Below are positions 1 to 64,000 of a DNA stretch of 64,000 nt, piece by piece. The position numbers and the translations under genes are program-made. Position 1 is the first letter of the stretch. Each line of letters begins with the position of its first letter. The stretch is from Nanobdellota archaeon (GTDB taxonomy: Archaea > Nanobdellota > Nanobdellia > Pacearchaeales > GW2011-AR1): positions 15,371 through 79,370 of the forward strand of contig JBBSXO010000005.1 in assembly GCA_038045705.1 (NCBI GenBank). The letters run 5' to 3'. The notes under the pieces were generated by a model. The model saw only the letters and a list, made by a program, of their open reading frames with translations, searched no databases and had not been told where the DNA came from.

Positions 1-124
1 CAGTAGTTTGTTTTGATATGGAAGAAACAAAGGCCTTAAAGAAGGAATTTCCAAAGGCAAAATTCTTTTTCGCAAAAGAAGGAGATGTAAAAGACTTAGC
101 TAAAAAAATAGAGGTAGCTGGAAA

Positions 125-970
125 ATGAAAAAACCAAAAGTTTCAATACTAATAGTTAATTGGAATTGCGGAGATACAATTCTAAATTGTATTGCTTCAA
201 TAGAAGAAAAGTTGAAGAAATACACTTATGAAATTGTCATCGTAGATAATGATTCAAAAGATGGTAGTGCTAAAAAGATTGAAAAAAAACATCCCAATGT
301 CAAGTTAATAAAAAATAATTTTAACAATATGTATGCTGGAGGGAACAATCAAGCATACAAATCATCAAATGGAGATTATATCTTACTACTTAATCCAGAC
401 ACAGTGGTAAGAAACGGGTCTATCGATGGATTGTTAGACTACATTATAAAAAATAAAAAAGACATAGTTACTTGTAAATTACTTAATCTAGACGGTAGCA
501 CTCAATATAATATGCACAGAGGTTATCCTACCGCTTTCAGACTCTTTACAAGTTTATTATACACACGATATCATATTTTAGGATTTTTACCAAGTGTGAA
601 AAATTACCTTTTAATTAATAATGTATTTAATCAAGATTTTTTTGTAGATCAGGCAGCAGGCGCATGTATCTTAATTTCTAGAAAATTAATAAAAAAATTA
701 GGATATCTTTTTGACGAAAAAAACTTCCCTTTATTTTATAATGATGTAGATTTATCTTATAGGATTAGAAGAAAAAGAATAAAAATTCTCTGTAAAACGA
801 ATATCTCTATTTATCACATAAAGGGACATTCTATAAAAAAAATTGCAAAGTTGAGCTACATTAGAAATCACTTAAAATCAGCTGAAAAATTTTTCAAAAA
901 GCATAAACTATACAAAGATTACGTTATATTAAAGACAATAAACTTTATTATATTAAATAAGAGCAAATGA
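125..970 (+). CDS. Family 2 glycosyltransferase (GT-A fold)
   Basis: The N-terminus 'SILIVNWNCGDTILNCIASIEE...EIVIVDNDSKDGS' is the classic GT2 nucleotide-sugar binding signature, and an 'NPD' acidic motif follows it. Its last 4 nt overlap the next ORF (967), which suggests an operon. Confidence 0.8.
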   Translation: MKKPKVSILIVNWNCGDTILNCIASIEEKLKKYTYEIVIVDNDSKDGSAKKIEKKHPNVKLIKNNFNNMYAGGNNQAYKSSNGDYILLLNPDTVVRNGSIDGLLDYIIKNKKDIVTCKLLNLDGSTQYNMHRGYPTAFRLFTSLLYTRYHILGFLPSVKNYLLINNVFNQDFFVDQAAGACILISRKLIKKLGYLFDEKNFPLFYNDVDLSYRIRRKRIKILCKTNISIYHIKGHSIKKIAKLSYIRNHLKSAEKFFKKHKLYKDYVILKTINFIILNKSK

Positions 971-1896
971 AAAATTTATTAAAAAGATTGTTTAAGGTTA
1001 TTTTTTCAATAGCTTTAATATTTATTTTATTTAAGTTGATAGATCTTAATAAAGTAATAAATCTAATAATTGACATTGATTTTAAATTTCTTTTTTTTCC
1101 AGCAATTATTTTTTTTATAGGGTTATTTCTTTCAGTAAAAAAATGGAAAAAGATATTAGAGGTTTATGGGATAAATATAAATTCTTCAGAGCTATTCAAG
1201 CTTTATTTAGTAGGGTCATTCTACAATAATTTTCTTCCTTCAACAATAGGAGGAGACGGATATAAATTTATTAAATTAAATAAAAAGTATAATTCAAAAA
1301 AGAAAGAGATACTCTCATCTATCATTTTAGAGAGAGCATTTGGATTTTTTACATGGTTTGTAATAAACCTAGTTTTCTTTTTTATCTTTTTTAGGACGAT
1401 CATTAAAAATAAATATCTTTTAAGTTTAGAGATTTTTCTAATATTAGGACCACCCTTTCTATTGATATTAATTAATATATTTGGAAAATATTTTAAAATA
1501 TTTAAAGGAATAAGTTTGATGAGTAAGTTATCAAATTTATTTTCAACTCTTGGAATAATTATAAGAAATTATAAGATTTTTTTCTTTTCTTTTTTTATCT
1601 CCATTATTATTAATGCTCTAACTATTTTTTCAATTTACTCTATATTTTTAAGTTTTGGAATATCCGTAGATCTTAGAATAATAGCTTTTTGTATGTCTCT
1701 CATTATAATTTACTCAATTATTCCTATTTCTTTAAACAATATAGGATTTACAGAAAGTTTGTCGGTTTTAGTTTTCTCCATATTTATGATTGATTCAGCG
1801 ATTATACTTTCAACATTTTTAGTTGCAAGATTTACCTCCATATTAATGAGCCTTTTCGGAGGAATTTCAGAAGTATATGATTCCATTAAAAAGTAG
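967..1896 (+). CDS. Polytopic membrane protein, flippase-like / LPG-synthase-TM-like (UPF0104-type)
   Basis: The 309-aa protein is almost entirely hydrophobic helices. It is translationally coupled to the upstream GT2 gene. This family is typical of glycolipid translocation partners of GT2 enzymes. Confidence 0.45.
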   Translation: MKNLLKRLFKVIFSIALIFILFKLIDLNKVINLIIDIDFKFLFFPAIIFFIGLFLSVKKWKKILEVYGININSSELFKLYLVGSFYNNFLPSTIGGDGYKFIKLNKKYNSKKKEILSSIILERAFGFFTWFVINLVFFFIFFRTIIKNKYLLSLEIFLILGPPFLLILINIFGKYFKIFKGISLMSKLSNLFSTLGIIIRNYKIFFFSFFISIIINALTIFSIYSIFLSFGISVDLRIIAFCMSLIIIYSIIPISLNNIGFTESLSVLVFSIFMIDSAIILSTFLVARFTSILMSLFGGISEVYDSIKK

Positions 1897-1911
1897 ATTA
1901 AGAGGTAACTA

Positions 1912-3975
1912 TTACTTAGACTCAAATATCTCAATATTATTTTTATCTGCCCCATCAATGTTTCCAATATAGCTAGGTTTAGTTATATGCATTAAATTAA
2001 AATTAGAATAAACAAAATCTTTTGTTTCTTGATTAACATTTGTTCTAAATCTCGAATCTGCAATAATCATAACTTTAGCCTCTTTAGATGCGATACTTTT
2101 TAATTCATCTAAATTTATCCATTGGATGTTATTATATATTGAGATAGTTTTATTTTCTTTATAATATGTATAATATGGCCTAAGATAATCATTTAGAATA
2201 TAATCTATTTTAATATAAGGAGCCATATTATACATATCAGTGGTCACAACTTTAGCTCCAGACGTATTTAATTCAGTAAGCAAGTCATAGTTAGTCATTA
2301 CAAAATTACCTGAAATTGAACTAAATGAATAAGGGTCTGTAAATATAGATTTAGTAATTAAATAATTTGGTAAAAGATTATCCTTTGAATATGTTGAAGT
2401 AGTAGGGTAATTTAAGTCTACTGGGGTAATTAAATAAATTAACAAACTTAAAATTAGTATAACTCCTAAAGTTCTTTTCTTTAAAGAGGTTGATAAAATA
2501 AAATATAAATAAGATGTAAATATGATTATTAAGAAAAACAAACTTTGCCTATAGCGTATAGGATTTTTTTGAAAAAAGAAAGAAAAGAATAAAAGTTCGA
2601 TAAACAATTGGAATAAGAATATCTGTAAAAAAGGATTAATCTTAATTCTTTTCTTTAAAATAATAATTGCCCCAATCAAGAAAACTAATAATAGCCTTAA
2701 TGGGCTAATTAAGAAATTAAGTTTTTTTATTCCAGAAACTAAAAAATTTATGCTTAAAAAGTTTAAATTAATCAAATTAGTTTGGGTAGGTTCGAAACCA
2801 GGAAGAGTAAGGCTTATCCATTTAGACATGACGAAATATTGAATAAGAAAACAGAAGACTATCAAAAATATTGGGATAAAATAGCTTTTATCTTTATTTT
2901 TAAATGCTAACAAAAATAAAACTGGAATTAATAGAAACACATATTCATAATTTAATCCCAATAATATTGAAAGTAAAATAAACGAAAATTTCTTTTCAGA
3001 AGGTGAAAAAAAACATATTAAATAAAGAAACCATACATAGAAAAATAGGATCATTAAATAGTGTTTTCCGTGAAATGAATAAAAAATGAAGTAAGATAAT
3101 ATTGAGATCAAACCTGCACAAAATAAAGCTGTTTTTTTATCAAATAATTTCTTTGCGAAAAAATAAGATATTATTATAACACCTATTCCAAAGACTAAAG
3201 AAATAGATCTAAGGGAAATCAATGGATTGTTTACTATTATAGTCAGCCAATATGCTGGGTATGTGTAAATAAAATTTCTTAAATATAGTCCCCCTGAGTC
3301 CAAGAAAGGCAAAATATTCCCTTTGGCAAAATTATTAAATATAATATAATAAATTCCTTCATCAATTGAATAACCAACTTTATTTAAGTTCCAAATCCGT
3401 AAAATAAAACCTACAATTAAAATAATAGCAAGTCCCAATGTATATCCCCAGCCTTCCTTATACACCCACTTAACTACACTCCTCAAACCCCAAACTCTAC
3501 TTATTCTCGGAAATCTATGCTGAAAGTCACTTGCTCTTTGTTGCTCTTTACTTTCTTCTATTTGCTTTTCATTTTCCATTTCTCGCTCGATCCTGTTATG
3601 GTTAGCGTAAAAAGCAAAGAAACCAAACGCTACACCCAATATGATAATATGTGTGTTTCTTTCAGTGATAAAATCAAGTTTTAGGAATTGATTTATTGCA
3701 AGAGTTATAAGTATTGCAAGAAAGAAATAGGGAGAAGTTTGAAAGAAAGAATCCATAAAATGAGTCGATCTGTTGTGGAAGTGATTTAATTTTGATTTAT
3801 ATAGAATGGATAATGCAATAGAAAAAACTACTATAAAAAAAAGAAAAGTAGAAGTAAAAAATATAGGTAGTTGAATAATTTGAAACTGACTTAAAATTAA
3901 TAATCCAAGAGAAACAATAGCCAGATTAAGAAATAAAATATATGTTGATTTATATGCCTGTTCTTTTCGCATCAT
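1912..3975 (-). CDS. GT-C fold membrane glycosyltransferase (ArnT/PMT-like, GT39/GT83-type)
   Basis: The 687-aa protein has more than 10 TM helices. The loop motif 'GYSIDEGIYY' resembles the ArnT/PMT family loop motifs. Confidence 0.55.
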   Translation of the reverse strand: MMRKEQAYKSTYILFLNLAIVSLGLLILSQFQIIQLPIFFTSTFLFFIVVFSIALSILYKSKLNHFHNRSTHFMDSFFQTSPYFFLAILITLAINQFLKLDFITERNTHIIILGVAFGFFAFYANHNRIEREMENEKQIEESKEQQRASDFQHRFPRISRVWGLRSVVKWVYKEGWGYTLGLAIILIVGFILRIWNLNKVGYSIDEGIYYIIFNNFAKGNILPFLDSGGLYLRNFIYTYPAYWLTIIVNNPLISLRSISLVFGIGVIIISYFFAKKLFDKKTALFCAGLISILSYFIFYSFHGKHYLMILFFYVWFLYLICFFSPSEKKFSFILLSILLGLNYEYVFLLIPVLFLLAFKNKDKSYFIPIFLIVFCFLIQYFVMSKWISLTLPGFEPTQTNLINLNFLSINFLVSGIKKLNFLISPLRLLLVFLIGAIIILKKRIKINPFLQIFLFQLFIELLFFSFFFQKNPIRYRQSLFFLIIIFTSYLYFILSTSLKKRTLGVILILSLLIYLITPVDLNYPTTSTYSKDNLLPNYLITKSIFTDPYSFSSISGNFVMTNYDLLTELNTSGAKVVTTDMYNMAPYIKIDYILNDYLRPYYTYYKENKTISIYNNIQWINLDELKSIASKEAKVMIIADSRFRTNVNQETKDFVYSNFNLMHITKPSYIGNIDGADKNNIEIFESK

Positions 3976-5123
3976 TGACTCACCGTAATACTCACAGATG
4001 TAATGTTTCCATTGCCTACAACTGGAATAATTGCCGTTTGATTTATATTGTTAATAATCATTTCAGTTATCTTTTGACTAACAATTGAATTGATTATTTT
4101 CGTTTCATAAATACAACCATCAAAATAAGCATTGTTTCCGCCATTATGCGAACTCCAGCCAGAACTCAAAGTCCTATTACTATTATAATTTTGATAAATA
4201 ACATCTTCTCCAATTAAGATTCTTTCTACTAATTTTTTATCAACCCATAATTCAATATACCCATTGCCTTCTGCATCTGGAGAATAAATCGCAAGAGCTT
4301 CGTGTTCTTTACCAAAGAAATCTTGCGCTATAGGATAATTCACAGAGTAAGAACTCCCATTAGCATCATTCATTCTACCAACCTGAAATCTTATCGAATC
4401 TTTAGACTGATAAATCTCCCAGTTATAATGTCCTACTATCTGTTGGTTATTTCCCAATAATGGACTTATAGAACTAGGCTTCCACTTAACATAAATGCTC
4501 ATTGGACCAGATTCAAACATATCTTGTGAGTTTGGCAAAGAAAGAGTCTGTTCTTCATATGCATTGAAATGCACACATTGTTGTTCATTGTCATAACTTG
4601 CAGTGCCTTCCAAATCTTCTGGAATGCTTTGAGTGAAATCCCAATTATAGACCCAATCAATTTCAGAAATATTTATTGGAGTTGCTAAATAAATTCCTTC
4701 TCCATCTAAAACTACATCAACTGTTGCATCTTTCAAAACTATGTTAGGGTCAAGAACTAAATTAACTTGTCCTTGTACTCCTTCAGGTAATGACAATAGT
4801 TTCCTGCCTTGAGGGGTTGTCAAATAAATTTCATTTGAAAGAGGAGAAATAATTCCTTCTTCATCTATTGTTAAAGTATAAGTCTCTTCATAACCAAAAG
4901 GCAAATAATTAATGTAAAGTGCATAACCCAAAAGAGCAACGGGAATTGCAAATGCTAAAAATATTAGAAATTTAGATAATGCAGAAGATGTTTGAGGCTC
5001 ATGAGGTAAATGGCTAGTATGATGCACTGGCTTAGAAACTTGAGGAGCTTGTCCTTGTTTAGCTTTCCAAGTTTTCAAGCTGTTTTCCCAATCTTCCTGT
5101 CTTTTTCTAGCATGGTCATTCAT
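3972..5123 (-). CDS. Secreted/membrane-anchored protein with LamG/ConA-like lectin domain (putative)
   Basis: The N-terminus is polar, followed by a TM anchor 'FLIFLAFAIPVALLGYALYI'. The C-terminal half carries 'NAYFDGCIYETKII', which resembles the LamG consensus. It overlaps the upstream GT-C gene by 4 nt (same strand). Confidence 0.45.
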   Translation of the reverse strand: MNDHARKRQEDWENSLKTWKAKQGQAPQVSKPVHHTSHLPHEPQTSSALSKFLIFLAFAIPVALLGYALYINYLPFGYEETYTLTIDEEGIISPLSNEIYLTTPQGRKLLSLPEGVQGQVNLVLDPNIVLKDATVDVVLDGEGIYLATPINISEIDWVYNWDFTQSIPEDLEGTASYDNEQQCVHFNAYEEQTLSLPNSQDMFESGPMSIYVKWKPSSISPLLGNNQQIVGHYNWEIYQSKDSIRFQVGRMNDANGSSYSVNYPIAQDFFGKEHEALAIYSPDAEGNGYIELWVDKKLVERILIGEDVIYQNYNSNRTLSSGWSSHNGGNNAYFDGCIYETKIINSIVSQKITEMIINNINQTAIIPVVGNGNITSVSITVSQ

Positions 5124-5176
5124 TTTACAAATATACGAGTAAAATATTTAGCGAATATATGTTTTTTAAGGCTTTG

Positions 5177-5333
5177 TATCAAAAAATCGATGCTCGATTT
5201 TTGGATGCTCACGATGTCACCACGTGCCTTAGCAGGTTTTCAAGAGACATCGAGACATAATGAAGATTTCTGTTTAAGATGTTAAAAACATATCAAAAAA
5301 TCGATGCGATTGGTGCTCGATTCATCAAAAACA
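5177..5333. repeat. Composite intergenic repeat element (TATCAAAAAATCGATGC x2; GGTTTTCAAGAGACATCGAGACATAA; GATTCATCA)
   Basis: A 17-mer direct repeat occurs at 5177-5193 and 5291-5307. The 26-mer at 5235-5260 contains a tandem GAGACAT heptamer. The same modules recur at 9301-9361. Confidence 0.6.
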
Positions 5334-5542
5334 TACTCGTTTTTGAATGTCATCGCAATATCGGTGCATTGCGAGATTTGGATGCAAGTAAATTCTTCTT
5401 GATGAGAATTTACTGCACAGAAGTTTGTCTTTGTGAATAAACTTCTTGTGATCGAAGTTTCGAACACAACCTAAAAGGTGTGGTTTGTGCGAGAAACTAT
5501 CGACATAACAATATTTAAAAATAAGTTCAACCCCATTCTAAC

Positions 5543-5770
5543 ATGGCAGAATGGCAGTCTCGTATAGATGTGGATCCAAATATCTTAGTAGGTAAACCAA
5601 TAATTAGAGGAACACGTCTTAGCGTATATTTTATTCTTGAACTATTAGCACAAGGCTGGACCATAGATAAAATTCTTAGAAATTACCCACAGCTCAAAAA
5701 AGAAGATATTAAAGCTGCATTGGAATATTCAGCGCATGCTCTAAAACTTGAGTCTGTGTATTCAATATAA
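5543..5770 (+). CDS. DUF433-family protein (putative antitoxin)
   Basis: The segment 'GKPIIRGTRLSVYFILELLAQGWTIDKILRNYPQLKKEDIKAAL' matches the DUF433 core. It is immediately followed by a DUF5615-like gene (2-nt gap). Confidence 0.65.
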   Translation: MAEWQSRIDVDPNILVGKPIIRGTRLSVYFILELLAQGWTIDKILRNYPQLKKEDIKAALEYSAHALKLESVYSI

Positions 5771-5772
5771 TT

Positions 5773-6120
5773 ATGAAATTTATAGCAGACGAAAATATAC
5801 CTTTAGAAGTAGTTGAGATTTTAAAGCGGAAAGGAATTGATATCATCTCCCTTAGTCTAAAAGACCCAGGCATGAAAGATTATGACGTTCTTAATTTATC
5901 CATAGAAGAACAGAGAACATTAATTACATTTGATAGAGATTTTAGCAAACTTATCTTTAAATTAAAGAAACCTAATTATGGAGTCATATTTCTAAGAATG
6001 CACCCTCAATCTACAGAACATATTGTTAAATTATTAGAAAAATTATTTAATATGGAGATCCCCTTTGAAGAATCATTTTGTATAGTGACTTTGGATAGAG
6101 TAAGAGTTATTCCAATATAA
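5773..6120 (+). CDS. DUF5615 / PIN-like (Mut7-C-like) putative toxin
   Basis: The N-terminus 'MKFIADENIPLEVVEILKRKGIDI' is typical of DUF5615 proteins, which pair with DUF433. Confidence 0.6.
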   Translation: MKFIADENIPLEVVEILKRKGIDIISLSLKDPGMKDYDVLNLSIEEQRTLITFDRDFSKLIFKLKKPNYGVIFLRMHPQSTEHIVKLLEKLFNMEIPFEESFCIVTLDRVRVIPI

Positions 6121-6164
6121 ATAATGCCTGTTGAATTTTGAAAGGAGTTAATTATTTTCAACTC

Positions 6165-6434
6165 TCATTGTCTTGCTAATGCAAGTGCCTTATTAAGATC
6201 TTCTTTAGTTAAGTTATTTTTCTTTGCGTGATCTCTAGTTTTTTTAATTATTTCTTGAAATTCTTCTCTTGTTGGAGGTTCAAGTCTCTTTAACATAAGA
6301 GTTCCATTTTGTTCAACCACCATAAATTTTTCTCCCTTCTTTAGTCTAAGGTTCTCTCTAAATATCAAAGGTATAACTATCTGTCCGCGTTCTCCAAGTC
6401 TTGTTACTTCAAATTCCATTTTAAATTCAATCAT
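6165..6434 (-). CDS. AbrB/MazE/SpoVT-family DNA-binding protein
   Basis: The segment 'EFEVTRLGERGQIVIPLIFRENLRLKKGEKFMV' is a swapped-hairpin AbrB-type fold motif. Confidence 0.55.
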   Translation of the reverse strand: MIEFKMEFEVTRLGERGQIVIPLIFRENLRLKKGEKFMVVEQNGTLMLKRLEPPTREEFQEIIKKTRDHAKKNNLTKEDLNKALALARQ

Positions 6435-6515
6435 ACTAGTATGATTATCCTATTTAAACTTTTCTCTTCATTCAAATAAACCAAGTTTTAATTAACCAAT
6501 TATCTAATAAATTTA

Positions 6516-7907
6516 ATGAATTTCAGTAAGCTTTACAAAAACAAACTATTAATTGCCTTAGCTCTTATTCTAATTTATGCTTTAATCCTAAGAGTTTACG
6601 CCTTAGGCTCAAGTCCATTATGGTTTGATGAGACAATCTCAAGTCTCGCAAGTCAAAAAATAGCAGAAAAAGGTTTTCCTATTTTTGATTCTGGCTTTTT
6701 CTATTCAAGAGCTTTAGTCTTTCATTATTTACAGGCTTTCTTTATTTTATTATTTGGTTCAACTGACTTTGTAGTAAGATTAGCCTCTGTTCTTTTTGGG
6801 TTAGGAACAGTAGTTCTAGCTTTTTTCATATGTAAAGAATTCAATAAACCTGCAGGAATAATTGCAGCATTACTTACCTGTTTTCTTTTCCTTGAAGTAG
6901 TTTATTCTCGCCAAGCTAGATTTTATCAGGCTTTTCAGTTCTTGTTTTTCCTAACACTTTTCTTTTTATATAAATCGAAAACTAGCAAGAAGTATGCTTG
7001 GCTTGCTTCTGTATCTTTGATAGTTTTAGTTCAAACACAAATAGCTGGTCTTGTTCTTGTGCCTTTCTTTATTTGGATATTCATCAGAGAGCATAAAGAC
7101 TGGAAGTTATTCATTATTCCACTATTAGTTGGAATTTACTTTGGTTTATCTTTTCTAAGTATAGGTACAACATCCACAGGTAGTGTTTATGCAGAAGAGT
7201 ACACTTCTCAGATCTTTAATGGACTACGAGCATTTGCCCTTATTTCTCTACTTGGGATGCCATTTGCCTATAAAATGAATAAAAGAATGTTCTATCTTAT
7301 GTTATTGCCTTCACTAATAATGTTTGTAGGATTATTCTTTGTCAAGGTTTTTGCTTTGCGTTATGCCTACTTTGTAACTTTATCAATAATATTTTTTATT
7401 GCAGTAACTTTCTCATATCTCTATCAAAATAATAAGATCATTGGGATAGCCATACTCACTCTTGCCATAATTTATCCTTCTAATATTTTCTTTAGTGATA
7501 ATTATCTGACTGTTGTTAAGCCTCAAGCAATAAACTCTTATTCTACAACAGAACCAGTAATAGATTACAAATCTTTAAGTGAAAATACTAAAGATGTGAT
7601 TAGAAACAACACTTTGGTTACTTTGTCAAGTCCAGGTGTAGAATGGTATCTTAAGAAACCAGATTATATTATCCCATTTTCATTAAACGGTTTAGAAAGT
7701 GGATATGCTTTATACAATGGAGTTGATGTATACACAGGAGCAGAAATCTGGAATAATCAAACTAATTTTATTTTCCTAGAAGATTTATTCGCCTATTCTA
7801 AGCTAGGCCCAACCCAAATAGAAAATCTAAATCAAATGAAAAATAATTGTAGTCTAATAGAACAATTACGAACGCTAAGAGCTTATTCTTGTAAAAAAAT
7901 ACAATAA
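6516..7907 (+). CDS. GT-C fold membrane glycosyltransferase (PMT_2/ArnT-like)
   Basis: It has an N-terminal TM helix, then 'SSPLWFDETISSLASQKIAEKGFPIFDSGFFY', with many TM helices after that. Confidence 0.5.
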   Translation: MNFSKLYKNKLLIALALILIYALILRVYALGSSPLWFDETISSLASQKIAEKGFPIFDSGFFYSRALVFHYLQAFFILLFGSTDFVVRLASVLFGLGTVVLAFFICKEFNKPAGIIAALLTCFLFLEVVYSRQARFYQAFQFLFFLTLFFLYKSKTSKKYAWLASVSLIVLVQTQIAGLVLVPFFIWIFIREHKDWKLFIIPLLVGIYFGLSFLSIGTTSTGSVYAEEYTSQIFNGLRAFALISLLGMPFAYKMNKRMFYLMLLPSLIMFVGLFFVKVFALRYAYFVTLSIIFFIAVTFSYLYQNNKIIGIAILTLAIIYPSNIFFSDNYLTVVKPQAINSYSTTEPVIDYKSLSENTKDVIRNNTLVTLSSPGVEWYLKKPDYIIPFSLNGLESGYALYNGVDVYTGAEIWNNQTNFIFLEDLFAYSKLGPTQIENLNQMKNNCSLIEQLRTLRAYSCKKIQ

Positions 7908-7938
7908 TCTTTATAAATCAGATTTTTTCCAGATTTAA

Positions 7939-8544
7939 ATGATAAGAGGAAGTCTAAATGTCAGAGCAGTTCAGCAAAAAGATAGTCTTCAAGGATTTAT
8001 CAGAATAAATCACTTTTATAGGGGAAATCATAGAGTTAGTGGAATTTGCGGAGAATTTACAGCATCTCAAAGATTTCAAGAGATAGATTATGGAAATGGT
8101 CTAGATAAACTATTTTTTTACGGTGATGAACGAGATTTAACAGCAAATTACAGAAACCAAGATAAAGCACGTTCGATTCAAAGAATATTTCATGTAATTT
8201 ACAACCATAGAAATTCAGATGATGGTGGACAAATTGAATTTGGAGAAATTCCTGCGACAAGACTTGATTTAACTAGAGAACAAACTGATCTTATAAGAGA
8301 TATTCTAAACTATACTTCTTCTTTTCTAAGAAATTCAACAAAAGTAAAGTATGTAAAGATGCCAGAAGAAGGAAGTTCTTTAAGAGCTATTAGAAGTAGT
8401 CTAAGTAGGATGTTTCCTCCAGGTGTGCTTAAATTAGTAGAAGATGCTGGTGGTTATTGGGATTTAACAGAATCAATTAGACTAAACACCGATAAGTTTC
8501 CAGATTTTCCTAAAAGTCTAATTAAAGCAAACAATATTTCATAA
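7939..8544 (+). CDS. Hypothetical protein
   Basis: It is a 201-aa ORF with no recognisable motif. Confidence 0.35.
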   Translation: MIRGSLNVRAVQQKDSLQGFIRINHFYRGNHRVSGICGEFTASQRFQEIDYGNGLDKLFFYGDERDLTANYRNQDKARSIQRIFHVIYNHRNSDDGGQIEFGEIPATRLDLTREQTDLIRDILNYTSSFLRNSTKVKYVKMPEEGSSLRAIRSSLSRMFPPGVLKLVEDAGGYWDLTESIRLNTDKFPDFPKSLIKANNIS

Positions 8545-8554
8545 ACAATCTATT

Positions 8555-9223
8555 TTATTTCATTTCTTGGCTAATAACTGCGCCATGAGTCACTGAATTC
8601 AGTTTATCATAGAAATCTATCTGTAGTCCAGATGGAATATTCATTACAACTTGCAAATCTCCATTTCCAAGCCATTCTTCGCTTTCCTTATAATCTTTAA
8701 GCATACCATAAACTTGAGCACTATATCTAGCAGGTATTGTCAATTTAACTTTCTTAGTCTCTACTTTAATCGGAATTACTGTTGCTAGTTTAGTAATCAA
8801 TTCAGGCATCTGTTGTTCTGCAGGTCTATTATCAAAATTAAAGTGCACTTCATGAATAGCTTTTCTTATGCGTTCATCAGTATAAGGTCTACCATGCTGA
8901 TCTACAGCATTGCGTAAAATTAAATCAATTACTTGCTTTATCCTCTTCTCGCGTTCAGCATCCCTAAATTCTTGATCTTTTTGAATTTCTCCTTTAGTCA
9001 TTATTTTTTCAGCTATTGCATAAACATCAGATGTATCAAAAGTAGCATCAAGTTCAGCCTTTGAAGCAACCATTCCTTTCTTTAAATCAGTATAAATAGC
9101 TGGAGAGTTCAAAGCAGTATTAACATTACCTTTTCCAGCTCTAACTTTAAGAGCCTCATCTAAATCAACAGATATTTCAAACTGTTTACCTTTTACCTTA
9201 ATGCGTGCTTCGACGTTTGCCAT
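8555..9223 (-). CDS. sdo1: Ribosome maturation protein SBDS/Sdo1
   Basis: The N-terminus 'VEARIKVKGKQFEISVDLDEALKVRAGKGNVNTALNSPAIYTDLKKGMVASKAELDATF' and the ~220-aa length match the SBDS family. Confidence 0.85.
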   Translation of the reverse strand: MANVEARIKVKGKQFEISVDLDEALKVRAGKGNVNTALNSPAIYTDLKKGMVASKAELDATFDTSDVYAIAEKIMTKGEIQKDQEFRDAEREKRIKQVIDLILRNAVDQHGRPYTDERIRKAIHEVHFNFDNRPAEQQMPELITKLATVIPIKVETKKVKLTIPARYSAQVYGMLKDYKESEEWLGNGDLQVVMNIPSGLQIDFYDKLNSVTHGAVISQEMK

Positions 9224-9300
9224 AATCGGTAGGGTTTTATAGATTATTTAAAGATTTAGTTAAAATGTTTTCTAAGTTGACCTATAACTAATATCAATAT

Positions 9301-9361
9301 GATTCATCACCTAAGGCAAATATCAAAAATGGCGTGGTTTTCAGGAGACATCGAGACATAA
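9301..9361. repeat. Second copy of the intergenic repeat element (GATTCATCA...TATCAAAAAT...GGTTTTCAGGAGACATCGAGACATAA)
   Basis: 9336-9361 matches 5235-5260 at 25/26 positions. The TATCAAAAA module at 9321-9330 is also shared. Both copies sit in divergent intergenic regions. Confidence 0.6.
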
Positions 9362-9376
9362 CAAAGTTTAAATATT

Positions 9377-9417
9377 AATGTTAAATATAATTGACATATG
9401 TTAAATATAATTGACAA
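9377..9417 (+). repeat. Tandem ~20-bp duplication (ATGTTAAATATAATTGACA x2) spanning the MNT start codon
   Basis: 9378-9396 and 9398-9416 are identical 19-mers. The second copy supplies the ATG of ORF 9398. Confidence 0.6.
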
Positions 9418-9907
9418 TCTAGAACTATTTTTTGAAGATTGTTATAGGAGGATCAATGTTCGAGAATATGCTAGATTAATGAAAATTTCACCTCCGACCG
9501 CATCAAAGATACTTTCTGAACTCAATAGTCAAGGATTACTATCAATGGAGAAAGATAGAAACTACATTTTTTATTATGCTAATAGAATTGATAAAACATT
9601 CATAGATTTATCTAGGATTTATTGGAAAATTAAGCTGAATAGCTTTATTAATTATTTTGATAAACATTTTACAAACTATTCAATGATTCTTTTTGGATCT
9701 TTGTCTAAAGCTGAAGCAAAGAAAGATTCAGATATAGATGTATGCATAATTGGACATAGTAAAGAAGTTGATATTAGGAATTTTGAAATTAAGTTGAATA
9801 GAAAAATACAATTGTTCTTCTTTAGTTCATTAGAAAGCATAAAAAATAAAGAATTGGCAAACAACATAATAAATGGGTATATCTTACAAGGGAAATTGAA
9901 ATTATAA
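9398..9907 (+). CDS. Minimal nucleotidyltransferase (MNT) with N-terminal HTH
   Basis: 'ILFGSLSKAEAKKDSDIDVCII' is the GS...DxD nucleotidyltransferase motif. The N-terminal 'YARLMKISPPTASKILSEL' is an HTH. Confidence 0.65.
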   Translation: MLNIIDNLELFFEDCYRRINVREYARLMKISPPTASKILSELNSQGLLSMEKDRNYIFYYANRIDKTFIDLSRIYWKIKLNSFINYFDKHFTNYSMILFGSLSKAEAKKDSDIDVCIIGHSKEVDIRNFEIKLNRKIQLFFFSSLESIKNKELANNIINGYILQGKLKL

Positions 9908-10314
9908 TGGATTTTAATGAGTGTCTCAAAAAGAGAATAGCTAAGAAAGTAGGCGAAGATAAAGAGCTTATTATTTCCCTTTTAAAAACAAGCCAGAATA
10001 AACTTAATTCTCAAAGGAAACTTGAACTAAATGAAGTAACTTCAAGCTCTAAGATATCCCTTTTGTATGATTCATTAAGAGAAATTTTAGAGGCTTTAGC
10101 CATTAAAAATGGATACAAAATATATAATCATGAATGTTATACTCATTTTCTAAAAGAAATCTTAAATGAGAGCATTGATGGAGATGAATTTGATGAGTTG
10201 AGAAAGATAAGGAATGGTATAAATTATTATGCTAAAGATACTTCTACTGAAGAAGCAAAAGAAGTTTTAGAAAGAATACAGAAACTTAGAGAGAAAATCT
10301 TGAAGTTAATTTAA
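9907..10314 (+). CDS. HEPN-domain protein (partner of MNT)
   Basis: The 135-aa helical protein is translationally coupled to the MNT gene (ATGA overlap at 9904-9907). Confidence 0.5.
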   Translation: MDFNECLKKRIAKKVGEDKELIISLLKTSQNKLNSQRKLELNEVTSSSKISLLYDSLREILEALAIKNGYKIYNHECYTHFLKEILNESIDGDEFDELRKIRNGINYYAKDTSTEEAKEVLERIQKLREKILKLI

Positions 10315-10317
10315 CTA

Positions 10318-10920
10318 TTAAAATCGTTCCATATTTTCATATTCTTCTCTTATCTTGTCTGTCGTTCTTTTTATTACCATGAGGACTGCCTTATCGGCTG
10401 TATCACCTTCATAGTCAGTTTCTCTTGCTATATCATTCAATTTTCTCCCTTCAATAAATCGCATATTTAATATTTTTCTTTTTTTAGGCGATAGTCTGGA
10501 AATAATCTGTAATATTTTTGATAATCTAACACTGTCATCTTCTTCCTGGATATATTTTGATAATCCAGAATCATCTTCTAACTCTCGCATTTGATTTGAT
10601 TTTTCTTTAAAAGAATCTCCATCTTGATCTGTTTCTTGGCAGAAGCTACTTAATGTACTTTCTTTTTTTCTACGTCTATAATTTCTCTTAAAGCATCTTC
10701 CTAAATGTCTTAAAACGCAAACCCTCACATATCCTGGAAAAGAATCAATTCTTTTTAGGTCATATCTACCTGCAACCCTCCAAAATTTTTCCAAAGCATC
10801 AGCTCTCATTTCTTCTGAATCATAGATAAATTCCAGAGGTCTTCTATTTCTTCTAAATTCATCAATTATTCTATCCACTTCAAAGAGATTTTCTCTAAAG
10901 AGAGTCAAGTCATCTGTCAT
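10318..10920 (-). CDS. Sigma-70/ECF-like protein (regions 2 and 4 recognisable)
   Basis: 'ALEKFWRVAGRYDLKRIDSFPGYVRVCVLRHLGRCFKRNYRRRKK' fits the region 2.1-2.4 pattern. 'LSPKKRKILNMRFIEGRKLNDIARE' fits the region 4 HTH pattern. Confidence 0.4.
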   Translation of the reverse strand: MTDDLTLFRENLFEVDRIIDEFRRNRRPLEFIYDSEEMRADALEKFWRVAGRYDLKRIDSFPGYVRVCVLRHLGRCFKRNYRRRKKESTLSSFCQETDQDGDSFKEKSNQMRELEDDSGLSKYIQEEDDSVRLSKILQIISRLSPKKRKILNMRFIEGRKLNDIARETDYEGDTADKAVLMVIKRTTDKIREEYENMERF

Positions 10921-10950
10921 TCAATTTTCAGAAATAATTAGTTTTTAAAA

Positions 10951-11694
10951 TTACTTAATATACTTACGTAGTTCTTCACCATGTAATTTAACAAGTCTTC
11001 CTTCTTTAAGAGCAATCATCCCCACATCAAATCTTGAAATTTCAAAATTTTTACCAAGAATCTCTTTAAATATTTTCATCACAAACTTGATTCCCTCTTC
11101 CATACTCATGCTTTCACTTATGCCCTTACGTAATTCTTCCTTTACTTGTTCATCATTCTCTCCGATAGAGTTAGCCTTGTAAGCAAAGAAGTTTCCAGTA
11201 ATGTCTGATGTATACAAATGAGGCCTTCCTTTTGAAACACCAGCAATCATTATTGAAACACCATAAGGCCTAGAACCGCCATATTGAGTATATGCTTGTT
11301 TATTATCTGCAATCATTTGAATGACACTTATAGGATCAATAGGTGTTCCGTAAGAAACTCTGTGTTGTTGCGCTAATAATCTAGATCTATCAATAAGAAC
11401 CCTAGCATCAGAAGCAATTCCAGCAGCAGTAGCCATTACATGGTCATCAACTTCAAAAACCTTAACAGCAGATTCAGGAGCAATTAAATTATCTCTAATT
11501 CTCTTATCAGCAACAATTATTACACCATCTTTACATATAATTCCTACACTATTGCTTCCAAGTTTAACAGTTTTTTCAGCATATTCAACTTGAAGCAAAT
11601 GTCCTTCAGGTGAGAACATTGTCGCAGCTCTGTCGTAACCCATTGCTTGATGTTGCATTTCTGTAGGCATATCCATTTTATTGTGTTTCTCCAA
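10951..11694 (-). CDS. psmA: Proteasome subunit alpha
   Basis: The segment 'YDRAATMFSPEGHLLQVEYAEKTVKLGSNSVGIICKDGVIIVADKR' is the canonical alpha-subunit N-terminus. Confidence 0.9.
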   Translation of the reverse strand: MEKHNKMDMPTEMQHQAMGYDRAATMFSPEGHLLQVEYAEKTVKLGSNSVGIICKDGVIIVADKRIRDNLIAPESAVKVFEVDDHVMATAAGIASDARVLIDRSRLLAQQHRVSYGTPIDPISVIQMIADNKQAYTQYGGSRPYGVSIMIAGVSKGRPHLYTSDITGNFFAYKANSIGENDEQVKEELRKGISESMSMEEGIKFVMKIFKEILGKNFEISRFDVGMIALKEGRLVKLHGEELRKYIK

Positions 11695-11858
11695 GGTTAT
11701 ATAAAATGGTTGCTAGAAAATAAACTTCCATTTTCTTTATATCCATTTTATTAGTAAAAACCTCTTAGATTTACTAATCTGCAGATATATGTCTATTTAA
11801 AATTTGCTATTTCTCTAAGGATTCTTTTCTCTTTCAAATAAAAATTATCTCCCAAAAT

Positions 11859-12128
11859 CTACTTTGAAAGTCCTTTCAAAGTCCCAGAAATTCTCAAAAC
11901 AGTCAATTCATCTTTTGCAAGAGCAAATGCAGCCTTAATTTGATTAAGTGATTTTCTATTAACTGCAAGAATAACTTCATTTGAAACTTCGGAAACAAAA
12001 ACGGGAGAAGCTTCAGCCCATCCTAAAACTCCTATAAATTCAAGAATCGCTTTTTCAACTGAACTCCTAAGTCCTCTAATAAGAAGATATCTTTTATTAT
12101 CTCTTGCAGAAGGTTTTAGCTTAAGCAT
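11859..12128 (-). CDS. RNase P protein component Pop5/Rpp14-like (Rnp2), minimal
   Basis: 'LKPSARDNKRYLLIRG...VLRISGTLKGL' aligns with the archaeal Pop5 pattern (LPPTLRDKKRYIAF...VLGVSGTIKRL). Pop5 classically neighbours psmA in archaea. Confidence 0.5.
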   Translation of the reverse strand: MLKLKPSARDNKRYLLIRGLRSSVEKAILEFIGVLGWAEASPVFVSEVSNEVILAVNRKSLNQIKAAFALAKDELTVLRISGTLKGLSK

Positions 12129-12129
12129 T

Positions 12130-12948
12130 TTATATTATGTCCACACCAACTATCTCATTAGTTTTAACTCTTAACATATTACTTTCAAGAGCAAAACCTA
12201 AACCTTCAGCTTCCCCAACTTTAAAATTAGCCATTCCTATTACTCGTCCATCTTTGTCAACTAAAGGCCCACCAGAATTTCCAGGGTTTAAAGTAACATC
12301 AGTCTGAATATAAGATTGTAAACCATTAGGGCCTTCTCTATCTAATGCAGAAACAATTCCTTCAGTTACTGTAAATGAAAGTCCTAGGGGATTTCCAATT
12401 GCAATTGCTTTTTGACCTATAGAAACAGAATCAGAATCTGCAAGTTCAAAACTATTTATAGATCCAGAAATTCTCAAAACAGCCAAATCCGCCAAAACAT
12501 CTGTTCCGACAATTTCGGCAACGTAAACTTCATCACTGTATGTTTGAACTTGTATAACTGCACTTCCCTCAATAACGTGATTGTTAGTTAAGATGTAGCT
12601 CCCATCAGAAACGGCAAATCCAGTTCCAGCAGAAATATCTGTAGTAACAGTAACTACTTTTTTTAATGCTTCTTCAACAACAGCAGACAAGTCCTGTTGT
12701 GTAGACTTTAGTAAATCTATTTGAGTTTCAAAATCACTTCTTTGTTGAGATATTGTTCTAACAATCTCTCCTATTCTATATTGGTTCTCTTGTCTTACAC
12801 TACCCAAAAATCCTTTGATTTCTTCTTCAAAGTTATTTTGTTGAGCAATCAATTTAGCGGACTGTGAGCTAATAAATGTAAATGATACTAATTGAACAAC
12901 AAGAAGCAAAATCACAGCCCCATATAAAACATTGATGTGGTGTTCCAT
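12130..12948 (-). CDS. Trypsin-like serine protease (HtrA/DegP-like, no PDZ), membrane-anchored
   Basis: It has an N-terminal TM helix. The catalytic triad context is present: 'LTNNHVIEG', 'DLAVLRISG' and 'GNSGGPLVD'. Confidence 0.8.
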   Translation of the reverse strand: MEHHINVLYGAVILLLVVQLVSFTFISSQSAKLIAQQNNFEEEIKGFLGSVRQENQYRIGEIVRTISQQRSDFETQIDLLKSTQQDLSAVVEEALKKVVTVTTDISAGTGFAVSDGSYILTNNHVIEGSAVIQVQTYSDEVYVAEIVGTDVLADLAVLRISGSINSFELADSDSVSIGQKAIAIGNPLGLSFTVTEGIVSALDREGPNGLQSYIQTDVTLNPGNSGGPLVDKDGRVIGMANFKVGEAEGLGFALESNMLRVKTNEIVGVDII

Positions 12949-13026
12949 AAAATAAAATTATCTCATATGTATTTATAGCTTTTCAATGTCAACAATATTT
13001 AATAAGGTAAAAGATTAATCTACGTA

Positions 13027-13269
13027 ATGGATAATGAAGATGACTCTAAAAAAGATTTAGTAAGAGGAATAGCCGAAAATCAACTAACAGGTATAATTCC
13101 TCAAAGAACATTAGCTAAAGCAGTAGGTAATATGTCTACAGAAAGATTTGCAGATGGAATTGATGGTTTAGTTGATGAAAACGTTTTAAGCAAACCCTCA
13201 TACGATTCAAGAAAAGGAATAGTTTATACTTTTTATCCTGACAAGGCGAGAACAAAAGGTTATCTATAA
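13027..13269 (+). CDS. Hypothetical small protein
   Basis: It is an 80-aa ORF with no motif. Confidence 0.3.
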   Translation: MDNEDDSKKDLVRGIAENQLTGIIPQRTLAKAVGNMSTERFADGIDGLVDENVLSKPSYDSRKGIVYTFYPDKARTKGYL

Positions 13270-13314
13270 TAATTTTTCACAAACCATTATAAACTTACAG
13301 CCCAGTAAATAAAT

Positions 13315-14652
13315 ATGTTAAAAATTCATGCAGTTGGTGGTTTTAGTGAAGTGGGCAAAAATATGACTGCCGTCGAGTCAAGAGATGATGTAACCTTATG
13401 TGATGCTGGTTTATTTATCCCAGCGTTAGTTGGAGTAAGCGAAAGAGAAAAAGTACCAACAGAGCAAGGAATGAGATCAATTGGAGCATTACCAAACGAC
13501 CATTACTTGGATGAAAAGAAACTTAGAGATAAAGTAAGATCTATTGCAGTTTCACACGCTCACTTAGACCATGTAGGGGCAGTCCAATATTTAGCCCATA
13601 GGTACAAGGCAGGAATCTACGGAACCCCTTACACCATGGAAGTTCTAAAAAATTTATTGCCTGAAAGAGGTCTTCCTGCAGGTAATAAAATGCATACTGT
13701 AAAATCAAATGGAATAGCACAAATTAATGGAAAAAATAAATACAAAGTAGAGTTCATTAATATGACTCATTCGACATTGCAATGTGCTTTAGTTGCAGTC
13801 CATACTCCTGATGGAGTAGTCTTATATGCAAATGACTACAAGTTAGATAATACTCCTGTAATTGGAGATAAACCAAATTACAAGAGACTAAAGGAAATAT
13901 CCAAAGAAGGAGTAAAAGCGCTAGTAGTAAACTGTCTATATGCACATTCAGAGAAAAAAACACCTTCAGAGCAAGTTGCAAGAGATATGGTAAGGGATAC
14001 AATGTCTAGTTTACAAGGAAATAAAGAAGGTCTAATAGTAACAACCTTTGCATCACATATAGCAAGATTAAAATCAATAGTAGACTTCGGACAAAAATTG
14101 GACAGAAAAATAGTTTTTATTGGTAGAAGTCTGGCAAAATACGTTTTAGCAGGGGAATCAATAAATCAAGTTCCTTTCAAAAGTAAAATAATAATGGCTA
14201 CTTACAAAAAACAATTAGAAAAAACTTTAAGACAAGTAGATGCAAATAGAGATAAGTATCTTGTTGTATGCACAGGTCATCAAGGAGAAAAAGGTTCAGT
14301 TCTTGATAGAATGTCAAGGAATCAATTACCTCTAAGAATACAACCAGGAGATAACATTGTTTTTTGCTCAAAAACAATTCCAGCTCCTGAAACAATTGCT
14401 TCTAGATCAGAATTAATGAGGCGTTTAGATGAGTTCAAACCAAGAATACATGATAATCTTCACGTTTCAGGTCACGGTTCAAAAGAAGACCTAATGGAAT
14501 TAATTAAATTAACAAATCCTGAAAATGTAATTCCATCTCATGGAGACCATGCAAAAACGATACCTGGAATGCACGTTGCTGAAGAAATGGGTTATAAAAA
14601 AGGTTATAATGTTCACTTACTCTCAAATGGTGAGTCAATAAAAGTAGCATGA
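13315..14652 (+). CDS. aRNase J-like beta-CASP metallo-beta-lactamase ribonuclease
   Basis: 'VSHAHLDHVGAV' is the HxHxDH motif. The ~445-aa length and the C-terminal 'HVSGHGS' beta-CASP motif also fit. Confidence 0.8.
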   Translation: MLKIHAVGGFSEVGKNMTAVESRDDVTLCDAGLFIPALVGVSEREKVPTEQGMRSIGALPNDHYLDEKKLRDKVRSIAVSHAHLDHVGAVQYLAHRYKAGIYGTPYTMEVLKNLLPERGLPAGNKMHTVKSNGIAQINGKNKYKVEFINMTHSTLQCALVAVHTPDGVVLYANDYKLDNTPVIGDKPNYKRLKEISKEGVKALVVNCLYAHSEKKTPSEQVARDMVRDTMSSLQGNKEGLIVTTFASHIARLKSIVDFGQKLDRKIVFIGRSLAKYVLAGESINQVPFKSKIIMATYKKQLEKTLRQVDANRDKYLVVCTGHQGEKGSVLDRMSRNQLPLRIQPGDNIVFCSKTIPAPETIASRSELMRRLDEFKPRIHDNLHVSGHGSKEDLMELIKLTNPENVIPSHGDHAKTIPGMHVAEEMGYKKGYNVHLLSNGESIKVA

Positions 14653-15137
14653 GAGATGATATAGTTGGAATGTTGAAGAATGCCATAGATCACGGTGGTA
14701 ACCCTCAAAGAGTTGCTCAATCTTTGATTAATTCAGGTTATCCTATGAAAGATGTAAAAGAAGCATTTGATTACATAATGATTAGTAATCCAGCCCTTCA
14801 AACACAACAACAGCAACAAGTTAATCAACAAACCCCTCAAATGCAAATTAGTGAGCAACCTCAAAAACAACCCCAACAACCATCTGCACAATATCAAACA
14901 CAACAACAATTTCCCCAGCAAAAACAGATGCCAAATCCGCCACAATACAAAGCACCCGTGACACCTATACCACCAATACAACCTCTAAGGCCACTAAAAC
15001 CTCTTCCTTCCCAAAAGACAAGCCCTTCTGGAATGGGAAAAATAATAGTCTTGATATTCATACTTCTTTTATTAGTCCTCTCTTTAGTTTCAGTAATAAT
15101 CTTTAAAGATGATATTTTAGAATTATTAAGCTTATGA
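14649..15137 (+). CDS. Q/P-rich low-complexity protein with C-terminal TM anchor
   Basis: It is translationally coupled to the preceding gene (ATGA overlap at 14649-14652). It has a long Q/P stretch and a C-terminal 'IIVLIFILLLLVLSLVSVIIF' segment. Confidence 0.4.
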   Translation: MRDDIVGMLKNAIDHGGNPQRVAQSLINSGYPMKDVKEAFDYIMISNPALQTQQQQQVNQQTPQMQISEQPQKQPQQPSAQYQTQQQFPQQKQMPNPPQYKAPVTPIPPIQPLRPLKPLPSQKTSPSGMGKIIVLIFILLLLVLSLVSVIIFKDDILELLSL

Positions 15138-15670
15138 GCTTAGTATATCAACCAGCAGAAGATTCTTATCTTATTGAGTCAACAATAAAAAAATATGCTA
15201 AAAACAAGTCAGTTCTGGATATATGTACAGGTTCAGGAATTTTAGCTATCAAAGCTTTAGAATCAGGAGCAAAATCAGTTACGGCAGTGGATATAAATCA
15301 AGATGCTCTGGATAGCATAAAAGAAAAAAGAATAAAAAAAATCAAGTCAAATATCTTTAGCAAAGTCAATAAAAAGTTTGATTTAATTATCTGTAATCCA
15401 CCCTATCTTCCAGAAAACAAACAGGAAGACAAAGAAAGTAGATTAGCAACTACAGGTGGAAAAAAAGGAGATGAATTCATTCTAAAATTGCTCAAACAAG
15501 CCAAAAAGTATCTAGAAAATAATGGAATTATTCTCCTTTTAGTCTCTTCTTTAACTCCAATGAAAAGAATAAATAATTTATTAGAAAAAAATAAACTTAA
15601 GTCAAAAGTCATAGATTCAAAGAATTTTTTCTTTGAAAAATTAGAGGTTTTAGAAATAAGAGATAACTAA
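15134..15670 (+). CDS. HemK/Mtq2-like SAM-dependent methyltransferase (NPPY motif)
   Basis: 'DICTGSGILAI' is SAM-binding motif I. 'DLIICNPPYLP' is the NPPY catalytic motif. The 178-aa size matches archaeal Mtq2. Confidence 0.7.
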   Translation: MSLVYQPAEDSYLIESTIKKYAKNKSVLDICTGSGILAIKALESGAKSVTAVDINQDALDSIKEKRIKKIKSNIFSKVNKKFDLIICNPPYLPENKQEDKESRLATTGGKKGDEFILKLLKQAKKYLENNGIILLLVSSLTPMKRINNLLEKNKLKSKVIDSKNFFFEKLEVLEIRDN

Positions 15671-15678
15671 AAAACTAG

Positions 15679-16035
15679 CTACCTCATTAAATGATTAATA
15701 TTTTGAGCCACAAAATCATGCTCTTCATTCTTAACTCCTAAATCTTGTTTTGTCAAAAACCATGCAAATTTTAAGAAATTCTTAACAGTAGGATTTTCAA
15801 GATTCAGTATATACATATCTGATTTTCCAACTCTTCTTGTCTTAACAATAATCTCCTTATCAAGAAATTCTTCAAAAAAACTCTTTAAAGAATTATAACT
15901 GATATTTGATTCTCTTGCCATGTCAGTCATGTTGAAGTCAAAAAAGTGATTTCCAATTAAGAAATCCAGAAATCTTAGTTTCGGAGTATCGCCAAAATAT
16001 TCCAAAAATGCAGATTTGTTTTCTTCGTTTTTCAT
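15679..16035 (-). CDS. Putative winged-helix transcriptional regulator
   Basis: 'MTDMARESNISYNSLKSFFEEFLDKEIIVKTRRVGKSDMYILN' has a wHTH pattern. Confidence 0.4.
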   Translation of the reverse strand: MKNEENKSAFLEYFGDTPKLRFLDFLIGNHFFDFNMTDMARESNISYNSLKSFFEEFLDKEIIVKTRRVGKSDMYILNLENPTVKNFLKFAWFLTKQDLGVKNEEHDFVAQNINHLMR

Positions 16036-16100
16036 AACTTCTTTAAATCTTGTCTTTATTTAAATCTTTCTCTTAAAGACAATTTAACTATCAAAGTAAG

Positions 16101-16113
16101 AAACATTTAAATA
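16101..16113 (+). promoter_or_regulatory. Archaeal BRE/TATA promoter motif AAACATTTAAATA
   Basis: The TATA box (TTTAAATA) ends 22 nt before the ATG at 16135. The identical 13-mer recurs at 24465-24477 and 26424-26436. Confidence 0.5.
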
Positions 16114-16134
16114 ACTTTCAAGTTTATAATCTCA

Positions 16135-16392
16135 ATGGAAAAAGAGAAAGCACAGCTTATGTTTAAACTTGCTTACTCAAAGAAAAACTGGGGACACAAA
16201 TATGACAGATTAGAGCATTTCAAAAGATTTCCAAACTTAAAACAAGTAGTAAAAGAACTCTCAAATAAAGGATGGATTCTAATATACAACAAGCCAAATT
16301 TCATAGGCATCTCATTAAATACTCAATTCAAGAAAGAAATCATCTCATTCATAGAAAATCATCTTCCGCATTTGAATGGTATGATTGGATAA
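16135..16392 (+). CDS. Hypothetical small protein
   Basis: It is an 85-aa ORF preceded by a BRE/TATA motif at 16101-16113. Confidence 0.3.
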   Translation: MEKEKAQLMFKLAYSKKNWGHKYDRLEHFKRFPNLKQVVKELSNKGWILIYNKPNFIGISLNTQFKKEIISFIENHLPHLNGMIG

Positions 16393-16500
16393 AATAATGC
16401 AATAATATTGATAGTGTTTCACACAAACATATGTCGAAGATATAGAGCTCAAGCATAATAACACAACAATACCTAAAAACTAAGTATCTCAGCAAAACCT

Positions 16501-17649
16501 ATGAAGTTTGGTCATTTAGCAGATTGCCATTTAGGTGGTTGGAGATACCCAGAGTTGCAACAACTCAATTTTGAGAGTTTTAAGAGCGCCTTAGAAACAT
16601 GTAAAAAAGAGAAAGTAGATTTCATCCTTATAGCTGGAGATTTATTTGATTCCCCATATCCACCAATAGAAATAATAAAAGATGCTTTTAATGAATTTCG
16701 TAAGTTAAAAGAAGCAAATATACCAATCTTCTTTATAGCTGGAAGTCATGATTATTCAATTTCAGGAAAAAGTTTTCTAGATGTAATGGAAAAGTCAGGT
16801 TTTGGAACAAATGTTTTCAAGGCTCAAGAAAAAGACGACTCTATAATTTTAGAGCCAACAATTTACAAAAATGTTGCCATTTACGGTTACCCTGGAAAAA
16901 AAACAGGATTAGAAGTTTATGATATTCCTAAAATAAAGTTGCAAGATGCCCCTGGATTATTTAAAATATTGATGTTACATACTACAATGAAAGATGCTCT
17001 GCCAGGTTTAGATATTCCATCAGTAGATAGAGAAAGTCTACCTAAGGTAGATTATTTAGCACTAGGGCATTTACATCTACAGTATGAAAAAGGAAATGCA
17101 AGATATGGGGGACCAATGTACCCAAATAATGCAAGCGAGTTAGAAGATTTACAATATGGAACTTTCTATATAGTTGACACAAACAAAGAAATCAAGAGAC
17201 ATAACGTAAAACTAAAGGATGTTCTAGTTCTAGACTTAGAAATAACAGACTCTTTAATAGGAACAGAGACAATTTTAGAAGAATTAAAAAAACATTTATT
17301 AAAAGATAAAATTTTAATTCTAAAATTAAAAGGAGTTTTAGAAAGAGGAAAAATAACAGATATAAATTTCAATAAAATTGAAGAATTCTCAAGAAAACAT
17401 GGAGTATGGTGTTTTATGAAAAACACTACTAGGTTATTTTTTCCAATAGTAGAAGTTGATGTAACTCCTCAGACAGAAGACTTTGAAAAAGAAATAATAG
17501 ATAGTTTCTGTAGCAAGCATCCTCATGATCTAAACAAACACATACAATTACTTTTATTAATGCTTAATATGGAGAAAAAAGAAGATGAAACATCTAGAAC
17601 TTTTGAAGATAGGTTATTTGGAGATTCAATAAAAGTTCTATTCCCATGA
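16501..17649 (+). CDS. mre11: DNA double-strand break repair nuclease Mre11
   Basis: The phosphoesterase motifs 'GHLADCHLG', 'DFILIAGDLFD' and 'IAGSHD' are present. It overlaps the Rad50 gene by 4 nt. Confidence 0.85.
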   Translation: MKFGHLADCHLGGWRYPELQQLNFESFKSALETCKKEKVDFILIAGDLFDSPYPPIEIIKDAFNEFRKLKEANIPIFFIAGSHDYSISGKSFLDVMEKSGFGTNVFKAQEKDDSIILEPTIYKNVAIYGYPGKKTGLEVYDIPKIKLQDAPGLFKILMLHTTMKDALPGLDIPSVDRESLPKVDYLALGHLHLQYEKGNARYGGPMYPNNASELEDLQYGTFYIVDTNKEIKRHNVKLKDVLVLDLEITDSLIGTETILEELKKHLLKDKILILKLKGVLERGKITDINFNKIEEFSRKHGVWCFMKNTTRLFFPIVEVDVTPQTEDFEKEIIDSFCSKHPHDLNKHIQLLLLMLNMEKKEDETSRTFEDRLFGDSIKVLFP

Positions 17650-19697
17650 TTTTCAAAAGTATAAGATTAAAAAATATAAGAAGTTACAAAGAACAGGAAA
17701 TAAAATTTCCAGAAGGAGCTGTGCTTCTTGCAGGAGACGTAGGCTCAGGGAAGACATCTATTCTTTTAGCAATAGAGTATGCATTATTTGGTTTGCAACC
17801 AGGGCAAAGAGGTTCATCACTTCTATCCAATGGAGAAGAGTATGGTGAAGTCTCTTTAGAAATGGATATTAATGGAGTTCATACAATAATAGACCGAGGA
17901 TTAAAGAGAAGTTTGAAATCAATAAATCAGGATTTTGCTGCGATAACTATAAATGGGAGCAGATTCGAATCTTCAGTAACAGAAGTAAAATTAAAAATTC
18001 TAGAATTATTGAATTACCCCCTAGATTTTGTAAGAAAAAATAACCTTTTGTATAAATACACAGTTTATACACCTCAAGAAGAGATGAAACAGATAATTCA
18101 AGAAAGCACAGATGTAAGGTTAGATGTTTTGAGGCATGTATTTGGAATAGACAAATACAAAAGGATACAGGATAATATTCAAAGAATTGCAACAATGATA
18201 CGAGATGAATCAAGAATATTACAAGCAGAATCTGCATCAATAGAATCAAAAAAGAGTGAGTTAGATTCAAGTCTAAAATTTGTTAATATATTAGAGTCAA
18301 ACATTGTTGCTAAACAGGAAGAAGTAAATAAATTAAAATATGAAAAAGAGTTGAAAGAAAAAGAAGTAGACTCCTTACAAAAATTAGTTGCAGATAAAGA
18401 AAATTTCAAGAAGGAAATAGAAAAGTTTTCAATAATGGGAAGAAATAAACAGGAGCAGATATCAAGATTTGTAAAAGACCTCAAAGATGTAGAAGATTTA
18501 TTAGAAGGCTCCAAGATAAATGACTCAAACACTAATATCAAAACAATTATAGATCAAATATCTAAAGAAAAGTCCACAATAAATTTGTTAGAAAAAGAAT
18601 ATCTTGAATTAAGTTCAAAAAGCAGTTCTTTGGATATGTTCAGACAGCAAGAAATAAGTAAGAAGAATAAAATATTTCAGTTAAAACACTGCCCTACTTG
18701 TTTGCAAGATGTCCCAGAAGCTCACAAACATAACATAATGAATGATACCGAATCAAAAATAAAAAAAGCAATAGATGATAAATCAGTTTTGTTGTCTGAA
18801 ATTCAAAAAATTGAGTTTGAATTAAAAAAACATAAAGAAATAACTAATGTTTTAGAACAGGAGAGAATAGCTATGGAGATTCAAAATGCAAGACAAGAAA
18901 ACTTGAACAAGCATATGATCAAAAAACAAGAACTCTTAAAATTAAAAGAAGCTTTTGAAAAAGATGTTTTATTGATAAATGAGCAAATAGATTCTCTAAA
19001 AAAACATTCTTTTGAATATACAAAATTTGAAAATTTATTAAAAATAAAGAAAGACGAACTATCTATTTTAGCAGAATCAGAAAAAATGAGAGAGATAGAA
19101 TTTGCAGAAATAAGAAAAGAAATAGAATTAACAAATAAGGAAATATCAAAATATAATATTGAAATACAGAAGGGTCAGGAATCTAGAAATAAACTGGTAA
19201 GAATGTTAGAAGTAGAAGGCTGGTTATCAAACAATTTCACAAATTTAACAAAGTTCACTGAAAAGAATATTCTCATTGCATTGAGAAAGGAATTTACAAA
19301 AATATTTAATAAATGGTTTTCAATGCTTACCACAGATGCCTTTGAAGTGTATCTAGATGAAAATTTTTCTCCAGTAATTGTTCATAATGAATTTGAATTA
19401 GACTATGAATTTCTTTCAGGTGGAGAGCGAACAGCAGTAGCTCTGGCTTACAGACTAGCACTAAACCAATTAATAAACTCAGTTTTAAGTAAAATAAAAA
19501 CATCAGATGTAGTCATTTTAGATGAACCTACAGAGGGATTCTCAGAACAGCAATTAGACAAAATGAGAGATATGTTGCGTGAGTTAAATGTAAAACAACT
19601 CTTAATAGTTAGTCATGAAACAAAAATAGAGAGTTTTGTAGACCATGTAATACGTTTCAGAAAAACTAATGGAATCTCAAAGGTAGTAGCAGAGTAA
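17646..19697 (+). CDS. rad50: DNA double-strand break repair ATPase Rad50
   Basis: Walker A 'GDVGSGKTS' is present. There are long coiled coils with the 'CPTC' zinc hook. The signature 'LSGGERTAVALAYRLAL' and Walker B 'VVILDEPT' are present. Confidence 0.9.
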   Translation: MIFKSIRLKNIRSYKEQEIKFPEGAVLLAGDVGSGKTSILLAIEYALFGLQPGQRGSSLLSNGEEYGEVSLEMDINGVHTIIDRGLKRSLKSINQDFAAITINGSRFESSVTEVKLKILELLNYPLDFVRKNNLLYKYTVYTPQEEMKQIIQESTDVRLDVLRHVFGIDKYKRIQDNIQRIATMIRDESRILQAESASIESKKSELDSSLKFVNILESNIVAKQEEVNKLKYEKELKEKEVDSLQKLVADKENFKKEIEKFSIMGRNKQEQISRFVKDLKDVEDLLEGSKINDSNTNIKTIIDQISKEKSTINLLEKEYLELSSKSSSLDMFRQQEISKKNKIFQLKHCPTCLQDVPEAHKHNIMNDTESKIKKAIDDKSVLLSEIQKIEFELKKHKEITNVLEQERIAMEIQNARQENLNKHMIKKQELLKLKEAFEKDVLLINEQIDSLKKHSFEYTKFENLLKIKKDELSILAESEKMREIEFAEIRKEIELTNKEISKYNIEIQKGQESRNKLVRMLEVEGWLSNNFTNLTKFTEKNILIALRKEFTKIFNKWFSMLTTDAFEVYLDENFSPVIVHNEFELDYEFLSGGERTAVALAYRLALNQLINSVLSKIKTSDVVILDEPTEGFSEQQLDKMRDMLRELNVKQLLIVSHETKIESFVDHVIRFRKTNGISKVVAE

Positions 19698-19780
19698 GAT
19701 GGTATACAAACATAATTCCACAAGATGAAAAAATTTAAATACTATGATTAAAACATAACTTAAGGGTATTTTTTATTCTC

Positions 19781-20455
19781 ATGAATGAAGACATTTCAAA
19801 ACACGTTCTAAAAACTGGAACATTAACAATTGGCATAGTATGCAAAGACGGCATAGTTGTAGCTGCAGATAGAAGGCAATCTTATGGTGGTCAGGGTGGA
19901 GGAGTTTCGTATCTTGCAGGCGCAGCCAAGAAAGTCCTAGAAATTACAGATAGAATGATTGCCACAACTGCTGGTACTGCATCGGATACAAGGAAGGTCT
20001 TGGAAATAATGAGGGCAGAATTTAAATTAAAAGAACTAAGAACTAGAGAAAGAATAACCGTTCCAGAAGCAGCTAATTTTTTAGCAAATATGGTTTATGG
20101 AAACATCAGAACACCATCAATGATTCCAAGCATAACACATTTTATAATTTCAGGATATGATGAGAAAGGAATTTATCTTTATGATATATCTCCAGATGGG
20201 TATATCCAGGAATCAAATAGTTATGTGGCAACAGGGAGTGGAATAATGCAGGCACACCCTATTTTAGACTCAGAATATAAGAAAAATATGACTATTGATG
20301 AGGCTATTTTAATGGTTACTAAATGTATTAAAGCCGCAACAGCAAGAGAACCATCAGTTGGAGCTGGAATTGATATTTATACAGTAAAAAAAGGTGAAAT
20401 TAAACAGGTAGTAGATAAGGAAGCTATAGTAAGTTTCGAAAATCATACAAAGTAA
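19781..20455 (+). CDS. psmB: Proteasome subunit beta
   Basis: 'KTGTLTIGIVCKDGIVVAADRRQSYGG' shows the propeptide junction and the Thr1 context. Confidence 0.9.
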   Translation: MNEDISKHVLKTGTLTIGIVCKDGIVVAADRRQSYGGQGGGVSYLAGAAKKVLEITDRMIATTAGTASDTRKVLEIMRAEFKLKELRTRERITVPEAANFLANMVYGNIRTPSMIPSITHFIISGYDEKGIYLYDISPDGYIQESNSYVATGSGIMQAHPILDSEYKKNMTIDEAILMVTKCIKAATAREPSVGAGIDIYTVKKGEIKQVVDKEAIVSFENHTK

Positions 20456-20462
20456 AATTCTA

Positions 20463-22358
20463 ATGAGTGAAATATTGAAAGCAATAAAAAGTGAATTACC
20501 TAATGGTGTAGTTAGTGAAGCAATCTTCGAAGGAGCTAACATAGTCCTTTATACAACAGATAAAGAATTTTTTAGAAATAGCGATGAAAAAATAAGAGAG
20601 GTAGTAAAAAAAGTAAAGAAAAGAATAGAAATTAGAGCAGATACAAGTTTATTAGCACCACAAGAAGAAACTGAAAAGACTATTAGAGAACTAGTTCCAA
20701 CAGAAGCAGAGATAGAATCAATAATTTTCGACGTTCAAAGAAGCACAGCTATAGTAGAAGCAAAACGTCCAGGGATAGTAATCGGAAAACAGGGAGGAAT
20801 TCTTAAGCAAATAAGGGATTCAACAATGTGGACAATCCAGACACAAAGAAGTCCTGCAATTCATTCAAAAATTACTGAAAAGATAAGAGACGTTTTATAT
20901 GCAAATAATAATTATAGAAAGAAATTTTTAAATGATATAGGAAAAAAGGTTTATGAAAACTGGAATCCTGAAAAGATGGATATATGGGTTAGACTCACAT
21001 ATCTAGGAAGTGGTCGTCAGGTAGGTCGTTCATGTTTGCTTTTACAAACTCCCAAATCAAAGATAGTCTTTGATTGCGGAATAAACCCGGGAATACTCCA
21101 CGGACCTGAAAAGTTCCCTTATCTTGATGTCTCAGAAATAGGAGATCTTGGTTCAATTGACGCAATAGTATTATCGCATGCTCATTTGGATCACAGCGGA
21201 GTTATTCCTTACCTCTACAAAATGGGGTATCGTGGTCCAGTATATATGACTCCCCCTACAAGAGATATAGCAGCATTACTTACTCTTGATCTTGTAGGAG
21301 TTGCTTACAAGCAGGCAGAATCTCCATTATACAGACCAGATGATGTGAAAGAAATGGTTAGACATTCTATTTGTCTTAACTACGGAGAAGTTTTTGATAT
21401 AACTCCAGATATAAGGATAACTTTCTATAATGCGGGTCACGTACTCGGTTCAGCGGTTACTCATGTAAATATTGGAAATGGTTTGCACAACTTTGTTTAT
21501 ACAGGAGACTCAAACTATAGAAAAACAAGGTGTTTAGATCCAGCAGTAAACTTTTATCCAAGAGTTGAATCAGTAATGGTTGAATCAACTTATGGTTCTA
21601 AAGATCAGATTCAGCCACCTGCTTCAGAAGTAGATGAAAGGTTTTTTTCTTTAGTTAATGAAACAATAAAAAGAAACGGAAAAATATTGCTTCCAGAATT
21701 GGGCTTAGGTCATGCACAAGAAACTCTTTTAAGAGTTGAAGAGGCAATTCGTACAGGTAAACTCCCAGAAATTCCAGTTTACCTAGATGGAATGTTATGG
21801 GATATTACTGCCATTCATACAGCATATCCAGAATTTTTAGGAAGCAATTTAAGAAATAGGATATTCCAAGATGAGAATCCTTTCGTTTCACCATATTTCA
21901 AAAGAATAGGTTCTCCTACAGAGCGTAAGGAAGTAATTGAAGGAGGACCATGTATTGTTATAGCTACTTCAGGAATGTTAGCAGGGGGAGCATCAGTTCA
22001 ATACTTTAAAGAATTTGCAGAGAGTGAAAATAATTTAATAATCTTCGGATGTTACCAAGCGCCTAATTCATTGGGTAGACAAGTTTCTGAAGGAAATAAA
22101 GTTGTAAAAATAGATGATCAATTAGGTGGAGAAACAGTTAAAGTTAATATGCAAGTAGAAACAATGTCTGGATTATCAGCTCACTCAGGTCGTGGTGAAT
22201 TAATGCAGTTCATAGCAAGAATGTCTCCAAAACCTAAAAAAATAATTTTAAGTCATGGAGAACAATCAAGATGCCTTGATTTAGCTTCAAGCATTTATAG
22301 GCAGTATGGGATAGAGACAGTTGTCCCAAGAAATTTAGAAACAATAAGATTAAAATAA
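20463..22358 (+). CDS. aCPSF1: KH-domain beta-CASP ribonuclease (archaeal transcription termination factor FttA-type)
   Basis: It has N-terminal KH domains and the metallo-beta-lactamase motif 'LSHAHLDHSGVIPYL'. The 631-aa length is typical. Confidence 0.9.
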   Translation: MSEILKAIKSELPNGVVSEAIFEGANIVLYTTDKEFFRNSDEKIREVVKKVKKRIEIRADTSLLAPQEETEKTIRELVPTEAEIESIIFDVQRSTAIVEAKRPGIVIGKQGGILKQIRDSTMWTIQTQRSPAIHSKITEKIRDVLYANNNYRKKFLNDIGKKVYENWNPEKMDIWVRLTYLGSGRQVGRSCLLLQTPKSKIVFDCGINPGILHGPEKFPYLDVSEIGDLGSIDAIVLSHAHLDHSGVIPYLYKMGYRGPVYMTPPTRDIAALLTLDLVGVAYKQAESPLYRPDDVKEMVRHSICLNYGEVFDITPDIRITFYNAGHVLGSAVTHVNIGNGLHNFVYTGDSNYRKTRCLDPAVNFYPRVESVMVESTYGSKDQIQPPASEVDERFFSLVNETIKRNGKILLPELGLGHAQETLLRVEEAIRTGKLPEIPVYLDGMLWDITAIHTAYPEFLGSNLRNRIFQDENPFVSPYFKRIGSPTERKEVIEGGPCIVIATSGMLAGGASVQYFKEFAESENNLIIFGCYQAPNSLGRQVSEGNKVVKIDDQLGGETVKVNMQVETMSGLSAHSGRGELMQFIARMSPKPKKIILSHGEQSRCLDLASSIYRQYGIETVVPRNLETIRLK

Positions 22359-22847
22359 TTATCTAAATTCTTCAACAGCTTTTAACACATTGTTTACAAG
22401 ATCCTTTGTAATAAACAAAGAAGACTGATTATACAATTCGTTTATCTTATTAATAGTTGTTTTTTTATCAATTATTTTTTGTCTAAAAGCACGAAGTACA
22501 ATTCCAATAGTCCCATGAACTTCTAGAGAATAATCTTTAGCGACAATTCGCGCATCAAGATCATCAGTTATAAAGTAGTTTATTTTTTCTTGTAATGCGA
22601 GCGCAATTGCAGATGATTCACCAATATCTAAATTATATTTATTTGTAAATAATTTAACCATATCTTTAGAAGAATGAGACAAATTCTTAAGTTTTACTTT
22701 TTTTGGAAGACCTATCTTATATTTTAACAACTCATCAATTACTTCCTTAGAAGTAAAGATACTAGAAAATATCTCCAAAGCATCTATAAAGCTTATTTCA
22801 GTTAAATGTATTATTGGACCAGTATTAGAAACAGCTTTATTTTCCAT
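22359..22847 (-). CDS. PIN-domain-like putative toxin (DUF3368-type)
   Basis: Its size and acidic residue pattern fit this type. It overlaps the upstream small RHH gene by 11 nt. Confidence 0.45.
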   Translation of the reverse strand: MENKAVSNTGPIIHLTEISFIDALEIFSSIFTSKEVIDELLKYKIGLPKKVKLKNLSHSSKDMVKLFTNKYNLDIGESSAIALALQEKINYFITDDLDARIVAKDYSLEVHGTIGIVLRAFRQKIIDKKTTINKINELYNQSSLFITKDLVNNVLKAVEEFR

Positions 22848-23049
22848 ATAATCCCCATTGAATATCTTCCTTTATAGCAGACTCCAACTGGACAATTTTC
22901 TGTTTTTTAACGAGTTCACGGACAGCATCACGAATTAATTCAGACCTGTTTGCATACCATCCTTGTTTTATCAACTCTTCCATTTCATCAATTATTCTTT
23001 TTGTTAGTTTTGCTGGAACAGTTTCCATATCTGACTTATTAACTTCCAT
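22837..23049 (-). CDS. Ribbon-helix-helix (CopG-like) putative antitoxin
   Basis: 'TKRIIDEMEELIKQGWYANRSELIRDAVRELV' is an RHH pattern. Confidence 0.5.
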   Translation of the reverse strand: MEVNKSDMETVPAKLTKRIIDEMEELIKQGWYANRSELIRDAVRELVKKQKIVQLESAIKEDIQWGLYGK

Positions 23050-23144
23050 ATAGTATCACCTGAGTAATACTATTTAAACATTTTTATTTTCATTTTCACC
23101 ACATTTAAATATATACATCATTTATATAAATTGAAAGAGAAAAA

Positions 23145-24077
23145 ATGAAGCACACAGTAAAAATTACATTAATTCTGATAAGTTTATTCTTTGTAGCACA
23201 ATTAATAGGAATTTATGTAGCACACGCATATTTGCCTGAAATAAAACAGGTTGTAAATGAAACAACAGGCGAAGTAACAAATGAAACTATTTACAATTTA
23301 CCTTACGGGTTAGATCCACCAACAGACATTAAGCCTCAAGAATCAATTTTATCAATAATAATAGCATTATGCATCGCAGTCACTCTTATGTTATTCCTGA
23401 TGAAGTTAAAAGCAGAAACTTTTCTAAGGGGATGGTTCACGATAGTAGTCATTTTGGGACTTTCAATAGCTCTTAATGCATTTTTAATGCCTATTCCCAA
23501 AGCTGCTTTGATTTCAGTTATAATTGCAATTCCACTAGGGATATTAAAAATATTTCATAGGAATATGTTTGTACACAATGCAACAGAGCTTCTAATCTAC
23601 CCAGGTATTGCGACCGTTTTTATACCAATTCTAAACATTTGGTCAGTAGCAGTTTTATTAGTAATAATCTCTGTATATGACATATATGCAGTATGGCATG
23701 CTGGTTTCATGCAAAAAATGGCTAAGTTCCAAATTCAAAAATTAAAACTGTTTTCAGGTTTCTTTGTTCCATATATGAGAAAAGAAGATAGGTTAGTTCT
23801 AAGCAAAGTAAAATCTATGAAAGAGAAAGAAAACAAATTGAAAAAGATAAGAGTAAATCTTGCAATTTTAGGCGGAGGCGACGTAGTATTCCCTATAATT
23901 CTAGCAGGAGTAGTATTGAGAACAATGGGCTTGTGGCAGGCATTCATAATAGCATTAGGGGCTACTTTAGCCTTAGCATATTTATTCTATAGGTCAGAAA
24001 AAGGCAAGTTTTATCCAGCAATGCCTTTCATATCAATAGGTTGCTTTATCGCTTTAGCAATTGCTTATTTAATTTAA
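23145..24077 (+). CDS. Presenilin/signal-peptide-peptidase-like intramembrane aspartyl protease
   Basis: It is polytopic with a YD motif 'ISVYDIYAV', a GxGD motif 'LAILGGGDVVFP' and a PAL-like motif 'YPAMPFISIG'. Confidence 0.7.
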   Translation: MKHTVKITLILISLFFVAQLIGIYVAHAYLPEIKQVVNETTGEVTNETIYNLPYGLDPPTDIKPQESILSIIIALCIAVTLMLFLMKLKAETFLRGWFTIVVILGLSIALNAFLMPIPKAALISVIIAIPLGILKIFHRNMFVHNATELLIYPGIATVFIPILNIWSVAVLLVIISVYDIYAVWHAGFMQKMAKFQIQKLKLFSGFFVPYMRKEDRLVLSKVKSMKEKENKLKKIRVNLAILGGGDVVFPIILAGVVLRTMGLWQAFIIALGATLALAYLFYRSEKGKFYPAMPFISIGCFIALAIAYLI

Positions 24078-24141
24078 TATAAGTGTAATTTCAAAGTAAA
24101 CCACAAATTAGATATATAAGTTAATTTTAGAGTTAAACACC

Positions 24142-24351
24142 ATGGATAAAAATAAAGCACTTGTTGTATTTCAAGATAAGAAAATAAGAAGAACATGGTT
24201 TAATGATAAATGGTGGTTTGTTATCGAGGATATTGTTGCCATACTAACAGATTCTCAAGACCCCAAACAGTATATTAATAAAATGAGACAAAGAGATAAA
24301 CCGCTTGAACAAGGGTGGGTACAGATTGTACATACCCATCCAGTCACTTGA
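24142..24351 (+). CDS. Small protein with Bro-N/KilA-N-like N-terminus (putative)
   Basis: 'LVVFQDKKIRRTWFNDKWWFVIEDIVAILTD' resembles the Bro-N consensus (F.IR..WF...DVa.iL). Confidence 0.3.
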   Translation: MDKNKALVVFQDKKIRRTWFNDKWWFVIEDIVAILTDSQDPKQYINKMRQRDKPLEQGWVQIVHTHPVT

Positions 24352-24464
24352 AAATCTACCTTTACATTTTGAAGTTTCATAATATCAGTTAAGCCTTATA
24401 CTCAGTCCTGAAAAGAGGTATTTAAGTTTATCTTAATATAACCCCTTTAAAGTTACAACATTAG

Positions 24465-24477
24465 AAACATTTAAATA
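24465..24477 (+). promoter_or_regulatory. Archaeal BRE/TATA promoter motif AAACATTTAAATA (TrmB-family gene)
   Basis: The 13-mer is identical to the motif at 16101. It lies 22 nt upstream of the ATG at 24499, implying a leaderless or short-leader mRNA. Confidence 0.5.
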
Positions 24478-24498
24478 CCCTCAGTTTTTTGCTCCTTT

Positions 24499-25260
24499 AT
24501 GATACTAAAACAAGAAACAGTAAGCAAAGTAAAAGAACACTTTGATCTTAATATTTACGAAACCAAAGTTTGGCTGGCATTACTTTCTAAAGGCATAGTT
24601 ACTGCTGGAGAAACAGCTGAAATTTCAGGAGTTCCTAGATCAAGAACTTATGATGTTCTAGAGTCTTTAACAAAGAGAGGATTTGCAATAGTAAAAATGG
24701 GAAAACCTGTAAGATATATAGCAGTAGAACCAAAAACAGTTTTAGAAAGAATACAAACAAATACTCTAAATAAAGCCCAAGAAAAAGTAACTACTCTTTC
24801 AAACTTAAAAAGCACGCAAGAATATGATGAATTAGTTCAATTACATAAGGAAGGAATATCTCCTGTAAAGATTGAAGAGTTGTCTGGACATATTAAAGGC
24901 AGATCAAACTTAATTTCAAAATTAAAAGAAATGATTGGTTCAGCAGAAAAAGAAATAGTAATTCATACAACTGCAGAAGACTTTGAAGACAAATCAAGAA
25001 TTCTTTTACCAATATTAGGCAAAATCAATAAAGAAGTAAAAATAAAAATATCATTATCTGGAGATTCATATAAAGTTAAGAGAATGGCATCAAGAAATGA
25101 ACTTAAGATAAAAGAATCTGGTCAGATAGGTAAATATTTTATCATAGATAAGAAAGAAATGTTGTTAATGATTCATCCAGAAAACATGCAAGAAGAAGTA
25201 GGTGTTTGGATAAATTCACCTTATTTTGCTAATTCTTTGTCAGGCCTATTGGAGAAGTAA
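24499..25260 (+). CDS. TrmB-family transcriptional regulator
   Basis: 'IYETKVWLALLSKGIVTAGETAEISGVPRSRTYDVLESLTKRGF' is a TrmB-type HTH. A BRE/TATA motif lies at 24465-24477. Confidence 0.75.
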   Translation: MILKQETVSKVKEHFDLNIYETKVWLALLSKGIVTAGETAEISGVPRSRTYDVLESLTKRGFAIVKMGKPVRYIAVEPKTVLERIQTNTLNKAQEKVTTLSNLKSTQEYDELVQLHKEGISPVKIEELSGHIKGRSNLISKLKEMIGSAEKEIVIHTTAEDFEDKSRILLPILGKINKEVKIKISLSGDSYKVKRMASRNELKIKESGQIGKYFIIDKKEMLLMIHPENMQEEVGVWINSPYFANSLSGLLEK

Positions 25261-25579
25261 GATGAGTTATATATCTCAATCGATAAAAGTAGGAAATTAT
25301 ACGGGTGTTGCTAAAAAGTGTTTTGAAGATTTAGATAATTATGCTAACCTTATGTCACAGAAAAGACCTGGAACTACTATTTTATTTAGAACAGAAAATG
25401 CAATATTCATGCATCTTTTAGATTGTAGTGTCTTTTTTGAATATAAACCTAGTGAAAATAAAGGAAAAATAGATTTAACATTAAAAGTAGCTGGAAAAAA
25501 TAGAAATGATACTTTTGAGGGGTTAGAAGATAAAGTTTTAAAATTTAATCCAAGTAAAACAGAAACAAGAAACTTTTAA
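25226..25579 (+). CDS. Hypothetical protein (true start probably at M 25262)
   Basis: The ORF overlaps the end of the TrmB gene. The internal Met at 25262 sits after the TrmB stop. Confidence 0.3.
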   Translation: MLILCQAYWRSKMSYISQSIKVGNYTGVAKKCFEDLDNYANLMSQKRPGTTILFRTENAIFMHLLDCSVFFEYKPSENKGKIDLTLKVAGKNRNDTFEGLEDKVLKFNPSKTETRNF

Positions 25580-25703
25580 GAATTATTAAAATGAACCATC
25601 CAACATTTAAAGTTTCAAAAGATAGAGAAACAGTTGAAGTTGATGGTCTTACTTATGTTTTAAAACCTGTTATAGTAAATAAAGATGACTTATTAACCAA
25701 AAG

Positions 25704-26303
25704 ATGACAAAACAAAACTTTGATACAACATCAGAAGCAATTTCAAGGATGTGGACAGACTATTGTTTCAAACTAGCAAAAGAAAATGCTCCAGATTTTT
25801 CTAGAGAGTATGGACTTGATGTTTATTTATTTTATGGACCGCAAGGTATTAGTCGTGCAGTTGCAGTAGGAGATATAGTAAAGACTTCTGAAGGCATTTA
25901 TGTAAACCCCCCAAGAGATAAAGAAGGAATAATCATTACAGATGAATATTCATTGAAAAAATTAAGGGATAAATCAATAATAAAGATTGTTCCAATGATG
26001 GGATCATTTTATTTGGGGGAGAATTGTTTTGGCTTTGCAGAATATTCCTCTTTTACAAGAGGTGGTCAGAGTGTAACAACATTTGTAAAAGAAGGTCTGG
26101 CTAGAGTTTTAGAAGGTAGAGATGATGATATAAAACCATCTACACTTGGTAAACTAGCATATGAAGAACCGCACAACCGAAGAGTTACTATATGGGGATT
26201 TGAAAAGGTGTCAAGACCTTCAGCATCTCGCATCTATATTGACACTGCTAGGAGTTTTTCAGGATCCGCATTAAAGATATTTGAAGAGGCAATTAACAAA
26301 TAA
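25704..26303 (+). CDS. Hypothetical protein
   Basis: It is a 199-aa ORF with no motif. Confidence 0.35.
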   Translation: MTKQNFDTTSEAISRMWTDYCFKLAKENAPDFSREYGLDVYLFYGPQGISRAVAVGDIVKTSEGIYVNPPRDKEGIIITDEYSLKKLRDKSIIKIVPMMGSFYLGENCFGFAEYSSFTRGGQSVTTFVKEGLARVLEGRDDDIKPSTLGKLAYEEPHNRRVTIWGFEKVSRPSASRIYIDTARSFSGSALKIFEEAINK

Positions 26304-26423
26304 TGTCTCAATGTCTTTTGAAAACCACTAAACAGAGAATATAGAATTTTACGCTAAAATCCCAAACATATATATTTTAGCCCACACTAAAATATCTCAA
26401 ACACTAAAAATAGTGTAAAGTCG

Positions 26424-26436
26424 AAACATTTAAATA
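26424..26436 (+). promoter_or_regulatory. BRE/TATA-like motif AAACATTTAAATA inside the ACTAAAA repeat region
   Basis: It is the same 13-mer, located 74 nt upstream of the ATG at 26510. Confidence 0.35.
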
Positions 26437-26509
26437 CTCATTTACTCTAAAGTTACTAACTAGTACATTTTAGTGTAAATTAAAATATACTAAATAGTAA
26501 AAATAGAAT

Positions 26510-27766
26510 ATGTTTAAAAGAAAAATATATCCAAGTTTATTGAATCAATCAAAAGACAAAAAAGTCTCAATCTTACTTGGGGCAAGGCAAGTAGGTAAAA
26601 CCACAATCCTTAAAACACTTCATGAAGAACTCTCAAAAACAAGCAAGTGTCTATATCTTGATCTAGACATTTTATCCAACTATGAAATGATAAGTACATT
26701 TGAATCACTTTTAAACACATTAAAAATTCATGGATATGAAGAAAATAAAGAAGACTTCTTCTATCTCTTTCTTGATGAGTTTCAAAAATATTCTGCAGTA
26801 ACAAAAATATTAAAAAATGTTTATGATAATCTGCAAAATGTTAAAATATATGCTTCTGGCTCATCTTCTTTAGCAATAAAAAAAGAAGTTCAGGAATCAC
26901 TTGCAGGAAGAAAGATAATTACAAAGATTTACCCTTTAGACTTTGAGGAATTTTTAATATTTAAGCAAAAAGATGAAATCATTAAAAATTATGGCAATCT
27001 ACATAAGCTGAATGGAGCTAACTTGGCTATATCATTAAAAGAATACGATTCATTACTAAAAGAATTTATGATATTCGGAGGCTATCCTGAAGTAGCTCTT
27101 AAACAAACAAAAGATGAGAAGATAAACGTCTTAGATAGTATATTTGATTTATATGTAAGGAAAGATCTCGTAGACTATCTTAAAATAGATAAAATTTTAG
27201 GTGCTAAAAAGCTAATAGAGTTTTTGGCAGTAAATAATGCTCAAAAAATAAAACATGATCGATTGTTAAACCTAGTACCTCATAGTCTTAAAGAAATAAA
27301 GAATATTTTAGAAATATTAGAAGAGACATTCATAATTAAAATTATTAAACCATTTTATACAAATAAAAATAAAGAAATAGTAAAAATCCCAAAAATTTAC
27401 TTTATAGACAATGGGGTAAGGAATTATTTTATAAAGAATTTTAATGAATCAAGCTTAAGAGAAGATTCAGGATTCTTATTTGAAGGATTTGTCCTATCTG
27501 AACTAATTAAACATAATTTTAAAGAAATAAAATTCTGGCAAGATAAGAACGATAACGAAGTTGATTTTATAATTGATGGTGAATTAATAATACCAATAGA
27601 AGTAAAGTTCAAAAGCGAATTAAATTCAAGTGACTTTAAAGGTATTAAGAAGTTTATTGAAGAATACCCAAAGACAAAGAACCCATTTTTAATAAACTTA
27701 AACGCTCAAAAGAAAGAAAGAAATATTAATTTAATATTACCATATTCAATTAATAATATTATTTAA
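26510..27766 (+). CDS. AAA+ ATPase with DUF4143-type C-terminal domain
   Basis: The Walker A motif 'ILLGARQVGKTTILK' is present. The 418-aa architecture matches the ATPase-DUF4143 family. Confidence 0.7.
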   Translation: MFKRKIYPSLLNQSKDKKVSILLGARQVGKTTILKTLHEELSKTSKCLYLDLDILSNYEMISTFESLLNTLKIHGYEENKEDFFYLFLDEFQKYSAVTKILKNVYDNLQNVKIYASGSSSLAIKKEVQESLAGRKIITKIYPLDFEEFLIFKQKDEIIKNYGNLHKLNGANLAISLKEYDSLLKEFMIFGGYPEVALKQTKDEKINVLDSIFDLYVRKDLVDYLKIDKILGAKKLIEFLAVNNAQKIKHDRLLNLVPHSLKEIKNILEILEETFIIKIIKPFYTNKNKEIVKIPKIYFIDNGVRNYFIKNFNESSLREDSGFLFEGFVLSELIKHNFKEIKFWQDKNDNEVDFIIDGELIIPIEVKFKSELNSSDFKGIKKFIEEYPKTKNPFLINLNAQKKERNINLILPYSINNII

Positions 27767-27830
27767 TTTCTGGGTTTAATACCCCGAGGCTTATATCGGT
27801 TCGGTAGGAGATTTCAGAAAGTTTCCTTAT

Positions 27831-29123
27831 TTAATCCTCAACTTTAAATTCAGTTATATGCATTTGTTTCATTAATACTCTAGACCCAGATTTCCAAGAA
27901 TCTAAAAATTCCCTCAAATTGAATTTAATATCAAGTCTTGCATGAATATGTTTGTTCTTTTCAAAAGTAACTGCGTGTTTATTTTTAAAACTCATTACAG
28001 CCTTTTTCATATGTAATGGTGGTCCTATCCGAACTATTTCTTTTTTCGGCTTAGCGATTAAATAACCATTTCCCGTGTTTCCTCCAGAGTATTTGAAATA
28101 AATATCTTTTAGGATAAAATTATTTTTAACTTCTCTAATCACTAAATCAAAAAACTTTTTCAGTTTAGTTCCAGCAATATCTCCAGCTTGTTTATCTGTT
28201 CCAAGGTGAATAGAAACAAAATCTAATTTTTTTGATTCAGCTTTTTTTCTAACACTATCAATACTAATATCTTTATTCTCAAAAAACTTTAAAGAAGGGT
28301 TTCTTAGAAAATCCCTAGCACTATCTTGAAATTTAGCAAAAGTATCATGAGAAAGTGCAGCAAGTGCATTTCTTTCCTTGTAAGTCGGGTCAATCAAGAT
28401 TACAGGGCTATGAATTTTAGCTTCATTCAATTGAATAAAAACTTCATTTATTTTTTTGTAGTGTTTAGCCAAATCAATAACTAATCTTTTTTCACTAGTC
28501 ACTTTAATAAGTTCTTTAAGCATTTTAACAAAACTCTTATATTTTATTATCAATAATTCAACAGTATACCCAGAAAAACCTTTTACATAAGTCTCTGCAC
28601 CATATACCTCTTGAGCTTTAAGAAATTTTTTAGCAACTCTAACTTGGTCTTCAAGTTTAGAAATTCTTTTTTTAACATAAGGTCCATGAAAATAAGTTAA
28701 GTCGGTTACATTTTTTTCTTCAGTTGGTTTTCTTATTTTCATAACTGGAATTATTTCAAAATATCCTGGCATGTCTCTTAAGCGAACAATAAAATAATCA
28801 CGCGATCCGTGAACTCTTTCAATATTAGTATCGGAATTTATATTTAAGTTTCTAAGGAATTTATCTAGCATATCTGAGATATTTTCATACTTAGCATCAA
28901 ATCTAACAAAGATATCCACATCATAATTATCTGCCTTTAGTAAAGTCCCTTTAGCAAAGCTTCCACCAACAAAAACATCAGCATTAACTTTGGCTTTAGA
29001 TATTTCTTTTTCAAGTTTAGCAATAAAATCTTTGCTTCTTTTATTAAGTTCCTTAATTGCTTCAACATCTGGTTTTAGTTTTTTAATCTGTTCAGAAACA
29101 ACTCTTTGTATTTGATTAGACAT
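27831..29123 (-). CDS. cca: CCA-adding tRNA nucleotidyltransferase, archaeal class I
   Basis: 'GGSFAKGTLLKADNYDVDIFVRF' is the class I nucleotidyltransferase motif. The ~430-aa length fits. Confidence 0.85.
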   Translation of the reverse strand: MSNQIQRVVSEQIKKLKPDVEAIKELNKRSKDFIAKLEKEISKAKVNADVFVGGSFAKGTLLKADNYDVDIFVRFDAKYENISDMLDKFLRNLNINSDTNIERVHGSRDYFIVRLRDMPGYFEIIPVMKIRKPTEEKNVTDLTYFHGPYVKKRISKLEDQVRVAKKFLKAQEVYGAETYVKGFSGYTVELLIIKYKSFVKMLKELIKVTSEKRLVIDLAKHYKKINEVFIQLNEAKIHSPVILIDPTYKERNALAALSHDTFAKFQDSARDFLRNPSLKFFENKDISIDSVRKKAESKKLDFVSIHLGTDKQAGDIAGTKLKKFFDLVIREVKNNFILKDIYFKYSGGNTGNGYLIAKPKKEIVRIGPPLHMKKAVMSFKNKHAVTFEKNKHIHARLDIKFNLREFLDSWKSGSRVLMKQMHITEFKVED

Positions 29124-29210
29124 ACATTACAAGAGTTATAATTCCTTTAAAACCTTTACAGAGGATAGAAATTCATGGTTCTAGAAAAGCTCATATGGTC
29201 TTAGAATAAT

Positions 29211-29597
29211 TCATCTCTTTTTAATGGTAGAAGCTAAATCAATGACATATTTACCATCTTCTAATTTGTAAACTAAAGGCCTATCTTTACTAAACAAGTT
29301 AGGAATATCAAGCAAGTATTTTCCAGGACTAGTTACTTTAACAGTTTCTAAATCAAGAATTACAGGAGCATCTATCTCTTCTATCCCAGTTATTTCACGA
29401 ATATCTTCTTCAATATTCTTCTTATCTTCTGGAGTTAATTCGGCTAGTGGGGCTGGTTCGGTCTTTCCTTTAATTTTCAGCAATTTCTCTTCGCTTAAGT
29501 AAAAGAAAAATCTGCTTCCGCATTTTGAACATCCTTCTAAAGTCTGTTTAGCACCATCATGATAAACTTCAGCACAATGAATACATTGATTTGGCAT
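29211..29597 (-). CDS. Zn-ribbon protein (CxxC...CxxC)
   Basis: The N-terminus 'CIHCAEVYHDGAKQTLEGCSKCGS' carries the Zn-ribbon cysteines. Confidence 0.45.
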   Translation of the reverse strand: MPNQCIHCAEVYHDGAKQTLEGCSKCGSRFFFYLSEEKLLKIKGKTEPAPLAELTPEDKKNIEEDIREITGIEEIDAPVILDLETVKVTSPGKYLLDIPNLFSKDRPLVYKLEDGKYVIDLASTIKKR

Positions 29598-29631
29598 AAA
29601 ATGTTCGAGATTTTTATATTAATAAATCTAG

Positions 29632-30030
29632 CTACCCAAAAAATACTTCTATCTTAGAAGGGTCTTTCTTTATTTCCTTAACAATCGATGCAGGACCAAT
29701 AACTGTAAGGGAATTAGATTCTCCTGTTAATCCACGAGCAATTCCTCTTCTCATCTTTAAAAAGAATCCAGATTCATCGCGGTTAGCATCAACAACCGCT
29801 AATTCAATTCCCTTAAAAGATTTAATGTGGTCTACCATTGCCATAGTATCTTCTATAAGCCTTATTTCTTCTTCAGGACGCAATCTACCCTGTAAAATCA
29901 CCACTCTATTCCCCAGGATTAAATTGAGTATCTTCTTCACTCTTTCAGTTATTGTAAGCTCTCTTATCTCTGAATATGGCATTATATGTATACTCAATCC
30001 TTTAAGCTTCGCGTTTTTTTTCACACTCAT
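29632..30030 (-). CDS. Hypothetical protein (DUF2073-like?)
   Basis: The 132-aa ORF lies between the Zn-ribbon gene and the GTPase gene on the same strand. Confidence 0.35.
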   Translation of the reverse strand: MSVKKNAKLKGLSIHIMPYSEIRELTITERVKKILNLILGNRVVILQGRLRPEEEIRLIEDTMAMVDHIKSFKGIELAVVDANRDESGFFLKMRRGIARGLTGESNSLTVIGPASIVKEIKKDPSKIEVFFG

Positions 30031-30058
30031 TTTAAATCCATGTTTATTTAAATCCGCT

Positions 30059-30688
30059 TCAAACTTTTTTAGTTAGTTTGAAGAGTGCATCATAAAATTC
30101 ATTCATATTCATAGCCTTTTTAGCAGATATTCCAACAACAGGGTATTCTGGAAAAGCTGCTTCTATTTTTTTAATATTAGCTTTTCTCAAGTCTATCTTA
30201 TTGGCAACAACCAATACAGGTATTTTTCTTGCTAGTAAATTGCCAATAATTGTTAAATTAACTTGAGAGTATGGATTTTCAGACGAATCAAGAACAATAA
30301 CGACAGCATCCATATCATCTAACCATTTTATTGCCTCAATAATCCCTTGAGTTGCTTCTTTAGCTCTTCTTTTAGCTTCTTGTTTTGCAATTCCAAAACT
30401 TAAAAAGTCTTCATAATCAATTTTAGTTGCTATTCCAGGGGTATCAACAATTTTCAACACCATTTTTTTACCCTTATGTTCTATTTCTACTTTCTCTTTA
30501 AATTGAACTTGTCTTGTTTCATGAGGCACTTCACTAACGCTTCCAAGCTCTTCTCCAGTCCAATCCATGCACAATAAATTTGCTAAACTAGTCTTACCAG
30601 CATTAGGAGGCCCATAGAACCCTATTTTCAGATTATCTCTTTTCTTAAATACTCCAAATATTTTTGATAATAGTTTTAACATGTTCAT
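30059..30688 (-). CDS. Small GTP-binding protein
   Basis: G1 'GPPNAGKTSL', G3 'DTPG' and G4 'ANKID' are present. Confidence 0.75.
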   Translation of the reverse strand: MNMLKLLSKIFGVFKKRDNLKIGFYGPPNAGKTSLANLLCMDWTGEELGSVSEVPHETRQVQFKEKVEIEHKGKKMVLKIVDTPGIATKIDYEDFLSFGIAKQEAKRRAKEATQGIIEAIKWLDDMDAVVIVLDSSENPYSQVNLTIIGNLLARKIPVLVVANKIDLRKANIKKIEAAFPEYPVVGISAKKAMNMNEFYDALFKLTKKV

Positions 30689-33444
30689 GTGTAATAAGGT
30701 CTTTTAATAAATCTTGCGTTAATTACACCTTGTGGCTGTCTATCAGCTATCTGTTTGACAGTCTCTTTATGTTCTCTCCAAGTAAATATAGGTATCTCAA
30801 ACATTCCAACCCTCTTGCCATTTATCTTTCTAAGCGCAAATCTAATTCTTTCATTAGACCATTTTTGCTGTTTGAGTCTCGATTTAATATCTGAATCAGA
30901 AAGTCCAGATTTTCTGGCATTATATATGAAATTAACTAAATTATATAAATCATTAGATTCAGGAAATAAACTATTTTGATAATATTTTTTATACCATTCC
31001 TGTAATATTATATAAGCTACAAATGCAAATATTATTAATATTACCCATCCAATCAATGTAAATTTAAACCATCTTTTAGAACAATCTTCAGGACAACTTC
31101 CAGCAGTCTCATCATTCTCACAAATGTTATTAATATTGCATTCACCACTAGGAGCTTCAATATTACTTAAAATTTCAAGAGATGGAGAAATGTAAGCACC
31201 AAGAGTTTCAGCATCAATGTCTCCTTCAATAAAGAACTCAAATAATTGAGAAGATGATGTGTCAAGCAAAATATAATCAACTCCAGATGTAACTGATAGA
31301 GGATTATAGTTTGTTTTATACAAACCAACACTATCAATATTTTGTCCAAGAATTAAATAAGTATTTGTACTGATTGAAACAAGAGGATTTGTTCTTATTG
31401 TAAATAATGTTCCTATAGGTTCTACGCCATTATCTCCTGTTTTTTCTATTTTTCTAAATGATATCTGGGAATTAAAATTATCATCCATCCAAGCAATTAT
31501 TTGGTCTTTCAAAGCAACGTTGTCTGAAAAGTCTTCGTTTTCAATTTGTTCAATATAATTTGAATTAATATTTTCATAACCTATGCTTAACGGAAGATTA
31601 TCTGCGGAACTTCTAGAAGAAACATAAGCAGGAACATCTAGATCAATTAAATCAAGCATAATATCTTGATAATCTTGTTCAGTAGAAGCATTGTTATAAG
31701 ATAATTCTATATAATTTAACCCAGATGTTAAATTGTTAAGCCTTACCAAGCTTTGTATTTTTTGAACAGCCCAGGATGGATAAGAATTAATCTGATTAGT
31801 TATATTAGTTATTCTTCTTCGATATTCAATTATGGTTAAATTAGCAATATCTCTAGGATTTCCTACAAACACCCTAAACTGTCTAGTTGTTTGAGTCTGA
31901 TTGTTTATTGCAGTAACATTAATATCAAATGAAGAATTATTTCTGGTAAATGCATGAAATATAAAACTCCCATTAACTGTTTGAACAGGAGTCCCATCTC
32001 CAAAATTCCAAATTGTTCTAGTAATATTAGTAGAATTTGAAAAAGCAGTAAATCTAGTATTCTGACCGAATGCAACTGATTTGGGAGTTATGTCAAAAGA
32101 AAAACTTCTTCTAATAGAAATAGTTTTATCAAACAACAAGTCACCATCAAAGTATAATTCAAATTTATTGCGATTACTTTCTATAGGAATCATAAAATTT
32201 GCTTTAGATATATCAAGAGTTAAGTTATTCGAGGTTATTCTAGTAGCATAATGATCCAGTTCCTGAATCTGTTGAGTACTTGGACGAGAAGCTCCAAAAC
32301 TTTCATAATTTAATTCAGCATCATTAAAGTCAACTATTTGATTTGTTCCAAAAATCCCTAATGGTATAAAACAAGAACTACTTTGGCAATCTCCACCATA
32401 AACATTTTGAACATATTGGTTAATAATCTGTCCAAGATCCTCATAGCTTGTTTGATTTATTACTAAACTTGGAGATGAAGCATACATCATAGTTTCAGCA
32501 AATAAATCAAAATCACTATTTAGCTGACCAAATCCTTGAGCAGTACCACAAGTAGGAGATAAAGTTTCTTGACCTATTTGGTATCCATTATTTAAACTTG
32601 TTGTGATGCAAACATAGTATTCGTCAGCTTCATAAGAGGAGTGATTTACAACACAGCTTAATTCTTGGGTGCTTTGACTATTTGGGCTATTTTGAGGCAA
32701 TTTACAAGATCCAAGAAAAGAAGTAGTATCAAAATCATAGAGTTTCATAGTTAAATTAGAATTTCCAGTACCTCTATTTATTTCACCACCAACTATAAAA
32801 GATGGACCTGCAGGAATAACTATCTTTTCACAATATTCTCTTCCCGTAACAATTGTTGCCAAACCCACATTTGAAGAGTCATAACATCCTGTATGTTTTA
32901 CACCGCAGCTTTCACCACTGCCCCGATTACTCGTGAATATATTTTGTCCATCTGCAAGTAAATCTACATAAAGATTAGGAATACAACTTGAAGGAGCATT
33001 TGAACTTACTCTTAATTTAGCATCCATTATTTCGATTCCAGAACCTTGAACTTCAAATCCGACAAACCCAGTCTCACCTGAACTTAATTGCATCTGATTG
33101 ACATTTCCAGAAGAAGTATAATCATTTTGACAACCATTAGTAGAGCAATTATAATTGACCCCTTCAACTAATCCAGATTGATTTTTTATCAAATCAATCA
33201 ATGTCAAGCTCCCAGGAAAATTGCTTGTTACCTCAACATCTCCAGGATGATTAGCAAGTCTTAAGTTAAAGTTTCCCCTTATTACTTCACCACTAGAATA
33301 GTTTGAATATATGTTATTATGCAAATAGTTTACACTTGCGGAAACTCCGATAATTGTAAAAGAAATTAAGATAATTATTAATCCATTTATATAAAATAAA
33401 TTTTTATTTCGCATATATCTTTCCCTTAAAAAAGTTGAACACAA
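30685..33444 (-). CDS. Large secreted surface protein with C-terminal TM anchor and ~120-aa cytoplasmic tail
   Basis: It has a signal peptide (probable start 'MRNKNLFYINGLIIILISF'). An ~800-aa ectodomain rich in N/S/T follows, then the TM helix 'LIGWVILIIFAFVAYIIL' near the C-terminus. Confidence 0.55.
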   Translation of the reverse strand: MCSTFLRERYMRNKNLFYINGLIIILISFTIIGVSASVNYLHNNIYSNYSSGEVIRGNFNLRLANHPGDVEVTSNFPGSLTLIDLIKNQSGLVEGVNYNCSTNGCQNDYTSSGNVNQMQLSSGETGFVGFEVQGSGIEIMDAKLRVSSNAPSSCIPNLYVDLLADGQNIFTSNRGSGESCGVKHTGCYDSSNVGLATIVTGREYCEKIVIPAGPSFIVGGEINRGTGNSNLTMKLYDFDTTSFLGSCKLPQNSPNSQSTQELSCVVNHSSYEADEYYVCITTSLNNGYQIGQETLSPTCGTAQGFGQLNSDFDLFAETMMYASSPSLVINQTSYEDLGQIINQYVQNVYGGDCQSSSCFIPLGIFGTNQIVDFNDAELNYESFGASRPSTQQIQELDHYATRITSNNLTLDISKANFMIPIESNRNKFELYFDGDLLFDKTISIRRSFSFDITPKSVAFGQNTRFTAFSNSTNITRTIWNFGDGTPVQTVNGSFIFHAFTRNNSSFDINVTAINNQTQTTRQFRVFVGNPRDIANLTIIEYRRRITNITNQINSYPSWAVQKIQSLVRLNNLTSGLNYIELSYNNASTEQDYQDIMLDLIDLDVPAYVSSRSSADNLPLSIGYENINSNYIEQIENEDFSDNVALKDQIIAWMDDNFNSQISFRKIEKTGDNGVEPIGTLFTIRTNPLVSISTNTYLILGQNIDSVGLYKTNYNPLSVTSGVDYILLDTSSSQLFEFFIEGDIDAETLGAYISPSLEILSNIEAPSGECNINNICENDETAGSCPEDCSKRWFKFTLIGWVILIIFAFVAYIILQEWYKKYYQNSLFPESNDLYNLVNFIYNARKSGLSDSDIKSRLKQQKWSNERIRFALRKINGKRVGMFEIPIFTWREHKETVKQIADRQPQGVINARFIKRPYYT

Positions 33445-35617
33445 AGTAAACTGAAGCTATCAACAGAATAGCAAATAAAAATTGTCTGATTCCAAAGAAA
33501 CTAAGTTCAAAATTTAAAGAACCACAAGGAACAGTTACAGAAGGTCTACTAGGACAAGTTCCAGACACAACATTATAGCTTATTGTTTTTCTTCCATTAA
33601 TACATTCACTCGTAGTTGTAGTGTAAGCACAATTACCTCCAAGAATAGGTCCCCCTCCAACATTACATGCACCCGTAGAAGTATTAGCATATTGTGTTGC
33701 TCTAACACCACAACGGCTAGATGCAGTATCCCAAAAGCATTGTAAAAAAGTGCATGGAGGGGGGTTTCCACCATAAGAAGCTAAGGGAATAGCAGTATTG
33801 TTATTACTGTTACAAGCATTTTGATTTGTGAAATCACTACATTCTAAAGTTATGTTTCCAGATATTTGACAAGAATAAAGAGCCCGATTATCTACACCAG
33901 GCATGCATCTAAGTCCAGCGGCGCAACAGTCGTCTGCTGTTCCTGCAATAAAGTCTCCACCTTTACAATAATCATTTTCCTGATTAGTAGAGTAACTTAA
34001 AGAACCTGAAGCATAATATGTATTCCCATTATTCAAACATCTACCTAAGGTAAATTCTCTTTCAAATACTGCATTTGCTCCATTAGTATGAGTTATAGAA
34101 ACACTCATGTGCTTATCATTTACACTATTTGATAAATCATCATACTGTGCAGTTCCTTGATAAATTCCATTTCCTTCAAAATTGATCCATTCATCACTCC
34201 AATCCTGATCCCAAAATCTCCAGTTAAAATTCAATGTATTGTAAAGATTATTTCCACCAGTAGCAGAAGTTATTGAAATTCCACCAGAAGGGTTAGGAGT
34301 ACAACCAGCAGGAACATTCTTAGTTTCAGCAGGACAATCTCCACCAATACACTGAACACTACATCCATTTACATCAACTGCAAAACTATCAGAAGCATTA
34401 AATGGAACGCTTTGAGGAAAATAAGGTCCAGAAGTAGGTGGTGTTGTATATACAAATTCATTAAATTCAGGCTCTTGTATATAAGCAAGAACATAAGGAC
34501 TGGCAACAATCAACATCTGACTTTCAGCAATGTCATAATTTCCAGCCAAATCAGTACATCTTAATTTAACATTTGTTTGTCCAGGACTAGTAAATCTATG
34601 CGGAAAGTTAGATCCAGTTCTTGTAAAAGAATTAGATCCTTGAGTTATCGTCCATTCATTTTGAACAGGTCCAATTTGACTTGTACATCCAGATACAAAA
34701 TTAATATCGCTATTGCTATTGAGAAAATAAACTCCTCTATGAACTGGAGCAGTAATATTTGCAATAGGACTTGAAAATGAACATAAGCTTGAGTTATCTT
34801 GATAATAGATATCATAAGATTCATTAGAATATGTAGAATAATTTGCTCTGAAAAATAGTTCCAATCTATTATCTCCATCAGGAAGTTGTCCTTGTATCAC
34901 TTGTCTAATGACTGAGTCACTTAAATTTAGAATAATATTTGCTTGATTGTTTAGCACAGGTGCAAACAAAGTAGCAATTTTATCATCACGACCTAAATCT
35001 CTATCATAGAAATTAAACTGAATCTGACTATTATCTGCCATCGAAACAGTCTGAACACTCGCAGTAATAATATGATTAGAGCAAATATTAGCTCCAGCAG
35101 GAATCACAGTTCCATCATAATATTTCCATATTGGATTATATATTTGAGGAGAGTTAGTTCTACAGCAAATTCTAGTGTTATAATTACTAGATCCAGCAGT
35201 CCCAAGATGAGCATTTGTATCAGCAGAGAGAGAAACAACTTCAGTCTGTCCAGATGGACAAGCACTTGTACTACTAACGCAAATTAAATCTCCATAACAA
35301 ACATTTCTAGGATAATTTATTCCAGTGTAATCTGGAGTTTGAGCATGAGCATTAGTATAATCACTAAGTCTTAAAACTAAATTAGTCCCAGTACAATCAT
35401 GAGGGTTAGGTCCAACAGGATAACCAGGAAACAAACTGGGAAAACATATTTGAGTTCCATAATTTCCAGCCCCATTATATACTTCCCCATGAGCATTAGA
35501 TATATCTGATATCCTTAGAATTCTTTGATTATCTGTGCAAGTTTGAGCGCTAACATTTAGAGTGAGTAAAAAAATACAAAACAAACTACAAAATAATAAC
35601 ATCACCAATCTCTTCAT
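33404..35617 (-). CDS. Large Cys-rich secreted surface protein with C-terminal TM anchor
   Basis: It has a signal peptide 'LVMLLFCSLFCIFLLTLNVSA' and more than 40 Cys. The C-terminal 'FLFAILLIASVYFVFNFF' is followed by a basic tail. Confidence 0.55.
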   Translation of the reverse strand: MKRLVMLLFCSLFCIFLLTLNVSAQTCTDNQRILRISDISNAHGEVYNGAGNYGTQICFPSLFPGYPVGPNPHDCTGTNLVLRLSDYTNAHAQTPDYTGINYPRNVCYGDLICVSSTSACPSGQTEVVSLSADTNAHLGTAGSSNYNTRICCRTNSPQIYNPIWKYYDGTVIPAGANICSNHIITASVQTVSMADNSQIQFNFYDRDLGRDDKIATLFAPVLNNQANIILNLSDSVIRQVIQGQLPDGDNRLELFFRANYSTYSNESYDIYYQDNSSLCSFSSPIANITAPVHRGVYFLNSNSDINFVSGCTSQIGPVQNEWTITQGSNSFTRTGSNFPHRFTSPGQTNVKLRCTDLAGNYDIAESQMLIVASPYVLAYIQEPEFNEFVYTTPPTSGPYFPQSVPFNASDSFAVDVNGCSVQCIGGDCPAETKNVPAGCTPNPSGGISITSATGGNNLYNTLNFNWRFWDQDWSDEWINFEGNGIYQGTAQYDDLSNSVNDKHMSVSITHTNGANAVFEREFTLGRCLNNGNTYYASGSLSYSTNQENDYCKGGDFIAGTADDCCAAGLRCMPGVDNRALYSCQISGNITLECSDFTNQNACNSNNNTAIPLASYGGNPPPCTFLQCFWDTASSRCGVRATQYANTSTGACNVGGGPILGGNCAYTTTTSECINGRKTISYNVVSGTCPSRPSVTVPCGSLNFELSFFGIRQFLFAILLIASVYFVFNFFKGKIYAK

Positions 35618-35660
35618 AAAGAGTCATGCCGTCGCCACTTTATAAAGATTATTAAAATAA

Positions 35661-37103
35661 CTATCCTTTTACAACTCCAAGGGGTTTGAGTCTGGCAACC
35701 ATTTTTCCAATGCCAAGTTCATCACTTATACGAACAACTTCGTTAACATCTTTGTATGCTTCAGGAGCTTCGTCAACAGCACCTTTCAAACTCCCAGTTT
35801 GAAGAACAACATCTTTGTCTTGTAATTCTTTTTGCAAGCTTTCACTATTTATTGTTTTAGACGCTTCGCTTCTAGATAAAAGGCGTCCAGCACCATGAGC
35901 AGTGCTTCCAAAAGTTAGTTCTTCAGCTTTTTTAGTTCCAACTAAGACATAAGAATAAGTGCCCATACTTCCAGGGATAAATATTGGACAACCTACCTTT
36001 CGATAGATTAAAGGCAATTCATTTCTACCAGGTCCAAAAGAACGAGTAGCACCCTTTCTATGCACAAGTAATTTTCTTTTAACCCCATTTACAATATGTT
36101 CCTCAAATTTTGCAATATTATGTGCAAGATCATAAACTAAATTTAATTCTGATTTAGGGAAATATTTTTTAAAGATTTTCCTAATTTGATGCATAATCAA
36201 ATGTCTATTAGCAAATCCAAAGTTAGCAGCTGCAGCCATTGCAGACAAGTAATCTCTTCCTAAATCAGATTCTATCTTAGCATAAGCTAATTGTCTATCA
36301 GGTAGATGTTTAAACCCATATTCATCCTCCATCTTTTTCATATAATCAGATGCAACTTGATGTCCAACCCCTCTACTACCTGAATGTATCATTATAGTAA
36401 TTTGTCCAATTTTATTTATTCCAAATATTTTTGCAATCTTCTCATCATAAATTTGTTCAACTTCTTGAATTTCAAGAAAATGATTTCCAGCGCCAAGAGT
36501 TCCAAGTTGATTCATCCCTCTTCCACGCGCTTTAGCAGAAACTTTAGAAGCATCAGCCCCAAGTATTTTTCCACTATCTTCACATTTATCTTTATCTTTT
36601 ACATCACCATATCCCTTTTCAATAGCCCAACCAACCCCATTTAATAAAACTCGATCAATTTCTTTATTATTTAACTTAAATTCACTTTTCTTTCCAACTC
36701 CAGAAGGAACACTGTTGTAAATATCCTTTAAGATATTATTTCTCTCATTCAAGAATTCATTTTTAGTTAAGTTTGTAGAGACTAAACGCACCCCACAATT
36801 AATATCAAAACCTATCACTCCTGGGCTAATAATTCCTTTTTTAGCATCAAATACAGCAACTCCTCCAACAGGAGCACCATAACCCTGATGTGCATCCATC
36901 ATAGCCATAGAGTATCCAACTATCTCAGGCAATTTTGCTACATTTTTAACTTGAGTCAATGTTAAGTCGCTTTTTATTTTTTCAAACAATGCTTCAGAAG
37001 CGAATATTCTCCCAGGAACATTCATGCCTTCTTGTTTAGATAATTCATAAACAAATTCAGATATCTTTTTAATTTTTTCTTTCATTTTAATCATATATAT
37101 CAT
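35661..37103 (-). CDS. rtcB: tRNA-splicing ligase RtcB
   Basis: 'GAGNHFLEIQ', 'GSMGTYSYVLVG' and 'HGAGR' are present. Confidence 0.92.
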   Translation of the reverse strand: MIYMIKMKEKIKKISEFVYELSKQEGMNVPGRIFASEALFEKIKSDLTLTQVKNVAKLPEIVGYSMAMMDAHQGYGAPVGGVAVFDAKKGIISPGVIGFDINCGVRLVSTNLTKNEFLNERNNILKDIYNSVPSGVGKKSEFKLNNKEIDRVLLNGVGWAIEKGYGDVKDKDKCEDSGKILGADASKVSAKARGRGMNQLGTLGAGNHFLEIQEVEQIYDEKIAKIFGINKIGQITIMIHSGSRGVGHQVASDYMKKMEDEYGFKHLPDRQLAYAKIESDLGRDYLSAMAAAANFGFANRHLIMHQIRKIFKKYFPKSELNLVYDLAHNIAKFEEHIVNGVKRKLLVHRKGATRSFGPGRNELPLIYRKVGCPIFIPGSMGTYSYVLVGTKKAEELTFGSTAHGAGRLLSRSEASKTINSESLQKELQDKDVVLQTGSLKGAVDEAPEAYKDVNEVVRISDELGIGKMVARLKPLGVVKG

Positions 37104-37127
37104 TAATTAGATATTTTTAAACAATAG

Positions 37128-37553
37128 TCATACATCCAAAACAACTTGACATTCCCATATTTTATCTTTTTGTTTAACATACATCTCAGCATAAGTCGGG
37201 GACTTAATTGCATCTAATGACTTATAATTTAATGTACTATCTCCATATAAAATAGCATTAATATTATTTTTATTCAAATTTACCTTAGCATTTGAAACAA
37301 CAAACTGCTTAGCATCAAACAAGTAAATTAATTCTTCAATGAATTTATACAATAAAGATTCATAATCACTTCCAGAAATAGAAATTTCCTTATTTTTCAA
37401 TGGTCTAATTTTTTCCCCTCTTGAGAATACTGAAGAAACTGCAAGAACACAGTTTTCAAACATTTCATTCAGGTTTTTACCATGAGCTATAAATTTTAGG
37501 TCTCCAGTATGCTTTAAAAATTCAAATCCTTTATTCATTTTTCTAAACAGCAA
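37128..37553 (-). CDS. Archease (RtcB activator)
   Basis: It is 141 aa. 'FEFLKHTGDLKFIAHGKNLNEMFENCVLAVSSVF' matches the archease N-terminus. It lies immediately downstream of rtcB. Confidence 0.7.
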   Translation of the reverse strand: MLFRKMNKGFEFLKHTGDLKFIAHGKNLNEMFENCVLAVSSVFSRGEKIRPLKNKEISISGSDYESLLYKFIEELIYLFDAKQFVVSNAKVNLNKNNINAILYGDSTLNYKSLDAIKSPTYAEMYVKQKDKIWECQVVLDV

Positions 37554-37729
37554 TTATTGTATAAATAACTTCGCTCTTAATAGAATTTATAATTCAGCTT
37601 CTAATAAAAAACTCAAACAAATCATCAATAAAGTTCTTAATTAGTTTAAAAGCGTACTCAGATAAAATATTACCTCTTTATAATAACAACAATAAAAAAG
37701 TTTAAATACATCAAATTTATCTAAAAAAT

Positions 37730-38431
37730 ATGAGTAGGCCAACATTCAGAATTTTATCGAAAGGATTATCAAAAGGAGTGACTCCAGTAGAAGTAAATGG
37801 AGTACTTTACAATGCATCCTCAAAAGGTCCAGGAAACTTTAACAAATTAAGGCAAGCAGATTATGGACCGAGTTTTAGGCAAGGAACATTTGGAAACCAA
37901 CTAGATATACTTCACGGAGCACATCTTAATCCAGGAGTAGATGGTGCATACAGAGTTACTCAAACAGCAAGAACCTCCATTGTTTCAGGAAACACAGCAA
38001 TGCTTTGCACTCCAAGAATAATCTTAGTTCAAAATAGACCTCAAGTTACAGATGGAAGAATTGTCATGGATGAAGAGGATTTAACAAATAGGTTAACTGG
38101 AGATACGATAAGAGGGGTTACATTTGATAGAGCTAGAAGCATAGCTGGAATTCCGTATGGTCTTGCAAAAGAATGGCAAAATTCAGAACAAATGAGAAAT
38201 AATCCAATTCCAATTGTATTAACAATGGATGAATCAGCTCCAGAAAAATTGGAGGAAATTCAAGAGGAAATAGGTAAAAGAAGCTATGTTTATGTTCTAG
38301 ATCAAATTCAAGTTTCAAAACCAGAAATCACAGTTCCTGTTTTGGACGAGGACGACGTCAGGTTGAATCTCTTCGGCTTTGACCGGTACGTCTTGGATGG
38401 CCTCAGGCGATCGTTTGGGATATGTCAGTAA
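37730..38431 (+). CDS. Hypothetical protein
   Basis: It is a 233-aa ORF with a TATA-like motif at 37701-37708. The last ~90 nt are unusually GC-rich. Confidence 0.4.
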   Translation: MSRPTFRILSKGLSKGVTPVEVNGVLYNASSKGPGNFNKLRQADYGPSFRQGTFGNQLDILHGAHLNPGVDGAYRVTQTARTSIVSGNTAMLCTPRIILVQNRPQVTDGRIVMDEEDLTNRLTGDTIRGVTFDRARSIAGIPYGLAKEWQNSEQMRNNPIPIVLTMDESAPEKLEEIQEEIGKRSYVYVLDQIQVSKPEITVPVLDEDDVRLNLFGFDRYVLDGLRRSFGICQ

Positions 38432-38505
38432 TTCACACTCCAGATTTCACTCTTACTAAATTGAAGTCTTAAAAACAAACAACGTATTTTCTAGAAAATA
38501 ATTGG

Positions 38506-38910
38506 TTATTCAACCCATAAAAATAATCTTAACTTAATAGGATTAAAATCACTCTTACTTGTGCTTATTATTCTTTCTGCAGAGAATACATTCCCTACAT
38601 AAGCAGATTGTCCACAAGAACTAGTTATCACACAAGACCTTAACTCAAAGCTAATATAATCAGGTAGACTATTATTCACAAAAGCAAGAGTATTTACCAT
38701 ATTATTAACATTTGTTTGTTCACGTATAATTTCATTTCTTAAATTCTCTCGTACACTTATTTCAGATAGTAAATCTCTAGCAAATTCAGATAAATCTTGA
38801 GTTTCCTGGCTTGGTAAATTTTGTTTATATGCAAGAATTAAAATTATAGAAATTAAAATTATTGCAATTAGTAGTTCAATCATTCTAGCAATTCCTTTCC
38901 TACTTACCAT
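38506..38910 (-). CDS. Pilin-like protein (class III signal peptide)
   Basis: 'MVSRKGIARMIELLIAIILISIILILAY' has a basic N-terminus plus a hydrophobic helix. Confidence 0.45.
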   Translation of the reverse strand: MVSRKGIARMIELLIAIILISIILILAYKQNLPSQETQDLSEFARDLLSEISVRENLRNEIIREQTNVNNMVNTLAFVNNSLPDYISFELRSCVITSSCGQSAYVGNVFSAERIISTSKSDFNPIKLRLFLWVE

Positions 38911-39599
38911 ACTAACACCCTAATATCCGCATACTCTCTTCTTCCAGAATTTCTTATTATTTCAATTCTATCATTTTTTGATAAAACTTCAACATTATCA
39001 GGAATTTCATTTAAACTCATTATTTGAGAGTCACTAAACTGAACAGCAAAACCAAAATCCAGCCTATTGGGTAAATTAAGTTCTCGTTTTAATTCAGTAT
39101 AATTAGAAAAATAACTTCTATTAAGTTCGAGAAACAAACTTTCAAAATACAGCTCTTCAGTATCTGAAGAAGAAATAAAATATTTATTTTCAATAGACTG
39201 ACCATTTATAGAAGCCGGAGAGTTCTTTATTATTGGAGAGTACCTTATCCTAAAAAAGTATGTTCCATTTCTATCAAAATGGACAAATCCATTGTTTTTA
39301 TAAGTCTCAATAATTACACCATCTTCATCTTCAACAGTAGCATTATAATTCATAGAAATTCCAGGTATTTTTAAAGAAACTATTGAGGGTACTAATTGAC
39401 TGCTATCAATAGAAATAGCATAAGTTTCAACAATTTCTTTGGTCTCTTCAGAGACTTCTATCCATGCATAGTCCATAGTAGACTTCAAAGTTCTTTGGCT
39501 TTGCAATGGATTAAAAAACACAAAAGCAAATACAACAAATCCTATAAATATAACAAATGAAATCACAAATTCTATGTGACTCAACCCCTTTTTTGACAT
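38904..39599 (-). CDS. Pilin-like protein (class III signal peptide)
   Basis: The N-terminus is 'MSKKGLSHIEFVISFVIFIGFVVFAFVFF'. Confidence 0.45.
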   Translation of the reverse strand: MSKKGLSHIEFVISFVIFIGFVVFAFVFFNPLQSQRTLKSTMDYAWIEVSEETKEIVETYAISIDSSQLVPSIVSLKIPGISMNYNATVEDEDGVIIETYKNNGFVHFDRNGTYFFRIRYSPIIKNSPASINGQSIENKYFISSSDTEELYFESLFLELNRSYFSNYTELKRELNLPNRLDFGFAVQFSDSQIMSLNEIPDNVEVLSKNDRIEIIRNSGRREYADIRVLVW

Positions 39600-39631
39600 T
39601 AAACTGGGAAAATTAGCTTTATTTATATAGA

Positions 39632-40414
39632 TTGCCCCTTATTAGAAACATGGAAAACCTAGTAAGAAAAATAAAGGAAAAATATGAGCTAAATAGTCTT
39701 CCAGACAGCCTTGTTAAGTCAACTTTAGAAACATATTTGTTAAAAAACAAAGTAAAATATATAAATTCAGAAAAGAGTCAAAAAATAATAGTAAAAGAGG
39801 TCAGAAAAGAGCTAAGAAGATATACAGGACAATATGCTTCTAAAACAAACATAAAAAATAGGCAGGAATTAATAAAAAAAGAAGATATAATTGGATTGTT
39901 AAAAGAACATTCATCAACAAGAGAGAGATTAGAAGATTATCCATTAGTAAAAGATATAATAAAAAAAATCAATCCGAAAAGTATATTAGATTTAGGCTGT
40001 GGTGTCAATCCAATAGCAATAGCTTCAAAAGGGATAAAGTATCACGCTTATGACATCAACCAAAATGATTTGGAAATAGTAAATGAGTTCTTCAAAATAA
40101 ACAAGATAGAAGGAGATATTTATCACAAAGACATCAGAGAAGAAAGTCTGTTTCCAAAAGTAGATCTATGTATTATCTTTAAAGTTCTAGACATTTTAGG
40201 AGATGATAGAAATAAAGTTACAAAAGATATTTTAACAAAAGTAGATTCGAAGTATTTCTTAATTAGTTTCGCAACAAGAACTTTATCAGGCAAACCAATG
40301 AATAGCCCATACAGAAGATGGTTTGAAAAAATCCTACAAGTTTTAAATTATAAATATGAGGTCAAAAGAACAAGGCAGGAATTGTTTTATATTATTCAGA
40401 AGACTACAGCATAA
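39632..40414 (+). CDS. Class I SAM-dependent methyltransferase
   Basis: 'ILDLGCGVNPIAI' is motif I (GxGxG). Confidence 0.5.
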   Translation: MPLIRNMENLVRKIKEKYELNSLPDSLVKSTLETYLLKNKVKYINSEKSQKIIVKEVRKELRRYTGQYASKTNIKNRQELIKKEDIIGLLKEHSSTRERLEDYPLVKDIIKKINPKSILDLGCGVNPIAIASKGIKYHAYDINQNDLEIVNEFFKINKIEGDIYHKDIREESLFPKVDLCIIFKVLDILGDDRNKVTKDILTKVDSKYFLISFATRTLSGKPMNSPYRRWFEKILQVLNYKYEVKRTRQELFYIIQKTTA

Positions 40415-40440
40415 TACTTTATCAACGTAAGAATTCTTTT

Positions 40441-40812
40441 TTAAGAGAAGCTATATCTTATTCTTGCCCAAATACCTGGCTTAGTCTTCATTATACATTC
40501 CTTTTTAGATGTTTTAAAGTCAGCTTTGCATTTTTTCATATCAGTTTTGTAATCATTCTTGCATTTCTTTGTCTGAGCAGTATCATTACCAACAGTAGTT
40601 ATACACTCCCCTCTTATCCCTTTTACAGTATCATAACAAATGTTTTTTATGCCAACGGCTTCAACAACACATTGACCATAAGTCATGTTTATTTCACTTC
40701 CCCTACCAGCATTAGAATTATTATTTTCATTATTTTGAGCAATTACCATGCCCGCAGATCCAACAAATAGAAACAAAACAATAGAAACCAAAACCATGCT
40801 AACTTTATTCAT
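40441..40812 (-). CDS. Small secreted Cys-rich protein
   Basis: It has a signal peptide 'VSMVLVSIVLFLFVGSAGMVIA' and 8 Cys. Confidence 0.4.
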   Translation of the reverse strand: MNKVSMVLVSIVLFLFVGSAGMVIAQNNENNNSNAGRGSEINMTYGQCVVEAVGIKNICYDTVKGIRGECITTVGNDTAQTKKCKNDYKTDMKKCKADFKTSKKECIMKTKPGIWARIRYSFS

Positions 40813-40882
40813 ATATCATAATCTAGTCTCTTATTTATAAATATTCTCAAACAATATGCTAACCATCCATCAATTAAATAAT

Positions 40883-41746
40883 TCACAAAAATAGTTTAGC
40901 CCCTGTAGATATCAAAAATGCAGCAATAGTCATAACAAAAGAATGTTTTACCCCCGCTTTTATTGAGCCTTCTGAAAGTTTTCCTATAGCAAGACCACTA
41001 AATAATCCTTGAAGTAAAAGCATCCATAATAATGGTCTGGATAAATCATCAGTAGAGAAACTATCTCCACTAGAAACAGGTAATCCTGACTGTCCAAATC
41101 CGCTACTACCTATTCCTTCCAAACCACCCACATTTTGCACATCTTCAGTCAATGGAATAATTTTAAATTGCATAACTAACATTATTCCTATGAATATAAA
41201 GAATATTATATATCCCTGAACAACTAAACTTGAAATAGAAGCAGCCCTTTCTTTTTTCAATTTTTCAATTTGGTAAATAGAAGAAGCCACAGAGTCAAGA
41301 ATATCATCTATTTTACCACCAGCCATTTCTGCTTCCTTAATTAAGCCAATTGCTCTTTTTACAGTAACACTTCCAATATCTCCAGCAAACGTATCTAAAG
41401 CCCTGCTCATAGGAATTCCCATAGATATTTGATTAGCAAGTTTTCCTATGTTTTCAGTTAAAGAACCAAAATTTTTATTCTTCATATTTCTTATGCTCTG
41501 TCCTATAGGAGTCCCACCTTTAACATTTTCAGCAAGTGCACGAGCAAATTCAAGAAACTGTTCATTTTTTTCCTTCTCAAGGTTTGTTTCAAATATAGTT
41601 GTTGCAACAAAAGGTAGTGCTATTATAGTCATAGCTATTCCAACAAGAAAGTAGAAAAGATTTTCCCCAAAGAAAAATATAAAATCTATAACAATTAAGA
41701 TTAATCCAAATATTATTCCTATCCAGTTTGCTTTTTTTAGTATCAT
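40883..41746 (-). CDS. Type II secretion system F-domain membrane platform protein (TadB/C- or FlaJ-like)
   Basis: It has N-terminal TM helices, a cytoplasmic helical domain and C-terminal TM helices. Its start follows the upstream ORF's stop in a TAA-A-ATG arrangement. Confidence 0.55.
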   Translation of the reverse strand: MILKKANWIGIIFGLILIVIDFIFFFGENLFYFLVGIAMTIIALPFVATTIFETNLEKEKNEQFLEFARALAENVKGGTPIGQSIRNMKNKNFGSLTENIGKLANQISMGIPMSRALDTFAGDIGSVTVKRAIGLIKEAEMAGGKIDDILDSVASSIYQIEKLKKERAASISSLVVQGYIIFFIFIGIMLVMQFKIIPLTEDVQNVGGLEGIGSSGFGQSGLPVSSGDSFSTDDLSRPLLWMLLLQGLFSGLAIGKLSEGSIKAGVKHSFVMTIAAFLISTGAKLFL

Positions 41747-41747
41747 T

Positions 41748-43040
41748 TTAATAGTTTGGCTGTTTCATATGCAGAAATGCAATGAACAAAACATTTACAA
41801 TTGCTACTAGTCCAATAATAGCTGTAGTCATTTGAGTAGGATTGAAACCAGTGCTTATTTTAGATATGGATATTATAACAAGTAGCATAACCATAATCAT
41901 AGGAGTAGCAATTACTATGCTAATATACAAATCCATAAAAGTTTCAGCAGACTTATTAGCTTTTTCTCTTTCAAGTCTATACTCAAGTAATAAACTTTCA
42001 GCTCTTTTCTCAAAAAATTTCCTCATATCCCCACCAGAATTTATTGTAACTGCCATCCCATTAAGTAACTCAGAGAATCTGGAGCTAGGGGTAGATAAAG
42101 AAACATTTCTTAGAGCGGTACTCAAGTCATAACCATAAAGGTTTGTTTGGTTTAATATTTTTCTAAATTCATTTCCAGCAAATTCATATTCTTTACTTGT
42201 TGCAATTATCTTAAATAATTCAATGGGTTCAATTCCACTTCCAGAGATAGAGGCCATATGAATAACAACAAAAGGAATTTCTTGATTTATTTTTCCAGAG
42301 GTAGATTTCTTCTCAGCAGCAGGATAAGAATAGAAAAGCAAGAAAGCAACTCCAGGAAATGCAAGAGGTATCCACAAAATTTTAATTAAGCGCAATATGT
42401 AAGATTCTGAATATATTTTTATTGACAAGTTAAAAAAATCTACAGTAAAAAATAGCATAAATATCATAACAAATATACTTACAAAAGATGCAACTAAAAT
42501 AGACATAAACATCATAGACAAATAAGTGGTTGAAAGTATATTTAGATTACTTTTCTTTATATCAAGTATAAGTGATTTGAAAGAACCTTCATTAACGAGT
42601 CTCTGTGAGAAATTGAAGAAAAATCTATTCGAAGTTTTCCCATACCAATTTGTAGTATTAAATTTTTCTATTCTTTTTGGTTTTTCTTTCTGTCTCTTCT
42701 TTATTTTTTTAAGTAACTGAGAATCAATATTAAGTTCTTTCAAGAACTCATTCCTTCCCCTCTCAGAAACAAAAACTGAAACCTCTTTTAACGGAATTAC
42801 TTCTAGTTTTTTAAATTTTTCAGATTGATTCTTTGACAAATCAAAATTATCTATTTTATTTATTAATTCAGGCAAACTATTATTCAATATTTTTATTCTT
42901 TTTATCAAAGACTCGGCTATTTGAGAATATATTCTAATTTCTTCAGAATCAAGCTGAGACTCATTAGAGTAAATATTATCAAGCTCACGTATCATCCCTA
43001 TTTCAGCATCAATATTAGATTTCAAACTTTTAATGATCAT
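41748..43040 (-). CDS. Type II secretion system F-domain membrane platform protein (TadB/C- or FlaJ-like)
   Basis: It has a ~190-aa soluble N-terminal domain followed by TM helices. It lies upstream of the ATPase gene on the same strand. Confidence 0.55.
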   Translation of the reverse strand: MIIKSLKSNIDAEIGMIRELDNIYSNESQLDSEEIRIYSQIAESLIKRIKILNNSLPELINKIDNFDLSKNQSEKFKKLEVIPLKEVSVFVSERGRNEFLKELNIDSQLLKKIKKRQKEKPKRIEKFNTTNWYGKTSNRFFFNFSQRLVNEGSFKSLILDIKKSNLNILSTTYLSMMFMSILVASFVSIFVMIFMLFFTVDFFNLSIKIYSESYILRLIKILWIPLAFPGVAFLLFYSYPAAEKKSTSGKINQEIPFVVIHMASISGSGIEPIELFKIIATSKEYEFAGNEFRKILNQTNLYGYDLSTALRNVSLSTPSSRFSELLNGMAVTINSGGDMRKFFEKRAESLLLEYRLEREKANKSAETFMDLYISIVIATPMIMVMLLVIISISKISTGFNPTQMTTAIIGLVAIVNVLFIAFLHMKQPNY

Positions 43041-43236
43041 AGTATTTTATCAAAACTCCTTTGTAGTTCAAACAACTTTTCTTTTAGTTGAGAGACCATT
43101 TCAAATTCATGTTTTTCCAATGCATTATCCAGTTTGTTTACAATATCTTTCATCTGAACGAGCATTTTGTAAGCTAAAACAACATCCTCTTTCCTCATAA
43201 AACTGAAAGGAGAAATTGCTTTATATATCTTTTAAT

Positions 43237-44760
43237 CTACTCTATGCCAAACCTTTGTAAAACAAGTTTAGAATTTCGATAATAATCAACAACTATCTTC
43301 CTAACTTCATCAAAACCAAATATTTTTCTCCTATAAAGTTCATACAACAGTTTTGTTCTATTTGCAAACTCTTTTTGTAATTCTTCTACAGTCAATCCAT
43401 AACGAACAGATATTTTCTCGAAAACTTTACTTTCTTTCTTAAAATAGAAAGTATCTTGACCTGGATTCCATACAAAAGGAGTATTAACCAAAACCATTCC
43501 ATCTCCTTTTACATTAATTATCTCAACTATCTCTCTTAATCTTCTAGTTTCATTCTTCTTTATTAGTGCATGAGTCATTATAGCTACACAGTCAAGAGAG
43601 TTCACGAGAGTAGGTGAAAGCTCAATAGGGGGAGTTTCCAAACGTTTTATCAAAGTATCAACAGAATCAGCGTGCATTGTGCTTATAGAAGGGTGTCCTG
43701 AAGCCATTCCCTGGAATAATACGAAAGCCTCTTTACCTCTAACCTCTCCAACGATAACATAGTTAGGATTCTGTCTGAAAGAATTTTTTAACAAATCAAA
43801 TAAGTCTACTTCTCCAACACCTCCTTTACCAATAGCAACTCTGGAAACTGCAGGAATCCAATTTTCTCTAGGTAAGTTTAGTTCTCTAGTATCTTCAATA
43901 CTAACGACATGAGCCTCTGGAGGAATAAAAAATGCAATAGCATTAAGTAATGTAGTTTTACCCGAAGAAGTTCCTCCAGCAATAAATATGTTTGATTTGT
44001 ATTGCACAAGAATCCAAAAGTATGCAAGCATCTCAGGACTTAAAGTATTGAATGATATAAGTTGTATCGGGGTCCATGGTATTTTCGTAAATTTACGAAG
44101 AGTGAAAGTAGGTCCTTTAGAGGTAACATCTTGGGTATATGTAGCATTTACTCTAGATCCGTCAGGTAATGTTCCATCAAGCAAAGGTTCAGAATAAGAA
44201 ACATATTTTCCAGACCTTTGAGCAAGCTTCTCAACAAAACTTGACAAGTGATCTATCTCGCTGAATTTTAATGTAGTTCTAATATTACTATATACTCTAT
44301 GAACTATGTAAATCGGAGTATTAACACCATTACACTCAATATCTTCTATAAAATAGTCTCTCAATAAAGGTTCTATTTCATTAAAACCTACAAAATCCCT
44401 ATATAAATAATAGAATATCTTTTCATAACTTCCTTCTTCAATTTTAATATTTAATTCACTTATAAGAAATTTAGCAGTTTTATCAACATACTCCATTATT
44501 TTTTCAGGAGTTTTTTCAGTAACTACATTGACATTAATTAGTTCAATCATAGCATCTTCTAATTTCTTAATTACGCCCTTTTCATCTTCTTTTAAAAGTG
44601 GTTCTTCAACATCATAAATGAGCTCTTCAGAATTATCATCCCAATAAATATGAGCATTAGCAAAAGGTTGTATTAATGCATACCTAACGTCAATTTTTGT
44701 TCTATCCATTGTCTTAGGTAAATCAGGTACAATAGGATTAGGATTTATAGTTATCACCAT
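43237..44760 (-). CDS. Type IV pilus/archaellum assembly ATPase (FlaI/TadA/VirB11 family)
   Basis: Walker A 'IAGGTSSGKTTLLNA' is present, with a 'TMHADS' His-box and acidic boxes. The 507-aa length fits. Confidence 0.85.
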   Translation of the reverse strand: MVITINPNPIVPDLPKTMDRTKIDVRYALIQPFANAHIYWDDNSEELIYDVEEPLLKEDEKGVIKKLEDAMIELINVNVVTEKTPEKIMEYVDKTAKFLISELNIKIEEGSYEKIFYYLYRDFVGFNEIEPLLRDYFIEDIECNGVNTPIYIVHRVYSNIRTTLKFSEIDHLSSFVEKLAQRSGKYVSYSEPLLDGTLPDGSRVNATYTQDVTSKGPTFTLRKFTKIPWTPIQLISFNTLSPEMLAYFWILVQYKSNIFIAGGTSSGKTTLLNAIAFFIPPEAHVVSIEDTRELNLPRENWIPAVSRVAIGKGGVGEVDLFDLLKNSFRQNPNYVIVGEVRGKEAFVLFQGMASGHPSISTMHADSVDTLIKRLETPPIELSPTLVNSLDCVAIMTHALIKKNETRRLREIVEIINVKGDGMVLVNTPFVWNPGQDTFYFKKESKVFEKISVRYGLTVEELQKEFANRTKLLYELYRRKIFGFDEVRKIVVDYYRNSKLVLQRFGIE

Positions 44761-44806
44761 TTTTCACCTCTACAAAATAAAATCAACGAGACATTTAAAC
44801 CTATCT

Positions 44807-45334
44807 TTAAGAACCTTCAGTTATGTCTATCCAAGGCTTATTATTTACAATACCCCTATTCTCAACAAAGAACTCATAAGGGATGCTTACTGGAGTAAAA
44901 GTTTGTTTTTGTCTATCTGATCCATCATAAGTAATGTTATAAACATAAGGTAGCGATAAAGTTATTTTATATCTTTCAGTAAGCTCTTCAGTCAAAACTT
45001 TTATTCTTCCAAGATTTAATTCAACCCCAGGTTCTGAATAACGCACATTAGATTCTTCAAGCACATATTCAAGTTCATTTTCTATCGAATCTACTGAGAT
45101 CGCGCCCCTGTCTAATCTAAAATTAATTTTTCTCTTATTTCCAGGAGCATCAAGTATCTCTACAATTTTTGAATCAAATGTGTTTAGAGACCCTATTGTT
45201 TGTTCAATCACGGATCTATCTCTAAACTCCTTTACTTTAGGTGTTAATATTGCAAGAACAAGTCCTATTAATGCAAGACCTATTAGAGTATAGATTACAG
45301 TCTCAACCCAGATTTGTCCCCTTCTAAAATTCAT
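44807..45334 (-). CDS. Pilin-like protein (class III signal peptide)
   Basis: The N-terminus is 'MNFRRGQIWVETVIYTLIGLALIGLVLAIL'. Confidence 0.5.
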   Translation of the reverse strand: MNFRRGQIWVETVIYTLIGLALIGLVLAILTPKVKEFRDRSVIEQTIGSLNTFDSKIVEILDAPGNKRKINFRLDRGAISVDSIENELEYVLEESNVRYSEPGVELNLGRIKVLTEELTERYKITLSLPYVYNITYDGSDRQKQTFTPVSIPYEFFVENRGIVNNKPWIDITEGS

Positions 45335-45840
45335 TAGAAACTAACTCCGTTGCAAGGCTCAAACTCAATAGTATCCGCAACAGAACACACTTCACCAGAT
45401 GCAGTCAACGCAGAGATTTCTGCTTTCTGGTAAACTCCAGTAGTTACATAAGTCCTCTGACCACCAACACTAGGGAAAGTTAAAGGATCATCAGGATTAG
45501 CTCCAAGAACTCTTAAATTAGAGACAGTTGAACCATTATAAATATCATAAACATCAGAATTTCCATTATTATTAATAAGTCCAACTTTAACTTTTGATAT
45601 CTTTTCTTTGTTTATCTTAACAGAAAATCCAGTTTCGCTAGAATTAGAATCATAACAATTAAATCTACTCTCAGGAAATTCTACGCCTTCAAATGTATCC
45701 AGGCAGTCCTTACTGTCCCCAAGTTTATCATTAACAAAAGGTATTACAACAGAAAATACTATTCCTCCAATAATTATTGTTAAAACAAGTAAGAGTACAG
45801 TAGCAACAACAGGACTAACAGCTTTTCTAAACATCACCAT
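45334..45840 (-). CDS. Archaeal type IV pilin (DUF361-type N-terminus)
   Basis: The N-terminus is 'FRKAVSPVVATVLLLVLTIIIGG'. Confidence 0.65.
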   Translation of the reverse strand: MVMFRKAVSPVVATVLLLVLTIIIGGIVFSVVIPFVNDKLGDSKDCLDTFEGVEFPESRFNCYDSNSSETGFSVKINKEKISKVKVGLINNNGNSDVYDIYNGSTVSNLRVLGANPDDPLTFPSVGGQRTYVTTGVYQKAEISALTASGEVCSVADTIEFEPCNGVSF

Positions 45841-45878
45841 AAAGTATAAAGCAAAAAATAGTTTTTATATCTTTTCAA

Positions 45879-46349
45879 TTAGTAAACAACCGTCTGTCCA
45901 TCTTTTTCAGGACAAGTATAAGCTATTTTTCTTTCTTCCTTTTCAGCAAGCAGTTTAGGTATCACTCTAAATTTATCTCCGCTATTAACAGTAAATCCTA
46001 GGCAAGCATAAGAAGACATTCCAACTTTCACAGTACCGCCATTAAATGCCTGGTCAATAACTTCTACAGAGCCAGTAGCATCGTCGTACTGAAGAACTTT
46101 AGCCCCATAGATAGGGATATTTCCGATGTTGTTGATGTCTATTGCACTTCCAGTGCATTGAGAAGCAGTTAGAGCTATCTGCACTTCAAATCTTACATCT
46201 TCACAAGAACTTTCAACAACTCTATCTCCTTTGGTAGCACTTTCAGATAAAAAGCCTCTGGCCCAAATAAAGATAATAGCTGCAAGAACAACAACAATAA
46301 CAATTAGCAAAACTGTAGCCACAACAGGACTAACACCCTTTTTGAACAT
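45879..46349 (-). CDS. Archaeal type IV pilin (DUF361-type N-terminus)
   Basis: The N-terminus is 'MFKKGVSPVVATVLLIVIVVVLAAIIF'. Confidence 0.65.
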   Translation of the reverse strand: MFKKGVSPVVATVLLIVIVVVLAAIIFIWARGFLSESATKGDRVVESSCEDVRFEVQIALTASQCTGSAIDINNIGNIPIYGAKVLQYDDATGSVEVIDQAFNGGTVKVGMSSYACLGFTVNSGDKFRVIPKLLAEKEERKIAYTCPEKDGQTVVY

Positions 46350-46411
46350 CTTTTAGAAAGAAAACATTTGTTTTTATATGTTGACATGCATCGACACTAG
46401 AAGAAATAAAA

Positions 46412-46951
46412 TCAAGGTGCAACACAAGGAACTATTTTAGTAACAACTGCTTCAGGACAAAGAACAGGCTCATTTTCTATCCATATAACTGGCTGAACAC
46501 TTATCTCTTGTACTTGAGTAGGTACTAAATTATAAGTATATGTCTTACAAAATTTTTCACCTGGATTTAAGACACTCGTGTTTCCATTACATATTGAATT
46601 TAAATTTAAATCAAGATTCAAATTCTCTCTAAATGCTCTATTGTAATCTCCTATTTTTACGTACGCACCTTCGACTTTGAATAATCCTCTATTAGTTATA
46701 TTCAAATTTATTGTTGAAAAGAGCGGATTTGTAGGGCGGTTCAGAGTACAGGAAGCATAATCTATTGATAGTTTAATATCAACATCACATTCAGGTCTTT
46801 CATCAGGTAAATAAAGTTTTAAGTAAAAGAAAACAGCCGTTGATAATGCTACAGCAATAGCTATAAGTAAAACATATCCCACCATAAGGCTAACTGCTCT
46901 TTTATTCAACAGTAACAAATTTCTCTCCATCTTCATCTTTAGATAATACAA
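46412..46951 (-). CDS. Pilin-like protein
   Basis: The N-terminus is 'NKRAVSLMVGYVLLIAIAVALS'. Confidence 0.45.
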   Translation of the reverse strand: MYYLKMKMERNLLLLNKRAVSLMVGYVLLIAIAVALSTAVFFYLKLYLPDERPECDVDIKLSIDYASCTLNRPTNPLFSTINLNITNRGLFKVEGAYVKIGDYNRAFRENLNLDLNLNSICNGNTSVLNPGEKFCKTYTYNLVPTQVQEISVQPVIWIENEPVLCPEAVVTKIVPCVAP

Positions 46952-47423
46952 AATAAAAGTTCTGTCCAGGTTTTAAATTAAATACATAATCTACACCCTC
47001 AATTCTTATTCTAACACTATTCGAGGCTCCAGTATATTCAGCTTCAATTTCTTCTCCGCTTTGTATAGTAATCGGGACAAGTATCCCGTCAAGAAGAGTA
47101 ACTCCAACAACTTGCACACTTTCATAATAATATGCATAAATTCCAGTTTGAGCATTTCCATACACAAATGCAACATCTTGGTTTCCTATATTTTCACTGT
47201 AACTGTTTAATAATTGTGATGCAAGTCTACTGACATTTGAGGATGTTACAACACCATAATCAAGAACTCTTTTAGTTTCAAAATTAATTTCATCTCCTAA
47301 ATCAAAAAATGCTTCGGGCTTATCTCTAGTTGTACTCTGATTTGAGATTCTTACTAGACTTATCACTATCCCTACAATTATAAGTGCAGCCATCAAAAAA
47401 ACCTGTCCTCTTTTATTCATCAA
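46902..47423 (-). CDS. Pilin-like protein
   Basis: The N-terminus is 'MMNKRGQVFLMAALIIVGIVISL'. Its 3' end overlaps the start of the downstream pilin ORF. Confidence 0.45.
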   Translation of the reverse strand: MMNKRGQVFLMAALIIVGIVISLVRISNQSTTRDKPEAFFDLGDEINFETKRVLDYGVVTSSNVSRLASQLLNSYSENIGNQDVAFVYGNAQTGIYAYYYESVQVVGVTLLDGILVPITIQSGEEIEAEYTGASNSVRIRIEGVDYVFNLKPGQNFYFVLSKDEDGEKFVTVE

Positions 47424-47475
47424 ATAATCAAAGTAAATGTAATTTTTAAACTGTATGTATTAAGAAAAGAATAAC

Positions 47476-47732
47476 GTAGGCGGGGAGTTTGCTTGACGTC
47501 AAAAAATCGTTTGACCTTCTACCATCCTCGGTATCGCACTCCGGTAAGCACCGAAGCTTCTGCTTAGGGCTGCTCCGATCAAGGTCTGACCCAGTTCACA
47601 GGAGCACGGTCGAACAGGACAATACCTCAACGTCCGGTAAAAGACGAGAGTTTGTTCGTTTCACGTACTCCTTTAAGTTCACTTGAAGCCCGCGGGTGTA
47701 ACAGCACAGGGCTAACGTGCCAACTCGCCTAC
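47476..47732. ncRNA. GC-rich structured RNA candidate (RNase P RNA-like or SRP/7S RNA-like); strand unresolved
   Basis: A ~257-nt island of ~55% GC sits in a 30%-GC background with no credible ORF. The 5' end GUAGGCG pairs with the 3' end CGCCUAC. Internal hairpins are present (GUCAAA/UUUGAC and two CCGGUAA(A) loops). 'AAGGUCUGA' matches the eukaryal/archaeal RNase P CR-I. The minus strand carries 'GGAGCAGCCCUAAGCAGA', which resembles the SRP helix-8 3' strand. Confidence 0.45.
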
Positions 47733-47756
47733 AATAAATCGATTATAATGTGCTTT

Positions 47757-48059
47757 TTAAGTGTTTCTAGAAGGTTTAATTCCATTAACTATTGAACCTA
47801 AGTCATCCAATTCATAATAAGATAACGACTCAGCTTCTATTCCAGCAGGCAAATTTCTTCCATTTTCCGAAATACCATTTAAGACAGTGACATTCTTAGT
47901 TCTAGTTCTGACTCCAGTTAAATATCCTCTCAAATAATCAATACTTTCTTGATAACTATTTTGACGCTGATCTCCAGACCAAGTGTGTATTATTAAAAAT
48001 CTTTGTGAACATTTGATCTTAGCAATGTAAATTGTTTCAGTATTTTCCATCAAACACAC
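47757..48059 (-). CDS. Hypothetical protein
   Basis: It is a 100-aa ORF. Confidence 0.3.
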   Translation of the reverse strand: MCLMENTETIYIAKIKCSQRFLIIHTWSGDQRQNSYQESIDYLRGYLTGVRTRTKNVTVLNGISENGRNLPAGIEAESLSYYELDDLGSIVNGIKPSRNT

Positions 48060-48263
48060 TCATTAATCTTCAGAAACCTTTTCCTTTATCTTAATCAAGT
48101 CTTTACTCAAATATTTATTTTCTTTTATTTTATGATTCTTCTTACTAGAAAAGAAAAGAAGGACAATCAAAACTACGAAAGAAACCCCGGTACTCATCAA
48201 CAAAACTTGTTCAATACCTATCATGGAGCTTTTAGAATTCTTCAGGCGTATTTAAAGATTACC

Positions 48264-48587
48264 TCACTGCGATAGTCTTTTAATAAATTCTTCTTTCAAT
48301 AATCTTTTCTTCTTTTCAGAAAGATGAAATAACTTGCGACTAACCATTTCTTCTGAAACTGTTACAATGCTGTTAAGCTTTATTATGCTATCTGTAATTG
48401 CTCCTTCAGATTTACTAAGAGGAATGCCTTCCATTTCCAAGTTACTTGTTATTCCAGCACAGACAATATTTCCAAATTCCTCAAATAATACAACAGCTGG
48501 TCTAGGCTTTATTTCAAATGTATCAACATACTGAACCCGCGCGAGAATAACTTCTCCAAACTTATACATTATCCCATATTTCGTCAT
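48264..48587 (-). CDS. MazF/PemK-family putative toxin
   Basis: 'GEVILARVQYVDTFEIKPRPAVVLFE...VCAGITSN' resembles the PemK pattern (G.v..v.fp.....K.RPalVl...vvpiTs). Confidence 0.55.
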   Translation of the reverse strand: MTKYGIMYKFGEVILARVQYVDTFEIKPRPAVVLFEEFGNIVCAGITSNLEMEGIPLSKSEGAITDSIIKLNSIVTVSEEMVSRKLFHLSEKKKRLLKEEFIKRLSQ

Positions 48588-48789
48588 GTTTAGTTCCCCA
48601 TAACTCTTTCATTTTTGGCTTCTGTATTTCATGAAGAAATTTGTCATATTGATTGCGTTTTTTTAAATTTAAATAGATATTAATAATTTTTCTTAAAATT
48701 TCGTCATAAGTTTCTCTGGGATTATCTTTTGCTTCTTTCAAAAGATTTATGACTTCTTTACTTAACAAAATTGTAGATCCTTCTGCCAT
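48562..48789 (-). CDS. Putative cognate antitoxin (small helical protein)
   Basis: The 75-aa ORF overlaps the start of the MazF-like gene by 26 nt. Confidence 0.35.
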   Translation of the reverse strand: MAEGSTILLSKEVINLLKEAKDNPRETYDEILRKIINIYLNLKKRNQYDKFLHEIQKPKMKELWGTKHDEIWDNV

Positions 48790-48826
48790 TATACATCTGT
48801 TATATATGCATTATATATAAATTTTT

Positions 48827-50500
48827 CTACATCTCATCAAGCGTAGGTATTCCAAGCAAATGCAACGCATTTTCGAGTACTTGTACAAAAGCAGAAACCA
48901 AAGCAACCCTAAATTTTTCTTCTTTGCTTCCAATAACAGCACAAGTATGATAAAATTCATTAAACATTTGCGCTAAACTGTAAGAATAATGTGCAATTAG
49001 GTTTGGAGATAAATTTTTAGAAGATCCATCAACTATTTCAGGAAATTTAGCTAATTCATTTATTAGTTTTCTTTCATATTCATCCACTTGATGAATTATA
49101 AAATTACCCTTTATTTTATTAGATTTTTTTAAAATACTATTGGCTCGTGCCAAGCTATAAAGCAAATAAGGTCCAGTATCTCCTTCGAATCTAATTGCCT
49201 CTTCTTTATTGAATATAATTACTTTGTTTGTATCTTGTTTTATCATAGGATACTTCATACCAGCCACTGCAATTGCAATAGCTCTTTTTTCTGCATCAAC
49301 CTCGCTCAGCTTTTCTCTCTTATTTATTTCTTTTTTAGCAGCCTCAACCAATTCATTTCTAAAATCCGCGTAAAGAATATTGTTTCCAGTTCTAGAAGAC
49401 ATTTTTCCTTCAGGGAGTCTTACAGACTCATAACCTAAATGATAATACTTCTCCCAATTCTTGAACTTCATAATTTCGAGAGTTTTTTTTAGTTGTTGAA
49501 AATGTAAATTTTGTTCAACACTGGTTATAACTAAAGATTCATCAACATCATATTTATCAAATTTCTTCTCTGCAAGAGCAAGGTCTTTAGCAGAATATAA
49601 AACAGTTCCATCTCTTCTAAGTAGAACCCAGACTCCTAGATTTTTATCTTTTAGATTTATAATTGTTGCACCATCAGATATCTCTGCAAATCCTTTTTTA
49701 ACTAATTCATAAGAAATATTTTTTCCAGCCAATTCAAATTGACTTTCAAAAAAATGTTCATCAAATTTAACATCAAGATCCTTGTAAACTGGTTTCCAAG
49801 CAGTTATAGATTTAGACCTAGTGTCTTTCCACAATTTCAGAAGTTTATTATCTCTTTTCTCATCAAGTTTTTTATTTATCTCTAAAACTTCATTTTCCCC
49901 ATCTTCATTTCCATCAAGTTTTTGAACTGCCTCAACATATATTTTAGCAAACCAACTTTCATCATTTTGTATTTTCTCTTTTTTGTGAAACTTAGTGTAA
50001 GCCCATAACCACTTTGCAATATGCATCCCAGTATCTCCAGAATAATTAGCTCTTATTACATCATATCCAGAAAATTCTCTTAGCCTGGCTATACTCTCAC
50101 CAAGTGATGTCCCTCTAATATGTCCAACATGAAATGCTTTATGGGTATTTGGTTGAGAAAACTCCATCATAAACTTTTTACCTTTGCCCACTTTATTTGA
50201 CCCATACTTTTTCTTCTCTTTAGAAATTGTCTTTAGTAGATTATATGCAAATTTCTTTGAATCTAGAAAGAAATTAATATATCCTCTAGTGGCCTCAACT
50301 CTTTCAAAACCATCTTTATTTATTTTGTCAGCAATTTCTTTAGCAATTTCTAAGGGATTTTTTCTCATAGTCTTAGATAAAATAAAACAAGGAAATGCAT
50401 AATCTCCATTAGTCAAATCTTTAGGTATCTCCACCAATTCTTCAATAGTCTTAGGATCAAGACCAGTTATTTTCAATGCATTAATTATCTTAGATTTCAT
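48827..50500 (-). CDS. argS: Arginine--tRNA ligase
   Basis: 'PNTHKAFHVGHIRGTSLGESIARL' is the HIGH-type motif of ArgRS. The C-terminal DALR-like helical domain is present. Confidence 0.9.
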   Translation of the reverse strand: MKSKIINALKITGLDPKTIEELVEIPKDLTNGDYAFPCFILSKTMRKNPLEIAKEIADKINKDGFERVEATRGYINFFLDSKKFAYNLLKTISKEKKKYGSNKVGKGKKFMMEFSQPNTHKAFHVGHIRGTSLGESIARLREFSGYDVIRANYSGDTGMHIAKWLWAYTKFHKKEKIQNDESWFAKIYVEAVQKLDGNEDGENEVLEINKKLDEKRDNKLLKLWKDTRSKSITAWKPVYKDLDVKFDEHFFESQFELAGKNISYELVKKGFAEISDGATIINLKDKNLGVWVLLRRDGTVLYSAKDLALAEKKFDKYDVDESLVITSVEQNLHFQQLKKTLEIMKFKNWEKYYHLGYESVRLPEGKMSSRTGNNILYADFRNELVEAAKKEINKREKLSEVDAEKRAIAIAVAGMKYPMIKQDTNKVIIFNKEEAIRFEGDTGPYLLYSLARANSILKKSNKIKGNFIIHQVDEYERKLINELAKFPEIVDGSSKNLSPNLIAHYSYSLAQMFNEFYHTCAVIGSKEEKFRVALVSAFVQVLENALHLLGIPTLDEM

Positions 50501-50501
50501 T

Positions 50502-50945
50502 TTAGTTTAAACAATCACTATATTTAAGCAACTTTCTATATTTTAATAATAACGTTGCTTTATTAACATATAATTCAAAGTCAAGCTCTTTATTTTTATT
50601 AGCTTTTTTTATTGCATCACACAGCCCAATTTCTCCGATTACAGATTCATAGCCTTGTGGCAATATTACTTTAATATCTTTATCTGTATTTTTTCCATCA
50701 GATAAAATAACATTTTTTCCATCTATCTCATAAGTCTTACTACCTATAATCAACTCTAAAGATGAGCTTTTAGGCAATGATTCAACTGCAGGATGTGTCT
50801 CAAGATAATTTGGAAAAGATTCTGTGTTTACAACAAGCCCTGTTGCCTCATTTAAATTTCCATTGAATGAATCAATAAAAAGAAACATCACAAATGCCAA
50901 AGCAAGAAATATAATTACAGATAGAGTAAACAGTTTAGCAGACAT
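50502..50945 (-). CDS. Small secreted/anchored protein
   Basis: It has an N-terminal signal-anchor 'LFTLSVIIFLALAFVMFLFI'. It is adjacent to argS with a 1-nt gap. Confidence 0.4.
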   Translation of the reverse strand: MSAKLFTLSVIIFLALAFVMFLFIDSFNGNLNEATGLVVNTESFPNYLETHPAVESLPKSSSLELIIGSKTYEIDGKNVILSDGKNTDKDIKVILPQGYESVIGEIGLCDAIKKANKNKELDFELYVNKATLLLKYRKLLKYSDCLN

Positions 50946-50983
50946 ATGTTTTAAAAAACATCTACCTTTTTATTCTTTTATAC

Positions 50984-51056
50984 GCCTCTGTAGCTCAGCC
51001 GGTAGAGCACCAGTTTCGTAAACTGGGGGTCGGGGGTTCAATCCCCTCCAGAGGCT
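50984..51056 (+). tRNA. tRNA-Thr (anticodon CGU)
   Basis: The acceptor stem is GCCUCUG/CAGAGGC. The D arm is GCUC-AGCCGGUA-GAGC. The anticodon stem-loop is CCAGU-UUCGUAA-ACUGG, giving anticodon CGU. The T arm is GGGGG-UUCAAUC-CCCUC and the discriminator is U. The total is 73 nt with no encoded CCA. Confidence 0.85.
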
Positions 51057-51119
51057 TATAACCAAATCAACTTGTTGATTTAGTGTTTCCAATAAGTTTA
51101 AAATTTAAGATAAGCACAT

Positions 51120-51340
51120 TATCTTTATGAGTTATTATATTCTAATTAGAGGACCATTAGGCATTGGGAAAACTACGATCTCCATTAGAGATTACTGTTG
51201 AAGATGAATCAGGTGAATTCCCTAGAGATGCATCTATTGAATTATTATTAAATTCCACAATTTTAGGAGCGGTTACAGGCATGATAAATGGATATGGAAG
51301 TCATTCTTTTTAGGTGGATATTTTATTGGAGGATTAGCAC
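51120..51340 (+). pseudogene. Decayed P-loop NTPase gene remnant
   Basis: The region has no intact ORF. The + strand encodes 'IRGPLGIGKTTISIRDYC*' (a GxxGxGKTT Walker A) followed by frame-shifted coding-like fragments. Confidence 0.3.
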
Positions 51341-51613
51341 CACTCACATGGTATGTTCTCTTTAAAAATAAATATAATAAATCAATATAATAAATCAATA
51401 TAGTGCAAGAATCCTTAAATACTAATAATTATCAAGTGCTTCATGAATAAGGAAAAAGATTTACATCTTGCAATTATTGCTGGAGCAACAAGTGCTTTAG
51501 AACATTTAAAACAAAACAGAAATGCAACTCACGATGATGCTTTAAGACACGTCATAGACAATGCTGACGGAATAATAAACAATATAGACTTTTCTCAATA
51601 AAAACAATCAAAA

Positions 51614-52477
51614 TTAGTTAGCTTTAACAATTCCAAATCTCTGTCTGTTATAAACAAATAATCCAACTACCCCAACAACAACTAACAATATTCCCAAACC
51701 TAAAGCACCTTTGTTTCCAAGAACTCCAATAACTGCTCCAGTAATTTTAGAAAATCTAGAGTCACTTTCATCTTCAGAAGATGTGCTCAATTCTTCTAAT
51801 GGCAATGTTATTGTGTTTAATCTTCTACCATTTGATTCATCATCGTTATTATTTGAGTTTCTACCATTACCATTATTATTTCTACCACTATTATCATCAT
51901 TGTTATTTGATGAAGGATTAACAGGGTTAGTCGGCCCTGATATAACTATTATCTGAGGATCAACAGGTGCAATGGATGTAGGAATCGAATTAACAGAAGG
52001 AACTATTGGAGCTATAGGTACAGGGTTTGAGGTAACCACATAACCTGAATCAACAGGTGCAATAGGTACTGGCATAGAATTAACAGGATTTACTGGAACG
52101 ATAGATACAGGATTCGAAGTAACTAAAATCCTAGGTCCAGCAGGTATAATAGGAGTAGCACTAGCAGAAGCCTCAATTAAAACAGGTGCAATAGGTGTTG
52201 GTATAGAATTAATAGAAGGACCTATAGAAAAAGGAGGTACACTATTAGAGACAGGACTAGTTGACTCAACAGAAACTGGCGTAGATAAACTAGTAGGAAC
52301 AGTTGAAATTGGCGTAGATGATGCAGAAAGATCATTAGCTACAGGAACAGCATTGTAATTTCCAGACCAAGAATGCATTGTCTCAGGTTCAGAAACTAAA
52401 CTTTGTCCCATAGATGTCAAAGACACAGCTAAAACCATCAAAGCAATAAACACGAACTTCAAATTCATAAAAAACAA
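51614..52477 (-). CDS. S/T/P/V-rich repetitive surface protein with signal peptide and C-terminal TM anchor
   Basis: The signal peptide is 'LKFVFIALMVLAVSLTSMGQS'. Imperfect repeats (PVSIVPVNPV/PVPIAPV) and an N-rich linker follow. The C-terminal 'LGLGILLVVVGVVGLFVY' is followed by a basic tail. Confidence 0.55.
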   Translation of the reverse strand: MFFMNLKFVFIALMVLAVSLTSMGQSLVSEPETMHSWSGNYNAVPVANDLSASSTPISTVPTSLSTPVSVESTSPVSNSVPPFSIGPSINSIPTPIAPVLIEASASATPIIPAGPRILVTSNPVSIVPVNPVNSMPVPIAPVDSGYVVTSNPVPIAPIVPSVNSIPTSIAPVDPQIIVISGPTNPVNPSSNNNDDNSGRNNNGNGRNSNNNDDESNGRRLNTITLPLEELSTSSEDESDSRFSKITGAVIGVLGNKGALGLGILLVVVGVVGLFVYNRQRFGIVKAN

Positions 52478-52735
52478 TGTTTCTTAAGCTATTTAAATCT
52501 TTCTGTCACTATTTAGTAATATCCTATTGGAAATGACTGCTTCAAATTCTCTTAAAAAAACCTGCTGATGGAAAGTCAATTTAGAGATGATAAATTCAAG
52601 AAGTGACTCTTTTTGCGCTCTCCGTATAATGCCTCCCACCGCTTTCCGCTATTTTCTCTATAATCTAACAATTTCCTTATCCTGTTATTTCTATATAGTG
52701 GTACTAATACAAATATTTAAAAAGCAAGATGTTGC

Positions 52736-54145
52736 TTGTTTTCTATAGTATTGGATCTTGATTATAGAAGCAGCGAAGGCGCAGAAATAGCACTTTTAGA
52801 TAGAACTTTAGAAATGCTTGCTAGAACTGATAGGGGTCAGAGAAGAGTTGTTAGAGCATATGAATTAGGAGAAATTAACGCTAAGCATGGAGCACTAAGA
52901 GAAATAAAAAATAATCAAGAAGTTAAAGATTATGTAAAATCCTTATTTGGTGTTAAAGGAAAGGAAGAATGGGAAGAGACTACTTTTTCTGGAATTAGAG
53001 ATTTAGAGCATGCTGTTGGAGGTAGACAAAGAGATAGAGGCTTTTCTGATTTAGATTATGCTAGATATTATTTTTTAAATTTAGGTGAAGAACTTGGGAG
53101 ACTTTCTGAAAAGTTAAGCGAAGCTCCACATATAGAAGACAGATACTTAGCTGAACTGCTAGATAAGGCTAAATCTTTTGAAGGTAATAAATTATATACT
53201 GGTTCTAGAAAATTAATGGAGTTAGTCACTAAAATTAATGAATTAGGAAAGAAACCTACTAGAAATTTCTTTAAAATAAGAAGAAATAAAAAAGAACAGA
53301 AGAGCTTAACTTTAGATTTAGTAAGCTCTTTCTTAAAGGGATCTGATGATAAAAGTATAGATGTAGCATACGATTCAATTGCAAGAATTGACGAACTTAA
53401 TGCTTATGATAGCTATGCAGAGAGCTTACCTGTTGCTTCTTTGCCAACTGTAGTAGATTCTCCTAAACATTTTTTTAGAGCAACTAACTTAGTAAATGGA
53501 GTAACAGCTATAAAAAACAGAGATTATACTCCGAATGATGTAGAATTAGATGAAAATAGAATTGCATTTCTAACAGGACCTAACACTGGCGGAAAGACTT
53601 CTTTAGTGAAATCTATTGTTTATGCGCAACTTCTTGCTCAAAAAGGTTGTTATGTGCCTGCAGAGTCTGCTACAGTAAGTGTAGCTGATAGAATATTTTT
53701 GTTTACAGGAGAACCTAACTCTATCCACGATGCTGAAGGCAGTTTTGGAAGAAATATGTCTCGTGCAAGAGAAATAGTCTTTGGGTCAACTCCTCGTTCT
53801 TTAGTTATAGTTGATGACTTAATAGAAGGGACTAGGCCACAGGAAAGGGACGTACATATTAGAAATATTTTACAAGGATTATATCATAAAGAACCAACCG
53901 TTGTTTACATAACTCATGATGATTCCTTAGTGGATGATTTCGCTGAAGTTGGAGCTGGAGAAGGTGTAGAAATGGAATTTGATGGAACAAGACCTACATA
54001 TAAACTTAAAAAAGGTATTGCTCGTAACAGCCATTCAGACTTAGTGGCCAGACGAGTTGGTTTAGATAAAGATAGTATTGTAAAACATTTAATGGAAAAT
54101 GGGCATATACAATCAGCAGATGAATTTGATATATTGAGAAAGTAA
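52736..54145 (+). CDS. MutS-family ATPase (domain V only; no mismatch-binding domain)
   Basis: 'LTGPNTGGKTSLVKSIVYAQLLAQKGCYVPAESATVSVADRIF' matches the MutS Walker A and downstream consensus (TGPNMGGKST...AQ.G.FVPAESA.IG..DRIF). The Walker B context 'LVIVDDLIEGT' is also present. Confidence 0.7.
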   Translation: MFSIVLDLDYRSSEGAEIALLDRTLEMLARTDRGQRRVVRAYELGEINAKHGALREIKNNQEVKDYVKSLFGVKGKEEWEETTFSGIRDLEHAVGGRQRDRGFSDLDYARYYFLNLGEELGRLSEKLSEAPHIEDRYLAELLDKAKSFEGNKLYTGSRKLMELVTKINELGKKPTRNFFKIRRNKKEQKSLTLDLVSSFLKGSDDKSIDVAYDSIARIDELNAYDSYAESLPVASLPTVVDSPKHFFRATNLVNGVTAIKNRDYTPNDVELDENRIAFLTGPNTGGKTSLVKSIVYAQLLAQKGCYVPAESATVSVADRIFLFTGEPNSIHDAEGSFGRNMSRAREIVFGSTPRSLVIVDDLIEGTRPQERDVHIRNILQGLYHKEPTVVYITHDDSLVDDFAEVGAGEGVEMEFDGTRPTYKLKKGIARNSHSDLVARRVGLDKDSIVKHLMENGHIQSADEFDILRK

Positions 54146-54282
54146 TATCTGAGGATATCTGCAAAAAAATTGGTTATGAATGCATGCTTCTTGAATTTAT
54201 AAGATGTACAAATTGGATAGATATTTAGAAATTAAGAGAAAAAGCGAATTAATGTTTTTTGGAATAAAATATAAGTTAAATT

Positions 54283-54579
54283 TTACTCTTCAACTTTATG
54301 CTCTTCTAGGAATGGTGTATCATGTACGCCGTTGTCCATTGTTTCAGGATTTTCGTTTGACAGATTCTTAATCATTTCTTCATACATCTCCCCGGTTTCA
54401 TTAATCCACGTTTTATTTCCTTCGAGACTTTCTTTTTTATCATTGAGCATCTCTAATCTATGTTTGTTCCAAGCCTTTAATGCGCCTTCTTTAGTTTTAT
54501 GAACACTTTCAATAGAGTAATGTTCTGGACCATAATCTCCTATAATGAAAACTTTCTTTTCATCTTTCTCCCAAAACAC
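54283..54579 (-). CDS. Hypothetical acidic small protein
   Basis: It is a 98-aa ORF. Confidence 0.3.
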   Translation of the reverse strand: MFWEKDEKKVFIIGDYGPEHYSIESVHKTKEGALKAWNKHRLEMLNDKKESLEGNKTWINETGEMYEEMIKNLSNENPETMDNGVHDTPFLEEHKVEE

Positions 54580-54613
54580 AATATTTATATAGTGTTATCA
54601 TTATAATGATAGT

Positions 54614-55255
54614 ATGGATATTGAGACTTTAAACCCTTATGTCATTAGAATTTTGATTTCTGCTAGAGATCAGGATAGCATGAGCTCTATTGCAAAGAGA
54701 ATAGGCTTATCTTATGGTTGGACCCATAAGTGGATTAGTGTATTAATCAAAGAGGGAGTATTCAAAGAAAAATGGAATGGAATAATATTGCAGGAGGATA
54801 ATCAAAGTTATAAAAAAATAATGCAGTTCATCAAGAATACTATAAATCCAATTAATTTATACTATTCAACATTACCTTTAATGGGAATATCTTATTCATT
54901 GACGCAAACTGATGCAGTTTATGTATGGACTAATGGAGGATATAATATTGCAAGATACAAAGAGTTTTATCCAATATTTATAAAAATTGAAAAGAAAGAT
55001 TATCAAACATTTTTGTATTACTGTAATAAATTGGGATTAAATATTAAGGCTAAGGACGGGACTTTTTATGACCCTAAATTAGTTAAAAAATTAATCTCTG
55101 TGAAAAATGGAAAGTATGATGTGGACTCTTTAGAAGAAACCATCGATTTTATGAAGAATAATATTTATAATTTTGAACCTGCTTTAGAGATGATCGATGA
55201 AATGTATCATAAAAAGTTAGGATATGAATATAAAGAAGTAAGTTCATTATCATGA
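54614..55255 (+). CDS. AbiEi-like putative transcriptional regulator/antitoxin
   Basis: The 213-aa protein has an N-terminal wHTH-like region. Its 4-nt overlap with the downstream nucleotidyltransferase gene suggests an operon. Confidence 0.35.
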   Translation: MDIETLNPYVIRILISARDQDSMSSIAKRIGLSYGWTHKWISVLIKEGVFKEKWNGIILQEDNQSYKKIMQFIKNTINPINLYYSTLPLMGISYSLTQTDAVYVWTNGGYNIARYKEFYPIFIKIEKKDYQTFLYYCNKLGLNIKAKDGTFYDPKLVKKLISVKNGKYDVDSLEETIDFMKNNIYNFEPALEMIDEMYHKKLGYEYKEVSSLS

Positions 55256-55923
55256 AGGAATTAATAATTAAGGAAAACAATATTTTTGATATTTTGCAGA
55301 GATTTATCGATGCAAAATTAGATTTTGTAATTGTTGGGGGATATGCTGTTTCATCTTATAAGCACCGATTCTCTGTTGATGCAGATATAGTTATTCAATC
55401 CAAAGACTTAGAAAATTTTGAGTTAATACTAAAAAAGGAAAAGTTCAAGAAGGGTTTTGAAAAAGACCTAGATAATCCTTACTCTTCAAGATTTATGAGA
55501 TATGAAAAAGATTCTGCAAGCATTGATTTGCTTATTGATGGTATCGCCTCAAGAACAACAAACGCTTCCTTTGGTTATAACCTTCTGCTTCAAAATTCAT
55601 CAAAAAGAAAAGTAATAGGCATAGAAAGAGAAATTACAGTTATGGTTCCAAGTAAAGAATTATTAATCATTATGAAGATCCATTCTGGAAGGTTAACTGA
55701 TTTTAGAGATATTGCAGCTATAGCAAAAGAAACTAATCTTGAAATAATAAAGAAGTTAATGTTTATTGGAGACTTAAAAGTATTACATGAGAATTTAGAG
55801 AAACTTAATCATGCAGTTCATGACAAAAACTTTATCGATTCATTTAAAGGAGTCTTCATAGAGAAAAAGTTTGATGTTGATTTAAAACAAGTAGAAAAAA
55901 TAAGTCATTTAAAGGAAGGTTGA
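55252..55923 (+). CDS. AbiEii-like nucleotidyltransferase (DUF1814-type) putative toxin
   Basis: 'DFVIVGGYAVSSYKHRFSVDADIVI' resembles the AbiEii motif (lKGGtAl...y..Rfs.DiD). Confidence 0.45.
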   Translation: MKELIIKENNIFDILQRFIDAKLDFVIVGGYAVSSYKHRFSVDADIVIQSKDLENFELILKKEKFKKGFEKDLDNPYSSRFMRYEKDSASIDLLIDGIASRTTNASFGYNLLLQNSSKRKVIGIEREITVMVPSKELLIIMKIHSGRLTDFRDIAAIAKETNLEIIKKLMFIGDLKVLHENLEKLNHAVHDKNFIDSFKGVFIEKKFDVDLKQVEKISHLKEG

Positions 55924-56097
55924 TTTAACCAATCAATCAATCTTATCTTGACAATACCTTTAAACTCTAGCAATCTTTGAGGTGTTATATATTATTTGGT
56001 GATCGAGGCATTTACGGACCAAAAAAGCTTATAATTTGACTAAACTACAACGATATTGATGATAAGAGGAGTTGCACGCACCTAACTTATAGATTAA

Positions 56098-56226
56098 TGC
56101 GGGAGGGAGGATTCGAACCTCCGAAGGCACTAAGCCACGAGATGGCTTACATCTCGCTTAGCTACTCGCTCTAATGAGAGAGTGACGTCTTAAGTCTCGC
56201 GCATTTAACCGCTTTGCTACCCCCGC
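56098..56226 (-). tRNA. tRNA-Leu (anticodon UAA) with a ~45-nt intron after position 37
   Basis: The reverse-complement reads GCGGGGG-UA-GCA-AAGCGGUUAAA-UGC-G-CGAGA-CUUAAG-[45-nt intron]-A-UCUCG, then the long variable arm UGGCUUAGUGCCUUC, then GGAGG-UUCGAAU-CCUCC-CUCCCGC-A. The class II architecture is consistent with Leu. Confidence 0.7.
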
Positions 56227-56382
56227 AATCGGCATATCTGTCCACTGCGCGGATTTCCCCGAGCAGTTCAGCTGATAGTATAAGAAGAGCAGAAGCGTTG
56301 CTGATGCTCATCTGTGACTGTCTGCTAACAGGCAAGACACACCGCAGGGGCAACACATGGAGGCTATTTAACACTATCGAAC

Positions 56383-57585
56383 ATGCATGAGGTAAACAAC
56401 ACTGAGGACGAGAGAATACGACCAGTTGATGTAGTTGCGTCACTAGAGCGCGCGACCACTCGGTTTATGGCCAGGTCAGACATCAGTCAGGCCAACAAGG
56501 ATCATGTCGCCAAGTTCTTGCGAGAAGCAGCACTTGGCAAGACCGTCGTGGGGCGCGCGAGAAAACAGATCGGCCCGGAGCGACGCCATTTATACCTGAT
56601 GCAACTGACTATTCTGATCGATTTCGTGGGAAAGAACCTCGACGAGGTTGTGATGTCCGATATGGAGAGGTTCGTTGAGGCTCTGGACGGCGACAAGATT
56701 CGTTCGCGCCGGCCACAGCGAAAGGGGCAGAAGCTGGTCGTGGAACCTAGGCCCTTGAGCAGGCGGTACTGCGCCGACATCAAGATCACCGTCCGAAAGT
56801 TTTACATGTGGCTCTGGGGTGGGAATCGGCGAGTGCCGGAACTCGTGGACTGGTTTGACACTTCCTTTGAACTAAAGGATGTGCCCGCGCTCACCGAGGC
56901 AGATGTTGGGCGCATGCTGGACCACTGCAGGACTGTGCAGCAGCGCGCGATCATTCAGGTCTTGTTCGACGGAGGACTGCGTCTGGGGGAGCTACTAAAC
57001 GTTCGCCTACGGCATGTCTGGAGAAGAACGGTCGTGCCGAATGATCCAATGACGGTTTGTTATTTCGTGCGTGTGCCTTTCAGCAAGACTCTCCGTCGAA
57101 CCGTCGTGCTCCCCATGCGCGACAGCACTCGTGCTCTCGGTCTGTGGCTCGAGAAACACCCCGGTCGACCAGTTGTGCTCCCCGACGGTACTCTCGACGC
57201 GGACGACTTGAGCCTGCAACTTTTCCCCATGACCGGAGAGGCGATCAGGCAGATGCTACGCAGAGTGGGTAAGTGTGCTCTCGGTCGCCGGGTGTATCCA
57301 CATCTCATGCGCCACACCTCAGCCACATTCTGGAGCAACAAGGTTTCCTACTTCAAAATGTGCAAGCGCTTCGGTTGGACCATGGTCAGCAAGATGCCCC
57401 AGCGCTACATCGATCGAACTGGCGTTGATGAGGAGGAGATCGCCAACATCTATTTTGCCAAACAGAAGGGCGAGTCGCAACGAGGGGCAGACGAGCTTCT
57501 GATTGAAACGCCCGAGGTTCAGGCTGAGGTCAAGCCCGTCAAGGGATCGTTGCCGCGTCCGCAGTCCATGCGTTCCGCAAGCTAA
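56383..57585 (+). CDS. int: Tyrosine recombinase / phage-type integrase
   Basis: 'LFDGGLRLGELLNVRLRHV' is box I Arg. 'HLMRHTSATFW' is box II HxxR. A downstream Tyr-containing segment is 'QRYIDRTG'. The gene is about 55-60% GC. It starts about 160 nt from the tRNA-Leu 5' end. Confidence 0.85.
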   Translation: MHEVNNTEDERIRPVDVVASLERATTRFMARSDISQANKDHVAKFLREAALGKTVVGRARKQIGPERRHLYLMQLTILIDFVGKNLDEVVMSDMERFVEALDGDKIRSRRPQRKGQKLVVEPRPLSRRYCADIKITVRKFYMWLWGGNRRVPELVDWFDTSFELKDVPALTEADVGRMLDHCRTVQQRAIIQVLFDGGLRLGELLNVRLRHVWRRTVVPNDPMTVCYFVRVPFSKTLRRTVVLPMRDSTRALGLWLEKHPGRPVVLPDGTLDADDLSLQLFPMTGEAIRQMLRRVGKCALGRRVYPHLMRHTSATFWSNKVSYFKMCKRFGWTMVSKMPQRYIDRTGVDEEEIANIYFAKQKGESQRGADELLIETPEVQAEVKPVKGSLPRPQSMRSAS

Positions 57586-57877
57586 GAACTGTGGCTAATG
57601 GTGCTGGCGGCCACTACCCAGTTGACTGAGAAATGCGGATCTGGTCAGTCTGCGTCGGCCTTTCTGGCGCAGCGGTGCTGGCGCATAGAGTGCCGCGTCG
57701 CGGCGCATGCGTGAGGTGACGTCGGTGCACGGAGGTTGTGACCGGCCAGCTGTTGCGTTGCACGGCCGATGACCTGAGTCGTGCGTTCTCGTTGCGCGTT
57801 CCGTGACGGGCGGTCGCGGCGCGCGCCAGCATTGGGATGTTCAAAGCCCGCCGGAAGAAGCGGGAAGGTGAGAGTTT

Positions 57878-58234
57878 TTAGGCAGTCTTTCGCGACAATC
57901 CAACAATCGACAGACACCCAACCAATCCAGCCAGAATCAACTCGCCGCGCCAGGTCATTAGGAGCCAGTTGCCAACGCAGCCACAGACGGCCGGCCGCAC
58001 GACGATGGCGTGCCCTGTCCCTAAGAACGCAATCACGACCCCGACGAATAGCCCAAGGCGTCGATACCGACTCCAGCAAAGCAGCACGGCAGTTGCAGTT
58101 TCGAGAAGCGTGACTCCCCAATAAAGAGACTGTGAATACGAAACACCCACTGGGACACCGCCAACAACTTTGGCGACGGCGACCGTGCCAAGCAATACCG
58201 CCAACACCAAAGGCACAACTATCCCTCTAGCCAT
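57878..58234 (-). CDS. DoxX/MauE-like small polytopic membrane protein
   Basis: 'MARGIVVPLVLAVLLGTVAVAKVV...GLFVGVVIAFLGTGHAIVV...LAGLVGCLSIVGL' has 3-4 TM helices. The longer listed ORF (to 58360) would overlap the next gene, so the internal start was chosen. Confidence 0.4.
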   Translation of the reverse strand: MARGIVVPLVLAVLLGTVAVAKVVGGVPVGVSYSQSLYWGVTLLETATAVLLCWSRYRRLGLFVGVVIAFLGTGHAIVVRPAVCGCVGNWLLMTWRGELILAGLVGCLSIVGLSRKTA

Positions 58235-58281
58235 AGCCTTACCATGGTTTGTTGTCCGACCGAGTCCACCGTTTGCTCCCG

Positions 58282-58884
58282 CTAGTCTATTGGCGGCATC
58301 GTTAGGGTGTAGCAGCTGAAATTGCAATCTCGGCAAATTGCCACAAGCTTCAGCTGGCACTCAGCTGCAGGTGGGCAAGCAGTGCCTACACAGGCAGCAA
58401 GGGAACGTGTCACTTTGCACTCACTCCATGTGTTGCACCCAGCTGCAGACGCCACAAGTGGGTCGCCGCTCTCTGTTGGCCCTACGAAGAACCCCCAGTC
58501 GGTACAAGTTGGGCCAGTGGTCGTACCGTCGAAGTTCCTTCTGGTATAGCAGTAGCTATCCGCGTGAGTAGTCGCATTTCCGCCACGGAACAATGGCATC
58601 GACACAGTCATTATGCAAGTAGGAGTCGACTCTATGCACTGGCGAAGTTCGTTCTCCTCTTCGCAAACACAATAACCGTCTCCAGTAGCATCAACCATGA
58701 CGAAATCGTACAAGTCTCCGCCGTAGCAAGGCGGCGGGACGGCGCCAATGTCGGGTCCATAACCGTACTGCGGCTTGCACCCATACCACTCACAATCGGT
58801 ATCGATCGGACTATCGACCGCCGCGCTTGCTGCGATCGAGAGAAACATTGGCACCAAGAAGACGCCGACGAACGATGAAGTCAT
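58282..58884 (-). CDS. Secreted disulfide-rich protein
   Basis: The signal peptide is 'FVGVFLVPMFLSIAASAAVDSP'. About 24 Cys occur in 180 aa with CxC/CxxC spacing. Confidence 0.45.
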   Translation of the reverse strand: MTSSFVGVFLVPMFLSIAASAAVDSPIDTDCEWYGCKPQYGYGPDIGAVPPPCYGGDLYDFVMVDATGDGYCVCEEENELRQCIESTPTCIMTVSMPLFRGGNATTHADSYCYTRRNFDGTTTGPTCTDWGFFVGPTESGDPLVASAAGCNTWSECKVTRSLAACVGTACPPAAECQLKLVAICRDCNFSCYTLTMPPID

Positions 58885-58908
58885 GAGAGAGTCCTTATTT
58901 CTTGTTGG

Positions 58909-59736
58909 TTACTTACCATCCCATGTAACGCGTCCCTGAATGTTGCTTAGTAGTTGTTTTGCTTCCTCAGACGTAATAGTGCCTTCACGACAGAACCATA
59001 CTACAATCAAACCTAGCAGCTCTCGTCCCTTTTCATGCATTACCGCCTCTCCAAGTGAGCTTCCGGGCATCATATCGCGATTCGCCATATGCACTGTATC
59101 ACCAATTGTCTGAATCATGTTGTAGCCACTAGCCTCTGGCGGCAACACGCCTGAGCGAAACCGTGTTCCGCGTGGCAGAGTGACGGTTGCAGTCCCGCTC
59201 TTAGCTCGGAGTTCGGCCATTTCCTTTGCGGCGATCTCATGTCGAACGCGCAAAATGTTTAGCAGCTCACGTTGCGGGCCACGGAGCAAACCCTCCAGCT
59301 CGCGCCTCTTGTCAGGGGGTAAGTAAACGTCGCGCGGGTTTAGCATTTCATGCCGGAACAGGCTATTCGCTGTAACCGCTACTGCAGACGTGATGATATA
59401 CCTAGTGAGAGGGTATCTCTGAACACGGATAGCCTGCCACTCCGCGTCCGATTCAGGACTCGGCGCATGCTCATTCGTACTCTGAGCATTTGGTTCGAAA
59501 GACTCTAAGCTGTCATAGTCTACTGTACTATTCGCGGAAGAGAGAACGGCGGTTGCAAGAGCTTCGGCATCGCCCGTACCTGACGTGGGCACGATTGCGT
59601 CTCCCGGAGTGACGACCAACGGCGTTGGCCGCGGTATTCTTGCAAGCCAGACACCAACAGCGATTCCTGAGAGCGCGACTAGCGCCAAAGCCCAGCGGTG
59701 CTTTTTCGAGGTAGCCAAGTTAACCTCTCGATGCAA
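58909..59736 (-). CDS. Membrane-anchored hypothetical protein
   Basis: An N-terminal TM helix 'WALALVALSGIAVGVWLA' is followed by a ~240-aa soluble domain. The codon usage is GC-rich and consistent with its neighbours. Confidence 0.4.
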   Translation of the reverse strand: MHREVNLATSKKHRWALALVALSGIAVGVWLARIPRPTPLVVTPGDAIVPTSGTGDAEALATAVLSSANSTVDYDSLESFEPNAQSTNEHAPSPESDAEWQAIRVQRYPLTRYIITSAVAVTANSLFRHEMLNPRDVYLPPDKRRELEGLLRGPQRELLNILRVRHEIAAKEMAELRAKSGTATVTLPRGTRFRSGVLPPEASGYNMIQTIGDTVHMANRDMMPGSSLGEAVMHEKGRELLGLIVVWFCREGTITSEEAKQLLSNIQGRVTWDGK

Positions 59737-60520
59737 GCTGGCCGTGAGCCAGCAGAAGAAGTCGAGTGGAGCAACTGCAAGAGACGGTAACGGGTGTTGC
59801 GCTAGAAGTCAATAGAGAAGCAGAATCTTGCAGCTAGCAACCGGGTCTGGATCTCACCCTGGAACAAGCGACCGAGCTTGCTGCCACCGGCAGTGGTGGC
59901 CGCGAGTGGCCGCGGTGACATGTTGTTAATTTGCTACTTGTACAAGACATCGCCTCTCCGTAACGGATGGAGGATGCTCATCCCAGTATTCGAGGAGAGG
60001 CGGGCCGCAGCTCTGGAAGCCGCGGAACGTAGGAAGCCCCGTCGGGTGATTCACGCAACCTCACCGGAAGGACACGATCCAGGGCCGCCTCGTACCAGGC
60101 CGCCAGTTCCTCGCGCCGCGCTGGGCGCTCGCCAAGTTCGATTCTTCGCATGGCGACACCTGCCCGCCTCAGCGGCGCGATCCAGGAACAGCGGCTCACC
60201 CATGCCTGGCAGACGACCCTGTTCCACGGCAACCACACCCATGCCGAACCGGTGGACAAACCGCCCCGTCCAAAGGAGCCCAGCAGCAACGTTCGCCAGC
60301 AATACCACGAGAAGTGATCGGAGCGTTCTCCCACACCATACGAGCTTCCATCCCGAAAAGCGAAGTACTGGTAGCTCAAGCCTTGAGCGCCGAGATACGC
60401 GACGGTATCGAACGGAGATCTTGAGATACGTGCAACCAATCGCGACGGCTACAGACACAGCTAATGGGCAACCTACTGGCACTTCCATACGAGTCCTTCC
60501 TTGCGTTCGGTTGCCACTAT

Positions 60521-60859
60521 CTAGAGCGTATAGACCAGTCTTGGTCTGGAGTCCGCAGGATCGCAGACAGCTTCATACAAGTAGATGACTGGTTGCCGGT
60601 TGGCATCGAGTATCTGATACCTACGAAGTTGCGGTGGCAGGTCCTGACGGCGAATACGTCGACCATCGTGTTCGAGCGATTTGAGTGCAGTGGCCACAGC
60701 AGACAGCGACTCCCCCAGCGCTACGCTGATTTGACATGTGGACTGAGGACCCTCATCGAGTAAATACGCCACCACACGATCCTCCAACGCTCCTACGTCG
60801 TGGATAGAAGGGGAGTCCCCGCCATAAAGCCCGCCTATGCTCATGTCTGTTCTCAACAC
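60521..60859 (-). CDS. Putative winged-helix transcriptional regulator
   Basis: 'LEDRVVAYLLDEGPQSTCQISVALGESLSAVATALKSLEHDG' has a wHTH pattern. Confidence 0.4.
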   Translation of the reverse strand: MLRTDMSIGGLYGGDSPSIHDVGALEDRVVAYLLDEGPQSTCQISVALGESLSAVATALKSLEHDGRRIRRQDLPPQLRRYQILDANRQPVIYLYEAVCDPADSRPRLVYTL

Positions 60860-61249
60860 CTGAGAGATTAAGAAGGTGCGCCACTACTACCTTGTAGTGC
60901 CTGGATTCTATTTATCCAATTTTCGTTTGAGTCAGTCTTTGGGAGTAAGCTCGACAACCCTCGAAAACGGGAAGAACGTTATCAATCTAAACGACCCGAG
61001 TTTGGCAAGCAACCACAATTCTCGATTGAGCCATGACGACCATCGGTATGGCAGCTACTTGTGAACACCGTCAGCGTGGCCAATGGTATTATCATCGAGG
61101 TAGGAATCCTCCTGCACCGGCGAACGACTGGGTCGCGCACCCCGGGTCCCTTCTTCGCCAGCTTTTGCCAAGTGAACTCCATCGTCGAGCTGAACGGCCT
61201 GAACGAGAACCGTACTCCGTAGGCCACATGGGAACGGCATTGGCGACTT

Positions 61250-61915
61250 TCACTTTGGCGGTGGCACAGTTTGACCAAAGGTAAGTGAATCGATCCCAAG
61301 GAGTTTGCGGGAGAACTCCTCCTGAATCGCTGCATGAGTCCTTCTCCTCGTTCTCTCAAACAATGCGAGAAGTGTTGGTGCAACCGTGTGTGTTGGCACC
61401 ACCTGAGTGGACTCCATGGTCTCAAGCGGTCCTCGCCATGACTGTCGGACGGCAAGTAGCTCCAAGTCTTCGGCCACAACAATCCCAAGGCCAAGAAGAT
61501 TGCTACGTACATTAGTGAATGCGTCCCAAACGGCGGCTTCGATCCTTAGCCAGTCGTTGGCGTTGCGATCATCTTCTCCGCGGACCCTGGATAGGAGTTG
61601 ATCACGGGTGCTACTCGTCACTCCGGAATACGTGTCAGCGTTTTCCATGGCCTTCGCAAGCCAACTGTCGATTTCGAATCTCCTTTTGATCGTCCCTTGA
61701 AGCGTAATCGTCTCCGCCCTCGCAGCTTCCTGTTCGAGGTTCGCGCTGATGCATGCTGCGGCCGTAAACCCGACCATGGCGACCAAGGTAGCCCATCCCT
61801 TTCCATTCAGCTTGTACCTGGTTTTACCATCGTAGCGCCGTATTTGCGTCTTGCAAGTTAGCCACTCGGCTGCGAGGCCACAGAGAGCTACGGCGATTAC
61901 GAAAACCACAGTCAC
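61250..61915 (-). CDS. Hypothetical membrane protein
   Basis: It has two N-terminal hydrophobic helices and a coding-like 221-aa frame. Confidence 0.35.
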   Translation of the reverse strand: MTVVFVIAVALCGLAAEWLTCKTQIRRYDGKTRYKLNGKGWATLVAMVGFTAAACISANLEQEAARAETITLQGTIKRRFEIDSWLAKAMENADTYSGVTSSTRDQLLSRVRGEDDRNANDWLRIEAAVWDAFTNVRSNLLGLGIVVAEDLELLAVRQSWRGPLETMESTQVVPTHTVAPTLLALFERTRRRTHAAIQEEFSRKLLGIDSLTFGQTVPPPK

Positions 61916-62120
61916 ATTTACTGCTCCGAGTTAGCTGTACTAGTTCACTGCAGGCATGTAGAGTCTTGAGGTCCAACACAAGTAAATGCTCACTGCCCTA
62001 TGTCTGGAGGTAAACCGCCACACGACGATGGCGCTCCTGGTATCGGTTCAGGGGACGCTGGGGAACGCTTTAGCTGACTCCCAAGCGCGCAATATTCTAA
62101 CCAACGAAGGTTGAAGCCGG

Positions 62121-63110
62121 CTAGCGTATGATCGTGGCTTGGCTTGATGCGATACCCATCGCAAACAATGGTGAGAACGTAATGCACTGTGTTACGGCTG
62201 ACAGTCCCGAAGCTGGCCCTGAATACGTGACTGGAAGTCCGGCCACACCTCCTGTGAAGAATAGGAGCGGATCGTTGACGTCGAAGTTCACCAAGATACC
62301 TGGAAGGCTTGGGGAGTTTGGGACAGCGGGACGAAAGCTCACCGCGACGAAGTGTAACGCTTGGGCGTCATTAGAATTGATCATAATTGTGGCAACTCCA
62401 ATCCCGGGAACGGTGGCTAGGCAATACGCAGATCCGATGGCTCCGTTTACGTAGAGACGTGCCTCGGGCTTGTTCTCCTGGTAACTTGGCAATAGTCCAC
62501 CGGTTACCCTGACAGTGTACTCCTCGATGTCACCGAAGAAAGAACCGGACGGTGGTGGAGGCCCAGGGTGACCGAACCCAACCCTTATGCGAGTCTCCGC
62601 AACGGCATTGCTAGGAACTCGAATACTTGCGCTGAAGAACACGACCTGGTTGACGCTCACGAGGTTCAAGTCGTAGCGCTCACCAGCGTCGTCGAAGTAC
62701 CGATTGCCATTCCAATCGACGTACGCCCGTGCTTGTCCGATGAGCCCATTGTTGAAGACACCAAGGGTTAGGAGCACTGTCTGGCAGGGAACCACTATAG
62801 CTGTCTGGTTAAGGAAGCTTGAGAAGCCAGAAAACCCCGGTGGACACAGGGGGCTGGGTATCGTTGTGTCATTCACGACACTAGCGAAAGACACCAAGTT
62901 TACGTACGAGCGAAGAAACCCAAGATGACACACGTCACCTACCGTTGTCGGATAGGCCTCCAGGTTGGTATTGACGCAGAGGTTGACCGTGGGGCACTGG
63001 GTTATGAGCGGCCGGCTGAATGGGATTACCATCAGCAAAAACAACACGCGTGAAGACATCGCCATGGGACGTGTGGTATGAGTTGGTAGTGTGGTTCGAG
63101 GTGGTCGCAT
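62121..63110 (-). CDS. Secreted hypothetical protein (start probably at MAMSS.., ~63065)
   Basis: A signal-peptide-like 'MAMSSRVLFLLMVIPFSRPL' follows a non-hydrophobic leader. The body is Gly/Pro/Val-rich. Confidence 0.4.
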   Translation of the reverse strand: MRPPRTTLPTHTTRPMAMSSRVLFLLMVIPFSRPLITQCPTVNLCVNTNLEAYPTTVGDVCHLGFLRSYVNLVSFASVVNDTTIPSPLCPPGFSGFSSFLNQTAIVVPCQTVLLTLGVFNNGLIGQARAYVDWNGNRYFDDAGERYDLNLVSVNQVVFFSASIRVPSNAVAETRIRVGFGHPGPPPPSGSFFGDIEEYTVRVTGGLLPSYQENKPEARLYVNGAIGSAYCLATVPGIGVATIMINSNDAQALHFVAVSFRPAVPNSPSLPGILVNFDVNDPLLFFTGGVAGLPVTYSGPASGLSAVTQCITFSPLFAMGIASSQATIIR

Positions 63111-63255
63111 GCGTCAGTGCCGAGTCAGCATTCGCATGAGTTCCGAATTCACAAAGTAGCGGCTGATTGAATGTTTCTGACACAAACTGCTGGATCAATA
63201 CGGATACTGCCTCTGTGGTTTCATGATTGATGGCTTTCTTGACTGAATGCCTATT

Positions 63256-63915
63256 CTATTCTAGAAACTCAAGCGCTTCCTTCAACAGTTTTGCGACCTT
63301 GTCCTTCTCGATCTGGGGGGCGTCCTTTGTAATCGAGAACGGATAGACACGCAGACCATCCTTGCTCTTCTTGATGTAGAGCTTCTTGCGACCAGGTTGC
63401 CGCTTGCCTGCCTCCTGACGGAGGACACGCTTCAACTGCTTAGCGCTGAGAGTCTCCGACTCGATACGCTTCTTCCACTCCGAAGGACTCTCGACGCCAA
63501 AGTCGTGCAGCGCCTTGGCGTGCGCCATCGTGACGATCTTGCCGTCGAGGCATTTCTGTAGCGCGCTCGAGAAGCTCAACAGCTCCAGATAGCGATCAAC
63601 CTGCTTTTGGGAGAGGCCGAAGAGTTCCTGGAGATCGTTCTTCTTCAGACCCTGCCTTTGCGCCAACCAGAGGGCATTGGCTCTATCCACCGGTGCCAGA
63701 TTCTTGCGCACGACATTCTTCGTGAACGCGACCCGAAGCGCCTGGTTGTCGGCCATCTCGTGCACGACAGCCTGAATCGAGGACCAGCCCAGTTCCTGCG
63801 CGGCCCTGCAGCGTCTGAAGCCATCGATGATCCGATACGGCTTCGGGCCGAGGAGATCGACGGGTTGCTCGAGTCCATCGTGCTCCAGGCTGCGCCGCAC
63901 ATCTGCAACGGCCAT
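63256..63915 (-). CDS. ParB/Srx-like N-terminal domain protein (partition-type)
   Basis: 'KPYRIIDGFRRCRAAQELGWSSIQAVVHE' is the ParB N-terminal (GxRRxxA) box. A helical C-terminal half follows. Confidence 0.65.
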   Translation of the reverse strand: MAVADVRRSLEHDGLEQPVDLLGPKPYRIIDGFRRCRAAQELGWSSIQAVVHEMADNQALRVAFTKNVVRKNLAPVDRANALWLAQRQGLKKNDLQELFGLSQKQVDRYLELLSFSSALQKCLDGKIVTMAHAKALHDFGVESPSEWKKRIESETLSAKQLKRVLRQEAGKRQPGRKKLYIKKSKDGLRVYPFSITKDAPQIEKDKVAKLLKEALEFLE

Positions 63916-64000
63916 GGAAACGCGGCACTGAAACGTCGTGTTCGACGAGTCGATGTCTGCAAGGCTGATGGTCTGGTAGGCACCATCGAGTGCTTTGGGA

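What the first reader, a model, noticed from the sequence alone, without database searches (positions are those of the whole stretch)
56098..64000. Abrupt 30% to 60% GC switch exactly at a tRNA-Leu gene, followed by an intact tyrosine integrase and a ParB-like gene
Everything left of about 56.1 kb is about 30% GC with archaeal AT-rich codon usage. Beginning within about 150 nt of the 5' end of the intron-containing tRNA-Leu(UAA), the sequence becomes 55-65% GC to the window end. The first gene of that segment is a full-length tyrosine recombinase (box I R, HxxR, Y). The last is a ParB N-terminal-domain protein. The genes in between are secreted, membrane or regulator-like with GC-rich codon usage. 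This is the classic signature of a site-specific integrative (plasmid- or virus-like) element inserted at a tRNA gene. The 30-point GC difference means the element is either a very recent acquisition from a high-GC donor or the contig is a chimeric assembly joined at or near the tRNA. One conceivable donor is the high-GC host of an episymbiotic DPANN archaeon. Either outcome matters for interpreting this genome.
Basis: partly seen in the sequence, partly recalled or inferred. Interest (0 to 1): 0.85.

Follow-up and report, generated by a model that had tools for sequence, protein, structure and literature searches.

The report
Bacterial-type island inserted at archaeal tRNA-Leu
A 55% GC mobile element with bacterial-looking genes has been spliced by site-specific recombination into the first 10 bases of a tRNA-Leu gene in a 31% GC DPANN archaeon; this looks like a recent cross-domain transfer, not an assembly error.

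Summary
GC is 31.0% for 1-56097 and 55.6% for 56227-64000. The boundary is an intron-containing tRNA-Leu(UAA) at 56098-56226 (minus strand). An intact tyrosine recombinase follows at 56383-57585, and a ParB gene is cut by the window end.

A three-way comparison indicates a real recombination joint:
- A related low-GC strain in the same aquifer (L002, the "empty site") matches the window up to 56226 and then continues with low-GC genes.
- Three high-GC relatives of the integrase (69-72% aa) carry a conserved site upstream of the integrase. It matches the window from 56217 rightwards.
- The two homologies overlap in 10 bp, CTACCCCCGC, the first 10 nt of the tRNA.
- That overlap is shorter than any assembler k-mer, and an independent assembly contains the same joint.

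NCBI accession order places the syntenic far-flank gene (ZIP transporter) nine proteins after the last island gene seen. This suggests a bounded island of roughly 15-25 kb.

The cargo is bacterial in type: an ECF sigma factor and a kinase+TPR pair matching defence candidate PDC-M71. The integrase clade is mainly Planctomycetota.

Insertion at the 5' end is unusual and removes the tRNA's native TATA box. The far junction and read support were not seen.

The parts
56098..56226 (-). tRNA-Leu(UAA) gene with a ~45-nt intron (about 56144-56188) and a long variable arm. The sequence is intact. It acts as the attB-derived arm of the junction.
   Evidence: Rfam RF00005 at 47.0 bits, full length. The orthologue in the empty-site strain L002 scores 47.1 bits. 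Differences from L002 in the anticodon stem, and in the intron segment that pairs with it, are compensatory.
56217..56226 (.). Putative crossover core CTACCCCCGC (GCGGGGGTAG, nt 1-10 of the tRNA). It is the only stretch shared by the empty site (L002) and by the integrase-proximal sites of related elements (L088, L091, L092).
   Evidence: Window/L002 homology ends at 56226. Window/L088, L091 and L092 homology begins at 56217. The 10-mer occurs once in the 64-kb window, once in L002, and never in L007.
56227..56382 (+). Element arm (P') between the core and the integrase start. It is 50% GC, contains the conserved motifs TTCAGCTG and GATAGTATAAG, and replaces the tRNA's native upstream region.
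   Evidence: 80% nt identity to L088 over 92 nt and 73% to L091; also aligned with L092. L002 has TTTTAAA centred near -28 upstream of its tRNA. The window has GGGGAAATCCGCG at that position (read from the sequences).
56383..57585 (+). Tyrosine recombinase (integrase), 400 aa, intact. NCBI MEK6909173.1 is a 372-aa call of the same gene.
   Evidence: PF00589 at E 2e-8. Catalytic residues lie in invariant alignment columns. Closest relatives are 69-72% identical in high-GC contigs; named relatives are Fontivita pretiosa and Phycisphaerales. The nearest solved structure is archaeal XerA 5HXY at E 4e-4.
57878..58216 (-). Small hydrophobic protein (112 aa as called in the independent contig; the maximal ORF runs to 58360).
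   Evidence: no family match.
58282..58884 (-). Cysteine-rich protein of 200 aa with an N-terminal hydrophobic segment; probably secreted.
   Evidence: no family match.
58909..59736 (-). Protein of 227-275 aa, function unknown.
   Evidence: only a sub-threshold SHOCT-like match.
60521..60859 (-). Small winged-helix-like regulator candidate (107-112 aa).
   Evidence: Sub-threshold HTH_5/ArsR match at E 0.009; called as a gene in L007 and L008.
61250..61915 (-). Protein of 221 aa, function unknown (NCBI MEK6909174.1, AABX23_03935).
   Evidence: no family match.
62121..63110 (-). GEVED-domain protein (314-329 aa), probably secreted.
   Evidence: PF20009 at E 1.2e-8, 36 bits against a cutoff of 24.4.
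63256..64000 (-). ParB/Spo0J-family protein, cut by the window end. Full length is 289 aa, to window-equivalent 64125 (NCBI MEK6909175.1).
   Evidence: ParB_N plus HTH_ParB. TIGR00180 at 68.9 bits against a cutoff of 58.45. The full gene is read in L007:5641-6510.
54577..56062 (+). Host-side neighbour, not part of the island. It is a two-gene cassette (213-aa wHTH-like protein plus 223-aa DUF6036/AbiEii-like nucleotidyltransferase). It is 99.9% identical to L002, while the surrounding genome is 76-80% identical.
   Evidence: The same proteins occur in several Nanoarchaeota and Pacearchaeota MAGs.

Best explanation
The window holds the left junction of a mobile element. The element is at least 13.5 kb and probably about 15-25 kb. 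It has been inserted into the chromosome of a Pacearchaeota-like DPANN archaeon (31% GC).

The element's tyrosine recombinase most likely recombined a site about 160 bp upstream of its own gene with an identical 10-11 bp stretch, (G)CTACCCCCGC, at the extreme 5' end of the host tRNA-Leu(UAA) gene. The result on this side is: host flank, complete tRNA sequence, core, element arm, integrase.

The tRNA's own TATA-box promoter should now lie at the far end of the element, next to a second copy of the core.

The element came recently from a high-GC bacterium or from a plasmid-like element circulating in such bacteria, with a Planctomycetota/Phycisphaerae-like integrase lineage. It still has about 55% GC and GC-rich codon usage. 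It carries bacterial-type cargo: an ECF sigma factor, a ParB, and a Ser/Thr kinase plus TPR pair that matches the candidate anti-phage system PDC-M71.

Shown: the composition break, the intact tRNA and integrase, the three-way homology pattern that defines the 10-bp joint, reproducibility in a second assembly, and the bacterial affinities of the cargo.

Inferred: catalysis by this integrase, the structure of the far junction, the donor lineage, and whether the tRNA is still expressed.
For: (1) Empty site. L002 comes from the same sample and is a related strain (76-80% nt elsewhere). It matches window 54562-56226 at 98.6% and then continues with low-GC archaeal genes (NTP_transf_2, DUF1761, FUR, ZIP).

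(2) attP-like sites. L088/L089, L091 and L092 have integrases 69-72% identical to the window's and lie in wholly high-GC contigs without a tRNA. They align with window 56217-56383. They also share a further arm with each other to the left of CTACCCCCGC that the window lacks.

(3) The two homologies overlap by exactly 10 bp. That 10-mer occurs once in the 64-kb window.

(4) Independent assembly. Contig L001 (ERZ1292624, 3867 nt, coverage 27) is identical to 56008-59874. It links strain-specific host bases (56063, 56089-56095), strain-specific tRNA bases (56137-56200) and island sequence. The stretches shared with the co-occurring strain are 26-41 bp long, shorter than a 55-mer. Its start at 56008 equals the SNP at 56063 minus 55.

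(5) Island and host-flank contigs co-occur in at least three further data sets.

(6) NCBI numbering of the source MAG runs DUF6036 = MEK6909172, integrase = ..173, ParB = ..175, kinase = ..177, TPR = ..178, all on the 85,135-nt contig. The ZIP transporter orthologous to L002's right flank is MEK6909187.

(7) An independent case. Woesearchaeota contig L011 is 40% GC and contains a ~7-kb tract of 55-61% GC that begins with a 50%-identical integrase and returns to 40% GC.

(8) Bacterial affinities. The integrase clade contains Fontivita, Phycisphaerales, Planctomycetota, Gemmatimonadota and Krumholzibacteriia, at those hosts' own GC. Sigma70_r2 scores above the Pfam cutoff and NCBIfam gives ECF matches. 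The kinase and TPR proteins match PDC-M71A/B at E 3e-89 and 1e-91, and the TPR protein has homologues on Deinococcus, Rhizobium and Arthrobacter plasmids, with an adjacent protein kinase annotated in the Deinococcus hit.
Against: The far junction was never seen. The source contig could not be fetched, and the extra 5.8 kb from L007 holds no second core or tRNA fragment.

No reads were available, so coverage parity is untested. Contig coverages in ERZ1292624 are 27 (L001) and 18 (L007), and the assembly breaks at 59820-59874 for an unknown reason.

All five relatives examined, including the Fontivita chromosome, carry the site unrecombined, and no tRNA lies within 10 kb of the integrase in the bacterial loci. 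The site may therefore normally serve another purpose, such as multimer resolution, with the tRNA acting as a pseudo-site.

The insertion removes the TATA box of what may be the only tRNA reading UUA, which is 63% of Leu codons in three host genes. That should be costly unless the element supplies a promoter.

The integrase's closest characterised relatives are archaeal: the XerA profile and structure, and haloarchaeal plasmid integrases at about 25% identity. The hosts of the closest relatives are unknown, so the direction of transfer is not proven.
Confidence: 0.72

Rival explanations
1. Assembly or binning artefact. The low-GC archaeal contig and a high-GC bacterial contig were joined in silico, or by chimeric library molecules, at or near the tRNA.
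For: There is a 25-point GC step at a single base and completely different tetranucleotide usage. The island is fragmented in other assemblies into 3.9-kb and 9.9-kb contigs with coverages 27 and 18. No reads were available.
Against: The sequence shared at the joint with the element lineage is only 10 bp, below any assembler k. The joint sits exactly on the conserved integrase-proximal site of related elements. An independent contig carries the same joint with strain-specific bases on both sides. The contig ends that might have suggested a graph problem (56008, 56125) are explained by SNPs against the co-occurring strain at k=55 and k=31. The syntenic ZIP gene is numbered nine proteins after the island. 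A second DPANN contig has such a tract embedded on both sides.
Confidence: 0.05
2. The insertion is real but not a normal integration reaction. One version is that a plasmid-like element, whose recombinase and adjacent site normally resolve multimers (Cre/loxP- or Xer-like), formed a cointegrate with the chromosome at a pseudo-site. Another version is that host repair joined the two DNAs at a 10-bp microhomology.
For: Every relative examined, including a finished bacterial chromosome, keeps both arms of the site together, and none is next to a tRNA. A ParB gene is present. The best profile and structure matches are to XerA-type recombinases. The attB half-site to the left of the core shows no clear dyad with the right half (read from the alignment).
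Against: The break is exactly at the conserved site next to the recombinase gene, with repeated TTCAGCTG and ATAAG motifs on both arms. That layout resembles an attP with arm sites. A random microhomology joint would not be expected to fall there.
Confidence: 0.13
3. The element is a native archaeal (DPANN-associated) plasmid or provirus that simply keeps an unusually high GC content. It is not a recent import from bacteria.
For: The wider integrase family has many DPANN members that sit just downstream of tRNA genes. The closest characterised relatives are archaeal. The hosts of the closest relatives (L088, L091, L092) are unknown. A second DPANN genome carries a similar high-GC tract.
Against: DPANN members of the family have host-like GC (27-50%) and are only 24-41% identical. 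The window's clade is otherwise made up of high-GC bacteria, including a cultured planctomycete. An ECF sigma factor has no known role with archaeal RNA polymerase (established knowledge), and the kinase+TPR module has homologues on bacterial plasmids. The island uses TTA for 3% of Leu codons against 63% in host genes.
Confidence: 0.12

Closest known systems
Genomic islands and prophages integrated in tRNA genes by tyrosine integrases (Williams 2002 scheme; Islander database, PMC4383910)
   Same: An integrase gene lies at the end of the island next to the tRNA gene. A short identity is shared by the element site and the tRNA. The tRNA sequence is complete after insertion.
   Different: The classical targets are the anticodon loop, the T loop or the 3' end, so the tRNA keeps its promoter (PMC8371274). 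Here the identity is nt 1-10 of the tRNA, the island lies on the 5' side, and the native TATA box is displaced.
pTN3-like integrases of Thermococcales (as summarised in PMC8371274)
   Same: According to that review this is the only archaeal group whose attB is the 5' half of a tRNA gene, and tRNA-Leu is mentioned for pTN3. The recombinant tRNA is expressed from the element's integrase promoter region. That is the solution this island would also need.
   Different: In the pTN3 type the att site lies inside the integrase gene, which is split on integration ('suicidal'). Here the integrase is intact and the site is about 160 bp upstream of it. The identity is 10-11 bp, not half a tRNA. The element looks bacterial.
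Archaeal XerA and the SNJ2/pNOB8-type archaeal integrases
   Same: These give the best profile hit (NF040815 recomb_XerA_Arch, E 2e-13) and the best solved-structure hit (XerA 5HXY). The only plasmid-database hits are haloarchaeal integrases.
   Different: All scores are far below family cutoffs (50.6 bits against 220; about 25% identity). XerA acts at dif and is not an integrase. Membership of any named archaeal integrase family was not shown.
PADLOC candidate defence system PDC-M71 (kinase + TPR protein)
   Same: Both island proteins match the two PDC-M71 models nearly end to end (E 3e-89 and 1e-91). They are adjacent with overlapping reading frames.
   Different: PDC-M71 is only a candidate system, and no function has been tested here. 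The pair lies outside the window (window-equivalent about 64.9-67.4 kb).

Membership tests
Tyrosine recombinase / phage integrase (PF00589) | Catalytic domain match above the family threshold | tested here: met
   34.6 bits against a cutoff of 27.1, E 2e-8, residues 170-344; phrog_1 integrase at E 7e-18.
Tyrosine recombinase / phage integrase (PF00589) | Catalytic residues R-K-HxxR-(H/W)-Y | tested here: met
   R200, K235, H307, R310, W332 and Y342 are invariant columns in a 32-sequence alignment.
tRNA-gene integrated island (Islander-type definition) | Integrase-bearing foreign DNA abutting a tRNA gene whose sequence is complete | tested here: met
   The tRNA scores the same as its orthologue in the empty site.
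tRNA-gene integrated island (Islander-type definition) | Uninterrupted site in a relative (attB) and a site on the element lineage (attP) that share a core at the joint | tested here: met
   L002 for attB. L088, L091 and L092 for attP-like sites; these are relatives, not this element's own attP. The overlap is the 10 bp CTACCCCCGC.
tRNA-gene integrated island (Islander-type definition) | Displaced tRNA fragment or direct repeat of the core at the far end | not testable with these tools
The only indirect support is that ZIP = MEK6909187 follows TPR = MEK6909178.
tRNA-gene integrated island (Islander-type definition) | Target in the anticodon loop, T loop or 3' end, with the tRNA kept on its own promoter | tested here: not met
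   The core is nt 1-10 of the tRNA. The L002-type TATA box is absent upstream of the window tRNA.
pTN3-like (suicidal, 5'-half-targeting) integrases | att site inside the integrase gene, which is split on integration | tested here: not met
   The integrase ORF is intact and collinear with its relatives. The core lies 157 nt upstream of the start codon.
ParB/Spo0J partition proteins | ParB N-terminal domain plus HTH domain above thresholds | tested here: met
   PF02195 at 39.4 bits (cutoff 26.3), PF17762 at 38.3 bits (cutoff 22.6), TIGR00180 at 68.9 bits (cutoff 58.45). No ParA partner or parS site was looked for.
Integrative conjugative element | Relaxase, coupling protein or type IV secretion genes | tested here: not met
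   None found among the 13 proteins in the 13.5 kb seen. The unseen remainder could still hold them.
Provirus | Capsid, terminase, portal or other virion genes | tested here: not met
   PHROGs matched only the integrase and ParB. No relative of the integrase was found in IMG/VR.
ECF sigma-70 factors (bacterial) | Regions 2 and 4 | tested here: inconclusive
   Sigma70_r2 scores 26.8 bits, above the cutoff of 24. Region 4 scores 19.5 bits, below the cutoff of 25.7. TIGR02937 scores 35.2 bits, below the cutoff of 42.9.
PDC-M71 candidate defence system | Adjacent genes matching both PDC-M71A and PDC-M71B | tested here: met
   E 2.7e-89 (profile 11-346 of 352) and E 1e-91 (profile 1-474 of 515). 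The genes are at L007:3866-4867 and 2376-3869.

The most novel reading that the evidence does not exclude
An intact bacterial mobile element of a Planctomycetota-type lineage, with its own recombinase, ParB, ECF sigma factor and a candidate anti-phage module, has very recently crossed the domain boundary. It integrated site-specifically into the 5' end of the main leucine tRNA gene of a DPANN archaeon. A related element did the same independently in a Woesearchaeota genome from another aquifer. This would imply repeated direct DNA traffic, and perhaps physical association, between ultra-small archaea and high-GC bacteria. It would also mean an archaeal tRNA now depends on a promoter supplied by a bacterial element.
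Probability: 0.45. Interest if true: 0.85.

Novelty: new variant of a known kind. Interest (0 to 1): 0.72.

Why it matters
Bacterial genes are common in DPANN genomes, but the vehicle and the moment of transfer are almost never seen. Here the vehicle appears to be preserved: recombinase, recombination site, un-ameliorated cargo, an empty-site relative, and attP-like sites in relatives. That makes inter-domain transfer of a mobile element directly testable, by reads, by PCR across both junctions, and by an in vitro recombination assay.

It also matters practically. The 8 kb in the window, and about 15-25 kb in the contig, should not be removed from the MAG as contamination. It also should not be used to infer the archaeon's native metabolism, regulation or defence.

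Finally, it adds a non-suicidal example of integration at the 5' end of a tRNA gene, a rare arrangement. It raises the question of how the archaeon's UUA-reading tRNA-Leu is expressed.

Tried and rejected
- ARAGORN's call of tRNA-Glu(CTC) at 56098-56171 was rejected in favour of the Rfam full-length intron-containing tRNA-Leu.
- I first suspected that contig ends at 56125 (four Logan contigs) and 56008 (L001) marked att-site boundaries. They are explained by the last strain-specific bases against the co-occurring strain at k=31 and k=55.
- I considered that the element's attP might carry most of the tRNA, because the window and L002 tRNAs differ in stem and intron. This was rejected: homology to related elements starts only at nt 10 of the tRNA, and the differences are compensatory orthologue divergence.
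- No direct repeat of the tRNA or core was found in 56400-64000 or in L007.
- Fetching the source contig through the NCBI integrase protein failed. Look-ups of the ParB and GEVED ORFs as read from the window failed because of start-codon or truncation differences.
- Both JGI metagenome scans found nothing, using the core+arm DNA pattern and the integrase protein. Both IMG/VR scans also found nothing.
- The ZIP-orthologue search did not by itself reveal a protein on the 85,135-nt contig. It became informative only through the accession number.
- No convincing att repeats were found at the borders of the Woesearchaeota island L011, and no tRNA is present there. Its right border lies inside a serine-recombinase ORF.
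- Island cargo has almost no homologues beside the related integrases in the 74 genome loci. The only integrase-adjacent match is a 66-aa zinc-finger protein just upstream of the integrase in one Phycisphaerales locus (a second p66 match lies ~8 kb away in another locus).
- ParB homologues are almost all unnamed metagenome proteins, so they gave no taxonomic signal.

Full report
**1. The observation**

The composition break is real and sharp. GC is 31.0% over 1-56097, with 500-nt windows between 21% and 41%. GC is 55.6% over 56227-64000, with 500-nt windows between 52% and 61%. Tetranucleotide distance between host chunks and the island is 0.073, against 0.016 (maximum 0.024) among host chunks. 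GC3 is 52-75% in island ORFs and 17-27% in three host genes. TTA makes up 63% of Leu codons in those host genes and 3% in the island.

Rfam finds a full-length tRNA at 56098-56226 on the minus strand (47 bits). It has anticodon UAA, a long variable arm and a ~45-nt insertion after position 37, so it is an intron-containing tRNA-Leu(UAA). ARAGORN miscalls part of it as tRNA-Glu.

The first high-GC gene is an intact tyrosine recombinase at 56383-57585 (PF00589). Its catalytic R200, K235, H307, R310, W332 and Y342 fall in invariant alignment columns. The last gene is a ParB truncated by the window end. Between them lie a GEVED-domain protein, a small wHTH-like protein and several ORFs with no family match.

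**2. Provenance and extension**

Exact-protein look-ups show that the sequence comes from Hainich groundwater (well H41, 0.1 um filter fraction). It belongs to an NCBI MAG labelled 'Nanoarchaeota archaeon', on a contig of 85,135 nt. Homologues of the host genes are labelled Pacearchaeota or Nanoarchaeota.

An independent ENA contig, L007 (9946 nt), is identical to 59820-64000 and adds 5765 nt beyond the window. All of the added sequence is 51-63% GC. It encodes:
- the full 289-aa ParB;
- a Ser/Thr kinase and a TPR protein that match PADLOC candidate system PDC-M71A/B nearly end to end (E 3e-89 and 1e-91);
- a membrane protein and a 66-aa zinc-finger protein;
- an ECF-type sigma factor (Sigma70_r2 above the Pfam cutoff).

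The kinase and TPR proteins are on the 85,135-nt contig in NCBI as MEK6909177 and MEK6909178. The membrane protein (its 382-aa ENA call) and the sigma factor are also recorded on that contig.

**3. Is the joint real?**

Three kinds of sequence were compared.

(a) Empty site. L002 is a 32-kb contig from the same sample and belongs to a related strain, 76-80% nt identical over ArgRS and the pilin genes. It matches window 54562-56226 at 98.6%. From the base after the tRNA's 5' end it continues with low-GC archaeal genes: NTP_transf_2, DUF1761, FUR, ZIP.

(b) Element-type sites. The closest integrase relatives are 69-72% identical at the protein level. They are L088/L089 from a JGI metagenome and a Logan run, L090/L091 from two NCBI assemblies, and L092 from an ENA assembly. 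All lie in wholly high-GC contigs with no tRNA. Their integrase-upstream regions align with window 56217-56383 (80% and 73% nt). To the left of CTACCCCCGC they share about 40-110 nt with each other but not with the window. The motifs TTCAGCTG and ATAAG recur on both arms, as expected for an attP with arm sites.

(c) The window. It is the hybrid: tRNA arm, then core, then element arm.

The two homologies overlap in exactly 10 bp, CTACCCCCGC (56217-56226), which are tRNA nt 1-10. With L091 and L092 the shared stretch is 11 bp. This 10-mer occurs once in the window and once in L002. A 10-bp identity cannot produce a de Bruijn join. An artefact would also have no reason to fall on the conserved site next to the recombinase gene.

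Contig L001 (3867 nt, coverage 27, assembly ERZ1292624) independently carries the joint. It spans 56008-59874 at 100% identity. It links strain-specific host bases (56063, 56089-56095), strain-specific tRNA bases (56137-56200) and island sequence. The stretches shared with the co-occurring strain are 26-41 bp long, shorter than a 55-mer.

The contig ends that first looked suspicious are explained by strain SNPs. L001 starts at 56008, which is the SNP at 56063 minus 55. Four Logan contigs end at 56125 or 56121, where the last strain-specific base (56095) leaves the final 31-mer.

**4. The far side**

I could not read the far junction.

There is indirect evidence. In the NCBI numbering of this MAG the order is:
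- MutS-like = MEK6909169
- 213-aa protein = ..171
- DUF6036 = ..172
- integrase = ..173
- 221-aa protein = ..174
- ParB = ..175
- kinase = ..177
- TPR = ..178

The ZIP transporter that is 84% identical to L002's right-flank ZIP is MEK6909187. In L002 three genes separate the tRNA from ZIP. This leaves about five further annotated island genes. It suggests a bounded island of roughly 15-25 kb followed by the syntenic host flank. This is an inference from accession order, not a sequence observation.

**5. A second case**

A Woesearchaeota MAG contig from a different aquifer (JACOVP010000005.1, L011/L020) is about 40% GC. It holds a ~7-kb tract of 55-61% GC that starts with a 50%-identical integrase and returns to 40% GC. 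No tRNA or clear att repeat was found there, and the right border falls inside a serine-recombinase ORF. It shows that high-GC tracts led by this integrase clade can be embedded on both sides in DPANN DNA.

**6. Where the element comes from**

In a scan of one genome per species, relatives at 46% identity or more are Fontivita pretiosa (a genome record titled as a strain's complete chromosome), Phycisphaerales/Phycisphaeraceae, Planctomycetota, Gemmatimonadota and Krumholzibacteriia. In those genomes the integrase GC matches the surrounding DNA. The one exception is the Woesearchaeota island.

In a neighbour-joining tree the window groups with L088, L091 and L092, inside this largely bacterial, high-GC clade. 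More distant members (24-41% identity) are frequent in DPANN genomes. They have host-like GC and sit just downstream of tRNA genes in the classical orientation.

Several features point to a bacterial donor: the ECF sigma factor, the kinase+TPR module with homologues on Deinococcus, Rhizobium and Arthrobacter plasmids, and the codon usage.

There are caveats. The best characterised matches of the integrase are archaeal: the XerA profile and structure, and haloarchaeal plasmid integrases at about 25% identity. The hosts of the closest relatives are unknown. No phage hallmark or conjugation gene was found, so the element type (integrative plasmid or island) is open.

**7. Mechanism and consequences**

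The most likely mechanism is that the element's recombinase exchanged strands within the 10-11-bp identity between its own site and the start of the tRNA gene.

Because the identity is at the extreme 5' end, the tRNA sequence is preserved. It scores the same as the orthologue, and its differences from L002 are compensatory. However, its native TATA box is gone. L002 has TTTTAAA centred near -28, and the window has GGGGAAATCCGCG at that position.

The review PMC8371274 states that 5'-half targeting is known in archaea only for pTN3-like integrases and is rare in bacteria. It also states that such recombinant tRNAs are expressed from the element's promoter region. The conserved GATAGTATAAG box, which reads CTTATAC on the tRNA strand at about -55, is a candidate for that role. 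This is speculation.

One point weakens the idea of a normal integration site. All relatives examined, including the Fontivita chromosome, keep both arms of the site together. The site might therefore normally be a resolution site, with the tRNA start acting as a pseudo-site. I give that variant about 13%.

**8. Verdict**

The interpretation as an integrative element at a tRNA gene is supported, with three corrections:
- the insertion is at the 5' end of the tRNA;
- the donor looks bacterial;
- a chimera is unlikely, at about 5%.

This is a new variant of a known kind of system. Its interest lies in apparently preserving an inter-domain transfer of a mobile element together with its recombination site.

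Noticed in passing
window 54577-56062 (and L002:9326-10810): A two-gene cassette (213-aa wHTH-like protein plus 223-aa DUF6036/AbiEii-like nucleotidyltransferase, likely a toxin-antitoxin pair) differs by one base in 1486 nt from a co-occurring strain whose genome is otherwise 76-80% identical. Members of the same 90%-identity protein clusters occur in several other Nanoarchaeota and Pacearchaeota MAGs. It looks like a recently exchanged module sitting on the 3' side of the same tRNA-Leu.
   Followed up: partly
L007:2376-4867 (window-equivalent about 64.9-67.4 kb, outside the window): An adjacent Ser/Thr kinase and TPR protein match the PADLOC candidate anti-phage system PDC-M71A/B almost end to end (E 3e-89 and 1e-91). 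A bacterial-type defence candidate is therefore sitting in an archaeal chromosome.
   Followed up: partly
L011 9850-16790 (JACOVP010000005.1, Woesearchaeota MAG GCA_016177265.1): A second DPANN contig (40% GC) has an embedded ~7-kb tract of 55-61% GC. The tract starts with a 50%-identical integrase and also carries a DUF87/HerA-like ATPase. Its right border lies inside a serine-recombinase ORF whose N-terminal part is low-GC and C-terminal part high-GC.
   Followed up: partly
window 56137-56200 versus L002:10885-10947: The two strains' tRNA-Leu genes differ at 15 positions, confined to the anticodon stem and intron. The changes are compensatory across three strands: the 5' stem strand, an intron copy of it (GCGAGAUG against ACAAGAUG), and the 3' stem strand. 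This suggests the intron's pairing with the 3' exon is under selection.
   Followed up: partly
window 59820-59874: Two contigs of an independent assembly (L001, coverage 27; L007, coverage 18) overlap by 55 nt here, and the assembly breaks for no visible reason (no repeat found). The adjacent 59.7-60.5 kb has no convincing gene. This may reflect cargo heterogeneity of the island in the population.
   Followed up: no
loci L029, L033, L045-L052, L057-L071, L079: The wider integrase family interleaves DPANN or other archaeal members with members from many bacterial phyla in a neighbour-joining tree. The archaeal members usually sit 100-300 nt downstream of a tRNA gene on the same strand (Gln, Gly, Asp, Tyr, Cys). 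Some short contigs could be mis-binned.
   Followed up: partly
window 56383-64000: The NCBI annotation has only one protein (the 221-aa ORF) between the integrase and ParB, although about five ORFs are called there by other pipelines. The high-GC island appears to be under-annotated.
   Followed up: no
window 50984-51056: tRNA-Thr(CGU), 68.7 bits, on the plus strand. It is syntenic with L002:3845-3916.
   Followed up: no
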